Source: Escherichia phage K30 | DNA length: 40,940 bases | Reading direction: 5' to 3' (one strand) | Sequence record: NC_015719.1 | Shown here: piece after piece, positions 1 to 40,940 of the stretch | How positions within the stretch are numbered: the first letter of the stretch is position 1 | How the letters are laid out: each line of letters starts with the position of its first letter | Position numbers and translations under genes: made by a program | The notes under the pieces: model-generated | Database searches by the model: none | Told to the model about the DNA's origin: nothing | Seen by the model: only the letters and a program-made list of their open reading frames with translations

Positions 1-193
1 TCTCACAGTTTACACTTTTGGTTATCCCCCGGTACCCTCTAAGTTAGCCCAAAGTAACCATAGGCCACCCTAAACCTTCGGTTTAACCTTAGGTTGGACT
101 GTTGGGAACCTTGGGTGATACTATATGTAGTGGTTAGTGTGACCTTGGGATACTATATGTTGATCTCTCTGTATCCCTATCTGTTGGTACTCT

Positions 194-224
194 CTAAGTA
201 TCCACTAAGTATCCACTAAGTAAC
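194..224. repeat. Tandem 11-bp repeat CTAAGTATCCA (about 2.7 copies)
   Basis: Read directly: ctaagtatcca ctaagtatcca ctaagtaac; position is analogous to the short repeats next to the T7 left terminal repeat. Confidence 0.7.
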
Positions 225-334
225 AACCTGAGGTTAGACCTGAGGACATCCATCGACACTATACCTAAGGTTAACTATGCGTCTAACGTTTAGTTACTAT
301 AAGGCTATTGGTGACCATTGTCCATACACCAATC

Positions 335-357
335 AATTAGGTCACACTATAGGGAGA
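335..357 (+). promoter_or_regulatory. Phage RNAP promoter (phiOL-like), aattaggtcacactatagggaga
   Basis: Matches the 23-bp consensus shared by the other 12 promoters; +1 G at about 352. Confidence 0.8.
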
Positions 358-459
358 CACTTAAAGTATTACTAAGAGACCTTTACCATAAAACTACTAT
401 CACTATAGGTCTAACTATAAGACTAACTATAGGTCTAACTAAAAGTTTAACTTTAGGTG

Positions 460-488
460 TTGACATTCAGCTTACGCTATGAGACATT
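460..488 (+). promoter_or_regulatory. Candidate host sigma70 early promoter (T7 A1-like)
   Basis: TTGACA at 460-465, 17-bp spacer, weak -10 GACATT; aligns with the T7 A1 region from memory. Confidence 0.35.
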
Positions 489-593
489 AGCAACCGTTGA
501 GAGACACAACGTCACCAACAACCAGACAATACCGCGAGTTATCTGGTTAGACTGAAGGTCTCAAGTAGTCATCAACCGGACATACGAAAGTGG

Positions 594-622
594 TTGACTC
601 AACGATGAACAAGTAGTAAGAT
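594..622 (+). promoter_or_regulatory. Candidate host sigma70 early promoter (T7 A2/A3-like)
   Basis: TTGACT at 594-599, 17-bp spacer, -10 TAAGAT at 617-622; resembles T7 A3. Confidence 0.45.
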
Positions 623-723
623 GTACCACAGATTCACAGCAACGAAGTACCGCTACCTAGTAGCATCGCTCTTTAACAATATAGTTTGTGTCTTGATAGG
701 CTTACTCACAAAGGTGAACTATT

Positions 724-888
724 ATGACTAACGCACAACGTAAACGCTATGAAGCATTACAAGAGAAACTTGCTGTTGCTTATGCCGCTTGGCAAGCTAA
801 CACAGACAAGAGCAAACACGATAAACTTTACAGTAAAGTGGTTGCAATTAATGCTAAAATAGATAAACTTGTGAATAGTACCTTATAA
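724..888 (+). CDS. Hypothetical small early protein (54 aa, MTNAQRKRYEALQEKL...)
   Basis: ORF below the track threshold; ATG preceded by aaaggtga; lies downstream of the host-type promoters and is flanked by inverted repeats. Confidence 0.35.
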   Translation: MTNAQRKRYEALQEKLAVAYAAWQANTDKSKHDKLYSKVVAINAKIDKLVNSTL

Positions 889-1109
889 GATAGTTGCTGG
901 CACTAGCCGGCCTATCAAGGCACAAACCAAGCTCTTTAACAATTTGGATTAGTCGCTGATATGTATACCACCGCAATAGTGTTTAACTAGTGGTCACATT
1001 CAGGTCTCTGGCAAGGTACGCCCTGCCACCCTGATGGTTAGGCATTGCGCCTAATGAGAGTGACCATAATGATAACCACTAACTATCAATTAACTGAAGG
1101 ATATACACC

Positions 1110-1460
1110 ATGGAACGTAATGCTAACGCTTACTATGAACTTTTGGCAGCCACTGTTGAAGCATTCAACGAGCACATTCAGTACGATAAACTCACCGAGG
1201 ATGATGACTGGTATGATGCACTGCACGAGGTGGTAGACAGTCATGTTCCGCACTATTACCACGAGATTTTCACGGTGATGGCTGCCGATGGTATTGATCA
1301 CGAGTTCGATGACTCAGATCTCATTCCTGACACCAAGGATGTAAGCCGAATCTGTCAAGCACGCATCTATGAGGCACTCTATAATGACATATTGAACGAC
1401 TCTAGAGTCATCTGGTGTGAGCAGGGTGAAGATGATGAAGAGGACGACTATAATGATTAA
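1110..1460 (+). CDS. ocr: Ocr-like DNA-mimic anti-restriction protein (T7 gene 0.3)
   Basis: 116 aa, very acidic; recalled similarity to T7 Ocr (VPHYY..IF.VMA..GID.EF.DS.L.PDTKDV.RI.QARIYE); first gene after the early promoters. Confidence 0.85.
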   Translation: MERNANAYYELLAATVEAFNEHIQYDKLTEDDDWYDALHEVVDSHVPHYYHEIFTVMAADGIDHEFDDSDLIPDTKDVSRICQARIYEALYNDILNDSRVIWCEQGEDDEEDDYND

Positions 1461-1635
1461 GTATGGCATCACTCAGCAGGACATGCAGGAATACCGCAGC
1501 GCCTTTAAGACCGCTTGCGAGTGCACTGCTGGTATGCCTGAAGCAAAAGCCGACTGGTTCGGCTACTACATGGCCCAAATGGCCCAGACCTATCGCACAC
1601 GCAAGGTAATGTATGATAACCCTGTTCGTAATTAG
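1453..1635 (+). CDS. Hypothetical early protein (gene 0.4-0.6 class)
   Basis: ORF with GAGGA upstream of the ATG; overlaps the ocr stop; no recognised homolog. Confidence 0.4.
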   Translation: MIKYGITQQDMQEYRSAFKTACECTAGMPEAKADWFGYYMAQMAQTYRTRKVMYDNPVRN

Positions 1636-1810
1636 CGTATACGCCCTGATTGTCCTGTACTTTGTGCGGGACTTTCGCAAGGGTCTCAAAGTGCACAAAG
1701 CATCATTCAGTTACCTGAAGTGGGGCTTCTTGCCTCGCTTTACTGTACGGCTGCCTAATGGCCGCTTTAAGGCAAACAAAGTGGGGATATTCTATGTCGC
1801 AACATACTAA
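1613..1810 (+). CDS. Hypothetical small early protein with hydrophobic N-terminus
   Basis: 65-aa ORF; N-terminal ITLFVISVYALIVLYFV suggests a transmembrane helix; AAGG upstream. Confidence 0.3.
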   Translation: MITLFVISVYALIVLYFVRDFRKGLKVHKASFSYLKWGFLPRFTVRLPNGRFKANKVGIFYVATY

Positions 1811-2027
1811 CCTGAAGAAAGCATTCAAGATTGCACGGATGGCGATGGCGTACGGCGCCGGGGAGAGGCGCACAAAGAGAATACTCGCGGCAGGTGCTGG
1901 AAGATTGCCAGCTAGACAACGTAAATGGGTAATGCAGCAAGTATACACGGAGTTATATCACCCTCAGCGTATACCGGATGATTGTATATGGTCATCTGTG
2001 GGCTGGAAACGAGTAGTAATTAACTAA
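1794..2027 (+). CDS. Hypothetical basic early protein
   Basis: ORF track 1758..2027; internal ATG at 1794 has a better-placed purine-rich stretch; start is uncertain. Confidence 0.3.
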   Translation: MSQHTNLKKAFKIARMAMAYGAGERRTKRILAAGAGRLPARQRKWVMQQVYTELYHPQRIPDDCIWSSVGWKRVVIN

Positions 2028-2052
2028 CTAACTAACACAAGGAAACAACCTA

Positions 2053-3057
2053 ATGAACTACACCGACATGCAAGCACGCTTAGACGTCATCCGCAACCTG
2101 CCAATCTGTGAACTTGACAAGCGCCAGCCGCTGCTGGTATCACTCATCGCAAACATCGTGAACTACGAGACGTCTGACGGTGACGATACGGACAGCAATT
2201 GGGGTCTTGAAAGTCAGGGCTACTGGCAAACCTTGAAGATTAAGGCTAAAGACGCTGGGTTTAACCTGCTGGGTAATGGCCACTTCAGCGCGGCGTTTAA
2301 GCACGAGCTACTGCCGGGCAAGGTCATTAAGGTTGGCTTTAAGAAAGAAGACTCAGGGGCCGCCTATGTGGCTTTCTGTCGGATGCACCAAGGTCGGGTA
2401 GGGATACCTAATGTCTATCACGTAGCGCGTCACGCTGGCTGCTATACGGTGGTACTTGATGAGCTGGAACCATGTCAGCGCCGTGATAACCATAAGCACG
2501 ACCATTATGCAGACCTTGCGTATTACTTTGTCGAGGGAGAACCAGACCCAGAGGTATACGCGAAGGATGATCTACCATTCATCGAGACGTGCCAGATGAT
2601 TCGTAAGTTCTTCTACGGGATTGCATCATTTGATATGCATAGTGGCAACATTATGTTTACACCGGATGGTAAACCAGTGATTACCGACCCAGTGTCATTC
2701 TCAGCGGACCGGGACCGCAAGCCTTTCTCGCTGGAGCCTGAGGGCCTGCTCGCAGAGATTGAGCAGATAGCGCACGACAAGATGATTGAACGCTGTAAGC
2801 GTAACAAGGCCAAACGTGACCGTGACAGTACGCTGTGTCGTGCCCGTAGAGCAAACAACAAGGCCCGTAGAAACCGCGCTAAAGCAGCCGCGCGATGGCG
2901 GAAGGAGCGGGAAAAGCGTGTTGCCGAGCGCTTTAAGTATGACCTTGCGAAAATCGAGGAGCGCGTTCTAGCGTGGCAAGTGGGACCCGGCCTAGCAATA
3001 CAACAAGGCAAGCCGCTACCAATCGACAACTACCTTCAAGGTAGACTTATGGGTTAA
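2053..3057 (+). CDS. 0.7: Serine/threonine protein kinase, host shut-off (T7 gene 0.7)
   Basis: 334 aa; recalled strong similarity to T7 gp0.7 (LPICELDKRQ, AGF..LGNGHFSAA, KVGFKKEDSGAAY.AFCRM, FDMHSGNIMF); synteny. Confidence 0.9.
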   Translation: MNYTDMQARLDVIRNLPICELDKRQPLLVSLIANIVNYETSDGDDTDSNWGLESQGYWQTLKIKAKDAGFNLLGNGHFSAAFKHELLPGKVIKVGFKKEDSGAAYVAFCRMHQGRVGIPNVYHVARHAGCYTVVLDELEPCQRRDNHKHDHYADLAYYFVEGEPDPEVYAKDDLPFIETCQMIRKFFYGIASFDMHSGNIMFTPDGKPVITDPVSFSADRDRKPFSLEPEGLLAEIEQIAHDKMIERCKRNKAKRDRDSTLCRARRANNKARRNRAKAAARWRKEREKRVAERFKYDLAKIEERVLAWQVGPGLAIQQGKPLPIDNYLQGRLMG

Positions 3058-3070
3058 CGAGGTGTATCTT

Positions 3071-3094
3071 AGGTGCCTCCACCGCGAGGCACCT
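3071..3094 (+). promoter_or_regulatory. Perfect 9-bp stem-loop upstream of gene 1 (possible R1-type processing site)
   Basis: aggtgcctc / caccgc / gaggcacct read directly; no T-run follows, so not a classic intrinsic terminator. Confidence 0.35.
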
Positions 3095-3144
3095 ATAGAT
3101 AAACTTTATTCACCGCCAGTTTACTGGCACCAAAGAGGCACACA

Positions 3145-5865
3145 ATGAACGCATTAAACATTGCACGTAATGACTTCTCAGAGATTGAACTGGCCGCTAT
3201 TCCGTACAACATCCTCAGTGAGCACTACGGGGACAGACTGGCACGTGAGCAGTTAGCACTGGAGCACGAAGCGTACGAGCTGGGCGAACAGCGTTTCCTG
3301 AAGATGTTAGAACGTCAGGTTAAAGCTGGTGAGTTCGCCGACAACGTGGCCGCTAAGCCGCTGGTCTTAACGCTGCACCCACAGCTAACCAAACGCATCG
3401 ACGATTGGAAGGAGGAGCAAGCAAACGCTCGCGGCAAGAAGCCTCGCGCATACTACCCGATTAAGCACGGCGTTGCCTCAGAGTTAGCCCTTAGCATGGG
3501 AGCTGAGGTACTCAATGAGAAGCGTGGAGTGTCCAGTGAGGCTATCGCACTGCTGACCATTAAGGTCGTCTTAGGGACGCTCACAGACGCCTCTAAAGCC
3601 ACCATCCAGCAAGTATCCTCGCAGTTAGGCAAGGCGCTTGAGGATGAGGCCCGCTTCGGTCGTATCCGTGAGCAGGAGGCTTCCTACTTCAAGAAGAACG
3701 TAGCGGACCAGCTGGACAAGCGTGTGGGTCACGTGTACAAGAAGGCTTTCATGCAGGTCGTCGAGGCCGATATGATTTCCAAGGGGATGCTAGGCGGTGA
3801 CAACTGGTCCAGCTGGAAGACCGACGAGCAGATGCACGTTGGGACCAAGCTACTGGAACTACTCATTGAGGGCACTGGTCTGGTGGAAATGACCAAGAAC
3901 AAGATGGCCGATGGCTCTGACGATGTGACCAGCATGCAAATGGTCCAGCTGGCTCCAGCCTTCGTGGAACTACTGAGTAAACGAGCGGGAGCACTCGCAG
4001 GAATCAGCCCAATGTACCAACCGTGCGTAGTCCCTCCGAAACCTTGGGTTGAAACCGTGGGAGGTGGCTACTGGTCTGTAGGTCGTCGTCCGCTGGCACT
4101 GGTGCGTACCCACTCCAAGAAGGCACTGCGTCGCTACGAAGACGTTCACATGCCAGAGGTATACAAAGCGGTCAACCTCGCGCAGAACACACCGTGGAAG
4201 GTAAACAAGAAGGTACTGGCGGTAGTCAATGAGATTATCAACTGGAAGCACTGCCCGGTGGGTGACGTCCCAGCGATTGAACGCGAAGAGCTACCACCAC
4301 GCCCGGACGATATCGACACCAACGAGGTGGCACGTAAGGCTTGGCGCAAGGAGGCCGCAGCGGTTTACCGTAAGGACAAGGCCCGCCAGTCTCGCCGCTT
4401 GTCGATGGAGTTCATGGTCGCACAGGCCAACAAGTTCGCTAACCACAAGGCCATCTGGTTCCCGTACAACATGGACTGGCGTGGTCGTGTGTACGCTGTG
4501 AGCATGTTTAACCCACAGGGTAATGATATGACCAAGGGTATGCTGACATTGGCCAAAGGTAAGCCAATCGGTCTCGATGGGTTCTACTGGCTGAAGATTC
4601 ATGGTGCAAACTGTGCAGGCGTCGATAAGGTTCCTTTCCCTGAGCGCATCAAGTTCATCGAAGAGAACGAGGCCAACATTCTAGCGAGTGCAGCCGACCC
4701 GCTGAATAACACTTGGTGGACCCAGCAAGATTCACCGTTCTGTTTCTTAGCGTTCTGCTTTGAGTATGCAGGGGTAAAACATCACGGCCTGAATTATAAC
4801 TGTTCGCTGCCACTGGCGTTCGATGGGTCCTGCTCTGGGATTCAGCACTTCAGCGCAATGCTCCGCGATTCTATCGGTGGTCGTGCTGTTAACCTGCTGC
4901 CTTCTGATACCGTGCAGGATATCTACAAGATTGTTGCCGACAAGGTTAATGAGGTACTCCACCAGCACGTTATCAACGGGTCTCAGACGGTGGTCGAGCA
5001 GATTGCTGATAAGGAGACTGGTGAGTTCCGCGAGAAGGTAATGTTGGGCGAGTCTGTACTAGCTGCTCAATGGTTACAATACGGGGTGACCCGCAAGGTG
5101 ACCAAGCGTTCTGTCATGACGTTGGCGTATGGTTCCAAAGAGTTTGGCTTCCGCCAGCAAGTTCTGGAAGATACCATTCAGCCCGCTATCGACAATGGTG
5201 AGGGCCTGATGTTTACGCACCCTAACCAAGCGGCTGGCTACATGGCTAAGCTGATTTGGGACGCTGTGACCGTGACCGTAGTAGCCGCTGTCGAGGCGAT
5301 GAACTGGCTGAAGTCTGCTGCTAAACTGCTTGCCGCTGAAGTCAAGGATAAGAAGACCAAGGAGGTACTTCGTAAGCGTTGCGCAATCCACTGGGTAACA
5401 CCAGATGGCTTCCCAGTGTGGCAAGAGTACCGCAAGCAGAATCAAGCGCGCCTGAAGCTGGTCTTCCTAGGTCAAGCCAACGTTAAGATGACGTACAACA
5501 CCGGGAAGGACTCAGAGATTGACGCTCACAAGCAGGAATCTGGTATCGCTCCTAACTTTGTACACTCGCAAGACGGTAGTCACCTTCGCATGACCGTAGT
5601 ACATGCCAACGAGGTCTACGGGATTGACTCCTTCGCACTCATCCATGACTCCTTCGGGACCATTCCGGCAGACGCTGGGAATCTCTTTAAGGCAGTCCGT
5701 GAGACGATGGTAAAGACCTACGAGGACAACGATGTAATCGCTGACTTCTACAACCAGTTCGCTGACCAGCTGCACGAGTCTCAGCTTGACAAGATGCCAG
5801 CGGTACCAGCCAAAGGTGACCTTAATCTGCGTGATATCTTAGAGTCTGACTTTGCGTTTGCGTAA
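3145..5865 (+). CDS. 1: Single-subunit DNA-directed RNA polymerase (T7 gene 1)
   Basis: 906 aa; colinear recalled similarity to T7 RNAP across the whole length; C-terminal ...ILESDFAFA. Confidence 0.98.
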   Translation: MNALNIARNDFSEIELAAIPYNILSEHYGDRLAREQLALEHEAYELGEQRFLKMLERQVKAGEFADNVAAKPLVLTLHPQLTKRIDDWKEEQANARGKKPRAYYPIKHGVASELALSMGAEVLNEKRGVSSEAIALLTIKVVLGTLTDASKATIQQVSSQLGKALEDEARFGRIREQEASYFKKNVADQLDKRVGHVYKKAFMQVVEADMISKGMLGGDNWSSWKTDEQMHVGTKLLELLIEGTGLVEMTKNKMADGSDDVTSMQMVQLAPAFVELLSKRAGALAGISPMYQPCVVPPKPWVETVGGGYWSVGRRPLALVRTHSKKALRRYEDVHMPEVYKAVNLAQNTPWKVNKKVLAVVNEIINWKHCPVGDVPAIEREELPPRPDDIDTNEVARKAWRKEAAAVYRKDKARQSRRLSMEFMVAQANKFANHKAIWFPYNMDWRGRVYAVSMFNPQGNDMTKGMLTLAKGKPIGLDGFYWLKIHGANCAGVDKVPFPERIKFIEENEANILASAADPLNNTWWTQQDSPFCFLAFCFEYAGVKHHGLNYNCSLPLAFDGSCSGIQHFSAMLRDSIGGRAVNLLPSDTVQDIYKIVADKVNEVLHQHVINGSQTVVEQIADKETGEFREKVMLGESVLAAQWLQYGVTRKVTKRSVMTLAYGSKEFGFRQQVLEDTIQPAIDNGEGLMFTHPNQAAGYMAKLIWDAVTVTVVAAVEAMNWLKSAAKLLAAEVKDKKTKEVLRKRCAIHWVTPDGFPVWQEYRKQNQARLKLVFLGQANVKMTYNTGKDSEIDAHKQESGIAPNFVHSQDGSHLRMTVVHANEVYGIDSFALIHDSFGTIPADAGNLFKAVRETMVKTYEDNDVIADFYNQFADQLHESQLDKMPAVPAKGDLNLRDILESDFAFA

Positions 5866-5875
5866 GGTCTCAGGC

Positions 5876-5898
5876 AATTAGGGCACACTATAGGGAAC
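5876..5898 (+). promoter_or_regulatory. Phage RNAP promoter (phi1.1A-like), aattagggcacactatagggaac
   Basis: Consensus match; followed by AT-rich repeats of acttaaag. Confidence 0.85.
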
Positions 5899-5963
5899 CT
5901 TCGAACGACCGAGGTTTCCATTACTTAAAGTCTTAACTTAAAGAATACTTAAAGAGGCACACC

Positions 5964-6524
5964 ATGACTTACTCAATCGTTGTAACCATCTTGTTAATCA
6001 TCACCACAACGCTCTTCATTGTGAGTCTTCGCAATGCAATACGCAACGAAGAACTATTGGGGCGTTTGATTCAAGAAGCAAACTCCCAGCTTAGTGATGC
6101 GTCGACCAAGGTTCTTCGACTGACGGACAAGGCTAACTTCCTTGGTAAACAGGTGCGTTACTTAGAGAGTGAACTTGAGGAAGAAAAGCAGAAGGTGCTA
6201 GATGTGTACGAACTACGGAAGCGACAGCGGGACCGCATGAAGTTCCTGAGCAAGTCTCTTAAGGAAGCCCAAGATGAGCTGATGATGGTCTCTGACCTGA
6301 TTCACGTTAAGTTCACCGCTGTGTTACCTGATGGCACTCGCTCTAAGACTCTCTTTAAGTTAGGACTTGGACCTTGTGGTCTACACGTTAAGTCCCTTCG
6401 CTGGACTGAGCTAGACGACCGCTATCTGATAGACCAGCTGTGCACCAACGGCGAGCGCAAGCAGTTCACTTACTTTAAGAGCGAAGTAGTAGGGCGTATC
6501 GAGTTCCGCCACGGTAAGGTTTAA
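5964..6524 (+). CDS. Hypothetical membrane-anchored coiled-coil protein (gene 1.05 position)
   Basis: 186 aa; N-terminal hydrophobic helix, heptad-like charged stretch, about 80-aa C-terminal domain; AAAGAGG RBS; sits between two phage promoters. Confidence 0.6.
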   Translation: MTYSIVVTILLIITTTLFIVSLRNAIRNEELLGRLIQEANSQLSDASTKVLRLTDKANFLGKQVRYLESELEEEKQKVLDVYELRKRQRDRMKFLSKSLKEAQDELMMVSDLIHVKFTAVLPDGTRSKTLFKLGLGPCGLHVKSLRWTELDDRYLIDQLCTNGERKQFTYFKSEVVGRIEFRHGKV

Positions 6525-6545
6525 TTAGGGCACACTATCAGGAAC
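6523..6545 (+). promoter_or_regulatory. Variant phage promoter (phi1.1B-like), aattagggcacactatCAggaac
   Basis: Upstream half matches the consensus exactly; the initiation region is TATCAGG instead of TATAGGG. Confidence 0.55.
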
Positions 6546-6547
6546 AT

Positions 6548-6578
6548 ACTCAAGGTCATCGTTCGGTGGCCTTTATGA
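6548..6578 (+). promoter_or_regulatory. RNase III-type processing hairpin (R1.1-like)
   Basis: actcaaggtcatc-gttc-ggtggcctttatga: 9-bp stem with G:U pairs; same conserved flanks as T7 R1.1 (recalled). Confidence 0.6.
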
Positions 6579-6609
6579 ATGTCCCTAACAACCACTCAGG
6601 AGTAACACC

Positions 6610-6786
6610 ATGTATCAGAACACAATCAACTTTGAGCGCAAACGTGAACGTCAGCAGACTGAGGGTTATATCCCTAAGGGCCGCAAGTTGAACAAGACGA
6701 AGCGCGGTGGTGGCATGAAGGGTTCCTTCCGTAATGCGAAGGGCGACAGTGTTGTCAACCAAGAGAAATACTTCGTAGGAGCATAA
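6610..6786 (+). CDS. 1.1: Gene 1.1-like small basic protein
   Basis: 58 aa; shares KGRKLNKTKR with T7 gp1.1 (recalled); GGAG RBS; not in the ORF track because under 60 aa. Confidence 0.6.
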   Translation: MYQNTINFERKRERQQTEGYIPKGRKLNKTKRGGGMKGSFRNAKGDSVVNQEKYFVGA

Positions 6787-6789
6787 CAA

Positions 6790-7056
6790 ATGGCTGAGCA
6801 AACTAAATGGCTGTTCGATGGTAGCACTTCACAGTGGTCACGATTGGGCGCTACCGAACGAAGACTGACGGATGAGACGGGACTACATGTAATCATGACG
6901 TATATCCATTTCAACCGCACAGTTTTACTCTCCGTGTATGAACCAAGACCAGATTATGACGAGGTACTCATAGAGAAATCCTTCAGTCGCTGGTCGATTG
7001 ACTCAGCGTCAGACTGGCTGGCAAAACTCACAGCCGACTACTCAAGTTGGAAGTAA
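6790..7056 (+). CDS. 1.2: Gene 1.2-like protein (candidate host dGTPase inhibitor)
   Basis: 88 aa; position between 1.1 and ligase; weak recalled similarity at the C-terminus (..DW..K..WK). Confidence 0.55.
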   Translation: MAEQTKWLFDGSTSQWSRLGATERRLTDETGLHVIMTYIHFNRTVLLSVYEPRPDYDEVLIEKSFSRWSIDSASDWLAKLTADYSSWK

Positions 7057-7077
7057 TTAGGACACACTATAGGCAGA
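7055..7077 (+). promoter_or_regulatory. Phage RNAP promoter (phi1.3-like), aattaggacacactataggcaga
   Basis: Consensus match; overlaps the gene 1.2 stop. Confidence 0.8.
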
Positions 7078-7110
7078 CTCAAGGTCATCGGATTCCGGTG
7101 GCCTTTATGA
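7077..7110 (+). promoter_or_regulatory. RNase III-type processing hairpin (R1.3-like)
   Basis: actcaaggtcatcgg-att-ccggtggcctttatga; about 11-bp stem. Confidence 0.6.
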
Positions 7111-7156
7111 TTGCTTATTGCACACTAAATAAATACTACACTTCGGAGACATCATC

Positions 7157-8209
7157 ATGATGAACATTACGACTAATCCATATAAAGCCGTTTCATACGT
7201 ACGCTCTGCTATCGAGAAGGCGCTGGAGACTTCCGGTTACCTCATCGCGGACACTAAGCACGATGGTGTACGCGGGAACATTTGCGTAGACAACACGGCC
7301 AACGCAGCGTGGCTAAGCCGGGTCTCAAAGACCATTCCGGCCCTTGAGCACCTCAACGGTTTCGACCAGCGCTGGCAGCAGTTACTGAAAGATGACCGCT
7401 GGATTTTCCCGGATGGCTTCATGCTTGATGGTGAACTCATGGTCAAAGGTGTGGACTTCAACACTGGGTCTGGCCTGCTGCGTACCAAGTGGCTAAAGGC
7501 TACCAACTACGGGTTCGACTTCGGAGGTGTTCCACCACTGAAGGGTAGCAAGGTAGATTTCTGCCTCGACCCTAAGCAACTAAAAGTTGTTCTGTACGAT
7601 ATCATTCCGCTTGACATTATCGAATCCGGTGATGACTACAACGTGATGACCCTCCTCCGCCTTGAGCACGTCAAGGTAGCCTTACCAGTCCTGCAAGACC
7701 ACTTCCCTGAAGTTGAGTGGTGCCTCTCTGAGTCCCATGAAGTTTACGACATGGACGAACTCGATGCGCTGTACCGACAGAAACGAGGAGAAGGTCATGA
7801 AGGTCTGGTGGTTAAGGACCCTCAGGGTATATATAAGCGCGGTAAGAAGTCCGGCTGGTGGAAACTGAAGCCAGAGAATGAGGCTGACGGTGTAGTAGTT
7901 GGTCTCGTGTGGGGCACTCCCGGTAAGGCCAACGAGGGTAAAGTGATTGGCTTCGAGGTTCTCCTTGAGAGTGGTAGAGTGGTTAACGCTACGAACATCT
8001 CACAGGAACTTATGGATGAGTTCACCTCTCGCGTCAAGGAATACACTACCGAGTGTAATGCTAATGAAGCTGGCTGCTGGTATATGAACCCTTACGAGGG
8101 CTGGGCGTGCCAAATCAAGTACATGGAGGAGACTCCAGACGGTTCTCTGCGTCACCCATCGTTCGATAAATGGCGTGGTAGCGAGGCTGACCCAACCATC
8201 AAGATGTAA
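7157..8209 (+). CDS. 1.3: ATP-dependent DNA ligase (T7 gene 1.3)
   Basis: 350 aa; recalled strong similarity to T7 ligase including the adenylation motif region (IKYDGVRG in T7, TKHDGVRG here) and C-terminal ETPDGSLRHPSF. Confidence 0.95.
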   Translation: MMNITTNPYKAVSYVRSAIEKALETSGYLIADTKHDGVRGNICVDNTANAAWLSRVSKTIPALEHLNGFDQRWQQLLKDDRWIFPDGFMLDGELMVKGVDFNTGSGLLRTKWLKATNYGFDFGGVPPLKGSKVDFCLDPKQLKVVLYDIIPLDIIESGDDYNVMTLLRLEHVKVALPVLQDHFPEVEWCLSESHEVYDMDELDALYRQKRGEGHEGLVVKDPQGIYKRGKKSGWWKLKPENEADGVVVGLVWGTPGKANEGKVIGFEVLLESGRVVNATNISQELMDEFTSRVKEYTTECNANEAGCWYMNPYEGWACQIKYMEETPDGSLRHPSFDKWRGSEADPTIKM

Positions 8210-8230
8210 TTAGGACCCACTATAGGAGAC
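8208..8230 (+). promoter_or_regulatory. Phage RNAP promoter, aattaggacccactataggagac
   Basis: Consensus match; overlaps the ligase stop. Confidence 0.8.
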
Positions 8231-8235
8231 ACCAA

Positions 8236-8322
8236 ATGTCTATCGACCTAATTCTAATCATCGTGTTCATCCTCGCGGCTATCGTGTGGTCAATGAACGA
8301 CGAGCCACCTAAAGGAGCATAA
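8236..8322 (+). CDS. Hypothetical 28-aa hydrophobic peptide (MSIDLILIIVFILAAIVWSMNDEPPKGA)
   Basis: Short ORF immediately after a promoter, AGGAGA upstream; single predicted transmembrane segment. Confidence 0.3.
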   Translation: MSIDLILIIVFILAAIVWSMNDEPPKGA

Positions 8323-8325
8323 ACC

Positions 8326-8589
8326 ATGCGCTTACACTTCAATAAATCAAACGGTATCTTCTCGGTTCGCCGGGAAGACCGCAGCACTGTGGTAGCCTCC
8401 GAGCGCCACGGTAAGATTCCACGTATCGGAGACACCTTCGAGCTGGCTCCTCGCGTGCACATCTTGGTTACTCGCGGTCTCTACGAATTGGCTCAGACTA
8501 AGAGCCGTCCTTTCGTACCCGTAGTGGTAACCAAGTGGCCACGCCTTCGTCTATTCTGGGAGCGCATCAAGGAGGTCGTAAATGACTGA
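8326..8589 (+). CDS. 1.6: Gene 1.6-like protein
   Basis: 87 aa; recalled similarity to T7 gp1.6 (MFRLHYNKS...VRRADRS..ASER..KIP...RIKEV); AAAGGAG RBS. Confidence 0.7.
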   Translation: MRLHFNKSNGIFSVRREDRSTVVASERHGKIPRIGDTFELAPRVHILVTRGLYELAQTKSRPFVPVVVTKWPRLRLFWERIKEVVND

Positions 8590-9007
8590 ACATGAAATTC
8601 TAGTGGTGAACCTGCTGGTTGACCAGAATGCTGACCGCCCAGACTCCACGACGTGCTCTGATGGCGTAAAGTGCTACAAGGTAGCGTGCAAGGAGTGTCC
8701 GCTTAATGTCAAAGGAATGACCATTGGGAAGGTGCGTGCAATGCAGGACAGTAAGACTCCAGATGTAGACAATGGTGTCAAGCAGCCAAGTCACTATCAA
8801 CTGTTCGAAGGCGTCGAGGCCATCGAGGTTATTGCTCGAAGCATGACCCAAGAGATGTTCAAAGGGTACTGCCTTGGGAACATCCTCAAGTACCGACTCC
8901 GTGCTGGTAAGAAGTCCGAGCTGGCTACCTTAGAGAAAGACATGGCAAAGGCCGCTTTCTATCTGGAGCTGTATACCAAGCACAAAGGTCTGTGTTATGA
9001 CGCCTAG
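8582..9007 (+). CDS. 1.7: Nucleotide kinase (T7 gene 1.7)
   Basis: 141 aa; C-terminal half matches T7 gp1.7 from memory (PSHY.LF...EAIEVIARSMT.E.FKGYC.GNILKYRLRAGKKSELA.LEKD.AKA.FY.EL); shorter N-terminus than T7. Confidence 0.85.
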   Translation: MTEHEILVVNLLVDQNADRPDSTTCSDGVKCYKVACKECPLNVKGMTIGKVRAMQDSKTPDVDNGVKQPSHYQLFEGVEAIEVIARSMTQEMFKGYCLGNILKYRLRAGKKSELATLEKDMAKAAFYLELYTKHKGLCYDA

Positions 9008-9122
9008 TGAATGGGCAAGAAAGATGTACGAGAAGACGCTCGACCCTGCGTACATCACCATGTATAACATGTGGAAGGAGCGAGAAGATGCAAAAGTTCG
9101 TCGTAACGGTCGAGACAGCTAA
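8997..9122 (+). CDS. 1.8: Gene 1.8-like small protein
   Basis: 41 aa; SEWARKMYEKTLDPAYITMYNMWK resembles T7 gp1.8 SEWCRKMWEETFDDAYIKLYELWK (recalled). Confidence 0.5.
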   Translation: MTPSEWARKMYEKTLDPAYITMYNMWKEREDAKVRRNGRDS

Positions 9123-9237
9123 CGCATCGTATGAACTCCCGGTACACGCTGGGTCTCTTGAGGAGGCCCTCGAAGTTGCCGAGGCAGAGTACGAAGAGTT
9201 AGGCCAAGTGACTCGGGTACGCCCTGATAGTCATTAG
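9088..9237 (+). CDS. 2: Host RNA polymerase inhibitor (T7 gene 2)
   Basis: 49 aa from an internal ATG with AAGGAG RBS; LEEALEVAE...VTRVRP resembles T7 Gp2 (recalled). Confidence 0.7.
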   Translation: MQKFVVTVETANASYELPVHAGSLEEALEVAEAEYEELGQVTRVRPDSH

Positions 9238-9254
9238 GGCACACTATAGGGACA
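9232..9254 (+). promoter_or_regulatory. Phage RNAP promoter (phi2.5-like), cattagggcacactatagggaca
   Basis: Consensus match. Confidence 0.8.
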
Positions 9255-9296
9255 CAGGCTGTCCCTCTTTCTGTTATAAACCAAAGGAGATTCATC

Positions 9297-9992
9297 ATGG
9301 CATTCGCTAAGAAGAAGATTTACACCACCAAGATTGGTACCTGTGAGCCGTACGCTTACTTCAACAAGCCGGACTATGGCGGTGAGGGTTTTGAGAACCC
9401 ACGCGGTACCTACAAAGGTTCCGTAACGTTCAAGAACGAAGACTGTCAGGAGCTGGTAGACCTCATCGTTAAGACCCATGAGGAAAACTACGCTGCTCGT
9501 CTGGAAGCACATGAAGCGAACCCGCCGAAGGTTCAGAAGGGTAAGAAACCTCTGAAGCCGTATGAAGGCGACATGCCATTCTTCGACAATGGTGATGGTA
9601 CAACCACGTTCAACTTCAAGTGCTACGGTTCGTACGAGGACAAGAAAACCGGCGAGACCAAGAAGATTGTTCTGGGTGTAGTTGACGCCAAGGGCAAACG
9701 TATCCAAGATGTTCCAATTATTGGTGGTGGTTCCAAAGTGAAAATTCGCTTCTCTCTGGTACCGTATGGCTGGTCCGCTGTGGCTGGTGCTTCCGTTAAG
9801 TTGCAACTGGAAGGCGTAATGCTGGTCGAACTGGCTACCTTTGGTGGTGGCGAAGACGATTGGGCTGACGAAGCTGTAGAAGGTGGCTATGAAGCTGACG
9901 AATCTCGCAGCCGCAAACCTCAGGAAGACCCGGAAGACTGGTCTGGTGAGGAAGCGGATGAGGGCGAAGCTGAAGAAGACGATGACTTCTAA
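9297..9992 (+). CDS. 2.5: Single-stranded DNA-binding protein (T7 gene 2.5)
   Basis: 231 aa; recalled strong similarity to T7 gp2.5 (EPYAY..KPDYG, KPLKPYEGDMPFFDNGDGTTTF, VPIIGGGSK, acidic C-terminal tail ending DF). Confidence 0.95.
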   Translation: MAFAKKKIYTTKIGTCEPYAYFNKPDYGGEGFENPRGTYKGSVTFKNEDCQELVDLIVKTHEENYAARLEAHEANPPKVQKGKKPLKPYEGDMPFFDNGDGTTTFNFKCYGSYEDKKTGETKKIVLGVVDAKGKRIQDVPIIGGGSKVKIRFSLVPYGWSAVAGASVKLQLEGVMLVELATFGGGEDDWADEAVEGGYEADESRSRKPQEDPEDWSGEEADEGEAEEDDDF

Positions 9993-10441
9993 TGGCTGGC
10001 TACGGAGCCAAAGGGATTCGGAAGGTGGGTGCCTTCCGGTCTGGCCTTGAGGATAAGGTATCCAAGCAGTTAGAATCAAAGGGCGTCACGTTCGACTACG
10101 AATTGTGGCGCATCCCTTACGTTATTCCTGCGAGTGACCACCTTTACACTCCAGACTTCTTGTTACCTAACGGTATCTTCGTGGAGACTAAGGGTCTCTG
10201 GGAAGCCGAGGACCGCAAGAAGCACCTATTGATTCGCGAGCAATACCCGGAGTTAGACATCCGGTTAGTGTTCTCTTCGAGTCGCACTAAGATTTACAAA
10301 GGGTCACCAACCAGTTACGCTGAGTGGTGCGAGAAGCATAACATCTTGTTTGCCGACAAATTGATTCCCGTAGACTGGCTGAAGGAGCCGAAGCGTGATG
10401 TACCGTTCGGCAAGTTCAAACAGAAGAAAGGAGCAAAGTAA
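9992..10441 (+). CDS. 3: Endonuclease I, Holliday junction resolvase (T7 gene 3)
   Basis: 149 aa; N-terminal MAGYGAKGIRKVGAFRSGLEDKVSKQLESKG identical to recalled T7 gp3. Confidence 0.95.
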   Translation: MAGYGAKGIRKVGAFRSGLEDKVSKQLESKGVTFDYELWRIPYVIPASDHLYTPDFLLPNGIFVETKGLWEAEDRKKHLLIREQYPELDIRLVFSSSRTKIYKGSPTSYAEWCEKHNILFADKLIPVDWLKEPKRDVPFGKFKQKKGAK

Positions 10442-10443
10442 GT

Positions 10444-10899
10444 ATGGCTAAGGTTCAATTCACTAAGCGACAGGAGACCTCTCAGATTTTCGTTCACTGC
10501 TCAGCTACCAAGGCGACCATGAATATTGGCGTCCGTGAGATTCGCCAGTGGCACAAGGAGCAGGGCTGGCTGGACGTAGGGTATCACTTCATCATCCGCC
10601 GTGACGGTACCGTTGAGGTAGGTCGAGACCAAGATGCTGTAGGTTCACACGTCAAAGGCTACAACTCGACTTCGGTCGGCGTGTGTTTGGTGGGAGGTAT
10701 CGACGCCAAGGGCAACCCTGAGGCAAACTTCACTCCAGCCCAGATGCAGGCACTGCGTTCACTGTTGGTAGAACTGAAGGTGCAATACGATGGGGCTGTT
10801 CTGATGGCACACCACGATGTAGCACCTAAAGCCTGCCCGAGCTTCGACCTGAAGCGCTGGTGGGAGAAGAATGAACTGGTCACTTCAGACCGTGGGTAA
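10444..10899 (+). CDS. 3.5: Lysozyme / N-acetylmuramoyl-L-alanine amidase, RNAP inhibitor (T7 gene 3.5)
   Basis: 151 aa; recalled near-identity blocks with T7 lysozyme (IFVHCSATK, VREIRQWHKEQGWLDVGYHFII, AHH.VAPKACPSFDLKRWWEKNELVTSDRG). Confidence 0.95.
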   Translation: MAKVQFTKRQETSQIFVHCSATKATMNIGVREIRQWHKEQGWLDVGYHFIIRRDGTVEVGRDQDAVGSHVKGYNSTSVGVCLVGGIDAKGNPEANFTPAQMQALRSLLVELKVQYDGAVLMAHHDVAPKACPSFDLKRWWEKNELVTSDRG

Positions 10900-10900
10900 A

Positions 10901-10923
10901 CATTAGGGCACACTACAGGGAGA
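10901..10923 (+). promoter_or_regulatory. Variant phage promoter (phi4-like), cattagggcacactaCagggaga
   Basis: Consensus match except TACAGGG instead of TATAGGG. Confidence 0.6.
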
Positions 10924-10962
10924 CAATTACGTTTCCCTGTTGTCGCTTGAGGAGATTACTTT

Positions 10963-12897
<1,935 letters not shown>

Positions 12898-12907
12898 GAG
12901 AACCATC

Positions 12908-13117
12908 ATGTTTAAACTCATCGAAACTTTAGGCCGTCTGGTCATCGCGCTGTACATCCGTGAAGCCAAGGCACTGGACAAAGCGTCCAAGGTGGAAGCA
13001 GAAGCAGCCACTAAGCTGGCTAAGGCAGCCGACAAGGCACGTCAGGCATCTCTGGATGCAACCGCAGAGGCAGCGAAAGTTGCACTTAAAGCTCAGAAAC
13101 TTAAGGAGTTCTTCTAA
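12908..13117 (+). CDS. 4.3: Gene 4.3-like protein
   Basis: 69 aa; MFKLIETLGRLVIALY resembles the recalled T7 gp4.3 N-terminus; AGGAGA RBS. Confidence 0.6.
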   Translation: MFKLIETLGRLVIALYIREAKALDKASKVEAEAATKLAKAADKARQASLDATAEAAKVALKAQKLKEFF

Positions 13118-13425
13118 TGACTACCAAAGCTAAATTCCCCGGTAATACCATTCAGCTGTCCGACACTGTAGACCAGTGGGGCCGCAAGGTTCACATCAAC
13201 GTTCGCAACGACAAGGTTACTCTGGTCTACCGCTGGAAGGCTAAGAGCGATAATCGTGCACATACTCAGCGTGTGACACTTGACGATGTTCAAGCAGCTC
13301 GACTACTGGCCTCCGTGGCTGTCGCAGCGACTGTGGCGGTTGGTGAAGATAAGGTGCGTGAGGCTATCCTGAGTAAAGAGGTAGGCTCGACGGCAACCCG
13401 ACTGGCTGAAGCGTCAGAAGCCTAG
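13117..13425 (+). CDS. 4.5: Gene 4.5-like hypothetical protein
   Basis: 102 aa; TAATG overlap with 4.3; call is by position only. Confidence 0.5.
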   Translation: MTTKAKFPGNTIQLSDTVDQWGRKVHINVRNDKVTLVYRWKAKSDNRAHTQRVTLDDVQAARLLASVAVAATVAVGEDKVREAILSKEVGSTATRLAEASEA

Positions 13426-13431
13426 TGATAA

Positions 13432-13467
13432 ACTCAAGGTCATTACTATATGTAGTGGCCTTTATGA
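13432..13467 (+). promoter_or_regulatory. RNase III-type processing hairpin (R4.7-like)
   Basis: actcaaggtcattac-tatat-gtagtggcctttatga; about 11-bp stem. Confidence 0.6.
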
Positions 13468-13500
13468 TTATCATACACAACATATTGAGAGGACATAACC

Positions 13501-13884
13501 ATGCGTAAACCTGAAGAAATCCGTGCAGACATCGAGAAGCTGACCAAAGAGCTGGAAGCTATTAAGGTTCATGAGTCCAGACAGGTTGCTGCTGTTAACA
13601 TCCTGTATAACTTAGGTTGGAAACATGACAACCTTAAGGGTTGGCAGAAGCCTGCTCCGAAGTGTAGCGACTACAAGGCCCCGCTGAAGGCTGGAGAGCT
13701 TGCAACGTTGGAGAAGACTCATTGTATAGGATTATATATCCACAGCGTTGGCAACAAGTTCTCACAGGTGTCTCTCATACGCAACGTAAACATGCGTGGT
13801 GTAGATGTTCTGTCTAGCAGCTTTTTTGTAGAAAACAGTAAGTTGACCGTTCGTCCGCGTGAATACTTCATCGGGCGCCGGTAA
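13501..13884 (+). CDS. 4.7: Gene 4.7-like hypothetical protein
   Basis: 127 aa; GAGAGGA RBS; call is by position only. Confidence 0.5.
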   Translation: MRKPEEIRADIEKLTKELEAIKVHESRQVAAVNILYNLGWKHDNLKGWQKPAPKCSDYKAPLKAGELATLEKTHCIGLYIHSVGNKFSQVSLIRNVNMRGVDVLSSSFFVENSKLTVRPREYFIGRR

Positions 13885-13900
13885 TTAATAGGAGACCACT

Positions 13901-16018
13901 ATGTTAGTAACCGATATCGAGGCGAACAACCTCTTAGAGAAAGTCACTCAGTTCCACTGCGGGGTCATCTATGACTACAGCACGGACGAGTACGTATCGT
14001 ATCGACCTTGGGACTTCTCAGCGTATCTCGATGCGTTGGAAGCTGAGGTGGCTCGTGGTGGTCTCATTGTATTCCACAACGGTCACAAATATGATGCCCC
14101 AGTGTTAACCAAACTGGCCAAGCTCCAGTTAAACAGAGAGTTCCACCTGCCGCGTGAGAACGTAGTGGACACGTTGGTGCTCAGTCGTTTACTGTTTGCG
14201 AACATTAAAGACACCGACATGGCCCTACTGCGTTCCGGTAAGTTACCCGGTAAGCGCTTCGGGTCTCACGCTCTTGAGGCGTGGGGTTACCGCTTAGGCG
14301 AGATGAAGGGCGAGTACAAGGACGACTTCAAGAAGCTCCTTGAGGAACAGGGAGAGGATTACGTGGACGGCGCTGAGTGGATTAGCTTTAACGAGCCGAT
14401 GATGGACTATAACGTTCAGGACGTTGTGGTCACCAAGGCGCTCTTAGAGAAGCTACTTAGTGATAAGCACTACTTCCCGGATGGTGATATCCACTGGTGG
14501 GCGCACGATGCCGTGTCGTTTTGGGGCAACTCCTGTGAGGCCGTATGGCTGGAACACAGAGCCGCTTGGTTACTCGCTAAGCAGGAGCGCAACGGATTCC
14601 CGTTCAACACCAAGGCCATAGAGGAACTCTACGTTGAACTCGCGGGTCGTCGTTCTGAACTCCTTCAGACACTCACCGACACTTTCGGAACTTGGTATCA
14701 ACCTAAGGGCGGTACTGAGTTATTCCTACACCCTCGCACCGGTAAGCCTCTGGGTAAATACCCGCGAGTGAAGTACCCGAAGCAGGGTGGCATCTACAAG
14801 AAACCCAAGAACAAAGCTCAGCGTGAGGGACGTGAACCCTGTGAGCTGGACACTCGGGATTACGTAGAGGGCGCTCCGTATACACCAGTAGAGCACGTTG
14901 TGTTTAACCCAAGTAGTCGAGACCACATTGCTATCAAGCTGAAGGAAGCCGGATGGGTACCTACAGAGTTCACCGAAAAGGGTGCACCTAAGGTAGACGA
15001 CGAGGTCCTTGAGCATGTGCGTGTGGATGACCCTGAGAAGCAGCGCTGCATCGACCTAATCAAAGAGTACCTGATGGTACAGAAGCGTATCGGTCAGGCA
15101 GCTGAGGGAGACAAGGCGTGGCTTCGTTACGTTCAAGAGGATGGTAAAATTCATGGAAGTGTTAACCCTAATGGTGCAGTTACAGGGCGAGCAACGCATA
15201 GCTTCCCTAACCTTGGTCAAGTTCCGGGCGTTCGTTCGCCGTATGGTGAGCCTTGTCGAGCAGCGTTCGGCGCAGAGCATCACTTGGACGGACTTACCGG
15301 AAAGCCTTGGGTTCAAGCGGGTATCGACGCCAGTGGACTCGAACTCCGTTGTCTGGCACACTTCATGTCTAAGTACGACGGAGGGGCATATGCGGATGTT
15401 ATTCTCAACGGTGATATCCACACAGTCAACCAAACGGCGGCTGAGTTGCCAACACGTGATAACGCCAAGACATTCATCTACGGTTTCCTCTATGGTGCTG
15501 GAGACGAAAAGATTGGACAGATTGTGGGAGCAGGTAAGGAACGCGGAAAGGAACTCAAGAAGAAATTCCTTGAGAACACCCCAGCAATCGCAGCCCTGCG
15601 TGAAGGAATCCAACAGACCCTCGTCGAGTCATCCCGATGGGTCGCCGGAGAGCAGAAGGTCAAGTGGAAACGACGTTGGATTAAGGGACTGGATGGAAGA
15701 AAGGTACACGTACGGTCACCACATGCCGCGCTCAACACCCTCCTTCAGTCAGCGGGTGCACTCATTTGTAAGCTGTGGATTGTCGAGACTGAAGAGTTAC
15801 TTCTCAAAGCAGGCTTGAAACACGGCTGGGATGGGGACTTTGCGTACATGGCGTGGGTTCATGATGAAATTCAAGTAGCGTGTCGAACCCCAGAGATTGC
15901 ACAGCAGGTTATCGACACTGCGCAACAAGCTATGCGCAACGTTGGGGAACACTTTAAGTTCCGTTGCCGTCTGGATACAGAAGGTAAGATGGGTCCTAAC
16001 TGGGCCGTATGTCACTAA
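13901..16018 (+). CDS. 5: DNA polymerase (T7 gene 5)
   Basis: 705 aa; recalled extensive identity with T7 gp5 (DIEAN.LLE, HNGHKYD, YGFLYGAGDEKIG, C-terminal GKMGPNWA.CH). Confidence 0.98.
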   Translation: MLVTDIEANNLLEKVTQFHCGVIYDYSTDEYVSYRPWDFSAYLDALEAEVARGGLIVFHNGHKYDAPVLTKLAKLQLNREFHLPRENVVDTLVLSRLLFANIKDTDMALLRSGKLPGKRFGSHALEAWGYRLGEMKGEYKDDFKKLLEEQGEDYVDGAEWISFNEPMMDYNVQDVVVTKALLEKLLSDKHYFPDGDIHWWAHDAVSFWGNSCEAVWLEHRAAWLLAKQERNGFPFNTKAIEELYVELAGRRSELLQTLTDTFGTWYQPKGGTELFLHPRTGKPLGKYPRVKYPKQGGIYKKPKNKAQREGREPCELDTRDYVEGAPYTPVEHVVFNPSSRDHIAIKLKEAGWVPTEFTEKGAPKVDDEVLEHVRVDDPEKQRCIDLIKEYLMVQKRIGQAAEGDKAWLRYVQEDGKIHGSVNPNGAVTGRATHSFPNLGQVPGVRSPYGEPCRAAFGAEHHLDGLTGKPWVQAGIDASGLELRCLAHFMSKYDGGAYADVILNGDIHTVNQTAAELPTRDNAKTFIYGFLYGAGDEKIGQIVGAGKERGKELKKKFLENTPAIAALREGIQQTLVESSRWVAGEQKVKWKRRWIKGLDGRKVHVRSPHAALNTLLQSAGALICKLWIVETEELLLKAGLKHGWDGDFAYMAWVHDEIQVACRTPEIAQQVIDTAQQAMRNVGEHFKFRCRLDTEGKMGPNWAVCH

Positions 16019-16036
16019 TAATACAGGAGATTTACC

Positions 16037-16339
16037 ATGGCTATTACCAAACGTTTTAAAGTTACTTTCGAAGTGACCACCGTAATTGACAGCGAAGCTG
16101 AGAAGAACCTAAGCGAGTCCGTTCTGCGTATTGCACATATGGTTTCCAAAGGTGAGAAGGTGGACAGCTTCAAGCTGGGTTTCCTTGAGGCAGCACTCAA
16201 TGGTGGACCTGACGAAGCAGCTACGTACTGTATCCGACATGGTCTACGTTCATTGGTCAAAGAGGCCTATAACGACCTTTCGTTTAACGAGAAGAAACTT
16301 ATGCGATTCTCCCCGGCAACCGTGAGGGTAACCAAGTGA
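16037..16339 (+). CDS. 5.5: Gene 5.5 protein (H-NS-binding in T7)
   Basis: 100 aa; recalled similarity to T7 gp5.5 (TKRFKV.F.VT.VIDS, RFSPATVR). Confidence 0.8.
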   Translation: MAITKRFKVTFEVTTVIDSEAEKNLSESVLRIAHMVSKGEKVDSFKLGFLEAALNGGPDEAATYCIRHGLRSLVKEAYNDLSFNEKKLMRFSPATVRVTK

Positions 16340-16545
16340 GTGAGTACCTCAAAGTTCTGGCGGCCCTCAAGGGCTGCCCTAAGTCCTTCCAGTCGAACTA
16401 CGTGCGGAACAACGCTACGTTAGTCGCGGAGGCCGCTTCCCGTGGTCACATTTCGTGTCTGACCATGAGTGGTCGTAATGGCGGCGCTTGGGAAATTACC
16501 AGTGCCGGAGTGAGATTCCTTAAGAAACACGGGGGTTGTTTATGA
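16336..16545 (+). CDS. 5.7: Gene 5.7 protein
   Basis: 69 aa; GTG start overlapping the 5.5 stop; recalled near-identity with T7 gp5.7 (CPK.FQSNYVRNNA.LVAEAASRGHISCLT.SGRNGGAWEIT). Confidence 0.8.
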   Translation: MSEYLKVLAALKGCPKSFQSNYVRNNATLVAEAASRGHISCLTMSGRNGGAWEITSAGVRFLKKHGGCL

Positions 16546-16706
16546 GTAACGTCACCATTAGTTCAGACCGCCTTAAATACTTAGAGAGTCGGGACGAAAT
16601 CCTGAGCGCTCTTGAGGCAGGCGGCGTAGATAACTGGGAGTGGTACTCAGAGTCGTTGCAGAAAGCAGGGCTTCTGGATGACGATGAGGAGGAAGACGAT
16701 GAGTAA
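16542..16706 (+). CDS. 5.9: Gene 5.9-like small acidic protein (candidate RecBCD inhibitor)
   Basis: 54 aa, acidic C-terminus; position between 5.7 and 6; call is by synteny. Confidence 0.5.
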   Translation: MSNVTISSDRLKYLESRDEILSALEAGGVDNWEWYSESLQKAGLLDDDEEEDDE

Positions 16707-17604
16707 GCACACATTGTTATCCTTCAGAGACTACCGGGCAACCCAGAAGATTGCCAAAGGTGTCCTTGTGATGGATGGTGACTGGTTGGTATTTCAAGCT
16801 ATGAGTGCCGCTGAGTTCGATGCCTCTTGGGAGGAGGAGATTTGGCACCGCTGCTGTGACCATGCTAAGGCTCGCGAGATTCTGGAGAACTCCATTAAGT
16901 CCTACAAGGGCCGCAAGAAGGCATGGAAGAATGCTGATGTAGTCCTCGCGTTCACTGACCGTGTCAACTGGCGTAAGCTGCTGGTGGACCCAACGTACAA
17001 AGAGAACCGCGCAGTCGTTAAGAAGCCTGTGGGTTACTACGAGTTCCTAGAGTCTGTCTTCGAGACCTACACGTGTGTCCTTGAGCCTCAGCTCGAGGGT
17101 GATGACGTGATGGGTATCATCGGGTCTGGCCCTCTCGTGTACAACTATGAGAAGGCTGTACTGGTCGCCTGTGACAAGGACTTTAAGACAGTCCCGGATT
17201 GCGACTTCCTGTGGTGTACGACTGGTAACATCCTCGTGCAGACGCAGGAGACCGCTGACTACTGGCATCTCTTCCAGACTATCAAGGGAGACATCACCGA
17301 TGGTTACGGTGGGATTCCCGGATGGGGCGATACCGCTGAGGACTTCCTCAAGGAACCATTCATTGTGGAGCCTGTAACATCCGTACTGAAGTCTGGTAAG
17401 AACAAAGGCCAAGAGGTAACCAAGTGGGTGAAACGCGCTCCTGAGCCGGGAGAGACGCTCTGGGACTGCATTAAGTCCATTGGTGCCAAAGCAGGGATGA
17501 CCGAAGAGGAAGTAATCAAGCAGGGCCAGATGGCTCGAATCCTCCGTTCTGATGAGTACAACATCGAGACTGGGGAGATTACTCTATGGCAACCGGGCAG
17601 CTGA
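16699..17604 (+). CDS. 6: 5'-3' exonuclease (T7 gene 6)
   Basis: Recalled long identity blocks with T7 gp6 (GILVMDGDWLVFQAMSAAEFDASWEEEIWHRCCDHAKAR); start taken at the ATG with AGGAGG RBS rather than the upstream ATG at 16678. Confidence 0.95.
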   Translation: MSKHTLLSFRDYRATQKIAKGVLVMDGDWLVFQAMSAAEFDASWEEEIWHRCCDHAKAREILENSIKSYKGRKKAWKNADVVLAFTDRVNWRKLLVDPTYKENRAVVKKPVGYYEFLESVFETYTCVLEPQLEGDDVMGIIGSGPLVYNYEKAVLVACDKDFKTVPDCDFLWCTTGNILVQTQETADYWHLFQTIKGDITDGYGGIPGWGDTAEDFLKEPFIVEPVTSVLKSGKNKGQEVTKWVKRAPEPGETLWDCIKSIGAKAGMTEEEVIKQGQMARILRSDEYNIETGEITLWQPGS

Positions 17605-17621
17605 TTCTTATTGTCCTGACC

Positions 17622-17696
17622 ATGGGCTTAGTCGCTCGTGGTCTCTGGATGTTGGTCTTAATTATCAAGCAGATAGTTGAGCATAAAATAGAGTGA
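17622..17696 (+). CDS. Possible 24-aa hydrophobic peptide (gene 6.3 position)
   Basis: Short ORF after gene 6; no clear RBS. Confidence 0.15.
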   Translation: MGLVARGLWMLVLIIKQIVEHKIE

Positions 17697-17697
17697 T

Positions 17698-17746
17698 AAA
17701 CTCATGGGCACAATTAGGACCCACTATAGGGAAGTGCCCATTATGA
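17698..17746 (+). promoter_or_regulatory. RNase III-type hairpin enclosing a phage promoter (R6.5/phi6.5-like)
   Basis: 8-bp stem atgggcac (17704-17711) / gtgcccat (17734-17741) brackets the promoter core; flanks aaactca...ttatga are those of the hairpin family. Confidence 0.55.
17712..17734 (+). promoter_or_regulatory. Phage RNAP promoter (phi6.5-like), aattaggacccactatagggaag
   Basis: Consensus match. Confidence 0.8.
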
Positions 17747-17781
17747 TTATTACTTAAAGATTACTTAAAGAGGAGACTCAA

Positions 17782-18018
17782 ATGTTAAAACCTATAGAGC
17801 ACATCCTTAACAATCCTAATGACCTTCCTGACGTACCGCGAGCTGTCAAGGAGTACCTACAGTCTCGCTTCAATGCCGACTTCCTGTATCAGTCAGAGGT
17901 CCGTAAGCTACGTGAGGCTGGCCACAGTGAGGAGTTCATCTCCGGGGTACTGTATGGTCACTACATGGCTTCTCGTGTCCTTGATGAGATGGAGGGCCGT
18001 CAGCGTGCACTTGAATAA
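17782..18018 (+). CDS. 6.5: Gene 6.5-like hypothetical protein
   Basis: 78 aa; AAGAGGAG RBS; call is by position. Confidence 0.6.
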   Translation: MLKPIEHILNNPNDLPDVPRAVKEYLQSRFNADFLYQSEVRKLREAGHSEEFISGVLYGHYMASRVLDEMEGRQRALE

Positions 18019-18029
18019 GGAGATTGATT

Positions 18030-18251
18030 ATGTGTTTCTCACCTAAGATGAAAGCACCTAAGGTCGACACGACGACTGTCCCTGAGCCAGCGCCACTCAC
18101 TGAGGAACCTAAGGGTATCCAGTATGGTGGCGACGAGGATTCAAACAGCACAACTCCTGAGGTGTCAGGGCGTAAGTCACTCAAGGTGACCAAGACGACC
18201 GAGCCTACAGGGTCCAGTACTAAAATTCGCAAGTCAGCTTTAGGAGGCTAA
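18030..18251 (+). CDS. 6.7: Gene 6.7 virion protein
   Basis: Recalled similarity to T7 gp6.7 (MCFSPK.K.PK.DT, EPAPLT, EVSGRK.LKV, IRKSA.GG); ATG at 18030 with TAAGGAG RBS. Confidence 0.8.
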   Translation: MCFSPKMKAPKVDTTTVPEPAPLTEEPKGIQYGGDEDSNSTTPEVSGRKSLKVTKTTEPTGSSTKIRKSALGG

Positions 18252-18252
18252 C

Positions 18253-18513
18253 ATGGGACTGTTCAAGAAGATTAAGAAGGCCGTCAAGAAGGTAATCAAG
18301 GCACCACTCAAAGCTGTTGGTCTGGCAGCAGATGCACCAAACGTACAGACAGCCGCTGAGACACCCGTGGCAGTACCTCAGGAGCCACCGAAAGAGGTCG
18401 TGGAGGATGTTGAGTCTTCAGCAGACACTGAGTCTGGTAAGAAGAAAACTCGTGCGTCCGGTAAGAAATCCCTCTCGGTTTCCCGAAGCTCGGGCGGTGG
18501 GATTAACCTGTAA
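18253..18513 (+). CDS. 7.3: Gene 7.3 virion protein
   Basis: 86 aa; recalled similarity to T7 gp7.3 (KKAVKKV, C-terminal GKKSLSV.RSSGGGIN). Confidence 0.8.
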   Translation: MGLFKKIKKAVKKVIKAPLKAVGLAADAPNVQTAAETPVAVPQEPPKEVVEDVESSADTESGKKKTRASGKKSLSVSRSSGGGINL

Positions 18514-18524
18514 GGAGGTGACCT

Positions 18525-20132
18525 GTGGCAGAAGTTAAACTCGAAGGCTTCGCAGAGGAGGGAGCCAAGGCGGTGTATGACCGTCTGAAGAACGACCGAC
18601 AACCCTACGAGACACGAGCAGAGTCCTGTGCGCAGTACACGATTCCCTCACTGTTCCCTAAGGACTCCGATAACGCATCAACCGATTATACGACTCCGTG
18701 GCAATCCGTAGGTGCACGTGGCCTGAACAACCTAGCGTCCAAGCTGATGCTGGCACTGTTCCCGATGCAGTCATGGATGAAGTTGACCATTAGTGAATAC
18801 GAAGCTAAGAACCTTCTGGGTGACGCTGAGGGTCTAGCTAAGGTCGATGAAGGTCTCTCGATGGTAGAGCGAATCATCATGAACTACATCGAGTCCAACA
18901 GTTACCGAGTGACTCTCTTTGAGTGCTTGAAGCAACTGTGTGTGGCAGGGAACGCGCTGCTGTACTTACCGGAGCCTGAGGGTTATACCCCGATGAAGCT
19001 CTATCGCCTGAACTCATATGTGGTCCAGCGAGATGCTTTCGGTAACGTACTACAGATTGTCACTCTCGACAAGATTGCGTTCAACGCTCTACCTGAGGAT
19101 GTCCGCAGCCAAGTTGAAGCAGCCCAAGGTGAGCAGAAGGAAGACGCTGAGATTGATGTCTACACCCACGTTTACCTTAACGAAGCCGGAGATGGTTACT
19201 CGAAGTACGAAGAGGTTGCCGAAGAGGTGGTGCCGGGCAGTGAAGCTGAGTATCCGCTCGAAGAGTGTCCGTACATTCCGGTCCGCATGGTCCGTATAGA
19301 TGGTGAATCTTACGGTCGTTCCTACGTGGAAGAGTATCTGGGCGACCTTAAGTCCCTAGAGAACCTCCAAGAGTCTATCGTTAAGATGGCCATGATTACC
19401 GCTAAGGTTATCGGTCTGGTAGACCCGGCAGGTATCACTCAGGTTCGCCGACTCACGGCAGCACAGTCTGGTGCGTTCGTACCGGGCCGTAAGCAGGACA
19501 TTGAGTTTCTCCAGCTGGAGAAGTCTGGTGACTTTACCGTAGCGAAGAACGTAAGCGACACCATTGAGGCTCGCCTCTCGTATGCCTTTATGCTCAACAG
19601 TGCGGTACAACGTACAGGTGAGCGAGTCACAGCTGAAGAGATTCGGTATGTGGCGTCAGAGCTGGAAGATACCCTTGGTGGTGTATACTCGATTCTCTCA
19701 CAGGAACTCCAGCTGCCTCTGGTAAGAGTGCTCTTGAAGCAACTACAAGCCACGCAGCAAATCCCGGAGTTACCTAAAGAGGCCGTCGAGCCAACTATCA
19801 GCACTGGCCTTGAGGCTATCGGACGTGGTCAGGACCTTGACAAGCTGGAGCGGTGCATTGCCGCATGGTCAGCTCTTAAGGCCCTCGAAGGTGATGATGA
19901 CCTCAACTTGGCTAACCTCAAGTTACGCATCGCTAACGCTATCGGACTTGACACGGCTGGTATGCTACTTACTCAGGAAGAGAAGAACGCCCTTATGGCA
20001 CAACAAGGCGCTCAGATTGCTACACAGCAAGGGGCCGCAGCGTTGGGTCAAGGGATGGCTGCACAGGCTACTGCAAGTCCTGAAGCGATGGCAGCGGCTG
20101 CTGACTCGGTAGGTATGCAACCGGGCATGTAA
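18525..20132 (+). CDS. 8: Portal (head-tail connector) protein (T7 gene 8)
   Basis: 535 aa; recalled extensive identity with T7 gp8; GTG start with AAGGAGGTGA RBS. Confidence 0.97.
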   Translation: MAEVKLEGFAEEGAKAVYDRLKNDRQPYETRAESCAQYTIPSLFPKDSDNASTDYTTPWQSVGARGLNNLASKLMLALFPMQSWMKLTISEYEAKNLLGDAEGLAKVDEGLSMVERIIMNYIESNSYRVTLFECLKQLCVAGNALLYLPEPEGYTPMKLYRLNSYVVQRDAFGNVLQIVTLDKIAFNALPEDVRSQVEAAQGEQKEDAEIDVYTHVYLNEAGDGYSKYEEVAEEVVPGSEAEYPLEECPYIPVRMVRIDGESYGRSYVEEYLGDLKSLENLQESIVKMAMITAKVIGLVDPAGITQVRRLTAAQSGAFVPGRKQDIEFLQLEKSGDFTVAKNVSDTIEARLSYAFMLNSAVQRTGERVTAEEIRYVASELEDTLGGVYSILSQELQLPLVRVLLKQLQATQQIPELPKEAVEPTISTGLEAIGRGQDLDKLERCIAAWSALKALEGDDDLNLANLKLRIANAIGLDTAGMLLTQEEKNALMAQQGAQIATQQGAAALGQGMAAQATASPEAMAAAADSVGMQPGM

Positions 20133-20153
20133 TTAGGGCACACTATAGGGAGA
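20131..20153 (+). promoter_or_regulatory. Phage RNAP promoter (phi9-like), aattagggcacactatagggaga, with 5' leader hairpin
   Basis: Consensus match; transcript begins gggagacc-gctt-ggtttccc (8-bp stem). Confidence 0.85.
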
Positions 20154-20195
20154 CCGCTTGGTTTCCCTCTTAGTCTTAACTTTAAGGAGATTGAA

Positions 20196-21152
20196 ATGGC
20201 TGGTGAATCTAACGCAGACGTATACGCATCCTTCGGTGTTAACAGTGCTGTACTGACTGGTAGTACACCTGAGGAGCACCAAGAAAACATGTTGGCTCTT
20301 GATGTTGCTGCCCGTGATGGCGATGATGCAATCGAGCTGAACACCAACAGTGATGACCCGTATGGCTCCGATGTGGACCAGTTCGGTGAACCTGAAGAGG
20401 GCCGTATGCAGGTCCGTATCTCCGCTGACGGTGATGACCCTGAAGAAGAGTCTACCGAAGAAGAACAGCAGGGTGACGAAGAGAGTAAGTCGGAGGAAGT
20501 AGCCGATGACGATGACGATGGTGAACCTGAAGAGTTCAAACCTATTGGTGAAACTCCGGCTGACATCAACGAAGCCTCTCAGCAGCTGGAAGAACACGAA
20601 GCTGGCTTTAACGACATGGTTGCCACTGCAATCGAACGCGGTCTCTCACAGGATGCTGTGACCCGTATTCAGCAGGAGTACCAGAACGAAGACAGTTTGT
20701 CCGATGAGTCTTACCGAGAGCTGGCCGAGGCTGGCTACAGTAAGGCATTCGTCGATGCGTACATTCGCGGTCAGGAAGCTCTGGTCAACCAGTACGTAGA
20801 GAAAGTGATGGACTTCGTAGGAGGCCGTGAGCGCTTCCAGCAGGTATACAGCCACATGCAGACCAATAACCCTGAGGGTGCCGAGGCGCTTATCAAGGCT
20901 TTTGAGTCTCGTGATGTAGCCACCATGAAGACGATTCTGAACCTAGCGGGACAGTCTCGTGATAAAACCTTTGGTAAGAAAGCAGAGCGCTCTATTGCCA
21001 AACGTGCAACCCCAGCGAAACCTGTGGCCCGTAAGGCTGTGGGCTTTGAGTCTCAAGCTGAGATGATTAAGGCGATGTCCGACCCGCGCTACCGTACTGA
21101 CTCTAAGTATCGTCGTGAAGTAGAGCAAAAGGTAATCGACTCTAAGTTTTAA
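20196..21152 (+). CDS. 9: Capsid assembly (scaffolding) protein (T7 gene 9)
   Basis: 318 aa, acidic; recalled similarity to T7 gp9 at both termini (ESNADVYASFGVNSAV; AMSDPRYRTD..YRR.VEQKVIDS.F). Confidence 0.95.
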   Translation: MAGESNADVYASFGVNSAVLTGSTPEEHQENMLALDVAARDGDDAIELNTNSDDPYGSDVDQFGEPEEGRMQVRISADGDDPEEESTEEEQQGDEESKSEEVADDDDDGEPEEFKPIGETPADINEASQQLEEHEAGFNDMVATAIERGLSQDAVTRIQQEYQNEDSLSDESYRELAEAGYSKAFVDAYIRGQEALVNQYVEKVMDFVGGRERFQQVYSHMQTNNPEGAEALIKAFESRDVATMKTILNLAGQSRDKTFGKKAERSIAKRATPAKPVARKAVGFESQAEMIKAMSDPRYRTDSKYRREVEQKVIDSKF

Positions 21153-21173
21153 TTAGGGCCCACTATAGGGAGA
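21151..21173 (+). promoter_or_regulatory. Phage RNAP promoter (phi10-like), aattagggcccactatagggaga
   Basis: Consensus match; about 165 nt upstream of the gene 10 ATG. Confidence 0.85.
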
Positions 21174-21332
21174 CACATCCGGTTCTACTGTAATGTAGAG
21201 TTTGTGCTCCCTTCGAGTTACACAATGAGTATCACCTCGTTTCAAGTAGTACCTCAACAGCTTGGCAACGATAGGCCCGTTTGGTCAGCGTAGTGACTAA
21301 TTCTATACTTAAACAACATAAGGAGATTCAAC

Positions 21333-22367
21333 ATGGCTAACATGCAAGGTGGACAGCAGCTCGGTACTAACCAAGGTAAAGGTCAATCCGCAGCAGACAA
21401 GCTGGCGCTATTCCTGAAAGTATTTGGCGGTGAAGTACTGACCGCATTCGCTCGTACCTCTGTGACCGCCAACCGTCACATGCAGCGTCAAATCAGCTCC
21501 GGTAAGTCCGCACAGTTCCCTGTGATTGGTCGCACCAAGGCTGCTTACCTGCAACCGGGCGAGTCTCTGGATGACAAACGTAAAGACATCAAGCACACAG
21601 AGAAGACCATTAACATTGACGGACTGCTGACTGCTGACGTGCTGATCTACGACATCGAAGACGCGATGAACCACTACGACGTGCGCTCCGAGTACACCTC
21701 TCAGATTGGTGAGTCTCTGGCGATGGCGGCTGATGGTGCGGTTCTGGCAGAACTAGCTGGTCTGATTAACTTGGCGGATGGCGTCAACGAGAACATCGCT
21801 GGTCTGGGCAAACCGTCCCTGCTGGAAGTTGGCGCTAAGGCTGACCTTACCGACCCTGTCAAACTGGGCCAAGCGGTTATCGCACAGCTGACCATTGCTC
21901 GTGCAGCTCTGACCAAGAACTACGTCCCGGCTAACGACCGTACGTTCTACACCACTCCAGACGTGTACTCTGCGATTCTGGCGGCTCTGATGCCTAACGC
22001 TGCGAACTATGCGGCTCTGATTGACCCTGAGCGTGGTTCTATCCGTAACGTGATGGGCTTCGAGGTTGTGGAAGTTCCGCACCTGACTGCTGGTGGTGCT
22101 GGCGATGACCGCCCGGAAGAAGGCACAGATGCGTCCAACCAGAAGCACGCCTTCCCGGCAACTGGTGGTAAGGTTAACAAAGAGAACGTTGTGGGCCTGT
22201 TCCAGCACCGTTCCGCTGTCGGCACCGTTAAGTTGAAAGATCTGGCTCTGGAGCGTGCTCGCCGTGCTGAGTATCAGGCTGACCAGATTATTGCTAAGTA
22301 CGCGATGGGTCACGGCGGTCTGCGTCCAGAATCTGCTGGTGCACTGGTTTTCAAAGCGGGGGCTTAA
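21333..22367 (+). CDS. 10: Major capsid protein 10A (T7 gene 10)
   Basis: 344 aa; recalled extensive identity with T7 gp10A (GGQQ.GTNQGKG, KLALFLKVFGGEVLTAFARTSVT, ADQIIAKYAMGHGGLRPE). Confidence 0.98.
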   Translation: MANMQGGQQLGTNQGKGQSAADKLALFLKVFGGEVLTAFARTSVTANRHMQRQISSGKSAQFPVIGRTKAAYLQPGESLDDKRKDIKHTEKTINIDGLLTADVLIYDIEDAMNHYDVRSEYTSQIGESLAMAADGAVLAELAGLINLADGVNENIAGLGKPSLLEVGAKADLTDPVKLGQAVIAQLTIARAALTKNYVPANDRTFYTTPDVYSAILAALMPNAANYAALIDPERGSIRNVMGFEVVEVPHLTAGGAGDDRPEEGTDASNQKHAFPATGGKVNKENVVGLFQHRSAVGTVKLKDLALERARRAEYQADQIIAKYAMGHGGLRPESAGALVFKAGA

Positions 22368-22504
22368 GAGTAGAAGCCTTTAGTGTGAACGTTGAGAGCG
22401 AAGCGGAGACTACCGTAGAGGCAGTCGCTGAAGTAACTCTAACGCCTCAGCAGAAGGCCGCTATCACACGTGCACGAAATAAGGCACTTAAGTCTCAGGA
22501 ATAA
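21333..22504 (+). CDS. 10B: Minor capsid protein 10B (predicted -1 frameshift product)
   Basis: ggttttc near the 10A stop (about 22346-22352); the -1 frame stays open for 52 codons to TAA at 22502-22504 (checked codon by codon). Confidence 0.55.
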
Positions 22505-22513
22505 TAAGCCAAA

Positions 22514-22551
22514 CCCCTTGGGGACCACTCACGGTCTCTGAGGGGTTTTTT
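22514..22551 (+). terminator. T-phi-like terminator for phage RNAP
   Basis: ccccttggggacc-actcac-ggtctctgagggg followed by tttttt; resembles T7 T-phi (AACCCCTTGGGG...GAGGGGTTTTTTG) from memory. Confidence 0.8.
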
Positions 22552-22568
22552 CGTTAGGAGCTTACAAT

Positions 22569-23147
22569 ATGAACATGCAAGATGCTTACTTTGGGTCTGC
22601 CGCTGAGCTGGATGCTATCAACGAGATGCTCGCAGCCATCGGTGAATCCCCAGTGACCACCCTTGATGAAGATGGTAGTGCAGACGTAGCGAATGCTCGT
22701 CGTATCCTCAACAGGATTAACCGCCAGATTCAATCGAAGGGTTGGGCCTTCAACATCAATGAGTCGGCCACACTGACCCCTGATGCCAGCACTGGGCTTA
22801 TCCCATTCCGTCCGGCCTACCTGTCCATCCTTGGTGGCCAGTACGTTAACCGTGGTGGCTGGGTGTACGATAAGTCGACCGACAGTGACACGTTCTCTGG
22901 ACCAATCACAGTGACTCTTATTACCCTTCAGGATTACGACGAGATGCCTGAATGTTTCCGCCAGTGGATTGTCACCAAGGCCAGCCGTCAGTTCAACTCT
23001 CGGTTCTTCGGAGCTGAGGACGTAGAGAACTCTCTGGCACAGGAAGAGATGGAAGCACGGATGGCGTGCAACGAGTACGAGATGGACTTCGGGCAATACA
23101 ACATGCTTGACGGTGACGCATACGTACAGGGTCTCATCGGTCGTTAA
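22569..23147 (+). CDS. 11: Tail tubular protein A (T7 gene 11)
   Basis: 192 aa; recalled similarity to T7 gp11 ([55 protein letters not shown]). Confidence 0.95.
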
Positions 23148-23169
23148 TCAGAAACTTAAGGAGGACCAA

Positions 23170-25545
23170 ATGGCTCTCGTATCACAATCAATCAAGAACC
23201 TCAAGGGAGGCATTAGCCAGCAGCCTGAAATCCTACGGTACCCAGAACAGGGTTCGATTCAGGTCAACGGTTGGTCCTCCGAGACTGAGGGTCTCCAGAA
23301 GCGACCGCCGATGGTGTTCATCAAGTCCTTAGGAGACCGTGGGTACCTTGGGGAAGACCCGTACGTTCACCTCATCAACCGCGATGAGTACGAGCAGTAT
23401 TATGCTGTGTTCACAGGGAATGACGTTCGGGTATTCGACCTGTCCGGATACGAGTATCAGGTCCGAGGTGACCGCTCGTACGTGACAGTTAATAACCCTA
23501 AGGATAACTTGCGGATGGTCACCGTGGCTGACTACACGTTCATCGTGAACCGTACCCGACAGGTCCGTGAGAACCAGAACGTGACCAACAATGGTACCTT
23601 CAGGGATAACGTGGATGGCATCATTAACGTTCGTGGTGGTCAGTATGGTCGTAAGCTGGAAGTGAACATTAATGGCGTCTGGGTAAGCCACCAGCTTCCA
23701 CCCGGAGACAACGCCAAGGATGACCCGCCGAAGGTTGACGCACAGGCTATCGCTGAGGCCCTAGCGGTTCTTCTCCGCACAGCCCACCCTACGTGGACGT
23801 TCAACGTTGGAACAGGGTTCATTCACTGTATCGCCCCAGCTAACACCACTCTGGATGTGTTCGAAACGAAGGATGGCTACGCCGACCAGTTAATCAACCC
23901 AGTAACCCATTACGTCCAGAGCTTCTCTAAGTTGCCACTGAACGCCCCCGATGGATACATGGTGAAGATTGTTGGGGACACGTCCAAGACCGCCGACCAG
24001 TATTACGTTAAGTACGACAAGAGTCAGAAGGTCTGGAAGGAAACCGTTGGTTGGAACATCTCGGTAGGGTTGGAGTACCACACAATGCCTTGGACGCTTG
24101 TCCGAGCTTCTGATGGTAACTTTGACCTTGGGTATCATGAGTGGAAGGACCGCCGAGCTGGCGATGATGATACCAACCCTCAGCCATCCTTTGTGAACTC
24201 AACTATAACCGACGTGTTCTTCTTCAGGAACCGCTTAGGGTTCATCTCTGGGGAGAACATCGTGATGTCCCGGACCAGTAAATACTTCGAGTTCTACCCA
24301 CCGTCAGTGGCCAATTACACGGATGATGACCCACTAGATGTTGCCGTAAGTCATAACCGGGTGTCGGTCATTAAGTACGCTGTGAGCTTCGCTGAGGAGC
24401 TTCTACTGTGGTCTGATGAGGCACAGTTCGTCCTGTCGGCCAACGGTGTGTTATCCGCTAAGACAGCACAACTGGACCTGACCACCCAGTTCGATGTGTC
24501 AGACCGTGCACGGCCTTACGGTATCGGTAGGAACATCTACTATGCGTCTCCTCGCAGCTCCTTTACGTCCATCATGCGTTACTACGCGGTACAGGATGTA
24601 AGCTCTGTGAAGAACGCAGAGGACATGACAGCTCACGTCCCTAACTACATTCCGAACGGTGTGTACAGCATCAACGGGTCTGGTACGGAGAACTTCGCGT
24701 GTGTACTCACCAAGGGTGCCCCTAGCAAGGTGTTCATCTACAAGTTCCTCTACATGGACGAGAACATTCGGCAGCAGTCATGGTCACACTGGGACTTCGG
24801 GGATGGTGTGGAGGTGGTGGCCGCAAACTGTATCAACTCAACGATGTACCTACTGATGCGGAACGCCTACAACGTGTGGATAGCTGCGGTGGACTTCAAG
24901 AAGAACTCTACGGACTTCCCGTTCGAGCCTTACAGGTTCCACGTGGACGCCAAGCGGTCGTATCACATCTCAGAGACTGCGTATGACATCGAGACTAACC
25001 AGACGGTAGTGAACGTCAAGGACATCTACGGTGCATCGTTCTCGAAGGGTACAGTGGCAATCTGCGAGAGTGATGGGAAAATCACTACGTATGAGCCGAT
25101 GGGTGACTCTTGGAACTCAACCCCAGACATTCGTATTAGCGGTGACATTGCTGGTAAGGATATCGTCATTGGGTTCCTGTATGACTTCCAGTATGTGTTC
25201 AGTCGCTTCCTCATCAAGCAGGAGCAGAACGATGGCACAACGTCCACAGAGGATGCAGGACGCTTACAGCTTCGTAGAGCATGGGTGAACTATCAGGACA
25301 CTGGTGCGTTCACTGTGAGCGTCAATAATGGTAGCCGTGAGTTCAACTATCTGGTCAACGCCAGAGTAGGTTCTACCGGTCTACGTCTGGGACAGAAGGC
25401 AACAACCACTGGTCAGTATCGTTTCCCGGTGACAGGTAACGCTCTGTATCAGAAGGTGTCCCTGAGTTCCTTCAATGCTTCCCCGGTGTCAATCATTGGG
25501 TGCGGCTGGGAGGGTAACTACAGTAGACGCGCCAACGGTATTTAA
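23170..25545 (+). CDS. 12: Tail tubular protein B (T7 gene 12)
   Basis: Recalled similarity to T7 gp12 from MAL.SQSIKNLKGGISQQP to GCGWEGNY.RR; start at ATG 23170 with AAGGAGGA RBS, not the track start 23107. Confidence 0.95.
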   Translation: MALVSQSIKNLKGGISQQPEILRYPEQGSIQVNGWSSETEGLQKRPPMVFIKSLGDRGYLGEDPYVHLINRDEYEQYYAVFTGNDVRVFDLSGYEYQVRGDRSYVTVNNPKDNLRMVTVADYTFIVNRTRQVRENQNVTNNGTFRDNVDGIINVRGGQYGRKLEVNINGVWVSHQLPPGDNAKDDPPKVDAQAIAEALAVLLRTAHPTWTFNVGTGFIHCIAPANTTLDVFETKDGYADQLINPVTHYVQSFSKLPLNAPDGYMVKIVGDTSKTADQYYVKYDKSQKVWKETVGWNISVGLEYHTMPWTLVRASDGNFDLGYHEWKDRRAGDDDTNPQPSFVNSTITDVFFFRNRLGFISGENIVMSRTSKYFEFYPPSVANYTDDDPLDVAVSHNRVSVIKYAVSFAEELLLWSDEAQFVLSANGVLSAKTAQLDLTTQFDVSDRARPYGIGRNIYYASPRSSFTSIMRYYAVQDVSSVKNAEDMTAHVPNYIPNGVYSINGSGTENFACVLTKGAPSKVFIYKFLYMDENIRQQSWSHWDFGDGVEVVAANCINSTMYLLMRNAYNVWIAAVDFKKNSTDFPFEPYRFHVDAKRSYHISETAYDIETNQTVVNVKDIYGASFSKGTVAICESDGKITTYEPMGDSWNSTPDIRISGDIAGKDIVIGFLYDFQYVFSRFLIKQEQNDGTTSTEDAGRLQLRRAWVNYQDTGAFTVSVNNGSREFNYLVNARVGSTGLRLGQKATTTGQYRFPVTGNALYQKVSLSSFNASPVSIIGCGWEGNYSRRANGI

Positions 25546-25570
25546 CTGAAGGAATCCTTATGGTGTGCTC

Positions 25571-25593
25571 AATTAGGGCACACTATAGGGAGA
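25571..25593 (+). promoter_or_regulatory. Phage RNAP promoter (phi13-like), aattagggcacactatagggaga
   Basis: Exact consensus match. Confidence 0.85.
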
Positions 25594-25617
25594 CCACACT
25601 AAGAGGGGACTTAAAGC

Positions 25618-26028
25618 ATGTACATTAGAAACACTGTAAGTAATGACTTCGAGTTATTCATCCCGGCCTACCATGACGTACTTGAGGCACAGGCCATGGG
25701 TATAGAACCATCGTTCCCAGCGGTTACTGAGTGTGTCACGTTAGACCACGATGGTTTTCCTTTGGCTATAGGTGGACACTGCGGAGACCAGTGCTGGTTC
25801 GTCACGAGCGACCAAGTGTGGAGACTCGACAGGGCTGGCAAGCTGGAGTTCCGTGAGAGAATCATGGAGTACAGGGACATGTTATTAAATGTTTACCCAT
25901 CCCTGTGGAACTTCGTATGGGTCGGTAATGGTCCCCACAAGCGGTTCCTTAAGTCCATCGGTGCTGTATTCCACGAGGAGTACACTCAGGGTGGGAAGTT
26001 CCAACTGTTCACCATAACGAGGAGGTAA
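25618..26028 (+). CDS. 13: Internal virion protein A (T7 gene 13 position)
   Basis: 136 aa; own promoter, AGAGGGGA RBS; called by synteny between genes 12 and 14. Confidence 0.7.
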   Translation: MYIRNTVSNDFELFIPAYHDVLEAQAMGIEPSFPAVTECVTLDHDGFPLAIGGHCGDQCWFVTSDQVWRLDRAGKLEFRERIMEYRDMLLNVYPSLWNFVWVGNGPHKRFLKSIGAVFHEEYTQGGKFQLFTITRR

Positions 26029-26030
26029 CT

Positions 26031-26621
26031 ATGTGCTGGATGGCAGCTATTCCTATTGCAATGACAGCAGTACAAGCTATCGGTCAGTCACGCAATGAAG
26101 CCAAGATGATTGGCCTCCAGAATGACCAGATGCGACGACAGTCTGTCCAGATGATTAAAGAGTCAAACATTCAGAACGCCAACGCCAGCCTTGAGCAGAA
26201 GCAGAAGCTGGAAGAAGCCAGTGCGGACTTAACCACTAAGAATCTCAATAAGGTTCAGGCCATGGGTACAATCCGTGCAGCAATCGGAGAGGGAAACCTT
26301 GAGGGAGCCAGTATGGACCGTATCAGTCGAATCGAGGAGGGCAAGTTCATTCGGGAGGCCAACGCGGTCACCGATAACTACCGTCGAGATTATGCGTCAC
26401 TGTTCGCTCAGCAGCTCGGTAACTCAGAGTCGACTATTGACCAAGTTAAGTCCATGCAGAAAGCTGAGGCCAAAGGTAAATCCAAACTGGAACAGGTCCT
26501 TGACCCGCTGGCAATGATGGGTTCACAGGCAGCATCCGCATATGTTGACGGGAAATTCGACAGCAAGTCCACCAAGGCCCCAATCAGTCAGGCCAAAGGC
26601 ACCAAGGTAGGAGGTAAGTAA
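26031..26621 (+). CDS. 14: Internal virion protein B (T7 gene 14)
   Basis: 196 aa; recalled similarity to T7 gp14 (MCW.AAIPIA, IRAAIGE..LEG.SMDRI.R, FIREAN.VT.NYRRDY...FAQQLG). Confidence 0.9.
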   Translation: MCWMAAIPIAMTAVQAIGQSRNEAKMIGLQNDQMRRQSVQMIKESNIQNANASLEQKQKLEEASADLTTKNLNKVQAMGTIRAAIGEGNLEGASMDRISRIEEGKFIREANAVTDNYRRDYASLFAQQLGNSESTIDQVKSMQKAEAKGKSKLEQVLDPLAMMGSQAASAYVDGKFDSKSTKAPISQAKGTKVGGK

Positions 26622-28876
26622 TGGCTAGTAAATTAGAACAAGCGTTGGGCCAACTACCGCAGCCCGGGTCTACCCGCATCCGTGGCGGCTCAGCGTCCAT
26701 GCAGTATCGCCCAGTAACCATTCAACAGGAAGGTTTCCGGCAGTCCAACCTAGTACAGTCCTTGGCGAAGTTTGGGGCAGCGATGGGTGAAGCAGTAGAT
26801 GCTTACGACAAGCGCCAGCGCGATAAGGCTGAGGAGCGGTCCGATGAGATTATCCGTAAGTTGACCCCAGAGCAACGTCGTGAGGCAATCAAGAACGGGA
26901 CCCTGCTGTATCAAGATGACCCATACGCTATGGAGGCCCTACGGTTCAAGACTGGACGTAACGCTGCGTTCCTCATCGACGACGAAGTAGCGCAGAAGGT
27001 TCAGAGCGGTGAGTTCCGCACTCGTGCTGAGATGGAAGAGTACCGTCACAAACGGTTGACCGAAGGAGCCAACGAGTTCGCCGAACAGTTTATGATTAAC
27101 CCTGAGGACTCTGAGTTCCAGAGAGGGTTCAACGCAAACATAACCGAGCGCAACATCTCACTGTACGGTAAGCACGATGTGTTCCTGAGTGAGCAGGCCC
27201 AGAAGGGTGCCATACTGGCCTCGAAGGTTGAGCTGTCAGGCGTGCTCAAAGACCCTGCCGTTCTGGCCCGTCCAGAGTCGGGTGAGTTCTTCCAGCGCTA
27301 CATCGACAACGCACTTAAGACTGGGAGTATCCCTAGCGACGCTCAGGCACAGCAGGTCATCATTGGGTCACTTAATGACGTCATTCAGCGTCCGGGTGCT
27401 ACCAACTTCCTCCAGAGCCTTGAAGGACGACCAGTAACCCTTAATGGGAAGACAACGACCTATAAGGAACTGATGGGAGAGGAGCAATGGAACGCCCTGA
27501 TGGTAAAGGCCCAGTCAACTCAGTTCGACAATGACGCTAAGTTGTCCGAAGGTTTCCGACTCGGGATTACCAGCGCGTTGAACCAAGATGATACCAGCAA
27601 GGGCTGGGAGATGCTTCAGGGTGCCAAGGCTGAACTTGACCGCCTACAACCCGGCGAGCAGATGACCCCAGAGCGTGAGCGTTTGATTCAAGCTGAGGAG
27701 CAGATGCAGACCCGTTTCCGTCAGGAGGCCCAAGCAGCAGCTAAGGAGATGGACAAACGTCAGAAGACTATTAACAAGAATCAGGTCATTGACCAGCAGT
27801 TCACCAAGCGTATCAGCGGTCAGTACGTATCCACCAGCTACAAGGACATGCCGACCAATGAGAACACTGGTGAGTTCACTCACAGTGACATGGTGAACTA
27901 TGCCAATGGTAAGCTGGCTGAGATTGACCAGATGCAGCTCACGGAGCAACAGAAGGACCGCATGAAGCTGAGCTACCTACGGGCAGACTCAGAGGGTGGA
28001 GCCTTCCGAACCGCTGTGGGACAGATGGTAACCGACGCTGGGTCTGAATGGTCTGCCGCTGTGATTAATGGTAAGTTACCAGAGGACACCACGGCGTTGA
28101 ACAAACTGCGCACCATGCGTAACACCGACCCGGACCTCTTCGCTGCGCTGTACCCAGACAAGGCTGACTTATTCCTGACGATGGACATGATGGATAAGCA
28201 GGGAATCGACCCGCAGATTCTTATCGACGCTGACCGTTCCCGCCGTAGTCTCACCAAAGAGATGCAGTACGAGGACGATAAGGCGTGGGCGTCCCTGAAG
28301 AACAACTCAGAGTCTCCTGAGCTGTCCCGTATTCCAGCCAGTCTGGATGGTATGGCCCGTAAGATTTACGACAGCGTCAAGTACCGGACAGGTAACAGCG
28401 ACATGGCGATGCAGCAGGTAGACAAATTCCTCAAGGAATCCACTGTGACTTTCAAAGGCGATGACGTGGATGGTGATACCATTGGCATTATCCCTAAGAA
28501 CATCCTACAGGTAAGTGATGACCCTAAGAGCTGGGAGCAGGGCCGAGACATCCTCGAAGAAGCCCGTAAGGGAATAATCGCGGCTAACCCTTGGGTGACC
28601 AACAAGCAGCTGACGATGTACCAGCAGGGTGACTCTATCTACATGATGGACACCACTGGGACTGTACGCATCCGCTACGACAAGGAGCTACTGACTCGGA
28701 CCTATCAGGAACAGCAGCAGCGACTGGCCAAGGAAGCTGAAGAGAAGGCACTGAAGGAAGCAACCAAGCGTGCACCTATCGCCGCAGCCACTAAGGCCCG
28801 TAAGGCCGCTGGTGAGCGTGTCCGTTCGAAACGTAAAGCCACTCCGAAGTTCATCTATGGAGGTGGTGACCAATAA
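26621..28876 (+). CDS. 15: Internal virion protein C (T7 gene 15)
   Basis: 751 aa; synteny and size match T7 gp15; TAATG overlap with gene 14. Confidence 0.9.
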   Translation: MASKLEQALGQLPQPGSTRIRGGSASMQYRPVTIQQEGFRQSNLVQSLAKFGAAMGEAVDAYDKRQRDKAEERSDEIIRKLTPEQRREAIKNGTLLYQDDPYAMEALRFKTGRNAAFLIDDEVAQKVQSGEFRTRAEMEEYRHKRLTEGANEFAEQFMINPEDSEFQRGFNANITERNISLYGKHDVFLSEQAQKGAILASKVELSGVLKDPAVLARPESGEFFQRYIDNALKTGSIPSDAQAQQVIIGSLNDVIQRPGATNFLQSLEGRPVTLNGKTTTYKELMGEEQWNALMVKAQSTQFDNDAKLSEGFRLGITSALNQDDTSKGWEMLQGAKAELDRLQPGEQMTPERERLIQAEEQMQTRFRQEAQAAAKEMDKRQKTINKNQVIDQQFTKRISGQYVSTSYKDMPTNENTGEFTHSDMVNYANGKLAEIDQMQLTEQQKDRMKLSYLRADSEGGAFRTAVGQMVTDAGSEWSAAVINGKLPEDTTALNKLRTMRNTDPDLFAALYPDKADLFLTMDMMDKQGIDPQILIDADRSRRSLTKEMQYEDDKAWASLKNNSESPELSRIPASLDGMARKIYDSVKYRTGNSDMAMQQVDKFLKESTVTFKGDDVDGDTIGIIPKNILQVSDDPKSWEQGRDILEEARKGIIAANPWVTNKQLTMYQQGDSIYMMDTTGTVRIRYDKELLTRTYQEQQQRLAKEAEEKALKEATKRAPIAAATKARKAAGERVRSKRKATPKFIYGGGDQ

Positions 28877-28892
28877 CCATTAAGGAGACAAC

Positions 28893-31800
28893 ATGAGCTA
28901 CGATAAGTCCAAACCTAGCGATTACGATGGCATCTTCCAGAAGGCAGCAGACTCTCATGGGGTCTCCTATGACCTCCTGCGTAAGTTATCGTTTAACGAA
29001 TCATCCTTCAAACCTAAGGCCGTCTCTAAGACTGGACCTAAGGGCATCATGCAGTTCACCCGCAACACGGCCCGAGCTATGGGCCTTAACGTGACAGATA
29101 GTGACGACGATGGGCGATACAACCCAGAGTTAGCTATTGACGCTGGCGCTAAGCTACTTGCTAGTCTCGTTAAGAAGTACAATGGGGATGAACTTAAAGC
29201 GGCCCTAGCGTACAACCAAGGGGAAGGACCAGCGGGTGCTCCCCAGCTTCAAGCTTATGATAATGGAGACTTCGGGTCTATCTCGGAGGAAGGACGTAAC
29301 TATATGCGCAAGTTGCTGGACGTGGCCAAGAGTCCTCGCTCTGGCGCTCTGGAAGAGTTCGGTGGTATCACCCCAAAGGGTAAAGGGATTCCCGCAGAGG
29401 ATGCCTTCAAGGGCATCTCCAATGCTGGCAAGGTAGGTACCGAACTGCCGGAGTCCCATGGGTTCGACGTTGAGGGTGTAGCTCAGGAAGCACCCAACAC
29501 TCCATACGCTAAGGACTTCTGGGAGAAGACCGGGACGACTATTGAAGAGTACAACTCTCGGTCTACCTTCTTCGGGTTCAGTGATGCTGCAAGTGCTGAG
29601 CTTCAAAACTCTACGCTTGGTATAGCCTTCCGTGCAGCACGAGCTGATGATGGATATGATGTGTTCAAGGACACAATGACCCCGACTCGCTGGAACTCAT
29701 ACGCTCCATCCAAGGAGGACTTACAGAAGCTGCGCGACTCCGGGTTACCTCCGAGTTACTACGGTGTGGTGACTGGTGGTGACGGTGAGAACTGGGACTC
29801 ACTCATTAAGCTGGCCAAGGATAACTTCGAGGCTGACCAACGTGCCGCTGAGGCTGGAACTGGCGCGAAACTCGCTGCTGGTATCGTTGGTGCTGGTGTA
29901 GACCCGCTCAGCTATGTTCCTCTGGTCGGTGTGGCCGGGAAGGGACTCAAGGTGGTCAATAAGGCCTTGCGTGTAGGCGCACAGGCTGGAGCACTCAACG
30001 TTGCCTCTGAGGGAATCCGTACGTCTATCGCTGGCGGTGAGGCTCACTACGCTGATGCAGCACTAGGTGGGTTACTGTTCGGCGCAGGAATGTCGGCTCT
30101 CAGTGATGCTGTGGCCGCTGGTATCCGTAAGGCACGTGGAGTCGACTCTGTGAACGAGTTCGCTGGCCCAGCATTACGAATGGAAGCACGAGAGACTGCC
30201 ATCAACACTGGTGGTCACGACACCTCGACGCTACCTCCAGAGAATTTCTCGTTCGAGCAGAGTCACAGAGGTGTTCCATTTGCTGACCACCCGACCGAAG
30301 AGGGAGCAGTGGTTCTGGCCAATGGTTCCATCCTGAGCGATACCAACCCGCTTAACCCAAGGACTCAACGTGACTTCGCAGAGATTGACCCAGAGCGTGC
30401 AGCTCCCGGTATCAAACTAGGTGGGTTCACTGAGATTGGCCTGAAGACCTTAGGGTCCAAGGATGCTGGTGTTCGTGCAATCGCTCAGGACCTCGTGCGC
30501 TCACCTACAGGGATGCAATCAGGGTCTAGCGGTAAGTTCGGTGCGACAGCTTCGGATATCCACGAGCGACTCCATGCGACTGACCAACGGATGTATAACC
30601 AACTGTATGACGCTGTTGACCGTGCCATGAAGGACCCAGAGTTCTCCGTAGGTGAGCAGAAGATGTCACGCAGAGCCATCCGTCAGGAAGTCTACAAGCG
30701 TGCTGCCTTGGCGATTGAGCGCCCAGAGTTACAGGCTGATTTGACCAAAGGTGAACGTGAGGTGATGGACCTGCTGAAAGAGCACTTCGACACCAAGCGT
30801 GAACTTATGGAGCAGCCGGGTATCTTTGGTAACGCTGACGCCGTGAGCGTCTTCCCCGGCAGTCGTCACAAGGGAACCTACGTACCTAACGTGTACGACA
30901 GGGGAGCTAAGGAGCTGATGACTCAGAAACTGGGTGGACCTGAAGGACTACAACAGGCTATCGCGCAGAGCTGGCTTACCAGTTACCGAGTGAGACCTGA
31001 GGTCAAGGCGCGCGTCGATGAGTACCTTATGGAACTAAACGGCTACAAGTCGGTTGACCAAGTGACACCTGAGGTGGTCCAGAAGCACGCTATGGATAAG
31101 GCGTATGGTATCAGCCACACCGAGGACTTCACAGCATCCAGTGTCATTGATGACAACATCACAGGTCTGGTAGGTATTGAGAACAACTCATTCCTTGAAG
31201 CCCGTAACATGTTTGATAGTGATATCCCGGTTACCTTACCGGATGGGTCAACCTTCAGTGTCAACGACCTGCGGGACTTCGACATGTCACGGATTATCCC
31301 AGCGTACGACCGTCGAGTTAACGGTGATATCTCCATAATGGGAGGTAGTGGTAAGACCACGAAGCAGCTCAAGGATGAAATCATGGCGTTAGACAAACGG
31401 GCCGAACGTAAGGGACAGCTTAAGGGTGAAGTGGAAGCACTGAAGGATACCGTTAAGATTCTCACTGGACGTGCTCGACGCAACAATGACACAGCCTTCG
31501 AGACAGCTATGCGTTCCCTGAATGACCTAGCGTTCTTCGCTAAGAACTTCTATATGGGTCCACAGAACCTCACCGAGATTGCTGGGATGCTGGCTAAGGG
31601 TAACGTCAAGGCGATGCTCCACGGTATCCCAACGCTGCGAGACCTTGCCACCAGAACCTCTCCGGTGTCCGGTAGTGAACTCCGTGAACTACATGGGGCG
31701 CTGTTCGGTAAGGAACTCGACCAGTTAATACGTCCGGGACGTGAGGACATCGTACAGCGAATCCGTGAGGCTTCCGATACCAGTGGAGCCATGTCGTCAG

Positions 31801-32858
31801 TCATTGGCACCATCAAGTTTGGTACTCAGGAGCTGTCAGCCCGTTCTCCTTGGACCAAGATGCTTAATGGTACGGCTAACTACATTCTGGACACTGCCCG
31901 TCAGGGTGTGCTAGGTGATGTGGCTGGTGCTGCCCTCGGTGGCAAGGGTTCCAAGTTTGGCAAAGAGAACTTCCTTAAAGCTGCCTCTATTAGTCCTGAG
32001 CAGTGGAAGGGAATCAAGCAGCTTTTTGTCGACCATGCGACTCGTGATGCTAACGGTCAGTTCTCCATCAAGGACAAGAAGGCTTTCAGTCAGGACCCGA
32101 GGGCGATGGACCTGTGGCGTCTTGCTGATAAGGTTGCCGATGAAACCATGCTGAGACCACACAAGGTATCCCAGCAGGATTCCAAGGCATACGGTGCTGG
32201 TGTTAAGATGGCTATGCAGTTCAAGAACTTCACCATCAAATCACTAAACGCCAAGTTCATTCGGTCCTTCTATGAGGGTTACAAGAACAACCGTGCTATC
32301 GACATGGCGTTGACCCACGTGTTGTCTCTTGGTATCGCCGGGACTTACTTTGCGATGCAGGCCCACGTGAAGGCTTACGGTCTCCAAGAGTCTCAGCGTA
32401 AGGACTACCTGAAGAAAGCCTTGAACCCGACCATGCTGGGATACGCAGCGTTGACTCGAAGTTCCCACACTGGTGCCCCGCTGTCCATCGTCTCGATGAT
32501 TGCTGGTGCCGCTGGGTTCCAAGACGCCAACATGCTGCGTTCCACCATCTTACCGAAGGAGGAACAGTTCCAGAAGAAAGACGGAGCGTCCAAAGGTCGC
32601 GCTGAGTCGAGCAATCTTGCGGGTAACTTGGGGTCTCAGGTTCCAGCGCTAGGTTACGTAGGGAACGTTATTGCGACCGCTAAGAACGCCTACGGTGTTG
32701 CTACAGCTCCCAACAAGCCGACCGAGCGTGACTACATGACTGGCCTGATGAACTCCACCAAAGAGCTTGTGCCTAATGACCCACTGACCCAACAGCTCAT
32801 CATGAAAATTTATGAGGCTAACGGGGTCACCATCAAGCAGCAGCCGAAGCCTAACTAA
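28893..32858 (+). CDS. 16: Internal virion protein D with N-terminal lytic transglycosylase domain (T7 gene 16)
   Basis: 1321 aa; N-terminus carries a soluble-lytic-transglycosylase-like block (GPKGIMQFTRNTARAMG...ALAYNQGEG); synteny. Confidence 0.95.
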   Translation: MSYDKSKPSDYDGIFQKAADSHGVSYDLLRKLSFNESSFKPKAVSKTGPKGIMQFTRNTARAMGLNVTDSDDDGRYNPELAIDAGAKLLASLVKKYNGDELKAALAYNQGEGPAGAPQLQAYDNGDFGSISEEGRNYMRKLLDVAKSPRSGALEEFGGITPKGKGIPAEDAFKGISNAGKVGTELPESHGFDVEGVAQEAPNTPYAKDFWEKTGTTIEEYNSRSTFFGFSDAASAELQNSTLGIAFRAARADDGYDVFKDTMTPTRWNSYAPSKEDLQKLRDSGLPPSYYGVVTGGDGENWDSLIKLAKDNFEADQRAAEAGTGAKLAAGIVGAGVDPLSYVPLVGVAGKGLKVVNKALRVGAQAGALNVASEGIRTSIAGGEAHYADAALGGLLFGAGMSALSDAVAAGIRKARGVDSVNEFAGPALRMEARETAINTGGHDTSTLPPENFSFEQSHRGVPFADHPTEEGAVVLANGSILSDTNPLNPRTQRDFAEIDPERAAPGIKLGGFTEIGLKTLGSKDAGVRAIAQDLVRSPTGMQSGSSGKFGATASDIHERLHATDQRMYNQLYDAVDRAMKDPEFSVGEQKMSRRAIRQEVYKRAALAIERPELQADLTKGEREVMDLLKEHFDTKRELMEQPGIFGNADAVSVFPGSRHKGTYVPNVYDRGAKELMTQKLGGPEGLQQAIAQSWLTSYRVRPEVKARVDEYLMELNGYKSVDQVTPEVVQKHAMDKAYGISHTEDFTASSVIDDNITGLVGIENNSFLEARNMFDSDIPVTLPDGSTFSVNDLRDFDMSRIIPAYDRRVNGDISIMGGSGKTTKQLKDEIMALDKRAERKGQLKGEVEALKDTVKILTGRARRNNDTAFETAMRSLNDLAFFAKNFYMGPQNLTEIAGMLAKGNVKAMLHGIPTLRDLATRTSPVSGSELRELHGALFGKELDQLIRPGREDIVQRIREASDTSGAMSSVIGTIKFGTQELSARSPWTKMLNGTANYILDTARQGVLGDVAGAALGGKGSKFGKENFLKAASISPEQWKGIKQLFVDHATRDANGQFSIKDKKAFSQDPRAMDLWRLADKVADETMLRPHKVSQQDSKAYGAGVKMAMQFKNFTIKSLNAKFIRSFYEGYKNNRAIDMALTHVLSLGIAGTYFAMQAHVKAYGLQESQRKDYLKKALNPTMLGYAALTRSSHTGAPLSIVSMIAGAAGFQDANMLRSTILPKEEQFQKKDGASKGRAESSNLAGNLGSQVPALGYVGNVIATAKNAYGVATAPNKPTERDYMTGLMNSTKELVPNDPLTQQLIMKIYEANGVTIKQQPKPN

Positions 32859-32879
32859 TTAGGACACACTATAGGGAGA
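32857..32879 (+). promoter_or_regulatory. Phage RNAP promoter (phi17-like), aattaggacacactatagggaga, with 5' leader hairpin
   Basis: Consensus match; transcript begins gggagacc-gatt-ggtttccc. Confidence 0.85.
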
Positions 32880-32919
32880 CCGATTGGTTTCCCTCCTCAT
32901 TCAACTAAAGGAGGTCACA

Positions 32920-35631
32920 ATGGACCAAGACATTAAAACAGTCATTCAGTACCCAGTAGGGGCCACTGAGTTCGACATCCCGTTCGACTACCTGTCCCGC
33001 AAGTTTGTCCGTGTGTCGCTGGTGACAGGCGACAACCGAAGACTGCTGAGTAACATCACTGAGTACCGCTACGTGTCTAAGACCAGAGTGAAGCTCCTTG
33101 TGGAGACCGCTGGGTTCGACCGTGTGGAAATCCGTAGGTTCACCTCGGCATCTGAGCGAATCGTTGACTTCAGTGATGGCTCGGTTCTCCGTGCGGCTGA
33201 CCTTAACGTGTCTCAGATACAGTCGGCACATATCGCAGAGGAAGCACGTGATGCGGCACTTATGGCAATGCCTCAGGATGATGTCGGTAACCTTGATGCA
33301 CGTAACCGTAGAATCGTGCGGCTGGCACCGGGCATTGATAGTACAGATGCAATCAATAAGAACCAACTGGACACCACCTTAGGTGAGGCTGGTGGTATTC
33401 TGTCACAAGTCAAGGATACCCAGAAGGACATTCAGAACTACATTCAGAAGTTCGGCGATGACACCGCTATGGTTCGTGGAGTAAATTGGGTGTATAACGG
33501 TGGGTCTGCCATTGGTGGAGAGACCTCCTTTATCATCGACAAGTCAGCGCCAGTGTTCGCCGTACCATACATTGAGGTAAACGGAAGCCGTCAGTTCCGA
33601 GACTGGCAGTACGAGTATGACCCTGCAACCAAGCGTGTCACTCTGGTTAAACCTCTGGAGGCTGGAGACTTTGTTGTATGCCTCACTACCGAGAATAAGT
33701 TACCTTTAGAAGACCTGCTGGCTAGTACAGGAGGTGCCGATTCCATTGGTAAGGCTGGAGGTGGTACAGTTCAGGATGGTCTGGATGCAACGATACATGG
33801 TACTGATGTCCACCGAGACACTGTGACTCCCGGTAAACTGGACACACTCCTTGTGTACAATGGGACCAACGCTGGGCGCGACCTACGTGGCCATGAGTTC
33901 GTAATGCCCCACGGCACATTCTCCGCGACTCGCATCTTGAGAACTCGTGGTATCTCAGCGGCTGAATCTAAGTACACTGGGTTCACTTGGCGCGGACAGG
34001 GTAGTTCGTTCACCAAGTTGGTCCACCCTGCGACTGGTGGTCAGGGTGATATTGCATTCATGGACTACCTGAAGGATGTTACGATGTCTGGGTTCATGAT
34101 GGACAACACCGCGCTAGGTCAGGGGACTTCCAATCAGGATACCCGTAACGGTCAGTTCTGGATTCGACATTCGGTTGACTCCTACTTCGACGACCTGCGC
34201 TTCGCTGGTGCTGACGCCCTTACGTTCTGTCTGGACCACTGTAAGAACATCTACTCGACAAACCTCAAGGTAGACTATCAGCTGCGCTATCCGACTGGTA
34301 CAGGTAAGTCCCCGCTAATAGTTGGTGACTACTCGGAGCAGTGCATGTTCATCGGCGGCTACGTTAAGACCGTGTCACCTGACGGAACCATAAAGTATGC
34401 TGGTGACCTCGCAGATAACGACCAAGCGGATGATACCAAATGGGCGTTCATTAACCTGTACGGATTGACGTTTGAACAGAAGCCTAACTCTAACGCCTGT
34501 ATGTGGCAAGAAGGGGAGGGTGCACCATCCAACGCTCACTTCATCGGTATGAACTACATCAACAACGGTGTAGGTCATGGTGTGTCTGAGAAAGCTGTGG
34601 GTACTGACATCGGGTCTACCTTCCGTCAGGCTCAGGTTCGTGCTGTGTGGAACCGTGCTGAGTACATCTCAATCGGCAGTCACTTCATTAACAACGATGC
34701 CAAGTATCCTGCTGGCACTGGTGGCGCAGGTACTGCGGCTGCTGGTGGTGTTCATAATGACAACGCCAAGTTCACCTCTCTGGTTGGTGACTACTTCCGT
34801 GGTAACTTCGCGGATTATACAGACTACACAGGGGCATCTGGTGTTAACCCGGAGAACTCAACCCACATCACCAACGCAAAGTTGACATCCATCATTCGTA
34901 CATCGTCCTCCAGTACCTCTCAGCATTTAGCCATTGTGAACTGCCAGTTAACTTCTGCGGGTCGTATTAGCGGCGGCGGTAACGGGAGACTCCACGTGTC
35001 CGTTGTGGCATCTCACTGCGTCGGGCCTCTGGGGCAGTTTGGTCACGGACAGTCCGAGACGTACCTTGACGTCATAAACTCTACGTTCACTGCCGCTGGT
35101 AGCACTGAGGCTATGATTACCCAGTCAGGTGTTGGTAATATCTCGTTCGCTAACTCCACGTTCCGTGATTATATCCGTGTGGTAGATGGCTCGCATACCC
35201 GTGTTACCTTCCGTAACTGTACGTTCTACACTTGTACTTTCACTGAGGACGACCGAAAAGCTCGCTACGTTAACTGCCGATTTATCTCGTGCACTGACGC
35301 TCCAGACTCCTTCGGCCTCAACTTTGCGGCAGACTCTCTGGACCGCCCTAGCTCACTTCGAGTTAACGTAACGTTAACTGCTGGCGGCAGCTATACGTTC
35401 CCGGCTTGGGTACTTCAGGGTCGTGGTGCTTACTTCATCAACGTGGGTGGTAATGGTGCCAACCTTCCTGCCTGCGCTGGTATCATTGGTAAGAGTAGCG
35501 CGACTGGTAGTGGTGTATGGACCCCTCAGTGGGAAAGCACTCCTAGTAGTATTGTTGTATCTTGGCCATCCAACGGATACATTACTGTTACGGCCACAAC
35601 TGCTGGCAACTACACAATCGGCGTCCACTAA
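32920..35631 (+). CDS. 17: Tail fibre / tailspike with T7 gp17-like N-terminal anchor and beta-helix (depolymerase-like) C-terminal region
   Basis: N-terminal 150 aa resemble T7 gp17 ([48 protein letters not shown]); C-terminus has repetitive N.TF / NCTFYTCTF segments typical of parallel beta-helix enzymes; start at ATG 32920 with AAGGAGGT RBS. Confidence 0.9.
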
Positions 35632-35644
35632 TAAGGAGAACCAC

Positions 35645-37198
35645 ATGTTAGACAAATTGAATCAGCCGAAAGGCTCAACCATTGGTGTGCTCAAGGATGG
35701 GCGCACCACCCAAGAGGCCATTGACGAACTCACTAATGATGTAACAGGAAGTATCACAACTACCCGGTATGCATCGAGTGCTTCCCAGGCGCTGTTCCCG
35801 AAGCTCATTGACAAGATGACTGCGTATCGGCATGGTGTCTCTGGATTCCAAGACAAGTTTCGAATCTACGGGTATGGCTCCTCTGTAGGCAATGGGGCAA
35901 CGATTGGTGGAAACTCCTCGCCAAATACCCCAGTAGCAAAATTCTTTGAGCACTTCCAGAGGACGGTCAACAAGGCTGGAATCTACCCATTCGAATACTC
36001 GAACAAGTCGGTGGATGGTTCCAACATCAACGATTTCCTCAACCGGGAGTGGCCTGCGACTGTCGCCACTGGTGTCTTCCCGGACCTAGCGGTTTTCGCT
36101 TACGGTATGAATGACTTCCCCTCGGCGCAGTATAATGCTGGGATGACCTTCGGGGCCAACGGTTTCAAACAGAGACTTCGCAATGCAATACAGAAGGTTC
36201 GAGACGCTGGCGGAGATGTAGTTCTCCTGACCACCCCACACCCAAACATTGAGGAATACTCGTGGGAACTCCCGTCAAGTATAGACATGGTGTGGCCCCA
36301 GTTTGCTGCCAAACCCGTGGCTGGTGACGTTCTTATTCCACCAGTGTCACAATCAAATGTGTCCTTCGACTTCATGGGCAAACGCATCACTCAGGGTGTT
36401 CGCTTCCTGAGAGGTAACGATGCGATGCGTGAGGTTGCTGTGGAGATGGGTTGCGTCTTGATTGACGTTGAGAAATACTGGTTCGAGGCCGTTGGTAAGT
36501 ATGGGAACGTACTACTGTTCGACCGCGTGCCAGCAATGCAGACAGTGCACCCTAACCTACTGGGTCACCAGCAGTCGTACTGGCGGGCAATCGAAGAGTT
36601 CTTCAACAATGTGGATTCCTCTGGATGGATTGCTCCAGACGCTAAGTTGAACCAGACGCTGGATGTTGGCGGTAACGCCCTGAACCCCGCGAAGATGGAA
36701 GCTGATGTCGACCTTCAGGCCAACGGCATCCGTCAGCGTGCATTCGTGCGCCGGGATAAGTCTGGCCGTGTCATGGAGGAGCTGACGCAGGACAGCAGGG
36801 TCAAGCGCACATCCTACACGGTGTCAGACCCTACAGTATCAGCTCCGGGATATAGCCTAACATGGGACGAGTGGTTTACCCGCACCAAGGGATTATTCAC
36901 CAGTGGGGAGACTTTGGGCATCCCTGTAAATAACCGCACCGAAGGTCGACTATTAGTCACAGCGTGGATTTCAGGCCAGACTGGCTGGACCCAGCTTGAG
37001 GACTACTTAGTCTCTAACCGTGAGGGTGTTGTATTGGTCTCCAAGATTGGCTCTTTAGATAATACTCCACCGGCTGGTGGTACAGGGACCAACGGTCAGC
37101 GCCTGTTCACCGTGTCCACCTCTGCGAACAATGTCGTGGTTAATATCCTATCGGATAACGCCACTGTGAAGTTCAAACTGGACACCTTTGGGGCATAA
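35645..37198 (+). CDS. Second receptor-binding protein candidate with SGNH/GDSL-hydrolase-like motifs (putative esterase tailspike)
   Basis: 517 aa from ATG 35645 with TAAGGAGAA RBS; motifs YGYGSS, YGMNDF, VHPNLLGH in the order expected for an SGNH fold; sits between gene 17 and the holin. Confidence 0.6.
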   Translation: MLDKLNQPKGSTIGVLKDGRTTQEAIDELTNDVTGSITTTRYASSASQALFPKLIDKMTAYRHGVSGFQDKFRIYGYGSSVGNGATIGGNSSPNTPVAKFFEHFQRTVNKAGIYPFEYSNKSVDGSNINDFLNREWPATVATGVFPDLAVFAYGMNDFPSAQYNAGMTFGANGFKQRLRNAIQKVRDAGGDVVLLTTPHPNIEEYSWELPSSIDMVWPQFAAKPVAGDVLIPPVSQSNVSFDFMGKRITQGVRFLRGNDAMREVAVEMGCVLIDVEKYWFEAVGKYGNVLLFDRVPAMQTVHPNLLGHQQSYWRAIEEFFNNVDSSGWIAPDAKLNQTLDVGGNALNPAKMEADVDLQANGIRQRAFVRRDKSGRVMEELTQDSRVKRTSYTVSDPTVSAPGYSLTWDEWFTRTKGLFTSGETLGIPVNNRTEGRLLVTAWISGQTGWTQLEDYLVSNREGVVLVSKIGSLDNTPPAGGTGTNGQRLFTVSTSANNVVVNILSDNATVKFKLDTFGA

Positions 37199-37207
37199 GG
37201 AGGTACC

Positions 37208-37411
37208 ATGTTGTCCCTAGACTTCAACAACGAAGTTATCAAGGCGGCTCCCATTGCGGGGGTCGCTGGGGCTGACGGTGTAGCGAGGCTCTTCTGGGGC
37301 CTCTCACTCAACGAGTGGTTCTACGTCGCGGCAATCGCCTACACAGTGGTTCAGATTGGTGCCAAGGTAGTCGACAAAATCATTGACTGGAAGAAAGCAA
37401 ATAAGGAGTAA
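37208..37411 (+). CDS. 17.5: Class II holin (T7 gene 17.5)
   Basis: 67 aa; recalled near-identity to T7 gp17.5 (MLSLDFNNE.IKAAPI, LSLNEWFYVAAIAYTVVQIGAKVVDK.IDWKKANKE). Confidence 0.9.
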   Translation: MLSLDFNNEVIKAAPIAGVAGADGVARLFWGLSLNEWFYVAAIAYTVVQIGAKVVDKIIDWKKANKE

Positions 37412-37414
37412 CAT

Positions 37415-37672
37415 ATGGACCTGATTAAGTTCCTCGAAATGTTAGACACTGAGATGGCTCAGCAGATGCTCATGGACCTGAAGAATCCAGAGAAGCGGAC
37501 CCCTCAGTTGTACAACGCCATTGGTAAACTACTGGAGCGTCACAAGTTCCAAATCTCTAAGCTAACCCCTGACGTTAACATCTTGGGTGGACTGGCTGAG
37601 GGTCTGGAGGCTTACAACTCCAAGGTGGGTGCTGATGGTCTTACAGACGACGATACGTTCACCCTACAGTGA
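37415..37672 (+). CDS. 18: Terminase small subunit (T7 gene 18)
   Basis: 85 aa; recalled similarity to T7 gp18 (FLEMLDT.MAQ.ML.DL, PQLYNAI.KLL.RHKFQI.KL.PDV.ILGGLA, GLTDDD..TLQ). Confidence 0.9.
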   Translation: MDLIKFLEMLDTEMAQQMLMDLKNPEKRTPQLYNAIGKLLERHKFQISKLTPDVNILGGLAEGLEAYNSKVGADGLTDDDTFTLQ

Positions 37673-37675
37673 TAT

Positions 37676-37709
37676 ACTCAAGGTACTACTATATGTAGTG
37701 CCTTTATGA
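37676..37709 (+). promoter_or_regulatory. RNase III-type processing hairpin (R18.5-like)
   Basis: actcaaggtactac-tatat-gtagtgcctttatga; about 10-bp stem. Confidence 0.6.
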
Positions 37710-37768
37710 ATGTCATTGCACTACGCTAGGCGTTCCTACGTGAAATCTGAGAAACAACGGGAGGCATT

Positions 37769-38215
37769 ATGCTGGGGTTCACAAAGAGAATCGTCCCGTA
37801 TCTTGTGGCTATCATGGTGTTTGCCTTCGGGTGGCACTTGGGTTCGCAATCTACGGACGCTAAATGGAAGGAGGTAGTACAGAATGAGTACGTTTCGAAG
37901 CAAACAGCTAGAGTTCAAACTCAAGCAGCACTTGATGAGATATCGGCTAAGTACCAAGCAGACCTTGAGGGGCTGGAGGGCAGCACTGATAGGATTATTG
38001 CTGATTTGCGTAGCGACAATAAGCGGCTGCGCGTTAGAGTCAAACCTACCAGTGTCGCCGCAGGACCAGACGGTCGATGCCTCGTTGATGGTTCCGTCGA
38101 ACTACACGAAGCAACTGCTCGAAGTCTTATCGCAATAACCCAGAAGGCCGACCTCAAAGAGAAGGCCCTACAGGACACTATTCGTAAGCTACAGCGGAAA
38201 GGAGGTGAACATTGA
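37769..38215 (+). CDS. 18.5: Rz-like i-spanin (T7 gene 18.5)
   Basis: 148 aa; N-terminal TM segment; recalled similarity to T7 gp18.5 ([43 protein letters not shown]). Confidence 0.9.
37884..38138 (+). CDS. 18.7: Rz1-like o-spanin lipoprotein, embedded in gene 18.5 (T7 gene 18.7)
   Basis: 84 aa in the +1 frame inside 18.5; lipobox ...[11 protein letters not shown]; recalled similarity to T7 gp18.7. Confidence 0.8.
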   Translation: MSTFRSKQLEFKLKQHLMRYRLSTKQTLRGWRAALIGLLLICVATISGCALESNLPVSPQDQTVDASLMVPSNYTKQLLEVLSQ

Positions 38216-39969
38216 GTAACTCTCAGCAAGCCAAGAACGCCTTAATCATTGCACAACTGAAGGGTGACTTTGTCGCCTTTCTCTTCGTGCTCTGGAAGGC
38301 CCTGAATCTGCCGGAACCAACCAAGTGTCAAATCGACATGGCTAAATGTCTGGCAGACCCAAAGAACAAGAAGTTTATCCTTCAGGCTTTCCGTGGTATC
38401 GGGAAGTCGTTCATCACGTGTGCGTTCGTTGTGTGGACCCTGTGGCGTGACCCTCAGTTAAAGATACTGATTGTCTCAGCCTCAAAGGAACGTGCGGACG
38501 CTAACTCCATCTTCATTAAGAACATCATCGACTTGTTGCCTTTCCTGAGTGAGCTTAAACCTCGCCCCGGTCAGCGTGACTCCGTGATTAGTTTTGATGT
38601 AGGCCCTGCCAAGCCAGACCACAGCCCGTCAGTTAAGTCTGTAGGTATTACGGGTCAGCTTACTGGTAGCCGTGCCGATATCATCATTGCAGATGACGTG
38701 GAGATTCCCGGTAACTCTGCAACTCAAGGTTCTCGTGAGAAACTCTGGACGTTGGTTCAGGAGTTCGCCGCGCTGTTGAAACCTCTACCGACTAGCCGTG
38801 TTATCTATCTGGGTACCCCTCAGACCGAGATGACGCTCTACAAGGAACTTGAGGACAACCGTGGTTACTCTACAATTATCTGGCCAGCACAGTATCCTCG
38901 CTCCAAAGAGGAAGACCTGTACTATGGCGACCGACTGGCTCCTATGCTCCGTAGCGAGTACGATGAGGACAAAGAGGGTCTCGCCAGTCAGCCAACAGAC
39001 CCGGTGCGGTTCGACTCTATGGACCTTCAGGAGCGTGAGGTGGAGTACGGCAAGGCTGGCTATACGCTTCAGTTCATGCTCAACCCAAACCTCAGTGACG
39101 CCGAGAAGTACCCTCTACGCCTCCGTGACGCTATCGTGTGCAGTCTACAGGTAGACAAGGCCCCAATGCACTACCAGTGGTTACCTAACCGTCAGAACCG
39201 CAATGAGGAGCTTCCTAACGTGGGTATGAAGGGTGACGAGATTTACTCCTTCCATACGGCCTCAAGTAACACTGGTGCGTATCAAGGTAAGATTCTGGTC
39301 ATTGACCCAAGCGGTCGTGGTAAGGATGAGACTGGCTGGTGCGTATTGTATACCCTCAACGGTTACATCTACTTGATGGACGCTGGTGGTACTCGTGGTT
39401 ACGAGGAGAAGTCCCTTGAGTTCCTCGCCAAGAAGGCCAAACAGTGGCAGGTTCAGACTGTGGTCTTCGAGAGTAACTTCGGTGACGGTATGTTCGGTAA
39501 TGTGTTCCAGCCTGTTCTCCTGAAGCATCACCCAGCGCAACTCGAAGAGATTCGTGCTCGTGGTATGAAAGAGGTCCGCATCTGCGATACCCTTGAGCCT
39601 GTACTGGCAAGTCACCGCTTGGTCATCCGTGATGAGGTAATCCGACAGGACTACCAGACGGCACGTGATGCAGACGGTAAGCACGCTCTGAAGTACAGCC
39701 TGTTCTACCAGATGACCCGTATGAGCCGTGAGAAGGGAGCTGTGGCACATGATGACCGACTTGATGCATTAGCATTGGGTGTTGAGTTCCTACGCTCTAC
39801 GATGCAGCAGGACGCTGTGAAGATAGAGGCTGAGGTACTTCAGGAGTTCTTGGAGCACCACATGGAGAAACCTCTGAGTAATATCTCACAGTTCAGAACC
39901 ACCAGCAGTAACGGTGTGGACATCCGGTGGGAAGACGATGGGGATGACTCTATGTTCATCGCATGGTAA
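38212..39969 (+). CDS. 19: Terminase large subunit (T7 gene 19)
   Basis: 585 aa; recalled extensive identity to T7 gp19 ([70 protein letters not shown]); TTG start with AAAGGAGGTGA RBS. Confidence 0.97.
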
Positions 39970-40049
39970 CTATGCAGGGATTGTGCATAAGGATTCATTG
40001 GGCCACGGAAGGCTGCTTTGGGGAAACTCCATGTATAACAGACACTTGG

Positions 40050-40072
40050 AATTAGGACCCACTATAGGGAGA
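40050..40072 (+). promoter_or_regulatory. Phage RNAP promoter (phiOR-like), aattaggacccactatagggaga
   Basis: Consensus match, downstream of gene 19 as in T7. Confidence 0.85.
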
Positions 40073-40213
40073 GACCACTCAAAGATTACTATAAGACAAC
40101 TTAAAGATTCATTCATATAGTTATTCACTTTAAGTCTCCTTACAGATAGAGGGTAGTGATGATAATATCACCCTCTCACTCTAAGACACTAAGAGCCAAC
40201 ATAAGGAGGACCT

Positions 40214-40363
40214 ATGCGCTTATTGTTAACCTTACTGCGCCATAGGACTACTTGGCGATTTCTGCTGGTACTTGCTGGTGCCCTTGGGGCTTCACTGGTT
40301 ACTCAGCAGCAACTCGGTGGACTGGAGACTCTCGTGTGCTCTCTACTCACTTGTAGCGATTAG
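40214..40363 (+). CDS. 19.5: Gene 19.5-like small hydrophobic protein (49 aa)
   Basis: TAAGGAGGA RBS; MRLLLTLLRH...LVLAGALGASLV is hydrophobic; positioned after phiOR like T7 gene 19.5. Confidence 0.45.
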   Translation: MRLLLTLLRHRTTWRFLLVLAGALGASLVTQQQLGGLETLVCSLLTCSD

Positions 40364-40540
40364 GGTCTTCCTGACGCGCTAGGGATTCCGTAGTGATGCT
40401 TATCAGCATACACCACTCCATCCCTCTATAGTCAATACTTAAAGTTAACCTTAGGTGATTCACTGGGTCTACCTACGGGTCTATGCACTGACCTGAGGAT
40501 TACCTGAGGTTACCTTTAAGAATATTACATAAAGTTCTGA

Positions 40541-40940
40541 GTGTATATCTCACAGTTTACACTTTTGGTTATCCCCCGGTACCCTCTAAGTTAGCCCAAA
40601 GTAACCATAGGCCACCCTAAACCTTCGGTTTAACCTTAGGTTGGACTGTTGGGAACCTTGGGTGATACTATATGTAGTGGTTAGTGTGACCTTGGGATAC
40701 TATATGTTGATCTCTCTGTATCCCTATCTGTTGGTACTCTCTAAGTATCCACTAAGTATCCACTAAGTAACAACCTGAGGTTAGACCTGAGGACATCCAT
40801 CGACACTATACCTAAGGTTAACTATGCGTCTAACGTTTAGTTACTATAAGGCTATTGGTGACCATTGTCCATACACCAATCAATTAGGTCACACTATAGG
40901 GAGACACTTAAAGTATTACTAAGAGACCTTTACCATAAAA
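40541..40940. repeat. Right copy of 400-bp direct repeat (includes a second copy of the phiOL-like promoter at about 40875-40897)
   Basis: Identical to positions 1-400 by direct reading. Confidence 0.8.

What the first reader, a model, noticed from the sequence alone, without database searches (positions are those of the whole stretch)
21168..21332. Unusually long leader between the phi10-like promoter and the capsid gene
About 165 nt separate the predicted +1 (21168) from the gene 10 ATG, versus roughly 60 nt in T7. The leader lacks the GGGAGACC...GGTTTCCC hairpin found at the phi9 and phi17 starts in this genome and contains no convincing ORF. It could hold a regulatory RNA structure or be the remnant of a deleted gene.
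Basis: seen in the sequence. Interest (0 to 1): 0.4.

Follow-up and report, generated by a model that had tools for sequence, protein, structure and literature searches.

The report
Modular structured leader of capsid mRNA
The 165-base stretch between the capsid-gene promoter and the capsid gene of this Klebsiella T7-like phage is not a dead gene but a chain of small folded RNA modules, one swappable, one conserved across many phage genera and one optional, whose exact roles are still untested.

Summary
The measurement is right: +1 at 21168, gene 10 ATG at 21333, so a 165-nt leader against 63 nt in T7. It is long only relative to T7. T3 has 141 nt, K11 has 210 nt, and 70 distinct relatives range from 106 to 267 nt.

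The claim that the 5' hairpin is missing is wrong. Bases 21168-21211 form a longer hairpin with the same GGGAG/CUCCC closure (-17.7 kcal/mol, z -3.5).

The leader has four parts:
- **A (21168-21211):** a 5'-terminal hairpin cassette. Relatives with 88-100% identical flanks carry at least 12 unrelated versions of it.
- **B (21215-21255):** a two-helix hairpin found in over 500 phage genomes of at least six genera, including T3 but not T7. It shows compensatory base changes and has no Rfam match or GenBank annotation.
- **D (21259-21300):** an optional two-hairpin element, seen in about a third of relatives. It also occurs next to tRNA genes in two unrelated phages.
- **The ribosome-binding region.**

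There is no conserved upstream ORF and no sign of a gene remnant.

Most likely A protects the mRNA 5' end, as in T7, and B is a cis-acting stability or processing element. B's and D's roles are inferred, not shown. This is a new variant of a known kind, of moderate interest.

The parts
21151..21173 (+). phi10-type phage RNA polymerase promoter (-17 to +6). +1 is G21168. The gene 9 stop codon TAA (21150-21152) abuts it.
   Evidence: Matches the genome's promoter consensus with no mismatches, one of 12 sites against 0 expected. The homologous site is annotated 'phi10' in K11, BA14, T3, Kvp1 and MmP1.
21168..21211 (+). Module A: 5'-terminal hairpin cassette. GGGAG/CUCCC and CACA/UGUG form the closing stem around an inner hairpin, UUCUAC-UGUAAU-GUAGAG.
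   Evidence: -17.7 kcal/mol, z -3.5, 0 of 200 shuffles as stable. The only other carrier (K16PH164C3) has C7 changed to U, which keeps the pair as G.U. Relatives carry at least 12 unrelated alleles, nearly all folding with nt 1-5 paired to the CUCCC just before module B. The ends resemble the tRNA-like phi9-type cassette, but the T-arm is missing.
21215..21255 (+). Module B: conserved bipartite hairpin. P1 is GAGUUAC (21215-21221) with GUACCUC (21249-21255). P2 is AAUGAG (21224-21229) with CUCGUU (21236-21241). The loop is UAUCAC, and UCAA lies unpaired on the 3' side.
   Evidence: The fold in isolation gives this structure at -8.5 kcal/mol, z -2.1. A plus B together give -27.4 kcal/mol, z -3.0. 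P2 is paired in 25 of 25 distinct variants, with an A-U to U-A swap and a G-C to G-U change. P1 is 79% paired, with an A-U to G-C swap. The covariance model finds one copy in the window (21211-21258, 73 bits) and one in T3 (62 bits). It is present in 503 phage records.
21259..21300 (+). Module D: optional two-hairpin element, AGCUUGGCAACGAUAGGCCCGUUUGGUCAGCGUAGUGACUAA. P1 is GGC (21264-21266) with GCC (21275-21277). P2 is UGGUCA (21282-21287) with UGACUA (21294-21299).
   Evidence: Found in 183 phage records, against 503 for B. The third P1 pair is C-G, A-U or G-C in different phages. All P2 changes are compatible with G.U wobble, and 97.5% of cells are paired. The covariance model finds one copy per genome and recovers the untrained 88-kb contig copy at 46 bits. 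It is not thermodynamically unusual (z 0.05).
21301..21332 (+). Translation initiation region: an A/U-rich spacer, then the Shine-Dalgarno sequence AAGGAG at 21320-21325, 7 nt before the ATG.
   Evidence: The sequence TAAACAACATAAGGAGATTCAACATG is conserved across genera. The predicted unpaired probability of SD..AUG+3 is 0.58.
21333..22367 (+). Gene 10A, major capsid protein (344 aa, MANMQGGQQLG...).
   Evidence: ORF list. Homologues are annotated as major capsid or head protein. A T-phi-like terminator lies at 22511-22548.
20196..21152 (+). Gene 9, scaffolding protein. It bounds the leader on the left.
   Evidence: ORF list. Homologues are annotated as head assembly or scaffolding protein.
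21225..21293 (+). 22-codon ATG-initiated open frame inside B and D. Judged not to be a gene.
   Evidence: The ATG lies in the P2 stem and is TTG in T3-like, 140f and L098 variants. All differences between the Przondovirus and Berlinvirus versions are non-synonymous, while codons 5-10 are identical at every base. Stop position, frame relative to gene 10 and C-termini all differ among 70 leaders.

Best explanation
The 165 nt are the 5' untranslated region of the late capsid mRNA. It is built from independently folding RNA modules placed in series.

(1) Module A pairs the first five transcribed bases (pppGGGAG) with CUCCC and stacks an inner hairpin on top. As in the T7 phi10 leader and E. coli ompA, a base-paired 5' end shields the transcript from 5'-end-dependent RNase E attack. 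Any stable structure will do, so this position tolerates wholesale replacement by recombination between the conserved promoter and module B.

(2) Module B is a conserved bipartite hairpin that always lies 2-5 nt after the cassette, but at a variable distance (about 44 to about 140 nt) from the ribosome-binding site. It therefore acts on the RNA itself rather than on ribosome binding. It could be a second barrier to nuclease entry or scanning, a defined processing or protein-recognition site, or both.

(3) Module D is an optional accessory structured element.

(4) The A/U-rich spacer and the AAGGAG site stay unstructured and drive high-level translation.

Shown here: the coordinates, the folds, the modular and mosaic architecture, the conservation and covariation of B and D, the absence of a coding signal, and the absence of any known RNA family. 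Inferred: stabilisation by A (by analogy with T7) and the cis-acting roles of B and D.
For: - Promoter and coordinates.
- A is a significantly stable 5'-terminal hairpin. Among 50 distinct module A sequences from relatives (about 14 unrelated allele families), nearly all fold with nt 1-5 paired to the CUCCC before B; the exceptions are the Przondovirus copies of the IME321-type allele and one further allele.
- The stabilising role of the T7 gene 10 5' stem-loop, and of stable 5' stem-loops generally, is stated in PMC2254391.
- Cassette replacement: flanks are 88-100% identical, while A is either at least 90% identical or unrelated. The window allele occurs in 1 of 50,697 phage records. The K5-type and IME321-type alleles occur in 56 and 67 records, always as one copy at this site.
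- B: structure and covariation, a single copy per genome, and presence in 503 records plus T3.
- B keeps a fixed position after A but a variable distance to the ATG.
- D.
- Nothing in Rfam matches any module.
Against: - There are no expression, half-life or end-mapping data for any of these phages, so every functional statement is an inference.
- B is only modestly stable (-8.5 kcal/mol, 9 of 200 shuffles as good). RNAalifold supports only P2. The compensatory changes probably reflect few independent events.
- Much of B is conserved in sequence, including unpaired UCAAGUAGUA. That points to specific recognition, not a generic barrier.
- D folds no better than shuffled sequence.
- In the Przondovirus copies of the IME321-type allele, the first 19 nt are unpaired in the consensus fold. 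So 5'-end sequestration is not universal.
- T7 expresses its capsid gene at very high level without B or D.
- Deleting or shuffling B in silico does not change predicted RBS accessibility (0.538 against 0.533 and 0.519).
Confidence: 0.55

Rival explanations
1. Processing-site model. B, and possibly the irregular hairpin of A, is cut by a host endoribonuclease such as RNase III or RNase E. The cut would separate a stable 5' leader fragment (A plus most of B, roughly 80 nt) from the capsid mRNA, or would resolve read-through transcripts coming from phi9 and phi6.5.
For: B is an irregular hairpin with an asymmetric internal loop on its 3' side (UCAA). From my own knowledge, that loosely recalls the layout of T7 R1.1-type RNase III sites, and several T7 RNase III sites lie right next to phage promoters. 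B's position is fixed relative to the cassette and not to the RBS. Sequence conservation of unpaired bases suggests specific recognition.
Against: B has only about 14 bp. It lacks the ACUUAAAG-type repeats seen at the probable RNase III sites of this genome (5893 and 17729 leaders). No RNase III site is annotated in this leader in T3, K11, BA14 or Kvp1. A cut would leave the capsid mRNA with an unprotected monophosphate 5' end.
Confidence: 0.2
2. DNA-level mosaic model. The modules are neutral or selfish insertions. The promoter and B are simply homology anchors between which recombination swaps DNA, and D and C are small mobile inserts with no role in capsid expression.
For: A is replaced wholesale between near-identical flanks. 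The same cassette is found at phi9 in Przondoviruses and at phi10 in a Berlinvirus-like contig. D and C are present or absent in all combinations. D also occurs in unrelated phage families.
Against: Neutral DNA would not keep B nearly unchanged across at least six genera while gene 9 third-codon positions diverge. It would not produce compensatory or G.U-compatible changes specific to the sense strand in B, D and the IME321-type cassette. All copies of D lie in the direction of transcription.
Confidence: 0.13
3. Leader-peptide model. The ATG at 21225 starts a short upstream ORF (22 codons here) whose translation modulates gene 10.
For: The ATG is present in all Przondovirus, Berlinvirus and Helsettvirus variants, with GAG 7 nt upstream. 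In 28 of 70 leaders the frame ends at TAA overlapping the gene 10 ATG (ATGGCTAA). Some GenBank records call a 'hypothetical protein' here.
Against: The ATG is TTG in T3-like, 140f and L098 variants, as half of a compensated stem pair. There is no real Shine-Dalgarno sequence. All differences are non-synonymous while codons 5-10 are invariant at every base. Frame, length (11 to over 40 codons) and C-terminus are not conserved, and in some leaders the frame runs into gene 10. PHROGs gives no match.
Confidence: 0.03
4. Gene-remnant model. The extra roughly 100 nt are the decayed remains of a gene lost between genes 9 and 10.
For: The intergenic length varies among relatives (134-282 nt).
Against: No ORF longer than 34 aa exists on either strand and no family matches. 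No relative among the 70 leaders carries a gene there. The sequence resolves into short conserved structured modules instead.
Confidence: 0.03

Closest known systems
Phage T7 gene 10 (phi10) leader
   Same: It starts at +1 of a class III-type phage promoter with GGGAGA. The 5' end is paired into a stem-loop closed by GGGAG.../...CUCCC-like strands. An A/U-rich spacer and a strong AAGGAG site precede the capsid ATG. The 5' stem-loop is a documented mRNA stabiliser (PMC2254391).
   Different: T7 has 63 nt and one 8-bp hairpin. The window has 165 nt, a 15-bp composite hairpin with an unrelated interior, and modules B and D, which T7 lacks.
Phage T3 phi10 leader (141 nt) and those of K11, BA14, Kvp1 and fPS16
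   Same: These are homologous leaders with the same order: promoter, 5' cassette, B, RBS. B is recovered in T3 at 62 bits.
   Different: They carry different cassette alleles. T3, BA14, Kvp1 and fPS16 lack D. K11 has an extra module C. None of these records annotates anything inside the leader.
E. coli ompA 5' UTR stabiliser (5'-terminal hairpin hp1 plus internal hairpin hp2 before the RBS). From my own knowledge and PMC2254391.
   Same: A long leader with a 5'-terminal hairpin followed by a second hairpin and an unstructured RBS segment. The stabilisation is independent of the hairpin's sequence.
   Different: There is no sequence relationship. ompA is a host mRNA made by host polymerase. Stabilisation has not been measured for the phage leader.
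T7-group RNase III processing sites (R-sites)
   Same: Irregular hairpins in intergenic, often promoter-adjacent, positions of T7-like genomes.
   Different: B is shorter (about 14 bp), lacks the ACUUAAAG-type signature of this genome's probable R-sites, and is not annotated as an R-site in any curated relative.
T7 phi9 leader / tRNA-like 5' cassette of Przondovirus phi9 leaders
   Same: The window's module A shares the 5' GGGAGACACAUCC.G and 3' UUYGUGYUYCC ends of this cassette.
   Different: The window allele lacks the T-arm-like hairpin (GAAGG-UUCGAGU-CCUUC) and has a different inner hairpin. The window's own phi9 leader is the short 48-nt type.

Membership tests
T7-group late-promoter leader with 5'-terminal stabilising stem-loop | Begins at +1 of a phage RNA polymerase promoter with GGGAGA. 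| tested here: met
   The homologous site is annotated phi10 in K11 and T3.
T7-group late-promoter leader with 5'-terminal stabilising stem-loop | The first transcribed bases are paired in a stable hairpin. | tested here: met
   -17.7 kcal/mol, z -3.5, with nt 1-5 paired to CUCCC. The same closure is seen in nearly all alleles.
T7-group late-promoter leader with 5'-terminal stabilising stem-loop | The hairpin lengthens mRNA half-life. | not testable with these tools
   Needs rifampicin or T7-RNAP shut-off decay assays with stem mutants.
T7-type RNase III processing site (for module B) | An irregular hairpin of roughly two helical turns with an internal loop, carrying the sequence signature of the genome's other R-sites. 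| tested here: not met
   B has about 14 bp in 41 nt and no ACUUAAAG-type repeats. No annotation exists in curated relatives.
T7-type RNase III processing site (for module B) | Cleavage by RNase III in vivo or in vitro. | not testable with these tools
   Needs end mapping in wild-type and rnc hosts.
Upstream ORF / leader peptide | A conserved start codon with an RBS, a conserved reading frame and a codon-type substitution pattern. | tested here: not met
   ATG changes to TTG within a compensated stem pair. Frame and C-terminus are not conserved. Substitutions are non-synonymous only.
Any described RNA family (Rfam 15) | A covariance-model match at or near the gathering score. | tested here: not met
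   No match in the leader at E up to 10 in the window, or at E up to 5 in the gene 9/10 intergenic regions of 14 relatives.
Conserved structured cis-RNA motif (for modules B and D) | Base pairs maintained by compensatory or wobble changes across divergent sequences, above controls. | tested here: inconclusive
   B: 88.6% of cells paired against 21-55% in slid controls, 12 doubly changed cells against 3.8 expected, 0 of 500 shuffles as high. But only P2 is found by RNAalifold and there are few independent events. D: 97.5% paired, one covarying pair with three states, 6 of 500 shuffles as high, from only 9 sequences.
Sigma-70 promoter inside module D | -35 and -10 hexamers above chance and conserved. 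| tested here: not met
   One 9-of-12 match (TGGTCA-16-TATACT) against 0.9 expected. The -10 hexamer is TATTCT or TATTCG in relatives.
Decayed protein-coding gene | Residual ORF or protein-level similarity, or an intact gene at the site in relatives. | tested here: not met

The most novel reading that the evidence does not exclude
The start of the most abundant late transcripts of T7-like phages may be a swap site for interchangeable structured RNA domains. Some of these are tRNA-like, with an acceptor/T-arm minihelix at phi9 and, in one contig, at phi10. Together with the conserved modules B and D, which are new RNA motifs (D is shared with tRNA regions of unrelated phages), the leader could be processed into abundant small RNAs. 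Those RNAs could act in trans, for example as decoys for host RNA-targeting or tRNA-targeting defences. The allele diversity would then reflect an arms race rather than neutral turnover.
Probability: 0.12. Interest if true: 0.8.

Novelty: new variant of a known kind. Interest (0 to 1): 0.5.

Why it matters
The T7 phi10 leader is one of the most used expression elements in biotechnology, and it is treated as the archetype. These data show that T7 is the minimal outlier. Most relatives, including T3, K11, KP32 and the Berlin, Helsett and Pektos groups, carry a longer, modular leader. That leader has an unannotated, conserved hairpin (B) and a hot-swappable 5' structured cassette.

If B or the cassettes affect mRNA life-time or processing, they are ready-made parts for tuning expression from phage polymerases. 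They would also matter for engineering therapeutic Klebsiella phages.

If the cassettes or D act in trans, they would be a new class of phage non-coding RNA. At the least, several GenBank 'hypothetical protein' calls over this region are probably spurious.

Tried and rejected
- **Rfam scans** of the window region and of 14 relatives found nothing in the leader.
- **tRNA/tmRNA scan** of the window and 13 loci found nothing.
- **SD sequestration.** B contains AUCACCUC, identical to the 16S 3' end, but CCUC can pair with only 3 nt of AAGGAGAU, and Berlinvirus and T3 variants lack it (by eye). Rejected.
- **B as an insulator of the RBS.** Deleting or shuffling B in 70 leaders leaves predicted SD/AUG accessibility unchanged (0.538, 0.533, 0.519). 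Rejected.
- **B:D alternative helix** (UCGUUUCAAG with CUUGGCAACGA). It appears in the whole-leader MFE and centroid. The natural variants L032 and L098 break it without compensation, while B's own P2 stays compensated. Rejected.
- **Long-range complementarity** of the leader to the rest of the genome: only one 12-mer, about what chance gives, and it falls in a window-specific base. An RNAduplex scan timed out.
- **Sigma-70 promoter in D:** chance level and not conserved.
- **Host origin.** There is no similarity in 5,426 E. coli genomes. The D pattern in 100,044 species genomes hit only a 679-bp Klebsiella-phage contaminant contig. A metagenome scan for D with free P1 bases found only T7-like phages, the 88-kb contig and one chance hit.
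- **Wasted or weak calls.** One pattern had the wrong spacer length. One loose pattern gave mostly chance matches (7 true T3-like hits). One looser D pattern gave only chance hits in coding DNA.
- **Nucleotide-diversity comparison** of B against codon positions. Discarded because the loci were selected by an exact B pattern, which is ascertainment bias.
- **Literature searches** found no description of these modules. One large screen mentions five candidate RNAs upstream of 'PHA00201, a major capsid protein', with no sequences available to compare.

Full report
**What the window is.** The 40,940-bp window is a complete T7-group genome with an exact 393-bp terminal repeat. Its nearest database relative is Klebsiella phage vB_Kpn_K16PH164C3, genus Przondovirus. 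It also matches an IMG/VR contig of identical length. Twelve sites match the K11-type promoter consensus TTAGGGCNCACTATAGGGAGA, against none expected.

**Checking the observation.**
- The promoter at 21153-21173 matches that consensus perfectly. +1 is G21168, and gene 10 (MANMQGGQQLG..., 344 aa) starts at 21333, so the leader is 165 nt.
- The T7 leader is 63 nt.
- Other gene-proximal promoters of this genome have leaders of about 30-85 nt.
- phi9 and phi17 do begin with GGGAGACCG[CA]UUGGUUUCCC (-13.5 kcal/mol).
- The statement that the phi10 leader lacks such a hairpin is true only of the literal string. Bases 21168-21211 fold into GGGAG.CACA[...UUCUAC-UGUAAU-GUAGAG..]UGUG.CUCCC at -17.7 kcal/mol, z -3.5, with 0 of 200 shuffles as stable.
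- The length is unusual only relative to T7. T3 has 141 nt (phi10 at 20733-20755, ATG at 20891). K11 has 210 nt. Seventy distinct leaders collected from relatives span 106-267 nt.

**Anatomy from comparison.** I aligned the gene 9/10 intergenic regions of 14 GenBank relatives and about 90 IMG/VR and metagenome loci. The leader falls apart into modules.

**Module A (21168-21211).**
- It is a hypervariable cassette. Relatives carry about 14 unrelated allele families of 22-97 nt.
- Almost every one folds so that nt 1-5 pair with the CUCCC that immediately precedes module B.
- Flanking gene 9 and gene 10 sequence is 88-100% identical between phages, whereas A is either at least 90% identical or unrelated. 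So A is exchanged rather than drifting.
- The window's allele is rare. It occurs in one other record out of 50,697, and that copy differs by a C-to-U change that keeps a G.U pair.
- Other alleles occur in 56 and 67 records, always as a single copy at this site.
- These inserts are not junk. The IME321/BA14/140f-type allele, shared by Przondovirus, Berlinvirus and the unclassified Klebsiella phage 140f, has a 22-pair consensus fold with compensatory changes at 11 pairs and none broken.
- The phi9 leader of the same phages is polymorphic in the same way.
- Its commonest 88-nt allele is the same cassette that sits at phi10 in a Berlinvirus-like contig.
- That cassette contains a perfect tRNA T-arm followed by the 3' strand of the closing stem. 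It gives a sub-threshold match to a tRNA model (20.8 bits).
- It resembles the layout of T7's own 85-nt phi9 leader.
- The window's A shares the two ends of that cassette but lacks the T-arm.

**Module B (21215-21255; model match 21211-21258).**
- It is the conserved core. It occurs once per genome in 503 phage records, from Klebsiella, Yersinia, Escherichia, Salmonella, Enterobacter, Erwinia, Pectobacterium and other hosts.
- It also occurs in more diverged form in the T3 group (62 bits in T3).
- It is absent from the T7 region searched (record 18300-24300, which spans phi6.5 to T-phi and includes the phi10 leader) and from the MmP1 gene 9/10 region.
- It folds into two stacked helices with an unpaired UCAA on the 3' side (-8.5 kcal/mol, z -2.1). 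A plus B together give -27.4 kcal/mol, z -3.0.
- Across 25 distinct variants, P2 (AAUGAG/CUCGUU) is paired in every sequence. It shows an A-U to U-A double change in the T3-like, 140f and L098 lineages and a G-C to G-U change in a Pectobacterium phage.
- P1 is 79% paired, with an A-U to G-C double change. The named structure beats slid controls (88.6% paired against 21-55%) and all 500 shuffles.
- RNAalifold alone recovers only P2, and the number of independent events is small. I therefore rate the covariation as suggestive, not conclusive.
- The loop varies freely (UAUCAC, AACCAA, UUCUAAAA). Stem sequences and the 3' single strand UCAAGUAGUA are nearly invariant, which points to sequence-specific recognition.
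- B always lies 2-5 nt after the cassette, yet its distance to the ATG ranges from about 44 to about 140 nt because modules C and D can be inserted after it.

**Module D (21259-21300).**
- It is optional, present in 183 records against 503 for B.
- It forms two small hairpins. The third pair of P1 is C-G, A-U or G-C in different phages, and all changes in P2 are wobble-compatible on the sense strand.
- It is no more stable than shuffled sequence.
- D also occurs without B in the gene 10 leaders of Morganella MmP1 and a Providencia phage.
- Outside the T7 group it occurs in Proteus phage Myduc (Chaseviridae), about 110 nt upstream of a tRNA-Arg gene.
- It also occurs in an 88-kb viral contig, directly after the T-arm/acceptor 3' end of an uncalled tRNA-like gene within a tRNA cluster.
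- The covariance model recovers that untrained copy at 46 bits.
- Scans of 241 million metagenome records and 100,044 species genomes found no other context.

**The last 32 nt.** This is the conserved translation initiation region, with AAGGAG at 21320-21325. It is predicted to be largely unpaired.

**What it is not.**
- No Rfam family matches any module.
- The only conserved ATG (21225) lies in the P2 stem and becomes TTG as half of a compensated pair. It is followed by frames of inconsistent length, phase and sequence. There is no leader peptide.
- No ORF, family match or intact homologue supports a decayed gene.
- The sigma-70-like match in D is at chance level and not conserved.
- The anti-SD-like AUCACCUC cannot pair usefully with the SD and is lineage-specific.
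- The B:D helix favoured by single-sequence folding is broken, uncompensated, in natural variants.
- There is no similarity to E. coli genomes.

**Mechanism.** The best-supported reading is a composite 5' UTR.
- A is a 5'-end-sequestering stabiliser of the kind documented for T7 gene 10 and ompA (PMC2254391). This explains why structure is kept while sequence is freely replaced.
- The constant promoter on one side and B on the other provide homology for cassette exchange.
- B's placement, tied to the cassette and not to the RBS, together with its sequence conservation, argues for action on the RNA: a nuclease barrier, a processing site or a protein site. It argues against direct control of ribosome binding. 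In-silico deletion of B does not alter RBS accessibility.
- I give the general model 0.55. A specific processing-site version gets 0.2, a purely DNA-level mosaic about 0.13, and the uORF and gene-remnant ideas about 0.03 each.

**Comparison with what is known.**
- This is the homologue of the T7 and T3 phi10 leaders. It meets the two sequence-testable criteria of a T7-type 5' stabilising leader.
- It differs from T7 in length and in carrying B and D.
- B does not meet the testable criteria of a T7-type RNase III site.
- Curated records of T3, K11, BA14, Kvp1 and MmP1 annotate nothing in the leader.
- I found no paper describing the modules. One large computational screen reports five candidate RNAs upstream of a major capsid protein family, but without accessible sequences.

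**Verdict.** It is a new variant of a known kind, of moderate interest (0.5). The most interesting open possibility is that the swappable, partly tRNA-like cassettes and module D have functions beyond mRNA stabilisation.

Noticed in passing
window 21259-21300; L017 1500-1541 (Proteus phage Myduc NC_048803); L035 9274-9316, minus strand (IMGVR_UViG_3300013023_000001, 88 kb): Module D is shared with two phages unrelated to T7. In both it lies in tRNA regions: about 110 nt upstream of tRNA-Arg in Myduc, and directly after a tRNA-like T-arm/acceptor 3' end in the 88-kb contig. It lies on the transcribed strand each time, and its P1 stem covaries.
   Followed up: partly
L026, L022 and others (phi9 leaders, about 1 kb upstream of phi10); L060 11596-11653, minus strand; L191 3566-3650 (T7 phi9 leader): phi9 leaders are also swappable cassettes of 48, 88 and about 100 nt. 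The 88-nt type has a perfect tRNA T-arm (GAAGG-UUCGAGU-CCUUC) followed by the closing-stem 3' strand, like an acceptor/T-arm minihelix. Its Rfam tRNA-Sec match is sub-threshold (20.8 bits). It also occurs at phi10 in one Berlinvirus-like contig, and T7's own phi9 leader has the same layout.
   Followed up: partly
L005, L011, L016, L112 and others (module A of the IME321, BA14 and 140f types): An 85-95-nt cassette allele shared by Przondovirus, Berlinvirus and the unclassified Klebsiella phage 140f. It has a 22-pair consensus structure, 11 pairs with compensatory changes and none broken. It looks like a bona fide structured RNA of unknown function.
   Followed up: partly
L004, L009, L011, L015 (K11) and others, between modules B and D: Optional module C, about 55 nt (ACTGACGCGACCTTAGGGCAAGACCTTATGATAGGCGCGGAGAAT...). 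It ends in a C/A homopolymer tract of variable length (ACCCAAAGAG to ACCCCCCCAAAAGAG). It is absent from the window.
   Followed up: no
window 1-393 and 40548-40940: An exact 393-bp direct terminal repeat containing a phage promoter copy (+1 at 352 and 40899).
   Followed up: partly
L035 9320-9580, minus strand: An unannotated tRNA-like gene: acceptor GUUGAUG/UGUCAAC and T-arm GCAGG-UUCGAGU-CCUGC, about 118 nt, not called by ARAGORN. Upstream of it is a tmRNA-tag-like frame, GCAAATGATAACACGTTCAGAGCAGCAGCCTAATAA (ANDNTFRAAA**), with a weak beta-tmRNA Rfam hit.
   Followed up: no
L190 (NZ_JABANE010000361.1, Flammeovirga aprica JL-4, 679 bp): This scaffold of a Bacteroidota genome assembly is a fragment of a Klebsiella Przondovirus (gene 9 end, phi10 leader, gene 10 start). 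It is almost certainly contamination.
   Followed up: no
L006 494-595 (Tokugawa), L112 226-363 (140f), L002 629-757, and several hits: GenBank records annotate short 'hypothetical protein' CDSs over the phi10 leader. Given the non-coding conservation pattern, these are probably spurious gene calls.
   Followed up: partly
window 22385-22504, with the terminator at 22511-22548: A 39-codon open frame between the gene 10A stop and the T-phi-like terminator. It probably represents the 10B frameshift extension known from T7 and T3.
   Followed up: no

What the first reader, a model, noticed from the sequence alone, without database searches (positions are those of the whole stretch)
22343..22504. 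Capsid gene has a slippery site and an open -1 frame: predicted minor capsid 10B
Near the 10A stop the sequence ggttttc is followed in the -1 frame by 52 sense codons ending at TAA 22502-22504; I checked every codon. T7 makes its minor capsid protein 10B by a -1 frameshift at the same relative place. The T-phi-like terminator hairpin lies 10 nt beyond the 10B stop.
Basis: partly seen in the sequence, partly recalled or inferred. Interest (0 to 1): 0.55.

Follow-up and report, generated by a model that had tools for sequence, protein, structure and literature searches.

The report
T7-type capsid frameshift (10A/10B)

Summary
G GTT TTC lies at 22346-22352, in the capsid (10A) reading frame, 19 nt before the 10A stop. 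The -1 frame is open from there for 52 codons to TAA 22502-22504. A T-phi-type terminator hairpin follows at 22511-22548.

Openness alone is weak evidence: 5.6% of shuffles stay open. The comparative evidence settles it.
- Of 78 related capsid loci that could be aligned, 74 keep GTT and 71 keep TTC at these two codons.
- Every locus keeps a -1 frame open past the 10A stop; one is cut short by an in-frame TAG.
- The extension's 18-codon core (LTPxQKAAxTRAxNKAxK) varies at all 18 third positions but at only 6 first and 4 second positions. pN/pS is 0.19 in the -1 frame, against 2.9 and 1.7 in the other frames.
- The core is homologous to the T7 10B tail. The same heptamer was shown by mass spectrometry to give 10B in phage Kvp1.
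- An independent start is excluded for the family: 23 of 36 short-extension loci have no usable start codon.

Verdict: a programmed -1 ribosomal frameshift giving a 390-aa, 41.4-kDa minor capsid protein. It is a new member of a known kind. No conserved local stimulatory RNA structure was found. A long-range pairing with the terminator CCCC is a weak lead.

The parts
21333..22367 (+). Gene 10A, the major capsid protein (344 aa, 36.4 kDa), read in the zero frame.
   Evidence: ORF list. Pfam PF21703 Gp10A-like, E 4e-102. Close match to solved capsid chains 7y23 and T7 2xvr.
22346..22352 (+). Shift heptamer G GUU UUC. tRNA-Val on GUU and tRNA-Phe on UUC re-pair to GGU and UUU.
   Evidence: The same heptamer occurs in T7. 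GTT is kept in 74 of 78 loci and TTC in 71 of 78, although GTT makes up only 41% of Val codons in these genes. G_GU is listed as the T7 gene 10 variant of X_XXY_YYZ (PMC5009743).
22352..22504 (+). 10B-specific -1 frame extension: 50 codons (QSGG...KSQE) plus TAA. The product is 390 aa, 41.4 kDa.
   Evidence: Matches phrog_20538 at 2e-19, and phrog_267 covers residues 1-381 of the fused protein. tblastn finds the peptide in 118 phage records.
22439..22492 (+). Conserved basic core of the extension, LTPQQKAAITRARNKALK.
   Evidence: Variable columns at codon positions 1/2/3 are 6/4/18. pN/pS is 0.19 in the -1 frame against 2.9 and 1.7 in the other frames, across 27 unique loci.
22365..22367 (+). 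10A stop codon (TAA), 13 nt after the heptamer ends.
   Evidence: The stop lies 12-24 nt after the first zero-frame codon of the heptamer in all loci.
22505..22507 (+). Second in-frame TAA: a tandem stop at the end of 10B.
22511..22554 (+). T-phi-type terminator for the phage RNA polymerase: a hairpin at 22511-22548 followed by a U-run.
   Evidence: -26.8 kcal/mol, z -4.9. It is the only structure RNAalifold finds conserved across 25 loci, with covariation in the upper stem. In T7 its CCCC is required for frameshifting (PMC5009743).
22358..22381 (+). Candidate local hairpin starting 6 nt 3' of the heptamer. Not supported.
   Evidence: 8 pairs, but the 48-nt segment holding it folds to only -8.2 kcal/mol, no better than shuffles (z 0.35). 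It is not conserved.
22506..22517 (+). Pre-terminator segment AAGCCAAACCCC, complementary to GGGGGCUU at 22358-22365. This is a candidate long-range partner and a lead only.
   Evidence: Duplex of -10.3 kcal/mol; 5.5% of the other 30-nt windows of the mRNA pair as well.

Best explanation
Programmed -1 ribosomal frameshifting of the T7 gene 10 type. Most ribosomes read gene 10A to TAA 22365-22367 and make the 344-aa major capsid protein. A minority slip back one base when Val-tRNA sits on GUU (22347-49) and Phe-tRNA on UUC (22350-52), re-pairing to GGU and UUU. They then read CAA at 22352 and 49 further codons to TAA 22502-22504. The product is a 390-aa, 41.4-kDa minor capsid protein (10B). It shares residues 1-340 with 10A and carries a 50-residue tail: an acidic linker followed by a conserved basic segment, LTPQQKAAITRARNKALK. 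10B co-assembles with 10A into the T=7 shell, with the tail on the outside.

Shown here: the site, the frame, homology of the tail, selection on the -1 frame, and nucleotide-level conservation of the heptamer.

Inferred from T7 and Kvp1: that slippage happens on the ribosome, that it runs at a level of the order of 10%, and that the product is incorporated into virions.

Unknown: the stimulatory element and what the tail is for.
For: - Site and frame.
- T7 has the same heptamer at the equivalent place, and my reconstruction reproduces the annotated end of T7 10B at 398 aa.
- In 80 IMG/VR loci with 79-100% capsid identity, 73 have GGTTTTC or AGTTTTC. The other seven have GGTTTTA, GGTAAAG, or (C)CCAAAG in the five T3-type loci. 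All 80 keep a -1 frame open past the 10A stop, truncated only in L073.
- Coding signature in the -1 frame: pN/pS 0.19, against 2.9 and 1.7 in the other frames, and all 18 third positions vary.
- Length differences between extensions are whole codons.
- GTT is kept in 74 of 78 loci although it is only 41% of Val codons in these genes.
- Tail homology: 15/21 identity to the T7 10B tail, E 4e-7; 77% identity to the annotated 10B tail of phiSG-JL2; PHROG matches.
- Kvp1 (39,472 bp, the size of locus L075) has the same heptamer and a homologous tail, and its 10B was confirmed by MS/MS (PMC2579914).
- G_GU is the recognised T7 variant of the shift motif (PMC5009743).
Against: - There are no protein data for this phage.
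- The heptamer is not a strict X XXY YYZ.
- No conserved stimulatory structure was found 3' of the site, so the efficiency cannot be predicted.
- The open frame alone is not statistically remarkable.
- One relative (L073) carries a TAG inside the tail, so the full tail is not indispensable.
Confidence: 0.9

Rival explanations
1. The downstream frame is a free-standing small gene that starts at GTG 22385 (39 aa). Several GenBank relatives annotate it this way, as 'head protein' or 'minor capsid protein'.
For: the ORF listing reports a GTG-initiated 39-aa ORF at 22385..22504. VLCpiA3d, 5OI88, VSG32 and AP5 annotate such ORFs.
Against: Of 36 short-extension loci, 11 have no in-frame ATG, GTG or TTG after the 10A stop, and 12 have one only 2-3 codons from the end. 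All of these still conserve the peptide. There is no Shine-Dalgarno sequence in the 18 nt before 22385. The -1 frame is kept open right back to the heptamer in every locus.
Confidence: 0.03
2. The open -1 frame is a chance feature or a decaying relic and is no longer translated in this phage.
For: 5.6% of shuffles stay open. L073 has a premature TAG in the tail.
Against: Strong purifying selection acts specifically in the -1 frame. The heptamer is conserved beyond codon-usage expectation. The window's own tail is intact and 96-98% identical to those of its nearest relatives.
Confidence: 0.03
3. The frame change arises by transcriptional slippage of the phage RNA polymerase on the T run, not on the ribosome.
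For: The site contains a T4 run. Slippage-derived capsid and tail variants are known in other phages (general knowledge; reviewed in PMC5009743).
Against: Four T is well below the homopolymer lengths at which slippage is productive (established knowledge). Relatives use non-homopolymeric sites such as C CCA AAG with the same outcome. The review cited here treats T7 gene 10 as ribosomal frameshifting decoded by bacterial ribosomes (PMC5009743).
Confidence: 0.02
4. There is a sequencing or assembly indel, and the true capsid gene is one continuous 390-codon ORF.
For: Homopolymer indels are common assembly errors in przondovirus genomes (bioRxiv 10.1101/2023.03.09.531871).
Against: The same two-frame arrangement is seen in all 80 independently assembled loci and in T7, T3, K11 and KP32.
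Confidence: 0.01

Closest known systems
Bacteriophage T7 gene 10A/10B -1 frameshift (Teseptimavirus T7, NC_001604)
   Same: The heptamer G GUU UUC is identical and sits a few codons before the 10A stop. The extension is of similar length (50 against 56 new residues) and has a homologous basic core, LTPxQ.AAxTRAxNKAxK. A T-phi terminator follows directly after the 10B stop.
   Different: The acidic linker part of the tail is unrelated in sequence. The capsid is about 80% identical. The shift site lies 19 nt rather than 16 nt before the stop. The distance from shift site to terminator is about 165 nt rather than about 185 nt.
Kluyvera phage Kvp1 gp10B (confirmed by mass spectrometry)
   Same: Same heptamer and a homologous tail. 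It gives direct protein evidence that this site and tail type are expressed (PMC2579914; L075).
   Different: A different genus and host. Kvp1 shows no long-range complementarity to the terminator.
Salmonella phage phiSG-JL2 10B (Teetrevirus; annotated as a joined CDS)
   Same: Its tail is the closest outside Klebsiella phages, at 77% identity..GGLRVAPLSMNAESEVEPTQEVAAEVALTPQQKAAITRARNKALKSQ.
   Different: The shift site is a Lys-type G CCA AAG instead of the Phe-type G GUU UUC.
Bacteriophage T3 10B
   Same: A -1 frameshift at the end of gene 10 produces a minor capsid protein.
   Different: The shift site is C CCA AAG, and the extension is a Big_2 Ig-like domain of about 100 aa (Pfam PF02368, 2.8e-10) unrelated to the window's tail (PMC5009743).
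Klebsiella phages KP32 and K11 (same genus, Przondovirus)
   Same: Same heptamer, same terminator, and capsid about 94-98% identical.
   Different: The -1 extension is an unrelated all-beta domain of about 96 aa (phrog_7473). Neither record annotates it as a CDS.
Canonical X XXY YYZ frameshift with a 3' hairpin or pseudoknot (dnaX, IS elements, retroviral type)
   Same: Tandem-tRNA -1 slippage on a heptamer.
   Different: The first triplet is G_GU, not XXX. No conserved hairpin or pseudoknot lies 5-9 nt downstream, and there is no upstream Shine-Dalgarno-like stimulator.

Membership tests
T7-type gene 10 (10A/10B) programmed -1 frameshift | The host gene is a T7 gp10A-family major capsid protein. 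| tested here: met
   Pfam PF21703, E 4e-102. PDB hit to T7 10A (2xvr), E 2.6e-166.
T7-type gene 10 (10A/10B) programmed -1 frameshift | The shift heptamer G GUU UUC lies in the zero frame a few codons before the 10A stop. | tested here: met
   22346-22352, phased G|GTT|TTC, 19 nt before the stop. T7 has it 16 nt before its stop.
T7-type gene 10 (10A/10B) programmed -1 frameshift | The -1 frame is open from the heptamer to well beyond the 10A stop. | tested here: met
   52 codons to TAA 22502-22504.
T7-type gene 10 (10A/10B) programmed -1 frameshift | The extension is homologous to known 10B tails. | tested here: met
   15/21 identity to the T7 tail, E 4e-7. 77% identity to the phiSG-JL2 10B tail. 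phrog_267 covers residues 1-381 of the fused protein.
T7-type gene 10 (10A/10B) programmed -1 frameshift | The -1 frame evolves as coding sequence. | tested here: met
   pN/pS 0.19 against 2.9 and 1.7 in the other frames. Variable positions 6/4/18 by codon position.
T7-type gene 10 (10A/10B) programmed -1 frameshift | The T-phi terminator lies just 3' of the 10B stop (in T7 a required distal element). | tested here: met
   Its presence and conservation are shown. Its role in frameshifting here cannot be tested with these tools.
T7-type gene 10 (10A/10B) programmed -1 frameshift | The 10B protein is actually made and is present in virions. | not testable with these tools
   Known only from relatives: T7, and Kvp1 by mass spectrometry (PMC2579914).
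Canonical X XXY YYZ + 3' structure -1 PRF | A strict X XXY YYZ heptamer. | tested here: not met
   The site is G GUU UUC, with first triplet G_GU. The script also screened gene 10A for strict in-frame heptamers and printed none.
Canonical X XXY YYZ + 3' structure -1 PRF | A stable, conserved hairpin or pseudoknot 5-9 nt 3' of the heptamer. | tested here: not met
   The 48-nt segment holding the local hairpin folds with z 0.35. RNAalifold finds only the terminator. Mean z is -0.58 over 46 unique sequences. No Rfam match.
Ig-like capsid decoration added by frameshift (T3 type) | The extension folds as an Ig-like domain (Big_2 or similar). | tested here: not met
   No Pfam domain in residues 341-390 of the fused protein. 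The tail is 50 aa: an acidic linker plus a basic segment. T3-type relatives do match Big_2.

The most novel reading that the evidence does not exclude
The missing 3' stimulator may be a long-range helix. The G-rich segment that starts 6 nt after the heptamer and spans the 10A stop (22358-22365, GGGGGCUU) would pair with the nucleotides abutting and entering the terminator's 5' arm (22506-22510 AAGCC, plus CCC at 22514-22516). That would bring the terminator hairpin to the ribosome's entry channel.

A helix in the same position, but of different sequence, is predicted in several other clades:
- T7 itself: GG.GU plus AUGCUG pairing with UAGCAU.ACCC.
- The T7 clade and phiSG-JL2.
- L057, L059/L064, L062 and L066.

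In those clades the 30 nt after the shift site are the best or nearly the best partner in the whole gene 10 mRNA for the 12 nt that end in the terminator CCCC (0 to 2% of other windows pair as well; 5.5% in the window).

If real, this would explain the T7 requirement, still described as unexplained, for a CCCC in the terminator about 200 nt from the shift site.
Probability: 0.15. Interest if true: 0.55.

Novelty: new member of a known kind. Interest (0 to 1): 0.25.

Why it matters
For this phage it adds one virion protein, a 390-aa minor capsid protein, that gene callers miss or mislabel. In every Przondovirus record I inspected (VLCpiA3d, P20-768, L2_1, Pharr, K11, KP32) and in the likely przondovirus 5OI88, the frameshift product is either absent or replaced by a bogus 40-aa 'head protein' ORF. 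PHROG families have been built from such fragments.

Correct annotation matters for therapeutic Klebsiella phages, both for proteome inventories and for capsid display engineering at the 10B C-terminus. Biologically it is an expected homologue of a 1991 discovery, not a surprise.

Two by-products are of more interest:
- The extension behaves as a swappable cassette between two conserved anchors, the shift site and the terminator.
- The comparative set gives a concrete, mutationally testable pairing model for the unexplained long-range requirement in T7.

Tried and rejected
- **Rfam** scan of 21000-23000 at E <= 1: nothing found.
- **Local hairpin** at 22358-22381 as stimulator: the segment holding it is no more stable than shuffles. 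It is absent from the RNAalifold consensus of 25 loci. There is no family-wide excess of structure in the 45 nt after the site (mean z -0.58).
- **Global fold** of 22346-22556: this gave a long-range stem (22359-68 with 22487-96) and z -4.45. Most of that signal is the terminator, because without it z is only -1.9. The stem rests on two CTTAAG palindromes that are not kept across clades.
- **Upstream Shine-Dalgarno-like stimulator**: none is visible in 22320-22345.
- **Open-frame statistics** as proof: too weak on their own.
- **Identity of the phage**: the genome is not in the INPHARED copy. The best matches are 97.6% over gene 10 (VLCpiA3d) and about 90-93% over 25 kb (KpV766, KpV289 and KpV92). 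It is IMGVR_UViG_651703039_000001.
- **Literature on a capsid frameshift in Przondovirus**: none found. The hits concern assembly frameshift errors. The original Condron et al. papers are not held in the library.
- **Solved structures**: they contain only 10A-length chains and no tail.
- **AlphaFold of the KP32-type extension**: low confidence (pLDDT 58), so the Ig-like assignment remains tentative.

Full report
**What the window is.** The 40,940-bp window is a complete T7-like phage genome (IMGVR_UViG_651703039_000001). Its nearest named relatives are Klebsiella phages of the genus Przondovirus. VLCpiA3d is 97.6% identical over gene 10. KpV766, KpV289 and KpV92 are about 90-93% identical over 25 kb. 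The exact genome is not in the phage collection searched.

**Checking the observation.**
- Gene 10A runs 21333..22367 and encodes 344 aa ending ..GALVFKAGA*. It is a T7 gp10A-family capsid protein (Pfam PF21703, 4e-102).
- GGTTTTC lies at 22346-22352 and is phased G|GTT|TTC in the capsid frame.
- From 22346 the -1 frame reads 52 sense codons to TAA 22502-22504, and a second TAA follows directly.
- Inside gene 10A the -1 frame has 27 stops, about one per 12 codons. It then has none for 68 codons.
- The terminator hairpin is 22511-22548, at -26.8 kcal/mol; no shuffle out of 200 folds as well. Its stem starts 6 nt after the 10B stop and its CCCC core 9 nt after.
'10 nt' is approximate.

**Is it more than chance?** Taken alone, not strongly. 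5.6% of shuffles of the 156 nt stay open, and about 1% of 52-codon windows in the -1 frame of this genome's genes are open. Six of 37 genes have a longer -1 run past their stop, mostly because it runs into the next gene. The case rests on comparison.

**Comparative evidence.** I fetched 80 capsid loci from IMG/VR with 79-100% protein identity, and annotated records of T7, T3, phiSG-JL2, K11, KP32 and others.
1. Of the 80 loci, 73 carry GGTTTTC or AGTTTTC at the homologous codons. The other seven carry GGTTTTA, GGTAAAG, or (C)CCAAAG in the five T3-type loci. Every locus keeps a -1 frame open past the 10A stop. L073 is the one locus where an in-frame TAG cuts it short.
2. The Val codon is GTT in 74 of 78 alignable loci and the Phe codon is TTC in 71 of 78. 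GTT is only 41% of Val codons in these genes, and neighbouring codons vary synonymously.
3. Among 27 unique short extensions, the 18-codon core LTPxQKAAxTRAxNKAxK varies at all 18 third positions but at only 6 first and 4 second positions. pN/pS is 0.19 in the -1 frame, against 2.9 and 1.7 when the same bases are read in the other two frames.
4. Length differences between extensions are whole codons. The window has a 7-codon insertion relative to most przondovirus short tails.
5. The tail is homologous to known 10B tails: 15 of 21 residues identical to T7 (E 4e-7) and 77% identical to the annotated 10B tail of phiSG-JL2. A PHROG capsid profile aligns to residues 1-381 of the fused protein.
6. 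My reconstruction rule applied to T7 gives 398 aa and ends exactly at the annotated end of 10B.
7. Kluyvera phage Kvp1 has the same heptamer and a homologous tail (L075 matches its genome size). Its 10B was demonstrated by MS/MS, with the shift placed at TTTTCA (PMC2579914).

**Rivals.**
- A free-standing ORF starting at GTG 22385 is how some GenBank records treat this region. But 11 of 36 short-extension loci have no in-frame start after the 10A stop, and 12 more have one only 2-3 codons from the end. All of these still conserve the peptide. The window's GTG also has no Shine-Dalgarno sequence.
- A dead relic is contradicted by the selection signature.
- Transcriptional slippage is unlikely on four T. 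It is also incompatible with relatives that reach the same outcome at C CCA AAG.
- An assembly indel is excluded by the identical two-frame layout in all independent genomes.

**Mechanism.**
- The site is the T7 variant of the tandem-slippage motif, with G_GU in place of XXX (PMC5009743). Val-tRNA would move from GUU to GGU and Phe-tRNA from UUC to UUU, and the next codon read is CAA at 22352.
- The product is ..GALVF-QSGGLRVEAFSVNVESEAETTVEAVAEVTLTPQQKAAITRARNKALKSQE: 390 aa and 41.4 kDa, against 36.4 kDa for 10A.
- The tail has an acidic N-terminal part (net charge -5) and a basic conserved C-terminal part (+4, pI 11).
- From established knowledge of T7, I infer a level of the order of 10% and incorporation into the shell. 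Neither is shown here.
- No solved structure includes a 10B tail.

**Stimulatory signals.**
- None could be pinned down. There is no Rfam match.
- The 48-nt segment holding the 8-bp hairpin 6 nt downstream folds no better than shuffles.
- RNAalifold over 25 diverse loci returns only the terminator.
- There is no family-wide excess of folding in the 45 nt after the site.
- The Atkins review records that in T7 a CCCC in the terminator, more than 200 nt away, is involved, and that this remains unexplained.

I therefore tested complementarity between the 30-40 nt after the heptamer and the 12 nt that end in the terminator CCCC.
- **Family-wide:** no signal (mean z -0.28).
- **Clades with a signal:** in several clades the post-heptamer window is the best or nearly the best partner in the whole gene 10 mRNA. 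The fraction of other windows that pair as well is 0/368 in the T7 clade, 1.9% in T7 itself, 0 in phiSG-JL2, L057 and L064, and 1-2% in L059, L062 and L066. In the window it is 5.5%.
- **Geometry:** the predicted helices are positionally equivalent. The 5' strand starts 5-6 nt after the heptamer and the 3' strand abuts the terminator, while the sequences differ.
- **Clades without a signal:** KP32, K11, the common przondovirus short-tail lineage, and Kvp1, which does make 10B.
- **Caveats:** several of the positive clades share the GGGGGCUUAAG motif by descent, and CCCC is invariant for terminator reasons.
- **Status:** a lead, not a finding. I put it at about 0.15.

**Comparison with what is known.** This is a homologue of the T7 10A/10B frameshift, in a genus where the phenomenon is implied but not annotated as a joined CDS in any record I inspected. 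K11 names the gene '10A', and the KP32 RefSeq note mentions a -1 product. All sequence-testable membership criteria are met. Production of the protein cannot be tested here. It is not a canonical X XXY YYZ plus hairpin site, and it is not the T3-type Ig-like decoration.

**Verdict.** It is a new member of a known kind and of low to moderate interest (0.25). Its main value is correcting annotation. The side observations on cassette exchange and on the terminator-linked pairing could be followed up.

Noticed in passing
L090:2199-2491 (KP32), L089:1987-2285 (K11); 39 of 52 przondovirus loci, e.g. L011:2014-2310: Most przondoviruses carry a different -1 extension behind the same GGTTTTC. It is an all-beta domain of about 96 aa (phrog_7473, no Pfam hit). 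The AlphaFold model has pLDDT 58, with weak Foldseek hits to Ig-like domains, including the lambda gpV C-terminal domain. It is unannotated, and the K11 record leaves about 290 nt 'empty' there.
   Followed up: partly
window 22352-22510 compared with L007-L053: The stretch between the shift site and the terminator behaves as a swappable cassette. Capsid-body nucleotide identity is the same within and between extension types (A-A 96.5%, B-B 95.5%, A-B 96.0%). The window's closest capsid gene (L020) carries the other type.
   Followed up: partly
L073:2026-2148: A 38,616-bp relative has GAG changed to TAG after 21 extension codons. The downstream sequence still encodes QELTPQQKAA.., so this is a naturally truncated 10B tail.
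   Followed up: no
L060:2005, L058:2014, L086:1290-1310 (phiSG-JL2), L091 (T3), L063 and L066-L069: The shift site turns over while the outcome is kept. GGTAAAG, GGTTTTA and G CCA AAG occur with short T7-like tails. The T3-type loci have CCCAAAG (GCCCAAAG in L066) with Big_2 Ig-like tails.
   Followed up: partly
L001:1586-1708 (VLCpiA3d), L087:1337-1462 (5OI88), L088:1328-1444 (VSG32): Public records annotate the 10B tail as a free-standing 'head protein', 'minor capsid protein' or 'hypothetical protein' of about 40 aa. PHROGs 20538 and 12582 appear to be built from these fragments. Some records label the 10A CDS itself 'minor capsid protein'.
   Followed up: yes
window 22358-22365 and 22506-22517; L005 (T7) 1194-1211 and about 1365-1376: The segment just 3' of the shift site is complementary to the nucleotides that end in the terminator CCCC. 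It is the best-in-mRNA partner in the T7 clade, phiSG-JL2, L057 and L064. In the window 5.5% of other windows pair as well, and the signal is absent in the KP32, K11 and Kvp1 lineages.
   Followed up: partly
L055:1001-2230: A 20.6-kb metagenomic relative has a shorter 10A (318 aa). Its long extension has lost its stop and reads on into the terminator (..SEMTNPLGTTHGL). This could be a real variant or an assembly error.
   Followed up: no
window 22502-22507: 10B ends in a tandem TAA TAA.
   Followed up: no

What the first reader, a model, noticed from the sequence alone, without database searches (positions are those of the whole stretch)
32920..35631. Tail fibre combines a T7-like anchor with a beta-helix depolymerase-like C-terminus, implying a dual receptor-binding system
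Only the N-terminal 150 aa resemble T7 gp17. The remainder is longer than T7's fibre and contains repetitive N.TF / CTF segments typical of right-handed parallel beta-helix polysaccharide depolymerases. With the following esterase-like gene this suggests two enzymatic receptor-binding proteins, as in capsule-targeting Klebsiella podophages.
Basis: partly seen in the sequence, partly recalled or inferred. Interest (0 to 1): 0.6.

Follow-up and report, generated by a model that had tools for sequence, protein, structure and literature searches.

The report
Known KP32-type dual receptor-binding proteins
This Klebsiella T7-like phage carries the well-described two-protein host-recognition set of KP32-like phages: a tail-anchored capsule-degrading spike that carries a second, esterase-type spike, so the finding is correct but ordinary.

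Summary

It is homologous to the solved XD3 domain of CBA120 TSP4 and to Kp9 gp42. The next gene (35645-37198, 517 aa) starts with the KP32gp38-type docking peptide, followed by an SGNH esterase domain and a beta-sandwich.

This is the "KP32viruses group A" anchor-branch architecture (Latka 2019). The same gene pair is catalogued in KpV289 and KpV766 (94% and 87% aa identity to KpV289). A 96.7%-identical orthologue of the beta-helix module (RCIP0018_RBP1) has been shown experimentally to depolymerise KL20, KL112 and KL132 capsules. SGNH spikes in Przondovirus have also been described.

The one open point is the substrate of the esterase spike. Novelty: already known. Interest is low.

The parts
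32860..32879 (+). Phage RNA-polymerase promoter (K11/KP32-type consensus) driving the receptor-binding-protein genes
   Evidence: Exact match to TAGGACACACTATAGGGAGA. It is one of 12 same-strand matches in the window, against 0 expected. It lies 40 nt upstream of the RBP1 start.
32908..32914 (+). Ribosome-binding site AAGGAGG of RBP1
   Evidence: Read directly from the sequence, 5 nt upstream of ATG 32920.
32920..35631 (+). RBP1: anchored tailspike/depolymerase, 903 aa (stop included)
   Evidence: Translation. PHROG 24786 'tail fiber protein' matches aa 1-903 of 903. 94% aa identity to KpV289 orf45.
32920..33381 (+). RBP1 aa 1-154: T7 gp17-like N-terminal anchor that inserts into the tail
   Evidence: Pfam PF03906 at aa 3-154, E 5.7e-38. 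T7 gp17 chains 7boz, 8e4g and 8dsp match aa 4-153.
33466..33696 (+). RBP1 aa ~183-259: XD (T4 gp10-like) beta-jellyroll branching domain, the docking platform for RBP2
   Evidence: phmmer matches CBA120 TSP4-N 7rfo/7rej residues 264-330 (the XD3 domain) at E 6e-14. Profile A3 gives E 1e-30 to 7rej, 3e-30 to Kp9 gp42 7xy1 and 2e-19 to CBA120 TSP2 6w4q. The XD3 fold is T4 gp10-like per PMC8825819. Latka 2019 places the domain at aa 197-256.
33697..33786 (+). End of the conserved N-terminal module and recombination junction (about aa 289)
   Evidence: The RBP1 proteins of YMR1 (771 aa) and PQ7254 (818 aa) are 74-75% identical over aa 1-288/289 and unrelated afterwards. The 7xy1 alignment decays after about aa 290-320.
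33895..35289 (+). RBP1 aa ~326-790: right-handed parallel beta-helix (pectin-lyase-like) depolymerase domain, including the N[CS]x[FL] rungs at aa 674-785
35311..35628 (+). RBP1 aa ~798-903: C-terminal beta-sandwich domain
   Evidence: Longer strands at model residues 509-613, pLDDT about 90. No Peptidase_S74 or chaperone hit in Pfam.
35633..35639 (+). Ribosome-binding site AAGGAGA of RBP2. The intergenic gap is 13 nt, so the genes are probably co-transcribed
   Evidence: Read directly from the sequence.
35645..37198 (+). RBP2: branched secondary spike with an SGNH esterase domain, 517 aa (stop included)
   Evidence: PHROG 18703 'tail fiber protein' matches aa 1-517 of 517. 87% aa identity to KpV289 orf46.
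35645..35737 (+). RBP2 aa 1-31: conserved docking peptide (MLDKLNQPKGSTIGVLKDGRTTQEAIDEL)
   Evidence: Matches the N-terminus of KP32gp38 (6tku, MLDNFNQPKGSTIGVLKDGRTIQEAFDSL) and 7vul. The role of this peptide was shown experimentally in KP32/K11 (PMC13352976).
35792..36619 (+). RBP2 aa ~50-325: SGNH/GDSL hydrolase domain (Ser80, Gly125, Asn156, His302)
   Evidence: Pfam PF13472 at 41.5 bits against cut-off 32.9. Invariant columns G76, G78, S80, G125, G154-M-N156 and H302-P-N across 62 homologues. AF2 pLDDT 84. Foldseek finds acetyl-xylan esterases 7ddy and Axe2 at E 5e-9.
36662..37195 (+). RBP2 aa ~340-517: C-terminal all-beta domain(s)
   Evidence: Strands at aa 365-515, pLDDT 85-95. Foldseek gives a local match to the C-terminal part of Acinetobacter phage tailspike 6e1r (119 columns, 23% identity).

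Best explanation
The two genes encode the branched host-recognition apparatus typical of KP32-like (Przondovirus) Klebsiella podophages.

RBP1 (903 aa) is presumably a trimer. It plugs into the tail through its T7 gp17-like N-terminal domain (aa 1-154). A single T4 gp10-like XD domain (aa ~183-259) follows. Distal to about aa 289 it carries an exchangeable cassette made of a right-handed parallel beta-helix and a C-terminal beta-sandwich. This cassette binds and cleaves capsular polysaccharide, most likely of the KL20/KL112/KL132 group.

RBP2 (517 aa) has no tail anchor. Its first ~30 residues dock onto the XD domain of RBP1, so each of the six tail positions carries one RBP1 and one RBP2. The body of RBP2 is an SGNH esterase with a beta-sandwich. 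It most likely removes O-acetyl groups from a surface polysaccharide (capsule or O-antigen) without depolymerising it, serving as a second recognition and processing activity.

Shown here: the ORFs and their signals, the domain composition, the folds, and homology to characterised proteins. Shown in the literature for close homologues: the docking mechanism, and depolymerase activity and specificity of RBP1. Inferred: trimeric state, the stoichiometry on the virion, esterase activity of RBP2 and its substrate.
For: Anchor: PF03906 at aa 3-154.

Conserved N-module: aa 1-321 match Kp9 gp42 (7xy1) at E 4e-147.

XD domain: aa 187-255 match CBA120 TSP4 XD3 (7rej/7rfo) at E 6e-14. A profile of the module hits 7rej, 7xy1 and TSP2 6w4q at E 1e-30 to 2e-19. 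The XD3 fold equals T4 gp10 XD2/XD3 (PMC8825819).

Specificity: the module is 96.7% identical to RCIP0018 RBP1 and 96.8% to pK2420. [quoted passage not shown] KpV289 and KpV766 are cited as KL20 phages (PMC9960094).

Docking peptide: RBP2 aa 1-31 match KP32gp38. The branching-domain/peptide interaction was validated by engineering in KP32, K11 and KP34 (PMC13352976).

SGNH: Pfam above its cut-off, conserved block residues, and a fold match to carbohydrate acetyl-esterases. Related SGNH spikes from Klebsiella prophages hydrolyse pNP-acetate (PMC13123978).

Synteny: gp16 - RBP1 - RBP2 - holin, identical to KpV289.

Modularity: this RBP1 cassette pairs with many different RBP2 proteins, and this RBP2 pairs with three different RBP1 proteins.
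Against: No activity was measured for these exact proteins.

The catalytic residues of the beta-helix were not identified, and a beta-helix fold alone does not prove enzymatic activity. Kp9 gp42, for example, shows no activity on K2 capsule.

The SGNH block V lacks the canonical Asp: the sequence is Q299-x-x-H302. The enzyme would therefore work as a Ser-His dyad or use another acid.

No solved structure or characterised enzyme is close to RBP2 in sequence. The best PDB sequence hits are E 1e-4 over short stretches.

Direct sequence comparison of the XD module with T4 gp10 itself was not significant (hhalign E 0.043 over 15 columns; no gp10 hit). The 'T4gp10-like' label therefore rests on the link through CBA120 TSP4 and on published HHpred and structure work.
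Confidence: 0.87

Rival explanations
1. The architecture is the same, but RBP2 targets O-acetyl groups on the LPS O-antigen rather than on capsule. This would parallel E. coli phage G7C gp63.1 and act as a second-step receptor once RBP1 has cleared the capsule.
For: In G7C, the SGNH spike deacetylates O-antigen and is docked on a T4gp10-like domain of the anchored spike (cited). A 2026 preprint suggests non-capsular targets for Przondovirus SGNH spikes. RBP2 homologues at 50-59% identity occur in E. coli, K. oxytoca, Raoultella-like and Brenneria prophages, a broader spread than one K-type. SGNH domains are less K-locus-specific than beta-helices (PMC13123978).
Against: SGNH receptor-binding proteins were GWAS predictors of specific K-loci (KL2, KL8, KL11, KL16, KL24, KL55) in Klebsiella prophages, which argues for capsule substrates. 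No sequence similarity to G7C gp63.1 was detected in the PDB sequence searches.
Confidence: 0.3
2. RBP1 and RBP2 act on the same acetylated capsule in sequence. Deacetylation by RBP2 would condition or extend the substrate range of the RBP1 depolymerase, rather than adding an independent host.
For: The pair recurs together in KpV289, KpV766 and this window. The orthologous RBP1 acts on several related K-loci (KL20, KL112, KL132), which could differ in decorations. In Przondovirus, phages with SGNH spikes have narrow host ranges.
Against: The RBP1 cassette works alone: RCIP0109-R1, carrying only RCIP0018_RBP1, infects KL20/KL112. About 25 phages pair it with unrelated RBP2 proteins. The SGNH RBP2 also pairs with two unrelated RBP1 cassettes, in YMR1 and PQ7254. 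I could not establish whether the K20 capsule is acetylated.
Confidence: 0.12
3. RBP2 is a catalytically dead SGNH-fold adhesin that only binds a glycan.
For: Block V lacks the Asp of the canonical DxxH (Q299). Latka 2019 flagged the KpV289/KpV766 second RBP as having 'lower probability of depolymerizing activity'.
Against: The nucleophile Ser80, oxyanion residues Gly125 and Asn156, and His302 are invariant across 62 homologues down to 28% identity, which indicates selection on catalysis. Ser-His dyad SGNH esterases exist (established knowledge of the CE2 family). Two Klebsiella SGNH fibres tested were active.
Confidence: 0.08
4. RBP1 is a T7-type fibre, or a non-enzymatic beta-helix adhesin, with no depolymerase function.
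For: The N-terminal domain is T7-like. No catalytic residues were assigned here. Some beta-helix spikes show no activity on the capsules tested (Kp9 gp42).
Confidence: 0.03

Closest known systems
Klebsiella phages vB_KpnP_KpV289 and vB_KpnP_KpV766 (orf45/orf46; YP_009215498/YP_009215499), listed under KP32viruses group A in Latka et al. 2019
   Same: The gene pair, order and lengths are the same: 903 aa, then 511 aa against 517 aa here. aa identity to KpV289 is 94% for RBP1 and 87% for RBP2. The flanking genes match: internal virion protein upstream and holin downstream.
   Different: Nucleotide identity across the pair is only about 86%. RBP2 here has a 6-aa insertion and a more diverged last ~100 aa. 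The genome backbone is closer to VLCpiA3d (94.8%).
RCIP0018_RBP1 (Prz_RBP1 cluster targeting KL20/KL112/KL132; Adv Sci 2026, PMC13073335), and the equivalent protein of the K20 phage pK2420
   Same: The beta-helix cassette is 96.7-96.8% identical over aa 301-903, with the same anchor and XD architecture.
   Different: Those phages carry a different RBP2, annotated as endo-N-neuraminidase-like or hypothetical, instead of the SGNH spike.
KP32 gp37/gp38 (K3- and K21-specific depolymerases), the prototype anchor-branch pair
   Same: T7-like anchor plus T4gp10-like domain in RBP1. RBP2 has a ~29-aa docking peptide, 24 of 29 residues identical to KP32gp38. The gene position is the same.
   Different: Both catalytic cassettes are unrelated. 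KP32gp38 is a beta-helix, whereas RBP2 here is an SGNH esterase. KP32gp37 has a C-terminal chaperone domain, which is absent here.
E. coli phage G7C gp66/gp63.1
   Same: It works the same way: an anchored spike with T4gp10-like domain(s) carries a second spike that is an SGNH esterase deacetylating a surface polysaccharide (literature quoted).
   Different: No detectable sequence homology of RBP2 to gp63.1. G7C has two XD domains and a different anchor. Docking there uses a charged surface rather than the KP32-type peptide.
T7 gp17 tail fibre
   Same: The N-terminal tail-attachment domain (aa 4-153).
   Different: T7 gp17 is 553 aa, with a coiled-coil shaft and a small tip domain, and has no enzyme and no branching domain. 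Nothing beyond aa 153 matches.

Membership tests
KP32viruses group A anchor-branch dual-RBP system (Latka 2019) | RBP1 begins with a T7 gp17-like anchor (pfam03906, about aa 1-154) | tested here: met
   PF03906 at aa 3-154, E 5.7e-38, 130.5 bits against cut-off 25.2.
KP32viruses group A anchor-branch dual-RBP system (Latka 2019) | A T4gp10-like (XD) branching domain follows the anchor, within a ~300-aa conserved N-module | tested here: met
   aa 187-255 are homologous to the solved CBA120 TSP4 XD3 domain (7rej/7rfo: E 6e-14 single sequence, 1e-30 profile) and to Kp9 gp42 7xy1. XD3 has the T4 gp10 XD fold. The direct hhalign and hmmsearch tests against T4 gp10 were not significant.
KP32viruses group A anchor-branch dual-RBP system (Latka 2019) | A second RBP gene lies immediately downstream, between the internal virion protein D gene and the lysis (holin) gene | tested here: met
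   Gene order is 28893-32858 (gp16-like, 1321 aa), RBP1, RBP2, then 37208-37411 (holin position). This is the same order as annotated in KpV289.
KP32viruses group A anchor-branch dual-RBP system (Latka 2019) | RBP2 lacks an anchor but starts with the ~29-aa peptide conserved across the group | tested here: met
   aa 1-31 align to the KP32gp38 (6tku) and 7vul N-termini. There is no PF03906 hit in RBP2.
KP32viruses group A anchor-branch dual-RBP system (Latka 2019) | Physical attachment of RBP2 to RBP1 on the virion | not testable with these tools
   Shown by engineering for KP32, K11 and KP34 (PMC13352976) and for RCIP0109 chimeras, but not for this phage.
Right-handed parallel beta-helix (pectin-lyase-like) phage capsule depolymerases | Beta-helix fold in the central or C-terminal part | tested here: met
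Right-handed parallel beta-helix (pectin-lyase-like) phage capsule depolymerases | Cleavage of capsular polysaccharide (halo, CPS degradation) | not testable with these tools
   Shown for the 96.7%-identical RCIP0018_RBP1 on KL20, KL112 and KL132.
Right-handed parallel beta-helix (pectin-lyase-like) phage capsule depolymerases | Identified catalytic acidic residues in an inter- or intra-subunit groove; homotrimer | not tested
   Only invariant acidic positions were listed. In numbering of the aa 290-903 fragment these are D163, D181, D207, D210, D212, D216 and E242. No trimer model or residue mapping was possible.
SGNH/GDSL hydrolases (carbohydrate esterase type) | Pfam PF13472 above the gathering threshold, and an SGNH fold | tested here: met
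   41.5 bits against 32.9. Foldseek E 5e-9 and TM (target-normalised) about 0.7 to acetyl-xylan esterases 7ddy and Axe2.
SGNH/GDSL hydrolases (carbohydrate esterase type) | Block I Ser, block II Gly, block III Asn, block V His | tested here: met
   S80 (G78-S79-S80), G125, G154-M-N156 and H302 are invariant in 62 homologues.
SGNH/GDSL hydrolases (carbohydrate esterase type) | Block V Asp three residues before the His (DxxH triad) | tested here: not met
   The position is Q299 (…AMQTVH302PN…). The family consensus there is Q/G. This implies a Ser-His dyad or an alternative acid.
T7 gp17-type tail fibre (whole protein) | Coiled-coil shaft and C-terminal tip domain homologous to gp17 | tested here: not met
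   T7 gp17 matches end at aa 153, and the remainder is XD domain plus beta-helix. The protein shares only the anchor domain.
G7C gp63.1-type esterase tailspike | Sequence homology to gp63.1 | tested here: not met
   No such chain was recovered by phmmer (E<=0.01) or by the profile search (E<=1). The resemblance is functional and architectural only.

The most novel reading that the evidence does not exclude
The SGNH spike is not an independent host-range extender. Instead it is a capsule-editing partner of the depolymerase: it strips O-acetyl groups from KL20-family (KL20/KL112/KL132) capsules or from the underlying O-antigen. Under this reading the pair forms a two-enzyme, sequential glycan-processing machine on a single tail position, using a Ser-His dyad variant of the SGNH site.
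Probability: 0.12. Interest if true: 0.45.

Novelty: already known. Interest (0 to 1): 0.13.

Why it matters
For annotation, the two genes can be named with confidence. The first is an anchored capsule depolymerase, probably KL20/KL112/KL132-specific. The second is a branched SGNH esterase spike. The phage's likely host capsule type can be predicted from sequence, which is useful for phage-therapy matching and for modular RBP engineering. Scientifically it adds nothing new to the anchor-branch model. The only open question it touches is what Przondovirus SGNH spikes deacetylate, and whether they matter for infection.

Tried and rejected
(1) Direct test of 'T4 gp10-like'. I fetched T4 gene 10 and ran hhalign with a 249-sequence profile of the module against it. 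The result was only 15 aligned columns at E 0.043. A profile search of PDB sequences did not recover gp10 either. I therefore rely on the significant homology to CBA120 TSP4 XD3, whose gp10-like fold is published.

(2) A T7-like fibre for the C-terminus was rejected by the fold results.

(3) A C-terminal intramolecular chaperone, as in KP32gp37, was rejected because no Pfam hit was found.

(4) I looked for whether K20 capsule is O-acetylated, to judge the cooperative model. The literature searches gave nothing usable.

(5) I looked for a solved close relative of RBP2, including G7C gp63.1. None was found.

(6) The longer mechanical ORFs starting at TTG 32884 and GTG 35423 were rejected as starts. 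Homologues begin at MDQ… and MLD…, and the RBS sequences precede those ATG codons.

(7) Weak Pfam hits to YadA_stalk, LD_SV2 and DUF2093 are below their cut-offs and were not used as evidence.
Full report
**What is there.** The window is a complete T7-like genome (about 40.5 kb unique) of a Klebsiella Przondovirus. All large ORFs are on the + strand. It has 12 phage-polymerase promoters of K11/KP32 type. The first 25 kb are 94.8% identical to Klebsiella phage VLCpiA3d and about 90% identical to many other Klebsiella podophages. The finding's ORF is real. ATG 32920 to TAA 35631 gives 903 aa, preceded by AAGGAGG and by a perfect promoter at 32860-32879. Thirteen nucleotides after its stop, a second ORF follows with its own RBS (35645-37198, 517 aa). 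Holin, small terminase, Rz and large terminase come next, the same order as annotated in KpV289.

**Checking the observation.** Pfam finds the T7 tail-fibre N-terminal domain only at aa 3-154 (E 5.7e-38). Solved T7 gp17 chains (553 aa) align only to aa 4-153. The N.TF/CTF motifs are present at aa 720, 745, 766, 767 and 772. They belong to an N[CS]x[FL] series at 674, 720, 745, 766 and 785. There are five matches against 0.26 expected, and none of 5000 shuffles reaches five.

**The region between anchor and helix.** Residues 1-321 match the cryo-EM structure of Klebsiella phage Kp9 'type I tail fibre' gp42 (7xy1) at E 4e-147. Within this region, aa 187-257 also match unrelated spikes. An exhaustive search with aa 155-300 found 213 representative proteins. 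The ~70-aa core occurs once in KP32-type proteins but twice in tandem in 108 of the 148 proteins that matched aa 180-262 in a follow-up phmmer scan. A profile of this core hits CBA120 TSP4-N (7rej/7rfo, residues 261-334) at E 1e-30, Kp9 gp42 at 3e-30 and CBA120 TSP2 (6w4q) at 2e-19. Residues 261-334 of TSP4 are the XD3 domain. Its crystal structure has the beta-jellyroll fold of T4 gp10 XD2/XD3 and serves as the binding platform for partner spikes (PMC8825819). My direct comparison with T4 gp10 was not significant. The 'T4gp10-like' label thus rests on this transitive link and on published HHpred probabilities of 82-86%.

**The second protein.** Its first 31 residues (MLDKLNQPKGSTIGVLKDGRTTQEAIDEL) are nearly those of KP32gp38. 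This is the 'conserved peptide' that docks RBP2 on the branching domain. That interaction has been verified by deletion and swapping in KP32, K11, KP34 and RCIP0109. The rest is an SGNH hydrolase, with PF13472 above its threshold. S80, G125, N156 and H302 are invariant in 62 homologues. The AF2 model has pLDDT 84, and the best fold matches are acetyl-xylan esterases. A beta-sandwich region follows. The canonical Asp of block V is replaced by Q299. No close relative has a solved structure, and G7C gp63.1 is not detectably related in sequence. Homologues at 50-60% identity are common in Klebsiella and E. coli prophage tail fibres behind other anchors. Two such Klebsiella SGNH fibres were recently shown to be active esterases (PMC13123978).

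**How it most likely works.** Six RBP1 trimers sit on the tail through the T7-like anchor. Each presents one XD platform that holds an RBP2 trimer by its N-terminal peptide. The RBP1 beta-helix degrades capsule. The cassette is 96.7% identical to RCIP0018_RBP1. That protein forms halos on KL20, KL112 and KL132 strains but not on capsule-null mutants, degrades purified CPS, and transfers KL20/KL112 tropism when moved to another phage. The K20-specific phage pK2420 carries the same cassette at 96.8% identity. KpV289 and KpV766 are cited as KL20 phages. RBP2 most probably deacetylates a polysaccharide. Whether the substrate is capsule or O-antigen, and whether this adds a host or assists infection of the same host, is unknown. 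The modules assort independently. The RBP1 cassette occurs in about 28 podophages, mostly with other RBP2 proteins. The SGNH RBP2 occurs in KpV289 and KpV766, and also in YMR1 and PQ7254, whose RBP1 proteins share only aa 1-289 with this one. This favours independent function over obligatory cooperation.

**Comparison with what is known.** This is the 'KP32viruses group A, anchor-branch' system of Latka et al. 2019. Their Table 1 already lists the 903-aa first RBP of KP32_196, KpV766 and KpV289. It also lists the 511-aa second RBP of KpV766 and KpV289, flagged as having a lower probability of being a depolymerase. The proteins here are 94% and 87% identical to those of KpV289. SGNH spikes in Przondovirus, always alongside a beta-helix depolymerase, are described in a 2026 preprint and noted in Beamud et al. 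2023. Functionally the pair parallels G7C gp66/gp63.1. It is not a T7-type fibre beyond the anchor.

**Verdict.** The feature is already known and, for RBP1, already validated experimentally in a near-identical orthologue. Interest is low. The residual novelty lies only in the unknown substrate and role of the esterase spike.

Noticed in passing
window 1-393 and 40548-40940: The two ends of the window are an exact 393-bp direct repeat. It starts with the T7-like left end TCTCACAG… and contains a phage promoter (338-357 and 40885-40904). From my own recollection, this is longer than the 160-230 bp terminal repeats of T7 and T3. It could be a genuine long terminal repeat or an assembly or deposit overlap.
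   Followed up: partly
window 1-25000 versus 32920-37198: The genome is a mosaic. The backbone is closest to VLCpiA3d (94.8%), which does not appear among the 35 records carrying the RBP1 cassette. The RBP genes are closest to HMGUkp3 (RBP1, 90% nt) and to KpV289/KpV766 (both genes, 84-86% nt).
   Followed up: partly
window 33697-33786 (RBP1 aa ~260-289): There is a sharp recombination junction. The RBP1 proteins of YMR1 and PQ7254 are 74-75% identical up to aa 288/289 (…GGTVQDGLD) and unrelated afterwards.
   Followed up: yes
window 33466-33696 (RBP1 aa 183-259): The XD branching module occurs once here and in other KP32-type RBP1 proteins. It occurs as two tandem copies in 108 of the 148 representative proteins that matched aa 180-262. 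This fits one docking site here against two or more in Ackermannviridae-like or jumbo-phage spikes.
   Followed up: partly
window 36539-36559 (RBP2 aa 299-305): SGNH block V reads Q-T-V-H-P-N. The canonical Asp at His-3 is absent in this protein and in the family consensus, suggesting a Ser-His dyad or a non-canonical acid.
   Followed up: partly
window 36662-37195 (RBP2 C-terminus) and 35311-35628 (RBP1 C-terminus): The RBP2 C-terminal beta domain gives a local Foldseek match (119 columns, 23% identity) to Acinetobacter phage vB_ApiP_P1 tailspike 6e1r. That structure is also the top Foldseek hit of the RBP1 model. Relative to KpV289, RBP2 has a 6-aa insertion (PPAGGT region, aa ~475-480), and its last ~100 aa are the most diverged part.
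   Followed up: no
window 35134-35295 (RBP1 aa 739-792): A sub-threshold Pfam hit to the SV2 luminal domain (a pentapeptide-repeat beta-helix; 18.4 bits against cut-off 29) coincides with the N.TF/CTF rungs. This probably reflects short regular coils at the end of the helix.
   Followed up: no
window 32920-35631: Nucleotide identity to KpV289 is about 86% while protein identity is 94% (96.5% in the cassette). Most differences are therefore synonymous, indicating strong purifying selection on the depolymerase.
   Followed up: no
window 1-1000: GC content is 0.40 at the left end against about 0.52 elsewhere. This fits a non-coding, promoter-rich early region.
   Followed up: no

What the first reader, a model, noticed from the sequence alone, without database searches (positions are those of the whole stretch)
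35645..37198. Extra gene after the tail fibre encodes a putative SGNH-esterase receptor-binding protein
T7 has nothing between gene 17 and the holin. Here a 517-aa ORF with a strong RBS carries SGNH/GDSL-like motifs in the expected order (YGYGSS, GMND, VHPNLLGH) after a short N-terminal segment that could anchor it to the virion. This is a candidate second tailspike that deacetylates capsule or O-antigen rather than cleaving the glycan backbone, and may set host range.
Basis: partly seen in the sequence, partly recalled or inferred. Interest (0 to 1): 0.75.

Follow-up and report, generated by a model that had tools for sequence, protein, structure and literature searches.

The report
Esterase-type second tailspike of Klebsiella podophage
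The extra gene after the tail-fibre gene of this T7-like Klebsiella phage is a real, conserved second tailspike that carries an esterase (SGNH) domain in place of the usual sugar-cutting domain; this kind of protein is already catalogued, so the find is sound but ordinary.

Summary
ORF 35645-37198 (+) encodes 517 aa, starts 6 nt after an AAGGAG ribosome-binding site, and sits between the gene-17-like tail fibre and the T7-type holin.

- It matches Pfam Lipase_GDSL_2 above the curated cut-off.
- Ser80, Gly125, Asn156 and His302 are invariant in 74 homologues.
- Residues 1-29 match, at 24 of 29 positions, the docking peptide of KP32 gp38, which is experimentally required for virion incorporation. 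The upstream fibre carries the matching branching domain.
- The C-terminal 160 aa form a phage gp9/tailspike-type beta-sandwich.
- In other phages and prophages the same esterase module sits behind T7, P22, tail-collar or TSP1/Gp66 anchors.

The window is a Przondovirus (KP32-like). Its nearest relatives, KpV289, KpV766, YMR1 and PQ7254, carry the same protein at 87-88% identity. SGNH tailspikes in Przondovirus are already catalogued.

Esterase activity, substrate, presence in the virion and effect on host range remain untested. One deviation: the acid of the catalytic triad is Gln or Glu, never Asp.

Verdict: new member of a known kind, low-to-moderate interest.

The parts
32920..35631 (+). 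RBP1: gene-17-like tail fibre/tailspike (903 aa from the ATG at 32920; the ORF listing starts it at a TTG at 32884). It has a T7-type tail anchor, a branching domain and a non-conserved distal part.
   Evidence: PF03906 E 5.7e-38 on residues 15-166 of the TTG-started ORF. PHROG 24786 aligns from residue 13, which is the ATG. Residues 1-321 match Kp9 type I tail fibre 7xy1 at E 3.7e-147. 65% identity to KP32 gp37 over the N-terminal ~300 aa.
33478..33696 (+). Branching domain of RBP1 (residues ~187-259), the predicted docking site for RBP2.
   Evidence: Residues 187-259 match tailspike assembly domains in PDB: 7rfo/7rej at E ~1e-13, and 9d80 and 9d83. Arg224, which a published model of KP32 gp37 predicts contacts the peptide, is conserved; Val227 is Arg here (PMC13352976).
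35633..35638 (+). Ribosome-binding site AAGGAG, 6 nt upstream of the ATG. There are only 13 nt between the gene 17 stop and the RBP2 start.
   Evidence: Read directly. No promoter or terminator signal above shuffled expectation in 32700-37700, so co-transcription with gene 17 is inferred.
35645..37198 (+). RBP2: 517-aa SGNH-esterase tailspike (the finding).
35645..35734 (+). N-terminal docking ('conserved') peptide, residues 1-30.
   Evidence: Matches KP32 gp38 (6tku) at E 2.3e-07 and 7vul at E 3.7e-07, in residues 1-44 and 1-34 only. 24 of 29 positions identical to KP32 gp38. The first 80-94 nt are 88-95% identical in about 170 Przondovirus records whose downstream sequence is unrelated. Low pLDDT in the monomer model, as expected for a segment that folds on a partner.
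35828..36619 (+). SGNH hydrolase (GDSL-like esterase) domain, residues ~62-325, with an insertion of about 50 residues (200-250) between the core strands.
35882..35884 (+). Codon of Ser80, the predicted nucleophile (block I, G-S-S in place of G-D-S).
   Evidence: Ser in 74 of 74 homologues.
36548..36550 (+). Codon of His302, the predicted general base (block V, Q-T-V-H-P-N). Gln299 occupies the usual Asp position.
   Evidence: His in 74 of 74 homologues. Position 299 is Gln in 50, Glu in 23 and Ser in 1. It aligns with the D-x-x-H-P-N of 5jd3 and 2o14.
36707..37195 (+). C-terminal beta-sandwich domain, residues ~355-517, of the phage gp9/tailspike C-terminal type.
37208..37411 (+). T7-type class II holin, the downstream boundary of the RBP cassette.
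   Evidence: PF10746 E 6.5e-33; PHROG 920.

Best explanation
The gene encodes the second receptor-binding protein (RBP2) of a branched dual-tailspike system in a KP32-like Klebsiella podophage (Przondovirus).

Proposed mechanism:
1. RBP1, the gene-17 homologue, attaches to the tail through its T7-type N-terminal domain. It presents a T4 gp10-like branching domain at residues ~187-259.
2. The first ~30 residues of RBP2 dock on that domain, so each fibre position carries both proteins.
3. Distal to a short helical neck, RBP2 carries an SGNH esterase domain: Ser80 nucleophile, His302 base, Gly125 and Asn156 as oxyanion hole, and Gln299 where other SGNH enzymes have Asp.
4. A gp9-like C-terminal beta-sandwich follows. 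It probably helps trimerisation and/or glycan binding.
5. On contact with the cell the enzyme most likely removes O-acetyl groups from a surface polysaccharide, either capsule or O-antigen, without cutting the backbone. This is what G7C gp63.1 does. The result would be to bind and remodel the glycan layer so the phage can reach the cell surface.

Shown here: gene structure, fold, conserved catalytic residues, docking peptide, branching domain, and modular reuse of the esterase on other virion anchors.

Inferred: trimeric state, presence in the virion, esterase activity, substrate, and contribution to host range.
For: - Gene: a tightly packed ORF with an RBS, under strong purifying selection (dN/dS 0.04 against KpV289).
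- Catalytic residues: Ser80, Gly125, Asn156 and His302 are invariant in 74 homologues ranging from 27 to 95% identity.
- Anchor: residues 1-29 match KP32 gp38 at 24 of 29 positions.
- Docking site: RBP1 has the branching domain. Deleting either the peptide or the branching domain abolishes RBP2 function in KP32 (PMC13352976).
- Modularity: homologues carry the same esterase plus C-terminal module behind PF03906 (T7 tail), PF09008 (P22 head-binding), PF12571 (tail-collar fibre) and PF18668 (TSP1/Gp66 N-terminal) anchors. They occur in Schitoviridae (P184), in ~145-kb phage genomes (AV124, VLCpiM5b) and in KL01.
- C-terminal domain: it resembles phage gp9 and tailspike C-terminal domains.
- Synteny: same position and order as KP32 gp37-gp38-holin and KpV289 orf45-46-47.
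- Precedent: two Klebsiella prophage SGNH RBPs hydrolyse pNPA (PMC13123978).
Against: - No biochemical, virion-proteome or host-range data exist for this protein or for any member of its subfamily that I could find.
- The two assayed Klebsiella prophage esterases have other architectures: a tail fibre with a split GDSL domain, and a SASA-family enzyme. Neither this protein's VHPNLLGH nor its YGMNDF motif occurs anywhere in that paper's supplementary files as held (the listed sequences are cut).
- The triad acid is Gln299, not Asp, so catalytic efficiency cannot be assumed.
- No sequence-level similarity to G7C gp63.1 was detected, even with a profile at E<=1. That relationship is at fold level only.
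- The structure is a monomer AF2 model. The trimer and the docking on RBP1 were not modelled.
- Przondoviruses with SGNH RBPs are reported to have a narrow host range (bioRxiv 10.64898/2026.05.12.724579). This does not support a simple 'second host type' role.
Confidence: 0.8

Rival explanations
1. RBP2 is virion-attached, but the SGNH domain acts only as a glycan-binding module with no catalytic activity (an adhesin built on an esterase scaffold).
For: The canonical Asp of the D-x-x-H block is replaced by Gln299 here and in 50 of 74 homologues. Latka et al. 2019 rated the KpV289/KpV766 orthologues as having 'lower probability' of enzymatic (depolymerase) activity.
Against: Ser80, Gly125, Asn156 and His302 are invariant across 74 sequences down to 27% identity. 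That is hard to explain without catalysis. From general knowledge, not tested here: some SGNH carbohydrate esterases work with a Ser-His dyad. The position is Gln or Glu, both able to orient His.
Confidence: 0.08
2. The protein is a soluble, non-virion enzyme released at lysis. It could be a peptidoglycan O-acetylesterase helping the endolysin, or a free capsule-modifying enzyme. Its position next to the holin would fit this.
Against: The N-terminus is the docking peptide shown to mediate virion incorporation in KP32. The locus is the RBP2 slot of the genus. Homologues are fused to four different virion anchor domains. The C-terminal domain is of tailspike/gp9 type. I noted no signal sequence or membrane anchor when reading the sequence, but ran no signal-peptide predictor.
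Confidence: 0.05
3. RBP2 is an active virion esterase, but its target is the LPS O-antigen or another non-capsular acetylated glycan, reached after RBP1 has tunnelled through the capsule. It does not act on the capsule.
For: The only esterase tailspike for which I saw a defined native substrate, G7C gp63.1, acts on O-antigen. The same RBP2 (87-88% identity) is paired with three unrelated RBP1 distal parts, in the window/KpV289/KpV766, in YMR1 and in PQ7254. This fits a target that varies less than the K-type. The 2026 preprint also raises O-antigen as a possible target.
Against: Nothing in the sequence distinguishes capsule from O-antigen. Prophage SGNH RBPs are statistically associated with K-loci. 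This is a variant of the best explanation rather than an exclusive alternative.
Confidence: 0.3

Closest known systems
Second RBP of Klebsiella phages KpV289 (orf46), KpV766, YMR1 and PQ7254 (511 aa, annotated 'tail fiber' or 'hypothetical')
   Same: Orthologues at 87-88% amino-acid identity over the full length. Same locus between gene 17 and the holin, and same docking peptide.
   Different: 517 versus 511 aa. Nucleotide identity is only 80-82%, and the megablast alignment stops at nt 1389 of 1554. YMR1 and PQ7254 pair it with different RBP1 distal domains. I found no biochemical characterisation of any of these proteins.
KP32 gp38 (RBP2, K21 capsule depolymerase; PDB 6tku) and the KP32 'group A' anchor-branch system
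   Same: Same gene slot. The N-terminal docking peptide matches at 24 of 29 positions. The partner RBP1 has a T7 anchor plus a branching domain (PMC6872550; PMC13352976).
   Different: Beyond about residue 35 there is no similarity. KP32 gp38 is a capsule depolymerase with no esterase match, whereas this protein has an SGNH esterase domain.
E. coli phage G7C gp63.1 esterase tailspike (PDB 4qnl)
   Different: No detectable sequence similarity. N4-like phage, 847 aa, different anchoring and flanking domains. 15% identity over the aligned core.
Tail spikes of Pectobacterium Studiervirinae phages Q19, PP47 and PP81 (T7-like N-domain fused to an SGNH domain)
   Same: T7-relatives that use an SGNH esterase as the tail-spike enzyme, encoded between internal virion protein D and the holin (PMC7693777).
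   Different: There the esterase is fused directly to the T7 anchor as the only RBP. Here it is a separate second protein that docks through a peptide.
Klebsiella prophage SGNH RBPs 174_38-KL55 and 164_08-KL2 (PLoS Biol 2026)
   Same: Klebsiella phage RBPs with SGNH-type domains. They were experimentally shown to hydrolyse pNPA and to lack depolymerase activity.
   Different: Long tail fibres from temperate phages. One has a split GDSL domain and the other a SASA (PF03629) domain. This protein's motifs are not found in that paper's supplement.

Membership tests
SGNH/GDSL hydrolase superfamily | Block I nucleophilic Ser in a G-x-S motif near the N-terminus of the domain | tested here: met
   G78-S79-S80; Ser80 in 74 of 74 homologues.
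SGNH/GDSL hydrolase superfamily | Block II Gly and block III Asn (G-x-N-D) forming the oxyanion hole | tested here: met
   Gly125 in 74 of 74. G154-M155-N156-D157, with Asn156 in 74 of 74. These align with blocks II and III of 5jd3, 2o14, 7br2 and TesA.
SGNH/GDSL hydrolase superfamily | Block V His in D-x-x-H | tested here: met
   His302 in 74 of 74, within V-H-P-N-L-L-G-H. It aligns with the H-P-N of 5jd3 and 2o14.
SGNH/GDSL hydrolase superfamily | Asp three residues before the catalytic His (triad acid) | tested here: not met
   Position 299 is Gln (50), Glu (23) or Ser (1) across the family, never Asp. The feature is not universal in the superfamily, so this is a variant and does not exclude membership.
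SGNH/GDSL hydrolase superfamily | Three-layer alpha/beta/alpha fold with a parallel sheet | tested here: met
SGNH/GDSL hydrolase superfamily | Profile match above the curated threshold | tested here: met
   PF13472 at 41.5 bits against a cut-off of 32.9.
KP32-type branched dual-RBP system (Latka 'group A') | RBP1 with a T7 gp17-type anchor | tested here: met
   PF03906 E 5.7e-38.
KP32-type branched dual-RBP system (Latka 'group A') | RBP1 carries a T4 gp10-like branching domain | tested here: met
   Residues 187-259 match tailspike assembly domains 7rfo/7rej, 9d80 and 9d83. 65% identity to KP32 gp37 over the region, with Arg224 conserved.
KP32-type branched dual-RBP system (Latka 'group A') | RBP2 begins with the conserved ~29-aa peptide and lacks an anchor domain | tested here: met
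   24 of 29 positions identical to KP32 gp38. E 2.3e-07 to 6tku, restricted to residues 1-44.
KP32-type branched dual-RBP system (Latka 'group A') | RBP2 gene lies directly between RBP1 and the holin | tested here: met
KP32-type branched dual-RBP system (Latka 'group A') | RBP2 is physically present on the virion through RBP1 | not testable with these tools
   Needs virion mass spectrometry, cryo-EM or binding assays.
Esterase (deacetylating) tailspikes, type G7C gp63.1 | SGNH catalytic domain within a virion RBP | tested here: met
Esterase (deacetylating) tailspikes, type G7C gp63.1 | Sequence homology to gp63.1 | tested here: not met
   No hit to 4qnl by phmmer at E<=10 or by a profile at E<=1. 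The resemblance is at fold level only, so this is filed as 'works like' and not as a family member.
Esterase (deacetylating) tailspikes, type G7C gp63.1 | Removes O-acetyl groups from the host polysaccharide without depolymerisation | not testable with these tools
   Requires an enzyme assay and NMR of the treated polysaccharide.

The most novel reading that the evidence does not exclude
The esterase may not be a second host-range key. It could instead be a K-type-independent 'capsule remodeller' that works together with whichever depolymerase RBP1 the phage carries. For example, it could strip non-stoichiometric O-acetyl groups that would otherwise block RBP1 or later steps, or act on a conserved sub-capsular glycan.

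Two observations fit this. Nearly the same RBP2 (87-88% identity) is paired with three unrelated RBP1 distal domains. Przondoviruses with SGNH RBPs are reported to keep a narrow host range.

If true, it would be a cooperative two-enzyme tailspike complex rather than two independent specificities. The family-wide Ser-His-Gln/Glu active site would be a distinct catalytic variant.
Probability: 0.25. Interest if true: 0.5.

Novelty: new member of a known kind. Interest (0 to 1): 0.25.

Why it matters
Klebsiella phage host range is usually predicted from beta-helix depolymerases. Esterase-type RBPs are a second, poorly characterised class that such predictors miss. No substrate is defined for any lytic Klebsiella phage esterase that I could find.

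This protein is a compact, well-conserved example with a defined docking peptide. It would be a convenient model for asking what these enzymes deacetylate and whether they help or replace depolymerases.

It is also directly usable in the peptide-docking phage-engineering scheme already shown for KP32. The architecture and the idea itself are already in the literature.

Tried and rejected
- Sequence link to G7C gp63.1 or any solved esterase tailspike: none by phmmer or profile search. Only the fold search links them.
- Link to the two assayed Klebsiella prophage esterases: their sequences are truncated in the supplement, their domain types differ, and this protein's motifs are absent. Homology could not be established.
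- KpV289 virion proteome paper (Arch Virol 2016): not held. No direct evidence of virion presence for the orthologue was obtained.
- Own promoter or terminator for the gene: consensus scans gave no more hits than shuffled sequence. No compositional anomaly suggests recent foreign origin.
- Substrate guess through K-type: KpV289 and KpV766 are cited as carrying KL20-specific depolymerases, and K20 is listed among K-types with O-acetyl signals. However, the KL20 activity is attributed to RBP1, and RBP2 also occurs with other RBP1s. No substrate assignment is justified.
- Active-site geometry in the model: coordinates are not exposed to scripts, so Ser-His-Gln distances could not be measured.
- The longer 591-aa reading of the ORF from GTG 35423: rejected. 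It overlaps gene 17 in another frame, has no homologue support, and PHROG and the orthologues start at the ATG.

Full report
**Observation.** It runs from an ATG at 35645 to a TAA at 37196-37198, giving 517 aa. The upstream gene ends at 35631. AAGGAG lies at 35633-35638, 6 nt before the ATG. Nine bases after the stop begins a 67-aa T7-family holin (PF10746, E 6.5e-33). The three motifs are present in the stated order: YGYGSS at residue 75, GMND at 154 and VHPNLLGH at 301. The ORF listing extends the frame upstream to a GTG at 35423, but that extension overlaps gene 17 and no homologue supports it. PHROG 18703 and the KpV289 orthologue both start at the ATG. Against the KpV289 orthologue the gene has pN 0.074 and pS 0.69, so dN/dS is about 0.04. 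It is a real gene under strong constraint.

**What the window is.** The window is a Klebsiella Przondovirus, a KP32-like T7 relative. The first 25 kb are 90-95% identical to many Klebsiella phages, with VLCpiA3d the best match. The RBP cassette is closest to KpV289 and KpV766, at 84-86% nucleotide identity over 96% of 32884-37198. In this genus a second gene between gene 17 and the holin is the rule. 177 phage records match the ORF, but about 170 of them match only its first 80-94 nt, at 88-95% identity.

**The enzymatic domain.**
- Pfam Lipase_GDSL_2 matches residues 105-309 at 41.5 bits, above the 32.9-bit cut-off.
- An AlphaFold2 model built on 74 homologues has mean pLDDT 84.6, and 85-96 across residues ~62-325.
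- Foldseek agrees, with hits to Axe2, rhamnogalacturonan acetylesterase and the acetyl-mannan esterase CEX.
- In the alignment of 74 homologues (27-95% identity), Ser80, Gly125, Asn156 and His302 are invariant. These are the four residues that name the SGNH family. Profile alignments to solved enzymes put them in blocks II, III and V as expected.
- One departure: the position that is Asp in the canonical D-x-x-H is Gln299 here. Across the family it is Gln (50), Glu (23) or Ser (1), and never Asp.

**The anchor.** Residues 1-44 match only two solved proteins. These are KP32 gp38, the second RBP of phage KP32 (6tku, E 2.3e-07), and another Klebsiella phage fibre (7vul). Over residues 1-29 the identity to KP32 gp38 is 24 of 29, and similarity ends there. 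The upstream protein has a T7 gp17 anchor (PF03906, E 5.7e-38). It is 65% identical to KP32 gp37 over the first ~300 residues. Its residues 187-259 match tailspike assembly (branching) domains in PDB. Latka et al. modelled this anchor-branch arrangement in 2019 and listed the KpV289 and KpV766 orthologues as second RBPs with 'lower probability' of depolymerase activity (PMC6872550). [quoted passage not shown] They also showed that the peptide can carry a foreign enzyme onto the virion (PMC13352976).

**Modular reuse.** The esterase plus C-terminal module recurs at 50-60% identity behind other virion anchors:
- the P22 head-binding domain (PF09008) in E. coli prophage tailspikes;
- the T7 tail domain (PF03906) in phage KL01 and in proteins from Klebsiella genome assemblies;
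- the tail-collar fibre domain (PF12571);
- the TSP1/Gp66 N-terminal domain (PF18668).

It also occurs in the N4-like phage P184, next to a large fibre gene, and in the ~145-kb phage genomes AV124 and VLCpiM5b. This is the pattern expected of a receptor-binding enzyme. It argues against a soluble lysis enzyme.

Within Przondovirus, nearly the same RBP2 (87-88% identity) is paired with three RBP1s that share only their first ~290 residues. These are the 903-aa form (window, KpV289, KpV766), a 771-aa form (YMR1) and an 818-aa form (PQ7254).

**Mechanism and its status.** The best-supported reading is a virion-borne esterase tailspike. It would dock by its N-terminal peptide on the RBP1 branching domain and deacetylate a surface polysaccharide rather than cleave it.
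- Shown here: gene, fold, catalytic residues, docking peptide, branching domain and modularity.
- Inferred: trimer, virion presence, activity, substrate and role in host range.
- Precedents: G7C gp63.1, an O-antigen deacetylase; Pectobacterium T7-like phages with T7-anchor/SGNH fusions (PMC7693777); and two Klebsiella prophage SGNH RBPs that hydrolyse pNPA (PMC13123978). The two prophage proteins have other architectures.

**Substrate.** The substrate cannot be assigned. KpV289 and KpV766 are cited as KL20-specific through their pectate-lyase depolymerase, i.e. RBP1. RBP2 travels with other RBP1s as well. A 2026 preprint notes that Przondoviruses with SGNH RBPs keep a narrow host range and leaves capsule versus O-antigen open.

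**Novelty.** The kind is known. The orthologues have been in GenBank since 2015-2016 as 'tail fiber'. The dual-RBP architecture is published and experimentally supported. SGNH tailspikes in Przondovirus are catalogued. What is new is only this sequence variant (87-88% identical to the nearest phage proteins in GenBank, up to 95% to unnamed metagenome-derived proteins), together with the points documented here: the Gln/Glu triad position, the gp9-like C-terminal domain, and the pairing with three different RBP1s. I rate it a new member of a known kind, with interest 0.25.

Noticed in passing
window 1-393 and 40548-40940: The first 393 nt are repeated exactly at the end of the window (393 of 393 identical). 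This is either a direct terminal repeat of a complete linear T7-like genome or an assembly overlap. It is about twice the 179-nt terminal repeat annotated in KpV289.
   Followed up: partly
window 35645-35738: Sharp recombination boundary. About 170 Przondovirus records share the first 80-94 nt of the RBP2 gene at 88-95% identity while the rest of the gene is unrelated. This fits the docking peptide acting as a shared exchange point for RBP2 cassettes.
   Followed up: partly
window 36539-36541 (codon of Gln299): The triad acid position of the SGNH block V is Gln here. Across 74 homologues it is Gln (50), Glu (23) or Ser (1), and never Asp. This may be a Ser-His dyad or a Ser-His-Gln/Glu variant typical of this tailspike esterase subfamily.
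   Followed up: partly
window 32884-32920: The mechanical ORF for the tail fibre starts at a TTG at 32884. PHROG and PDB homologues align from the ATG at 32920 (MDQDIKTV...), which is the likely true start (903 aa).
   Followed up: yes
window 33790-35631; loci L004 and L005: RBP1 proteins of the window, YMR1 and PQ7254 are 74-75% identical for ~290 residues and then unrelated, yet all are followed by the same esterase RBP2. So the cassette is mosaic on both sides of the RBP1 branching domain.
   Followed up: yes
window 37034-37198: The last ~165 nt of the RBP2 gene diverge from KpV289 at the nucleotide level: megablast stops at nt 1389 of 1554. The window protein is 6 aa longer than the 511-aa KpV289-type relatives, and alignment A4 places the difference in a Gly-rich loop of the C-terminal domain (PPAGGTGTNGQR in the window, STPGQR in one 511-aa-type relative). 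The loop might influence binding specificity.
   Followed up: no
window 37769-38215 and 37884-38138: A nested pair of ORFs: a 148-aa ORF at 37769-38215 in the same position as the Rz-like spanin genes annotated in KP32 and KpV289, with an 84-aa ORF in another frame inside it. This is the usual T7-type spanin (18.5/18.7) arrangement.
   Followed up: no
locus L002 (Klebsiella phage P184, Schitoviridae) 2969-7446: In this N4-like phage the esterase homologue (599 aa, 60% identity) directly follows an 854-aa fibre gene. The two-RBP layout is reminiscent of G7C gp63.1/gp66, so the same esterase module serves branched RBP systems in unrelated podophage families.
   Followed up: partly

Follow-up and report, generated by a model that had tools for sequence, protein, structure and literature searches.

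Escherichia phage K30 (NC_015719.1), which we analysed as a single window of 40,940 bases, carries a pair of spanin genes, one of them nested inside the other. The pair and the neighbouring genes are:

37769..38215, + strand: i-spanin gene (Rz, T7 gp18.5 homologue), 148 aa; assigned by PF03245, PHROG 1327 and hydropathy
37884..38138, + strand: o-spanin gene (Rz1-type, T7 gp18.7 homologue), 84 codons and a stop; assigned by the ORF list, PF17531 and conservation
37208..37411, + strand: class II holin (T7 gp17.5 homologue); PF10746 E=6.5e-33, PHROG 920
37415..37672: small terminase gene, from Pfam/PHROG neighbours
38212..39969: large terminase gene, from Pfam/PHROG neighbours
10444..10899, + strand: amidase endolysin (T7 gp3.5 homologue); PF01510 Amidase_2, E=9.7e-17

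The o-spanin ORF begins 115 nt past the start of Rz (37769), at 0.26 of the i-spanin gene length, and because 115 mod 3 = 1 its frame is +1 relative to Rz. According to the ORF list it is nested wholly within the Rz ORF in a different frame, which is the organization of an embedded two-component spanin. The original prediction of an 84-aa ATG ORF at 37884-38138, in the +1 frame and fully inside the Rz gene, is therefore borne out.

The host gene encodes a protein with the layout of a type II inner-membrane protein, with a hydrophobic N-terminal transmembrane segment by hydropathy (aa 8-26, 37790-37846) and a helical periplasmic domain. It matches the Rz lysis protein family PF03245 as well as PHROG 1327, and two coiled-coil segments, at 60-87 and 117-144, have been predicted for it (PMC6139136 Table S3). 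A PDB sequence search with Rz gave nothing meaningful (best E 0.08) and no related solved structure.

Both a holin and an endolysin accompany the pair. The gap from the end of the holin to the start of Rz is 358 nt, and the amidase has a T7-like placing. A scan of 37000-38400 for sigma-70 promoters and terminators gave no + strand sites, with counts near the shuffled expectation.

Some further features of the neighbourhood are worth recording. The spacer between the small terminase and Rz (37673-37768) contains a 10-bp stem-loop (AAGGUACUAC/GUAGUGCCUU; hairpin 37680-37704), at the place of the R18.5 RNase III site in the annotation of T7-like records. With a fold z-score of -1.85, the suggestion that it is a possible counterpart of T7 R18.5 is suggestive at best. 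On the other side, the large-terminase ORF begins at TTG 38212 and overlaps the Rz stop TGA (38213-38215). Its Shine-Dalgarno (SD) sequence, AAGGAGGTGA (38199-38208), sits in the final codons of Rz, K-G-G-E-H, a five-residue C-terminal extension that is absent from T7 Rz. The KP32 RefSeq terminase start is 123 nt further downstream, which is probably too late. Two consecutive tail receptor-binding genes also lie in the window, at 32884-35631 and 35645-37198. The first product (915 aa) has the T7 tail-fibre N-terminal domain, and the second (517 aa) has a GDSL/SGNH hydrolase-like domain (PF13472, E=2.7e-10), which might give it esterase or deacetylase activity towards capsule or LPS.

Lipoprotein signal and family assignment

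The o-spanin product consists of a signal peptide and a short mature protein:

37884..38027, + strand: coding region of the o-spanin signal peptide, aa 1-48; hydropathy and pattern analysis
38028..38135, + strand: mature o-spanin lipoprotein, 36 aa; matches the periplasmic K30 sequence in PMC6139136 Table S1

The signal peptide is made up of a basic N-region (aa 1-32, 37884-37979), an uncharged hydrophobic core (aa 33-45, 37980-38018) and the lipobox residues I-S-G before Cys49, whose codon is 38028-38030. With 9 K/R and 1 E, the net charge of the N-region is +8. The ISGC lipobox fits the consensus [LVI][ASTVI][GAS]C (quoted in PMC6139136), and the pattern is that of a lipoprotein signal, though in the 84-aa form Cys49 is beyond the 15-35 range of the PROSITE-type rule. 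The signal peptide and lipobox that had been predicted for the 84-aa ORF are therefore present. The mature protein has Ala at +2, 3 Pro, a net charge of -3 and no further Cys. Asp at +2 is not found here or in the relatives, which have A, V, T, S or G at this position, as is expected of a lipoprotein sorted to the outer membrane.

How much of this could follow from the coding of Rz itself? As a chance control, synonymous codons were redrawn in 20,000 trials from the codon usage of the window, with the Rz protein sequence left unchanged. The +1 frame remained open across the 84 codons in 287/20000 recodings, and a lipobox motif occurred somewhere in the +1 frame in 1058/20000. A 13-residue core of equal hydrophobicity had P=0.006, therefore the core is not expected from Rz coding alone.

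The basic N-region behaves differently from the core in this control. The simulated mean is 8.5 K/R against the 9 observed, and since synonymous recoding of Rz yields equal K/R content, we reject the basic N-terminal extension as a selected feature. The Rz helix is rich in Glu, Lys and Gln, and overprinting it in the +1 frame brings the basic residues along as a matter of composition.

When all six frames of the window (40,940 bases) were searched for a lipobox after an uncharged hydrophobic stretch, four matches came up. Only the o-spanin combines a basic N-region with a mature part of useful length, and the scan found no other convincing lipoprotein signal in the K30 window.

The family models agree with this assignment. 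With Pfam PF17531 (O_Spanin_T7) the 84-aa product scores 94 bits (E=5.5e-27), well above the curated threshold of 25 bits for a T7-type o-spanin. The match spans residues 25-84 and all of the model (positions 1-59 of 59). The o-spanin also matches PHROG 4306, 'Rz-like spanin'. None of the NCBIfam models matches either spanin, with the o-spanin tried in its 84-aa and 67-aa forms.

Conservation and dual coding

Relatives were gathered via the Rz protein and not via Rz1, in order to avoid circularity. The resulting set holds about 76 distinct Rz genes, ranging from 100% down to 47% Rz protein identity. Each of them retains the open +1 ORF, a lipobox (ISGC, TSGC or TAAC) and a mature o-spanin of 35-44 residues. 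The lack of such conservation had been named as what would refute the original prediction; the frame and the lipobox are instead found throughout. A tblastn search with the o-spanin matched 1,130 phage records, and in the annotated records the match sits under an Rz-like gene. The INPHARED copy used here does not contain K30 itself. Across the spanin locus its best match reaches 97.7%; across the first 25 kb the closest entry, that of Klebsiella phage VLCpiA3d, is 94.8% identical. IMG/VR does contain the window itself, as contig UViG_651703039 (40,940 bp).

The third codon positions of Rz are the second positions of Rz1, and we compared variation at these wobble sites among the 46 close relatives that align without gaps. 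Outside the overlap 31/62 sites are polymorphic, whereas inside it the count falls to 14/85 (Fisher p=2e-5). The depletion is stronger across Rz1 residues 25-84 (6/61, p=1.2e-6 against the sites outside), and over the mature o-spanin Rz wobble variation is nearly abolished (4/36 sites). Among the variants in the overlap, 25 are nonsynonymous in Rz and synonymous in Rz1, versus 14 of the reverse kind. The depletion of Rz wobble variation over Rz1 indicates dual coding, with the second frame under purifying selection; together with the variant counts it is the sign of purifying selection on both frames.

These results decide against the idea that the ORF is a chance open frame inside Rz with no functional protein. 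Stop-free +1 runs of at least 84 codons do arise somewhere in Rz in about 15% of the synonymous recodings, and the ORF is left unannotated in most database records. However, a chance frame is hard to reconcile with the Pfam match, with strong wobble depletion lying exactly across Rz1 aa 25-84, or with an ORF, lipobox, ATG and SD that are kept in every relative down to the lowest Rz identity. The homologous T7 pair is, in addition, cited as an embedded spanin that has been tested by experiment (PMC6139136). Because of the family match, the wobble depletion and the conservation in relatives, we regard a chance origin as effectively refuted, with a negligible probability.

The ORF at 37884..38138 is conserved, dual-coding and SD-driven, it belongs to the O_Spanin_T7 family and it carries a lipoprotein signal. 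It is highly probable that this is the K30 o-spanin gene, the orthologue of T7 18.7, overprinted in the +1 frame of Rz/18.5.

Start codon of the o-spanin

The position of the o-spanin start is a separate question from its identity. The mature 36-aa lipoprotein is identical for the 84-aa form and for the shorter starts. The sites that bear on the choice are:

37868..37875, + strand: Shine-Dalgarno AAGGAGGT for the o-spanin, within Rz codons K-E-V; from the sequence
37875..37877, + strand: TAG closing the Rz1 frame upstream of the ATG; from the sequence
37935..37937, + strand: alternative start Met18, giving a 67-aa form with Cys at 32; published K30 entry
37965..37967, + strand: alternative start TTG (Leu28), giving a 57-aa form with Cys at 22; raised for K11 by SpaninDB curators

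The TAG lies just 5' of the ATG, so 37884 is the first possible o-spanin start in K30. The SD AAGGAGGT is perfect and ends 8 nt 5' of this ATG. Every relative has an ATG 49-54 codons 5' of the lipid-modified Cys, and in every relative that ATG has an SD (GGAGG, AGGAGGT or AAGGAGG(T)) with a spacing of 5-9 nt and a 5-8-nt match. In our reading translation starts at 37884 because the conserved K-W-K-E-V-V-x-N-E codons of Rz can accommodate an SD and an ATG there.

An alternative is that the o-spanin is real but that translation begins downstream, at Met18 (37935) or at the TTG (37965), with a signal peptide of normal length and with the upstream ATG incidental to Rz. These starts place the Cys at 32 or 22, satisfying the 15-35 rule that Cys49 violates, and the TTG would yield a canonical 21-aa signal peptide. 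For K11, the SpaninDB curators have suggested the TTG as a possible start (PMC6139136). Furthermore, Rz1 residues 1-24 have no detectable wobble constraint (8/24 versus 31/62 in non-overlapping Rz, p=0.23) and they differ in wobble variation from residues 25-84 (p=0.019), the only residues that the PF17531 model covers.

The comparative evidence points the other way. Across the relatives, neither downstream candidate is preceded by a convincing SD: there is no SD upstream of Met18, and the best that the TTG offers is a 4-nt AGGA, seen in three relatives of the T7 group. The Met18 codon is ATG in only about 9/53 distinct Klebsiella-phage relatives, the others having ACG (Thr). The TTG occurs in the Klebsiella and T7 groups (it is ATG in L120), but is missing from several deep lineages (absent in L058, L132, L135, L136, L138 and L139). 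Synonymous recoding of Rz retains the upstream ATG at about 20% per lineage and GGAGG at about 51%. An incidental ATG would be kept at that low rate, whereas the actual one is found in every lineage, each time with an SD. In addition, the stretch from this ATG to the core of the signal peptide is never interrupted by a stop in the relatives. A downstream start therefore seems unlikely to us. From the sequence comparison, translation most likely starts at ATG 37884 rather than at Met18, which would give an unusually long 48-residue signal peptide. Given that start, the first ~30 o-spanin residues would be a largely unconstrained leader.

Might such a leader have a role of its own? T7-family o-spanin precursors could carry an exceptionally long +8 leader that slows or gates Sec/Lol export and so times the accumulation of spanin, or, in K30 and T7 (which have Met18), two start isoforms could be made. 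We consider this quite improbable. It is weakened because the basic charge is expected from Rz composition and because residues 1-24 show no detectable constraint.

A start further upstream has also been annotated. The KP32 RefSeq record over-extends the o-spanin gene to 163 aa, from a start inside gene 40, and if K30 followed KP32 gp41, this 163-aa 'Rz1-like protein', the true product would be longer and begin in the gene 18/18.5 spacer. In keeping with this, positions 80-163 of PHROG 31145 (163 aa) match o-spanin residues 1-84 (E=3.5e-48), and about 40% of relatives have AAG in place of TAG 37875-37877, which leaves their Rz1 frame open upstream. It is this AAG that leads to the over-extended 163-aa annotations (KP32 gp41, phrog_31145), and the KP32 over-extension in turn accounts for the match of K30 to PHROG 31145. 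In K30, however, the TAG shuts the frame 6 nt 5' of the ATG. Upstream stops lie at several differing positions among the relatives, which means that coding is not conserved in the extension, and no family matches the 55-aa piece upstream. A longer product has next to no chance of being correct. For the same reasons (the in-frame TAG, the variable stops and the lack of a family match), the upstream 55-aa ORF (37710..37877) was rejected as part of the o-spanin gene.

Relation to known spanins and meaning for annotation

The original prediction likened the pair to the T7 18.5/18.7 spanin arrangement, and the comparison holds, both in the PF17531 and PF03245 matches and in the details. In the annotated T7 record 18.7 lies within 18.5 at the same 115-nt offset and in the +1 frame. 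T7 gp18.7 has 83 aa against 84 in K30, the Cys is at position 49 in both, and one 10-residue string is identical. Identity between the two phages is 58% for the o-spanin and likewise 58% for the i-spanin, and the gene order (holin, small terminase, spanins, large terminase) is common to both. The two o-spanins have diverged in the basic N-region and in the central mature domain, and the spacing of the o-spanin SD is 8 nt in K30 versus 5 nt in T7. K30 Rz also differs from T7 Rz in the five extra residues that harbour the terminase gene SD.

The Klebsiella phages K11 and KP32 (Przondovirus) are closer, with 84-aa o-spanins that are 85-90% identical to that of K30 and share its SD and ATG. The annotation of K11 gives the o-spanin at its full length of 84 aa. 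Compared with most Klebsiella-phage relatives, the K30 o-spanin has Met18 in place of Thr and, at +3 from the Cys, Leu in place of Ser. K11, K30 and KP32 have been assigned to the T7 i-spanin family and the K11 o-spanin family (PMC6139136).

With lambda Rz1/Rz the K30 pair shares the embedded +1 architecture, in which an outer-membrane lipoprotein is paired with a type II inner-membrane protein. Both mature o-spanins are short and contain Pro, and both i-spanins are in Pfam PF03245. The lambda Rz1 and K30 o-spanins, however, have no detectable sequence homology and are in different Pfam families. Lambda Rz1 has a periplasmic Cys that forms an intermolecular disulfide, which the K30 o-spanin lacks. 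The periplasmic Cys of Rz is a single one, Cys104, and the mature o-spanin has zero, therefore a lambda-style covalent o-spanin dimer cannot form in K30. Judging from the sequences, an intermolecular disulfide would be possible only via Rz Cys104, in an i-spanin homodimer, as in T7. The published table gives the same counts for K30, 1 (i-spanin) and 0 (o-spanin) (PMC6139136 Table S1), and its authors propose that spanins near-universally have periplasmic cysteine(s) permitting intermolecular disulfides (Kongari et al., PMC6139136). In the same survey most embedded o-spanin genes begin at 0.4-0.5 of the i-spanin gene length, compared with 0.26 for K30.

By analogy with lambda and T7, the o-spanin precursor would be exported by Sec, Cys49 would be diacylglycerylated, the signal cut by signal peptidase II and the Cys N-acylated. 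Ala at +2 would then permit Lol delivery of the 36-residue lipoprotein to the inner leaflet of the outer membrane. Its C-terminal part would be expected to bind the C-terminal periplasmic end of Rz, whose N-terminal helix (residues 8-26) presumably serves as an inner-membrane anchor, and the complex would span the periplasm through the murein meshwork. If K30 lysis follows these models, the holin (37208..37411) would permeabilise the membrane and the amidase (10444..10899) would degrade the murein and free the spanin complexes. These would then cluster and collapse, fusing the inner and outer membranes and completing lysis.

The K30 o-spanin is real, correctly interpreted, and already known both as a family and for the K30 genome. 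It had been described in advance as a known architecture, and in fact Kongari et al. 2018 (PMC6139136, Table S1/S4) list the o-spanin of K30 itself (NC_015719) at 37935..38138, with 67 aa, as embedded in the +1 frame. The same source gives the i-spanin at 37768-38215, with a protein identical to the Rz of our window. The published o-spanin and the 84-aa ORF share their frame, the stop at 38138, the lipobox and the mature 36-aa sequence. They differ in the start, which in the published entry (Met18) is 51 nt downstream of ATG 37884. That entry is flagged 'not annotated' in RefSeq / 'o-spanin not identified', and its start is noted as doubtful (PMC6139136). What we add is limited to comparative evidence that favours the 84-aa start (ATG 37884, SD AAGGAGGT) over the published 67-aa call.

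It had also been anticipated that such a gene is easily missed by automated annotation, and the records agree. The K30 o-spanin is listed as unannotated, and in the published survey 196/528 o-spanins are entirely missing from annotation, with a further 64 having wrong starts (PMC6139136). From the tblastn matches we drew an evenly spread sample of 60 phage records, of which 56 are annotated; a second feature is found under the o-spanin match in 8/56. An Rz1-like protein is named in 1 of the 30 closest records.

The relevance of these results is mainly for annotation quality, and no new biology is implied. In most related Klebsiella-phage records just a single spanin gene of the pair is annotated. 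Work on phage therapy makes use of Klebsiella przondoviruses, therefore complete lysis cassettes are worthwhile.

What the first reader, a model, noticed from the sequence alone, without database searches (positions are those of the whole stretch)
40541..40940. Window ends with an exact 400-bp copy of its own start, longer than a typical T7-group terminal repeat
Positions 40541-40940 equal 1-400, extending past the short ACCTGAGG repeats and through the first phage promoter. T7-group terminal repeats are usually about 160-230 bp. Either this phage has an unusually long terminal redundancy or the sequence was captured from a concatemer or circularised assembly with wrap-around. Either way the unit genome is about 40,540 bp plus the true repeat.
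Basis: seen in the sequence. Interest (0 to 1): 0.5.

Follow-up and report, generated by a model that had tools for sequence, protein, structure and literature searches.

The report
Over-extended terminal repeat, phage K30 record
The window is the deposited genome of the T7-like Escherichia phage K30, whose two ends share an exact 393-bp repeat. Comparison with relatives indicates that only the first 178 bp is the real terminal repeat and the other 215 bp is most likely the record running on into the next genome copy, which is an ordinary database matter.

Summary
The repeat is real but mis-measured. Positions 1-393 equal 40548-40940 exactly, not 400 bp from 40541, so the unit length is 40,547 bp.

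The window is Escherichia phage K30, a K11-like Przondovirus. Its tail-fibre proteins are exact matches on a 40,940-bp contig.

The block CCCT|ATCTGTT (window 175-185) is invariant from T7 to K30. ATCTGTT is the T7 RNA polymerase class II pause signal of the concatemer junction. In T7, T3, K11, KpV763, K5-2, KP32_194, Tokugawa and KlebP_144 the terminal repeat ends within -1 to +3 nt of that point. Their repeats are 160, 231 and 177-182 bp.

K30's terminase is 98.6-99% identical to that of relatives with 177-181-bp repeats. ACCTGAGG pairs flank a 178-bp repeat symmetrically.

So the true repeat is most likely 1-178 / 40548-40725, giving a mature genome of 40,725 bp. Positions 40726-40940 repeat 179-393, as in a concatemer or wrap-around.

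Only phage K5 shares this, with 392 bp ending at the homologous column. Its paper describes 454 sequencing and assembly and no end mapping.

A genuine 393-bp repeat is not excluded (about 10%). Interest is low.

The parts
1..393 (+). Left copy of the exact 393-bp repeat present in the record
   Evidence: Longest prefix equal to a suffix is 393 bp; repeat family D1.
40548..40940 (+). Right copy of the exact 393-bp repeat
1..178 (+). Predicted true left terminal repeat. It starts with the conserved T7-group left end TCTCACAG and ends ...TATCCCT.
   Evidence: Alignment with T7, K11, KpV763, K5-2, Adeo, Saitama and S7a: columns 1-9 and the block TCCCTATCTGTT are invariant. Relatives' repeats end at the homologous CCCT.
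179..185 (+). ATCTGTT, preceded by T. This is the class II pause/termination signal for the phage RNA polymerase and marks the concatemer junction.
   Evidence: It is the only occurrence in the genome apart from its repeat copy; about 5 are expected by chance on both strands. The same single + strand position sits directly after the repeat in T7, T3, KpV763 and K5-2. K11 annotates 180-188 as 'concatemeric junction'. The motif's role is described in the papers read.
40548..40725 (+). Predicted true right terminal repeat. The predicted mature right end is at 40725.
   Evidence: Copy of 1-178. The homologous record ends of K11, KP32_194 and Tokugawa stop at CCCT or CCCTA.
40726..40940 (+). 215-bp over-run: a second copy of 179-393, the sequence that follows the repeat only in a concatemer or circularised assembly. 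It carries second copies of ATCTGTT (40726-40732), ACCTGAGG x2 (40773, 40785) and the phiOL-type promoter (40881-40903).
   Evidence: In records with mapped ends, such as Saitama, Tokugawa and Oda, the homologous segment occurs only once.
194..245 (+). Short repeats just right of the junction: CTAAGTATCCA x2.6 (194-222) and ACCTGAGG x2 (226-233, 238-245). They correspond to the T7 left short-repeat array.
40491..40509 (+). ACCTGAGG x2 just left of the right repeat, corresponding to the T7 right short-repeat array. Together with 226-245 they flank a 178-bp repeat symmetrically.
   Evidence: KpV763 has the same arrangement.
334..356 (+). phiOL-type phage promoter (CAATTAGGTCACACTATAGGGAG). It lies outside the repeat in T7, T3 and K11.
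   Evidence: Promoter family D2 with 14 copies. phiOL is annotated at 405 in T7, 366-388 in T3 and 479-501 in K11, all beyond the repeat.
402..458 (+). 12/24-bp tandem repeat (ACTATAGGTCTA...) starting 9 bp beyond the end of the 393-bp repeat. K5, K11 and KpV763 have one copy only.
   Evidence: (D8).
40049..40071 (+). phiOR-type promoter, which would send transcription through gene 19.5 and the repeat to the junction pause signal.
   Evidence: D2. K11 and T7/T3 annotate phiOR at the homologous place.
37415..37672 (+). Terminase small subunit (gp18 homologue)
   Evidence: 98.8% identical to KpV763 and 72-76% identical to T7/T3.
38212..39969 (+). Terminase large subunit (gp19 homologue). The start codon was assigned mechanically.
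   Evidence: 98.6-99.0% identical to KpV763, K5-2 and K5, and 79-83% identical to T7/T3.

Best explanation
The window is the deposited genome of Escherichia phage K30, a K11-like member of the T7 group. Its virion DNA most likely carries an ordinary T7-type direct terminal repeat of 178 bp (1-178 and 40548-40725), which gives a mature genome of 40,725 bp.

In these phages replication makes head-to-tail concatemers with one copy of the repeat between genomes. The phage RNA polymerase, reading from phiOR through the repeat, pauses at the class II signal ATCTGTT that lies directly after the repeat. Terminase (gp18/gp19) then cuts there and at TCTCACAG, and the repeat is duplicated during processing.

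The last 215 bp of the record (40726-40940) are the bases that follow the repeat only in a concatemer. They are therefore an over-run of the deposited sequence past the true right end, produced by assembly or curation, and not part of the terminal redundancy.

Shown here: the exact repeat, the conserved junction motif, where relatives' ends lie, the near-identity of the terminase, and the identity of the phage.

Inferred: that K30 cuts where its relatives do, and how the over-run arose. One possibility is that 454 reads starting at the physical left end were laid onto the right repeat. The homologous 392-bp repeat of K5 may have been set by analogy with K30.
For: 1. Motif position. CCCT|ATCTGTT at 175-185 is invariant in nine genomes from T7 to K30. 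It is the only ATCTGTT in the genome besides its repeat copy.

2. Where relatives' repeats end. The repeat stops within -1 to +3 nt of that point in T7 (160 bp, motif at 161), T3 (231/232), KpV763 (181/182) and K5-2 (177/179). The same holds for K11 (exact 181, annotated 1-180, with 180-188 annotated 'concatemeric junction'), KP32_194 (180/181), Tokugawa (181/181) and KlebP_144 (annotated 182/180). Isolate G13 is annotated at 181; its motif position was not examined.

3. Measured ends in the genus. Ten przondoviruses assembled from long reads have repeats of 180-183 bp. Oda and Tokugawa were validated by primer walking (PMC10438801).

4. Packaging enzymes. TerS is 98.8% and TerL 98.6-99.0% identical to those of phages with 177-181-bp repeats.

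5. Flanking repeats. ACCTGAGG pairs flank the 178-bp unit on both sides, at 40491/40502 and 226/238, as short repeats flank the T7 repeat.

6. Promoter position. phiOL lies outside the repeat in T7, T3 and K11.

7. No signal at the 393 boundary. K5 there differs from K11 and KpV763 by 2-3 bases, and those phages do not end there.

8. Rarity. The segment 185-393 occurs in about 375 records and is duplicated in at most 13. The duplications seen were K5, a permuted wrap-around record (KP17) and an internal duplication (G13).

9. K5's method. The K5 paper describes 454 sequencing at 19x and CLC assembly, with no terminus mapping.

10. The motif's known role. ATCTGTT is the strictly conserved class II signal found at the right end of the T7 concatemer junction.
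Against: There are no reads or physical end data for K30, so the argument rests entirely on comparison with relatives.

The record begins exactly at the canonical left end and has been called well curated (PMC10438801). The depositors may therefore have had evidence that I cannot see.

K5 independently reports a 392-bp terminal repeat that ends at the very same alignment column. That coincidence needs either biology or copying, and copying is only my inference.

The role of the paused polymerase in choosing the cut site is taken from the T7 literature, largely from memory (Lyakhov 1997; Zhang and Studier 2004). It has not been tested in K30.
Confidence: 0.8

Rival explanations
1. K30, and likewise K5, truly package a 393/392-bp terminal repeat. 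The right-end cut has moved 215 bp downstream of the conserved junction, so the repeat includes the short repeats and phiOL.
For: The repeat is exact and starts at the canonical left end. Two phages that are only about 73% identical in this segment end their repeats at the same alignment column, after CCATAAA(A/G). The K5 paper states that 392-bp direct terminal repeats flank the genome. The K30 record is regarded as well curated.
Against: The junction motif is intact at 175-185. The terminase is about 99% identical to that of relatives with 177-181-bp repeats. The sequence at the 393 boundary is nearly the same in K11 and KpV763, which do not end there. No end mapping is described for K5. All phages of the genus with measured ends have 180-183 bp.
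Confidence: 0.1
2. The extra 215 bp reflects real molecules: concatemeric or replicative DNA in the preparation, or a minority of virions with longer right ends. On this reading it is not an assembly or curation artefact.
For: The bases after 40725 are exactly what a concatemer contains. T7-group DNA is concatemeric inside the cell (PMC10438801).
Against: A read through a concatemer would have no reason to stop at 393, nor at the same column in K5. Purified virion DNA is the usual template. This cannot be tested without reads.
Confidence: 0.07
3. The whole repeat is a circular-assembly overlap, and the true ends lie elsewhere or the genome is circularly permuted.
For: Wrap-around records exist in this genus. 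KP17 starts in the middle of the repeat and runs about 750 bp past TCTCACAG.
Against: The window starts exactly at the invariant left end TCTCACAG. It encodes T7-type terminase and has the full junction anatomy. Relatives have mapped fixed ends.
Confidence: 0.03

Closest known systems
Terminal repeat and concatemer junction of phage T7 (160 bp) and T3 (231 bp)
   Same: The left end TCTCACAG is the same. The right boundary block TCCCT|ATCTGTT is the same, and this is the single + strand ATCTGTT in each genome. Short repeats flank the repeat. phiOR lies upstream and phiOL downstream. Terminase is gp18/gp19 type, with TerL 79-83% identical.
   Different: The interior of the repeat is diverged. 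The flanking short repeat is ACCTGAGG rather than CCTAAAG. The K30 record continues 215 bp past the junction, which the T7 and T3 records do not.
Klebsiella phage K11 and other przondoviruses with curated ends (KpV763, K5-2, KP32_194, Tokugawa, Oda, Saitama, Adeo)
   Same: Same genus-level genome (about 90% identity). They share K11-type promoters and the same repeat start and junction. The terminase of KpV763 and K5-2 is about 99% identical.
   Different: Their records end at the junction with repeats of 177-183 bp. The K30 record carries 393 bp.
Klebsiella phage K5 (KR149291 / NC_028800)
   Same: It is the only other record found that starts at TCTCACAG and repeats about 390 bp. Its repeat is 392 bp, ends at the homologous column, and has the junction motif internal at 184.
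   Different: Only about 73% identical to K30 in the 185-393 segment. It lacks the 24-bp tandem duplication just beyond the boundary. It was deposited in 2015, later than K30 as far as I recall, and its ends were not mapped according to its paper.

Membership tests
T7-type direct terminal repeat (Studiervirinae) | Identical sequence in direct orientation at both genome ends | tested here: met
   1-393 = 40548-40940, exact.
T7-type direct terminal repeat (Studiervirinae) | Left end begins with the conserved TCTCACAG | tested here: met
   Columns 1-9 are invariant in nine genomes.
T7-type direct terminal repeat (Studiervirinae) | The repeat ends immediately before the class II pause signal (H)ATCTGTT of the concatemer junction | tested here: not met
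   Not met for the 393-bp repeat as recorded: the motif lies at 179-185, 215 bp inside it. It is met if the repeat is taken as 1-178. Relatives end within -1 to +3 nt of it.
T7-type direct terminal repeat (Studiervirinae) | phiOL promoter lies outside (right of) the left repeat | tested here: not met
   Not met for 393 bp, because the promoter at 334-356 is inside. Met for 178 bp. T7, T3 and K11 have phiOL outside the repeat.
T7-type direct terminal repeat (Studiervirinae) | Arrays of short repeats flank the repeat on both sides in the concatemer | tested here: met
   ACCTGAGG x2 at 40491-40509 and at 226-245 flank the 178-bp unit.
T7-type direct terminal repeat (Studiervirinae) | T7-type terminase small and large subunits | tested here: met
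   TerS is 72-76% and TerL 79-83% identical to T7/T3.
T7-type direct terminal repeat (Studiervirinae) | Physical ends of virion DNA coincide with the repeat boundaries | not testable with these tools
   No reads or virion DNA are available. It needs run-off sequencing, restriction mapping or whole-molecule reads.
Genus Przondovirus / Escherichia phage K30 | K11-type promoters, genome-wide similarity to przondoviruses, and proteins identical to the K30 record | tested here: met
   14 promoters with the consensus AATTAGGGCACACTATAGGGAG. About 90-95% identity to Klebsiella przondoviruses over 25 kb. Both tail-fibre proteins are exact matches to AEH41055.1 and AEH41056.1 on a 40,940-bp contig. The contig is IMGVR_UViG_651703039_000001.
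Record over-run / wrap-around artefact | The extra sequence equals what follows the repeat in a concatemer, and its outer boundary carries no conserved cut-site signal | tested here: met
   40726-40940 = 179-393. The sequence at the boundary is nearly identical in K11 and KpV763, whose genomes do not end there.
Record over-run / wrap-around artefact | Read depth is doubled only over the true repeat, and no virion molecules span the true right end | not testable with these tools
   The raw reads of the K30 project are not available here.

The most novel reading that the evidence does not exclude
K30 and K5 really package a terminal repeat of about 390 bp. In that case the conserved polymerase pause signal sits 215 bp inside the repeat and phiOL is duplicated at the right end. 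In a T7-group phage the right-end cut would then be uncoupled from the concatemer-junction pause site, even though the terminase is about 99% identical to that of relatives that cut at the junction.
Probability: 0.1. Interest if true: 0.4.

Novelty: already known. Interest (0 to 1): 0.1.

Why it matters
It matters mainly for database hygiene. K30 is used as a 'well curated' reference for orienting przondovirus genomes, and an over-long repeat can be copied into new records. K5 may be an example.

The corrected values are a 178-bp repeat and a 40,725-bp genome. These affect genome-length and completeness statistics and any design that relies on the true ends.

The analysis also gives a practical rule. 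In this subfamily the single + strand ATCTGTT marks the right boundary of the terminal repeat, so the repeat can be delimited from sequence alone.

If the 393-bp repeat were real, it would be a modestly interesting exception to junction-coupled cutting.

Tried and rejected
1. Looked for the window itself in the GenBank phage collection. No record was near-identical; the best was VLCpiA3d at 94.8%, and HM480846 is absent. Identity was obtained instead from an exact scan of viral contigs and an exact protein look-up.

2. Tested whether the window's tail spike matches the K30/K69 depolymerase of K5-2 as a clue to identity. Only the N-terminal 300 aa match, so this clue led nowhere.

3. Searched the literature for how the K30 ends were determined. 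Nothing was found.

4. Considered that an assembler broke at the tandem repeat starting at 402. K5 lacks that tandem repeat yet has the same boundary, so I rejected it as a common cause.

5. Looked for a second class II signal or cut-site-like motif near 393. There is no other ATCTGTT, and resemblance to the left cut site is weak.

6. Took OR639934 (KpV763 isolate G13, 43,271 bp) for another wrap-around record. It has a 181-bp repeat and an internal duplication of the early region.

7. Checked for a hairpin left of the right repeat as a T7-like processing element. It is present in K30 and KpV763 but not evident in T7 or T3. I kept it only as a side note.

Full report
**Observation.** The window ends with an exact copy of its start, but the repeat is 393 bp and not 400. 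The longest prefix that equals a suffix is 393 bp, so 1-393 = 40548-40940. The claimed identity of 40541-40940 with 1-400 fails (one search gives a spacing of 40,547). The unit length is therefore 40,547 bp. The repeat does run past two ACCTGAGG copies at 226 and 238. It also runs through a phage promoter at 334-356. That promoter is one of 14 copies of the K11-type consensus AATTAGGGCACACTATAGGGAG.

**Identity of the sequence.**
- The window is contig IMGVR_UViG_651703039_000001, 40,940 bp.
- Its two tail-fibre proteins are exact matches to AEH41055.1 and AEH41056.1 of Escherichia phage K30, on a 40,940-bp contig.
- NC_015719 is the K30 genome according to PMC5696595.
- K30 is absent from the GenBank phage collection searched here. 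This explains why the best match there was only 94.8% (VLCpiA3d).
- It is a Przondovirus, that is, a K11-like member of the T7 group. About 360 to 430 of the matching records in each search are Klebsiella phages.

**Where the terminal repeat should end.** I aligned the left ends of K30, K5, K11, KpV763, K5-2, Adeo, Saitama, S7a and T7. Two blocks are invariant: the first nine bases (TCTCACAGT) and TCCCTATCTGTT at window 174-185.

ATCTGTT occurs in the window only at 179-185 and at its repeat copy 40726-40732. About five occurrences are expected by chance on the two strands.

In every relative for which I could compute or read the ends, the repeat stops within -1 to +3 nt of that motif:

| Phage | Repeat length (bp) | ATCTGTT position |
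|---|---|---|
| T7 | 160 | 161 |
| T3 | 231 | 232 |
| KpV763 | 181 | 182 |
| K5-2 | 177 | 179 |
| K11 | 181 exact (annotated 1-180) | 182 |
| KP32_194 | 180 | 181 |
| Tokugawa | 181 | 181 |
| KlebP_144 | 182 (annotated; ends not identical) | 180 |

- K11 also annotates 180-188 as 'concatemeric junction'.
- KpV763 isolate G13 is annotated at 181 bp; I did not examine its motif position.
- Adeo, Saitama and S7a are annotated at 182, 181 and 177 bp. In the alignment the motif falls next to those ends.
- In those records the motif appears once on the + strand, because the right copy of the repeat stops just before it. In K30 and K5 it appears twice, because the record runs on.

**What the motif is.** ATCTGTT is the strictly conserved class II pause/termination signal of T7 RNA polymerase. 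[quoted passage not shown] In K30 it is preceded by T. From the T7 literature (Lyakhov et al. 1997; Zhang and Studier 2004), which I cite from memory, pausing at this site is needed for concatemer processing and packaging.

**Further anatomy supporting a 178-bp unit.**
- ACCTGAGG pairs lie just left of the right repeat (40491, 40502) and just right of the junction (226, 238). They flank a 178-bp unit symmetrically. CCTAAAG repeats flank the T7 repeat in the same way, and CCTGAGG flanks the KpV763 repeat.
- phiOL lies outside the repeat in T7 (405), T3 (366-388) and K11 (479-501). In K30 it would lie inside a 393-bp repeat.
- The packaging enzymes are essentially the same as in relatives with short repeats. 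TerS is 98.8% and TerL 98.6-99.0% identical to those of KpV763 and K5-2.
- Ten przondoviruses assembled from long reads have repeats of 180-183 bp. [quoted passage not shown]

**The one exception, K5.** Klebsiella phage K5 (KR149291) has annotated 392-bp repeats. Its repeat ends at the same alignment column as K30's, after CCATAAA(A/G). The two phages are only about 73% identical in this segment.

Independent accidents would not stop at the same column, so this needs either biology or copying. Three observations argue against biology:
- At the boundary K5 differs from K11 and KpV763 by only 2-3 bases, and those phages do not end there.
- K5 keeps the junction motif at 184.
- Its terminase is about 99% identical to the others.

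The K5 paper describes 454 sequencing at 19x, CLC assembly, and no terminus mapping. I infer, but cannot show, that K5's ends were set by analogy with the K30 record, which I believe (from memory) was deposited earlier.

Duplication of this segment is rare. It occurs in about 375 records and is present twice in at most 13. The cases I looked at were K5, a circularly permuted wrap-around record (KP17) and an internal duplication of the early region (G13).

**Conclusion.** The most likely reading is that K30 has an ordinary T7-type terminal repeat of 178 bp (1-178 and 40548-40725) and a mature genome of 40,725 bp. Positions 40726-40940 repeat 179-393, which is the sequence that follows the repeat only in a concatemer. 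They are therefore an over-run of the deposited record.

How the over-run arose is unknown. One untestable idea is that 454 reads starting at the physical left end were overlapped onto the right repeat and extended the contig by roughly one read length.

A genuine 393-bp repeat remains possible, at about 10%. The record starts precisely at the canonical end, it is regarded as well curated, and I have no read-level or physical data.

**Decisive tests.** Run-off sequencing or whole-molecule reads of virion DNA would settle it. So would an HpaI digest: the right-terminal fragment is 279 bp under the 178-bp model and 373 + 121 bp under the 393-bp model.

**Novelty and interest.** The terminal repeat, the concatemer junction and the phage itself are all known. 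The unusual length is most likely a property of the record and not of the virus. Interest is low. The useful by-products are the corrected coordinates and a simple sequence rule: the single + strand ATCTGTT delimits the terminal repeat in this subfamily.

Noticed in passing
window 40438-40520: An imperfect inverted repeat (32-nt arms) lies 27 bp left of the right terminal repeat and includes the two ACCTGAGG copies. As single-stranded DNA it folds at -15.3 kcal/mol, z = -3.9 against shuffles. The same hairpin is present in KpV763 but is not evident at the equivalent place in T7 or T3. It may relate to the hairpin intermediate proposed for T7 concatemer processing (recalled from memory, not tested).
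   Followed up: partly
window 402-458: A tandem repeat of a 12/24-bp unit (ACTATAGGTCTAACTAAAAGACTA, 2.4 copies) resembles the core of the phage promoter (CACTATAGG). It lies between phiOL and the first host-type promoter. K5, K11 and KpV763 have a single copy.
   Followed up: partly
whole window, both strands: ATCTGTT is absent everywhere except the junction, where about 5 occurrences are expected (Poisson P about 0.006). On the + strand the same holds in T7, T3, KpV763, K5-2 and K5. This is consistent with selection against internal pause signals on the transcribed strand.
   Followed up: partly
window 32920-35628 and 35645-37195: There are two consecutive tail proteins. One is a 903-aa tail spike whose cluster includes several Klebsiella phages. 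The other is a 517-aa protein that UniRef names an SGNH hydrolase-type esterase. PMC5696595 equates them with the 90- and 52-kDa subunits of the K30 capsule depolymerase.
   Followed up: partly
L023 (OR639934.1) 878-1345 and 3193-3660: KpV763 isolate G13 (43,271 bp) carries the SAM-dependent methyltransferase gene twice, about 2.3 kb apart. This suggests an internal duplication of the leftmost early region, including the phiOL segment, and makes the genome about 2.5 kb longer than the original KpV763 record.
   Followed up: no
L009/L010 (PP096838.1, phage KP17): This record is labelled a complete linear genome. It starts about 65 bp inside the terminal repeat and ends about 750 bp past TCTCACAG. 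That is a circularly permuted assembly with overlapping ends, not a record with true termini.
   Followed up: partly
L018/L019 (PV528436.1, KlebP_144) ends: The annotated 182/183-bp terminal repeats are not identical at the two ends. The right end reads ...GTGTCCCTTATC, so no exact prefix-suffix match was found. This is probably a small sequencing or trimming error at the terminus.
   Followed up: no
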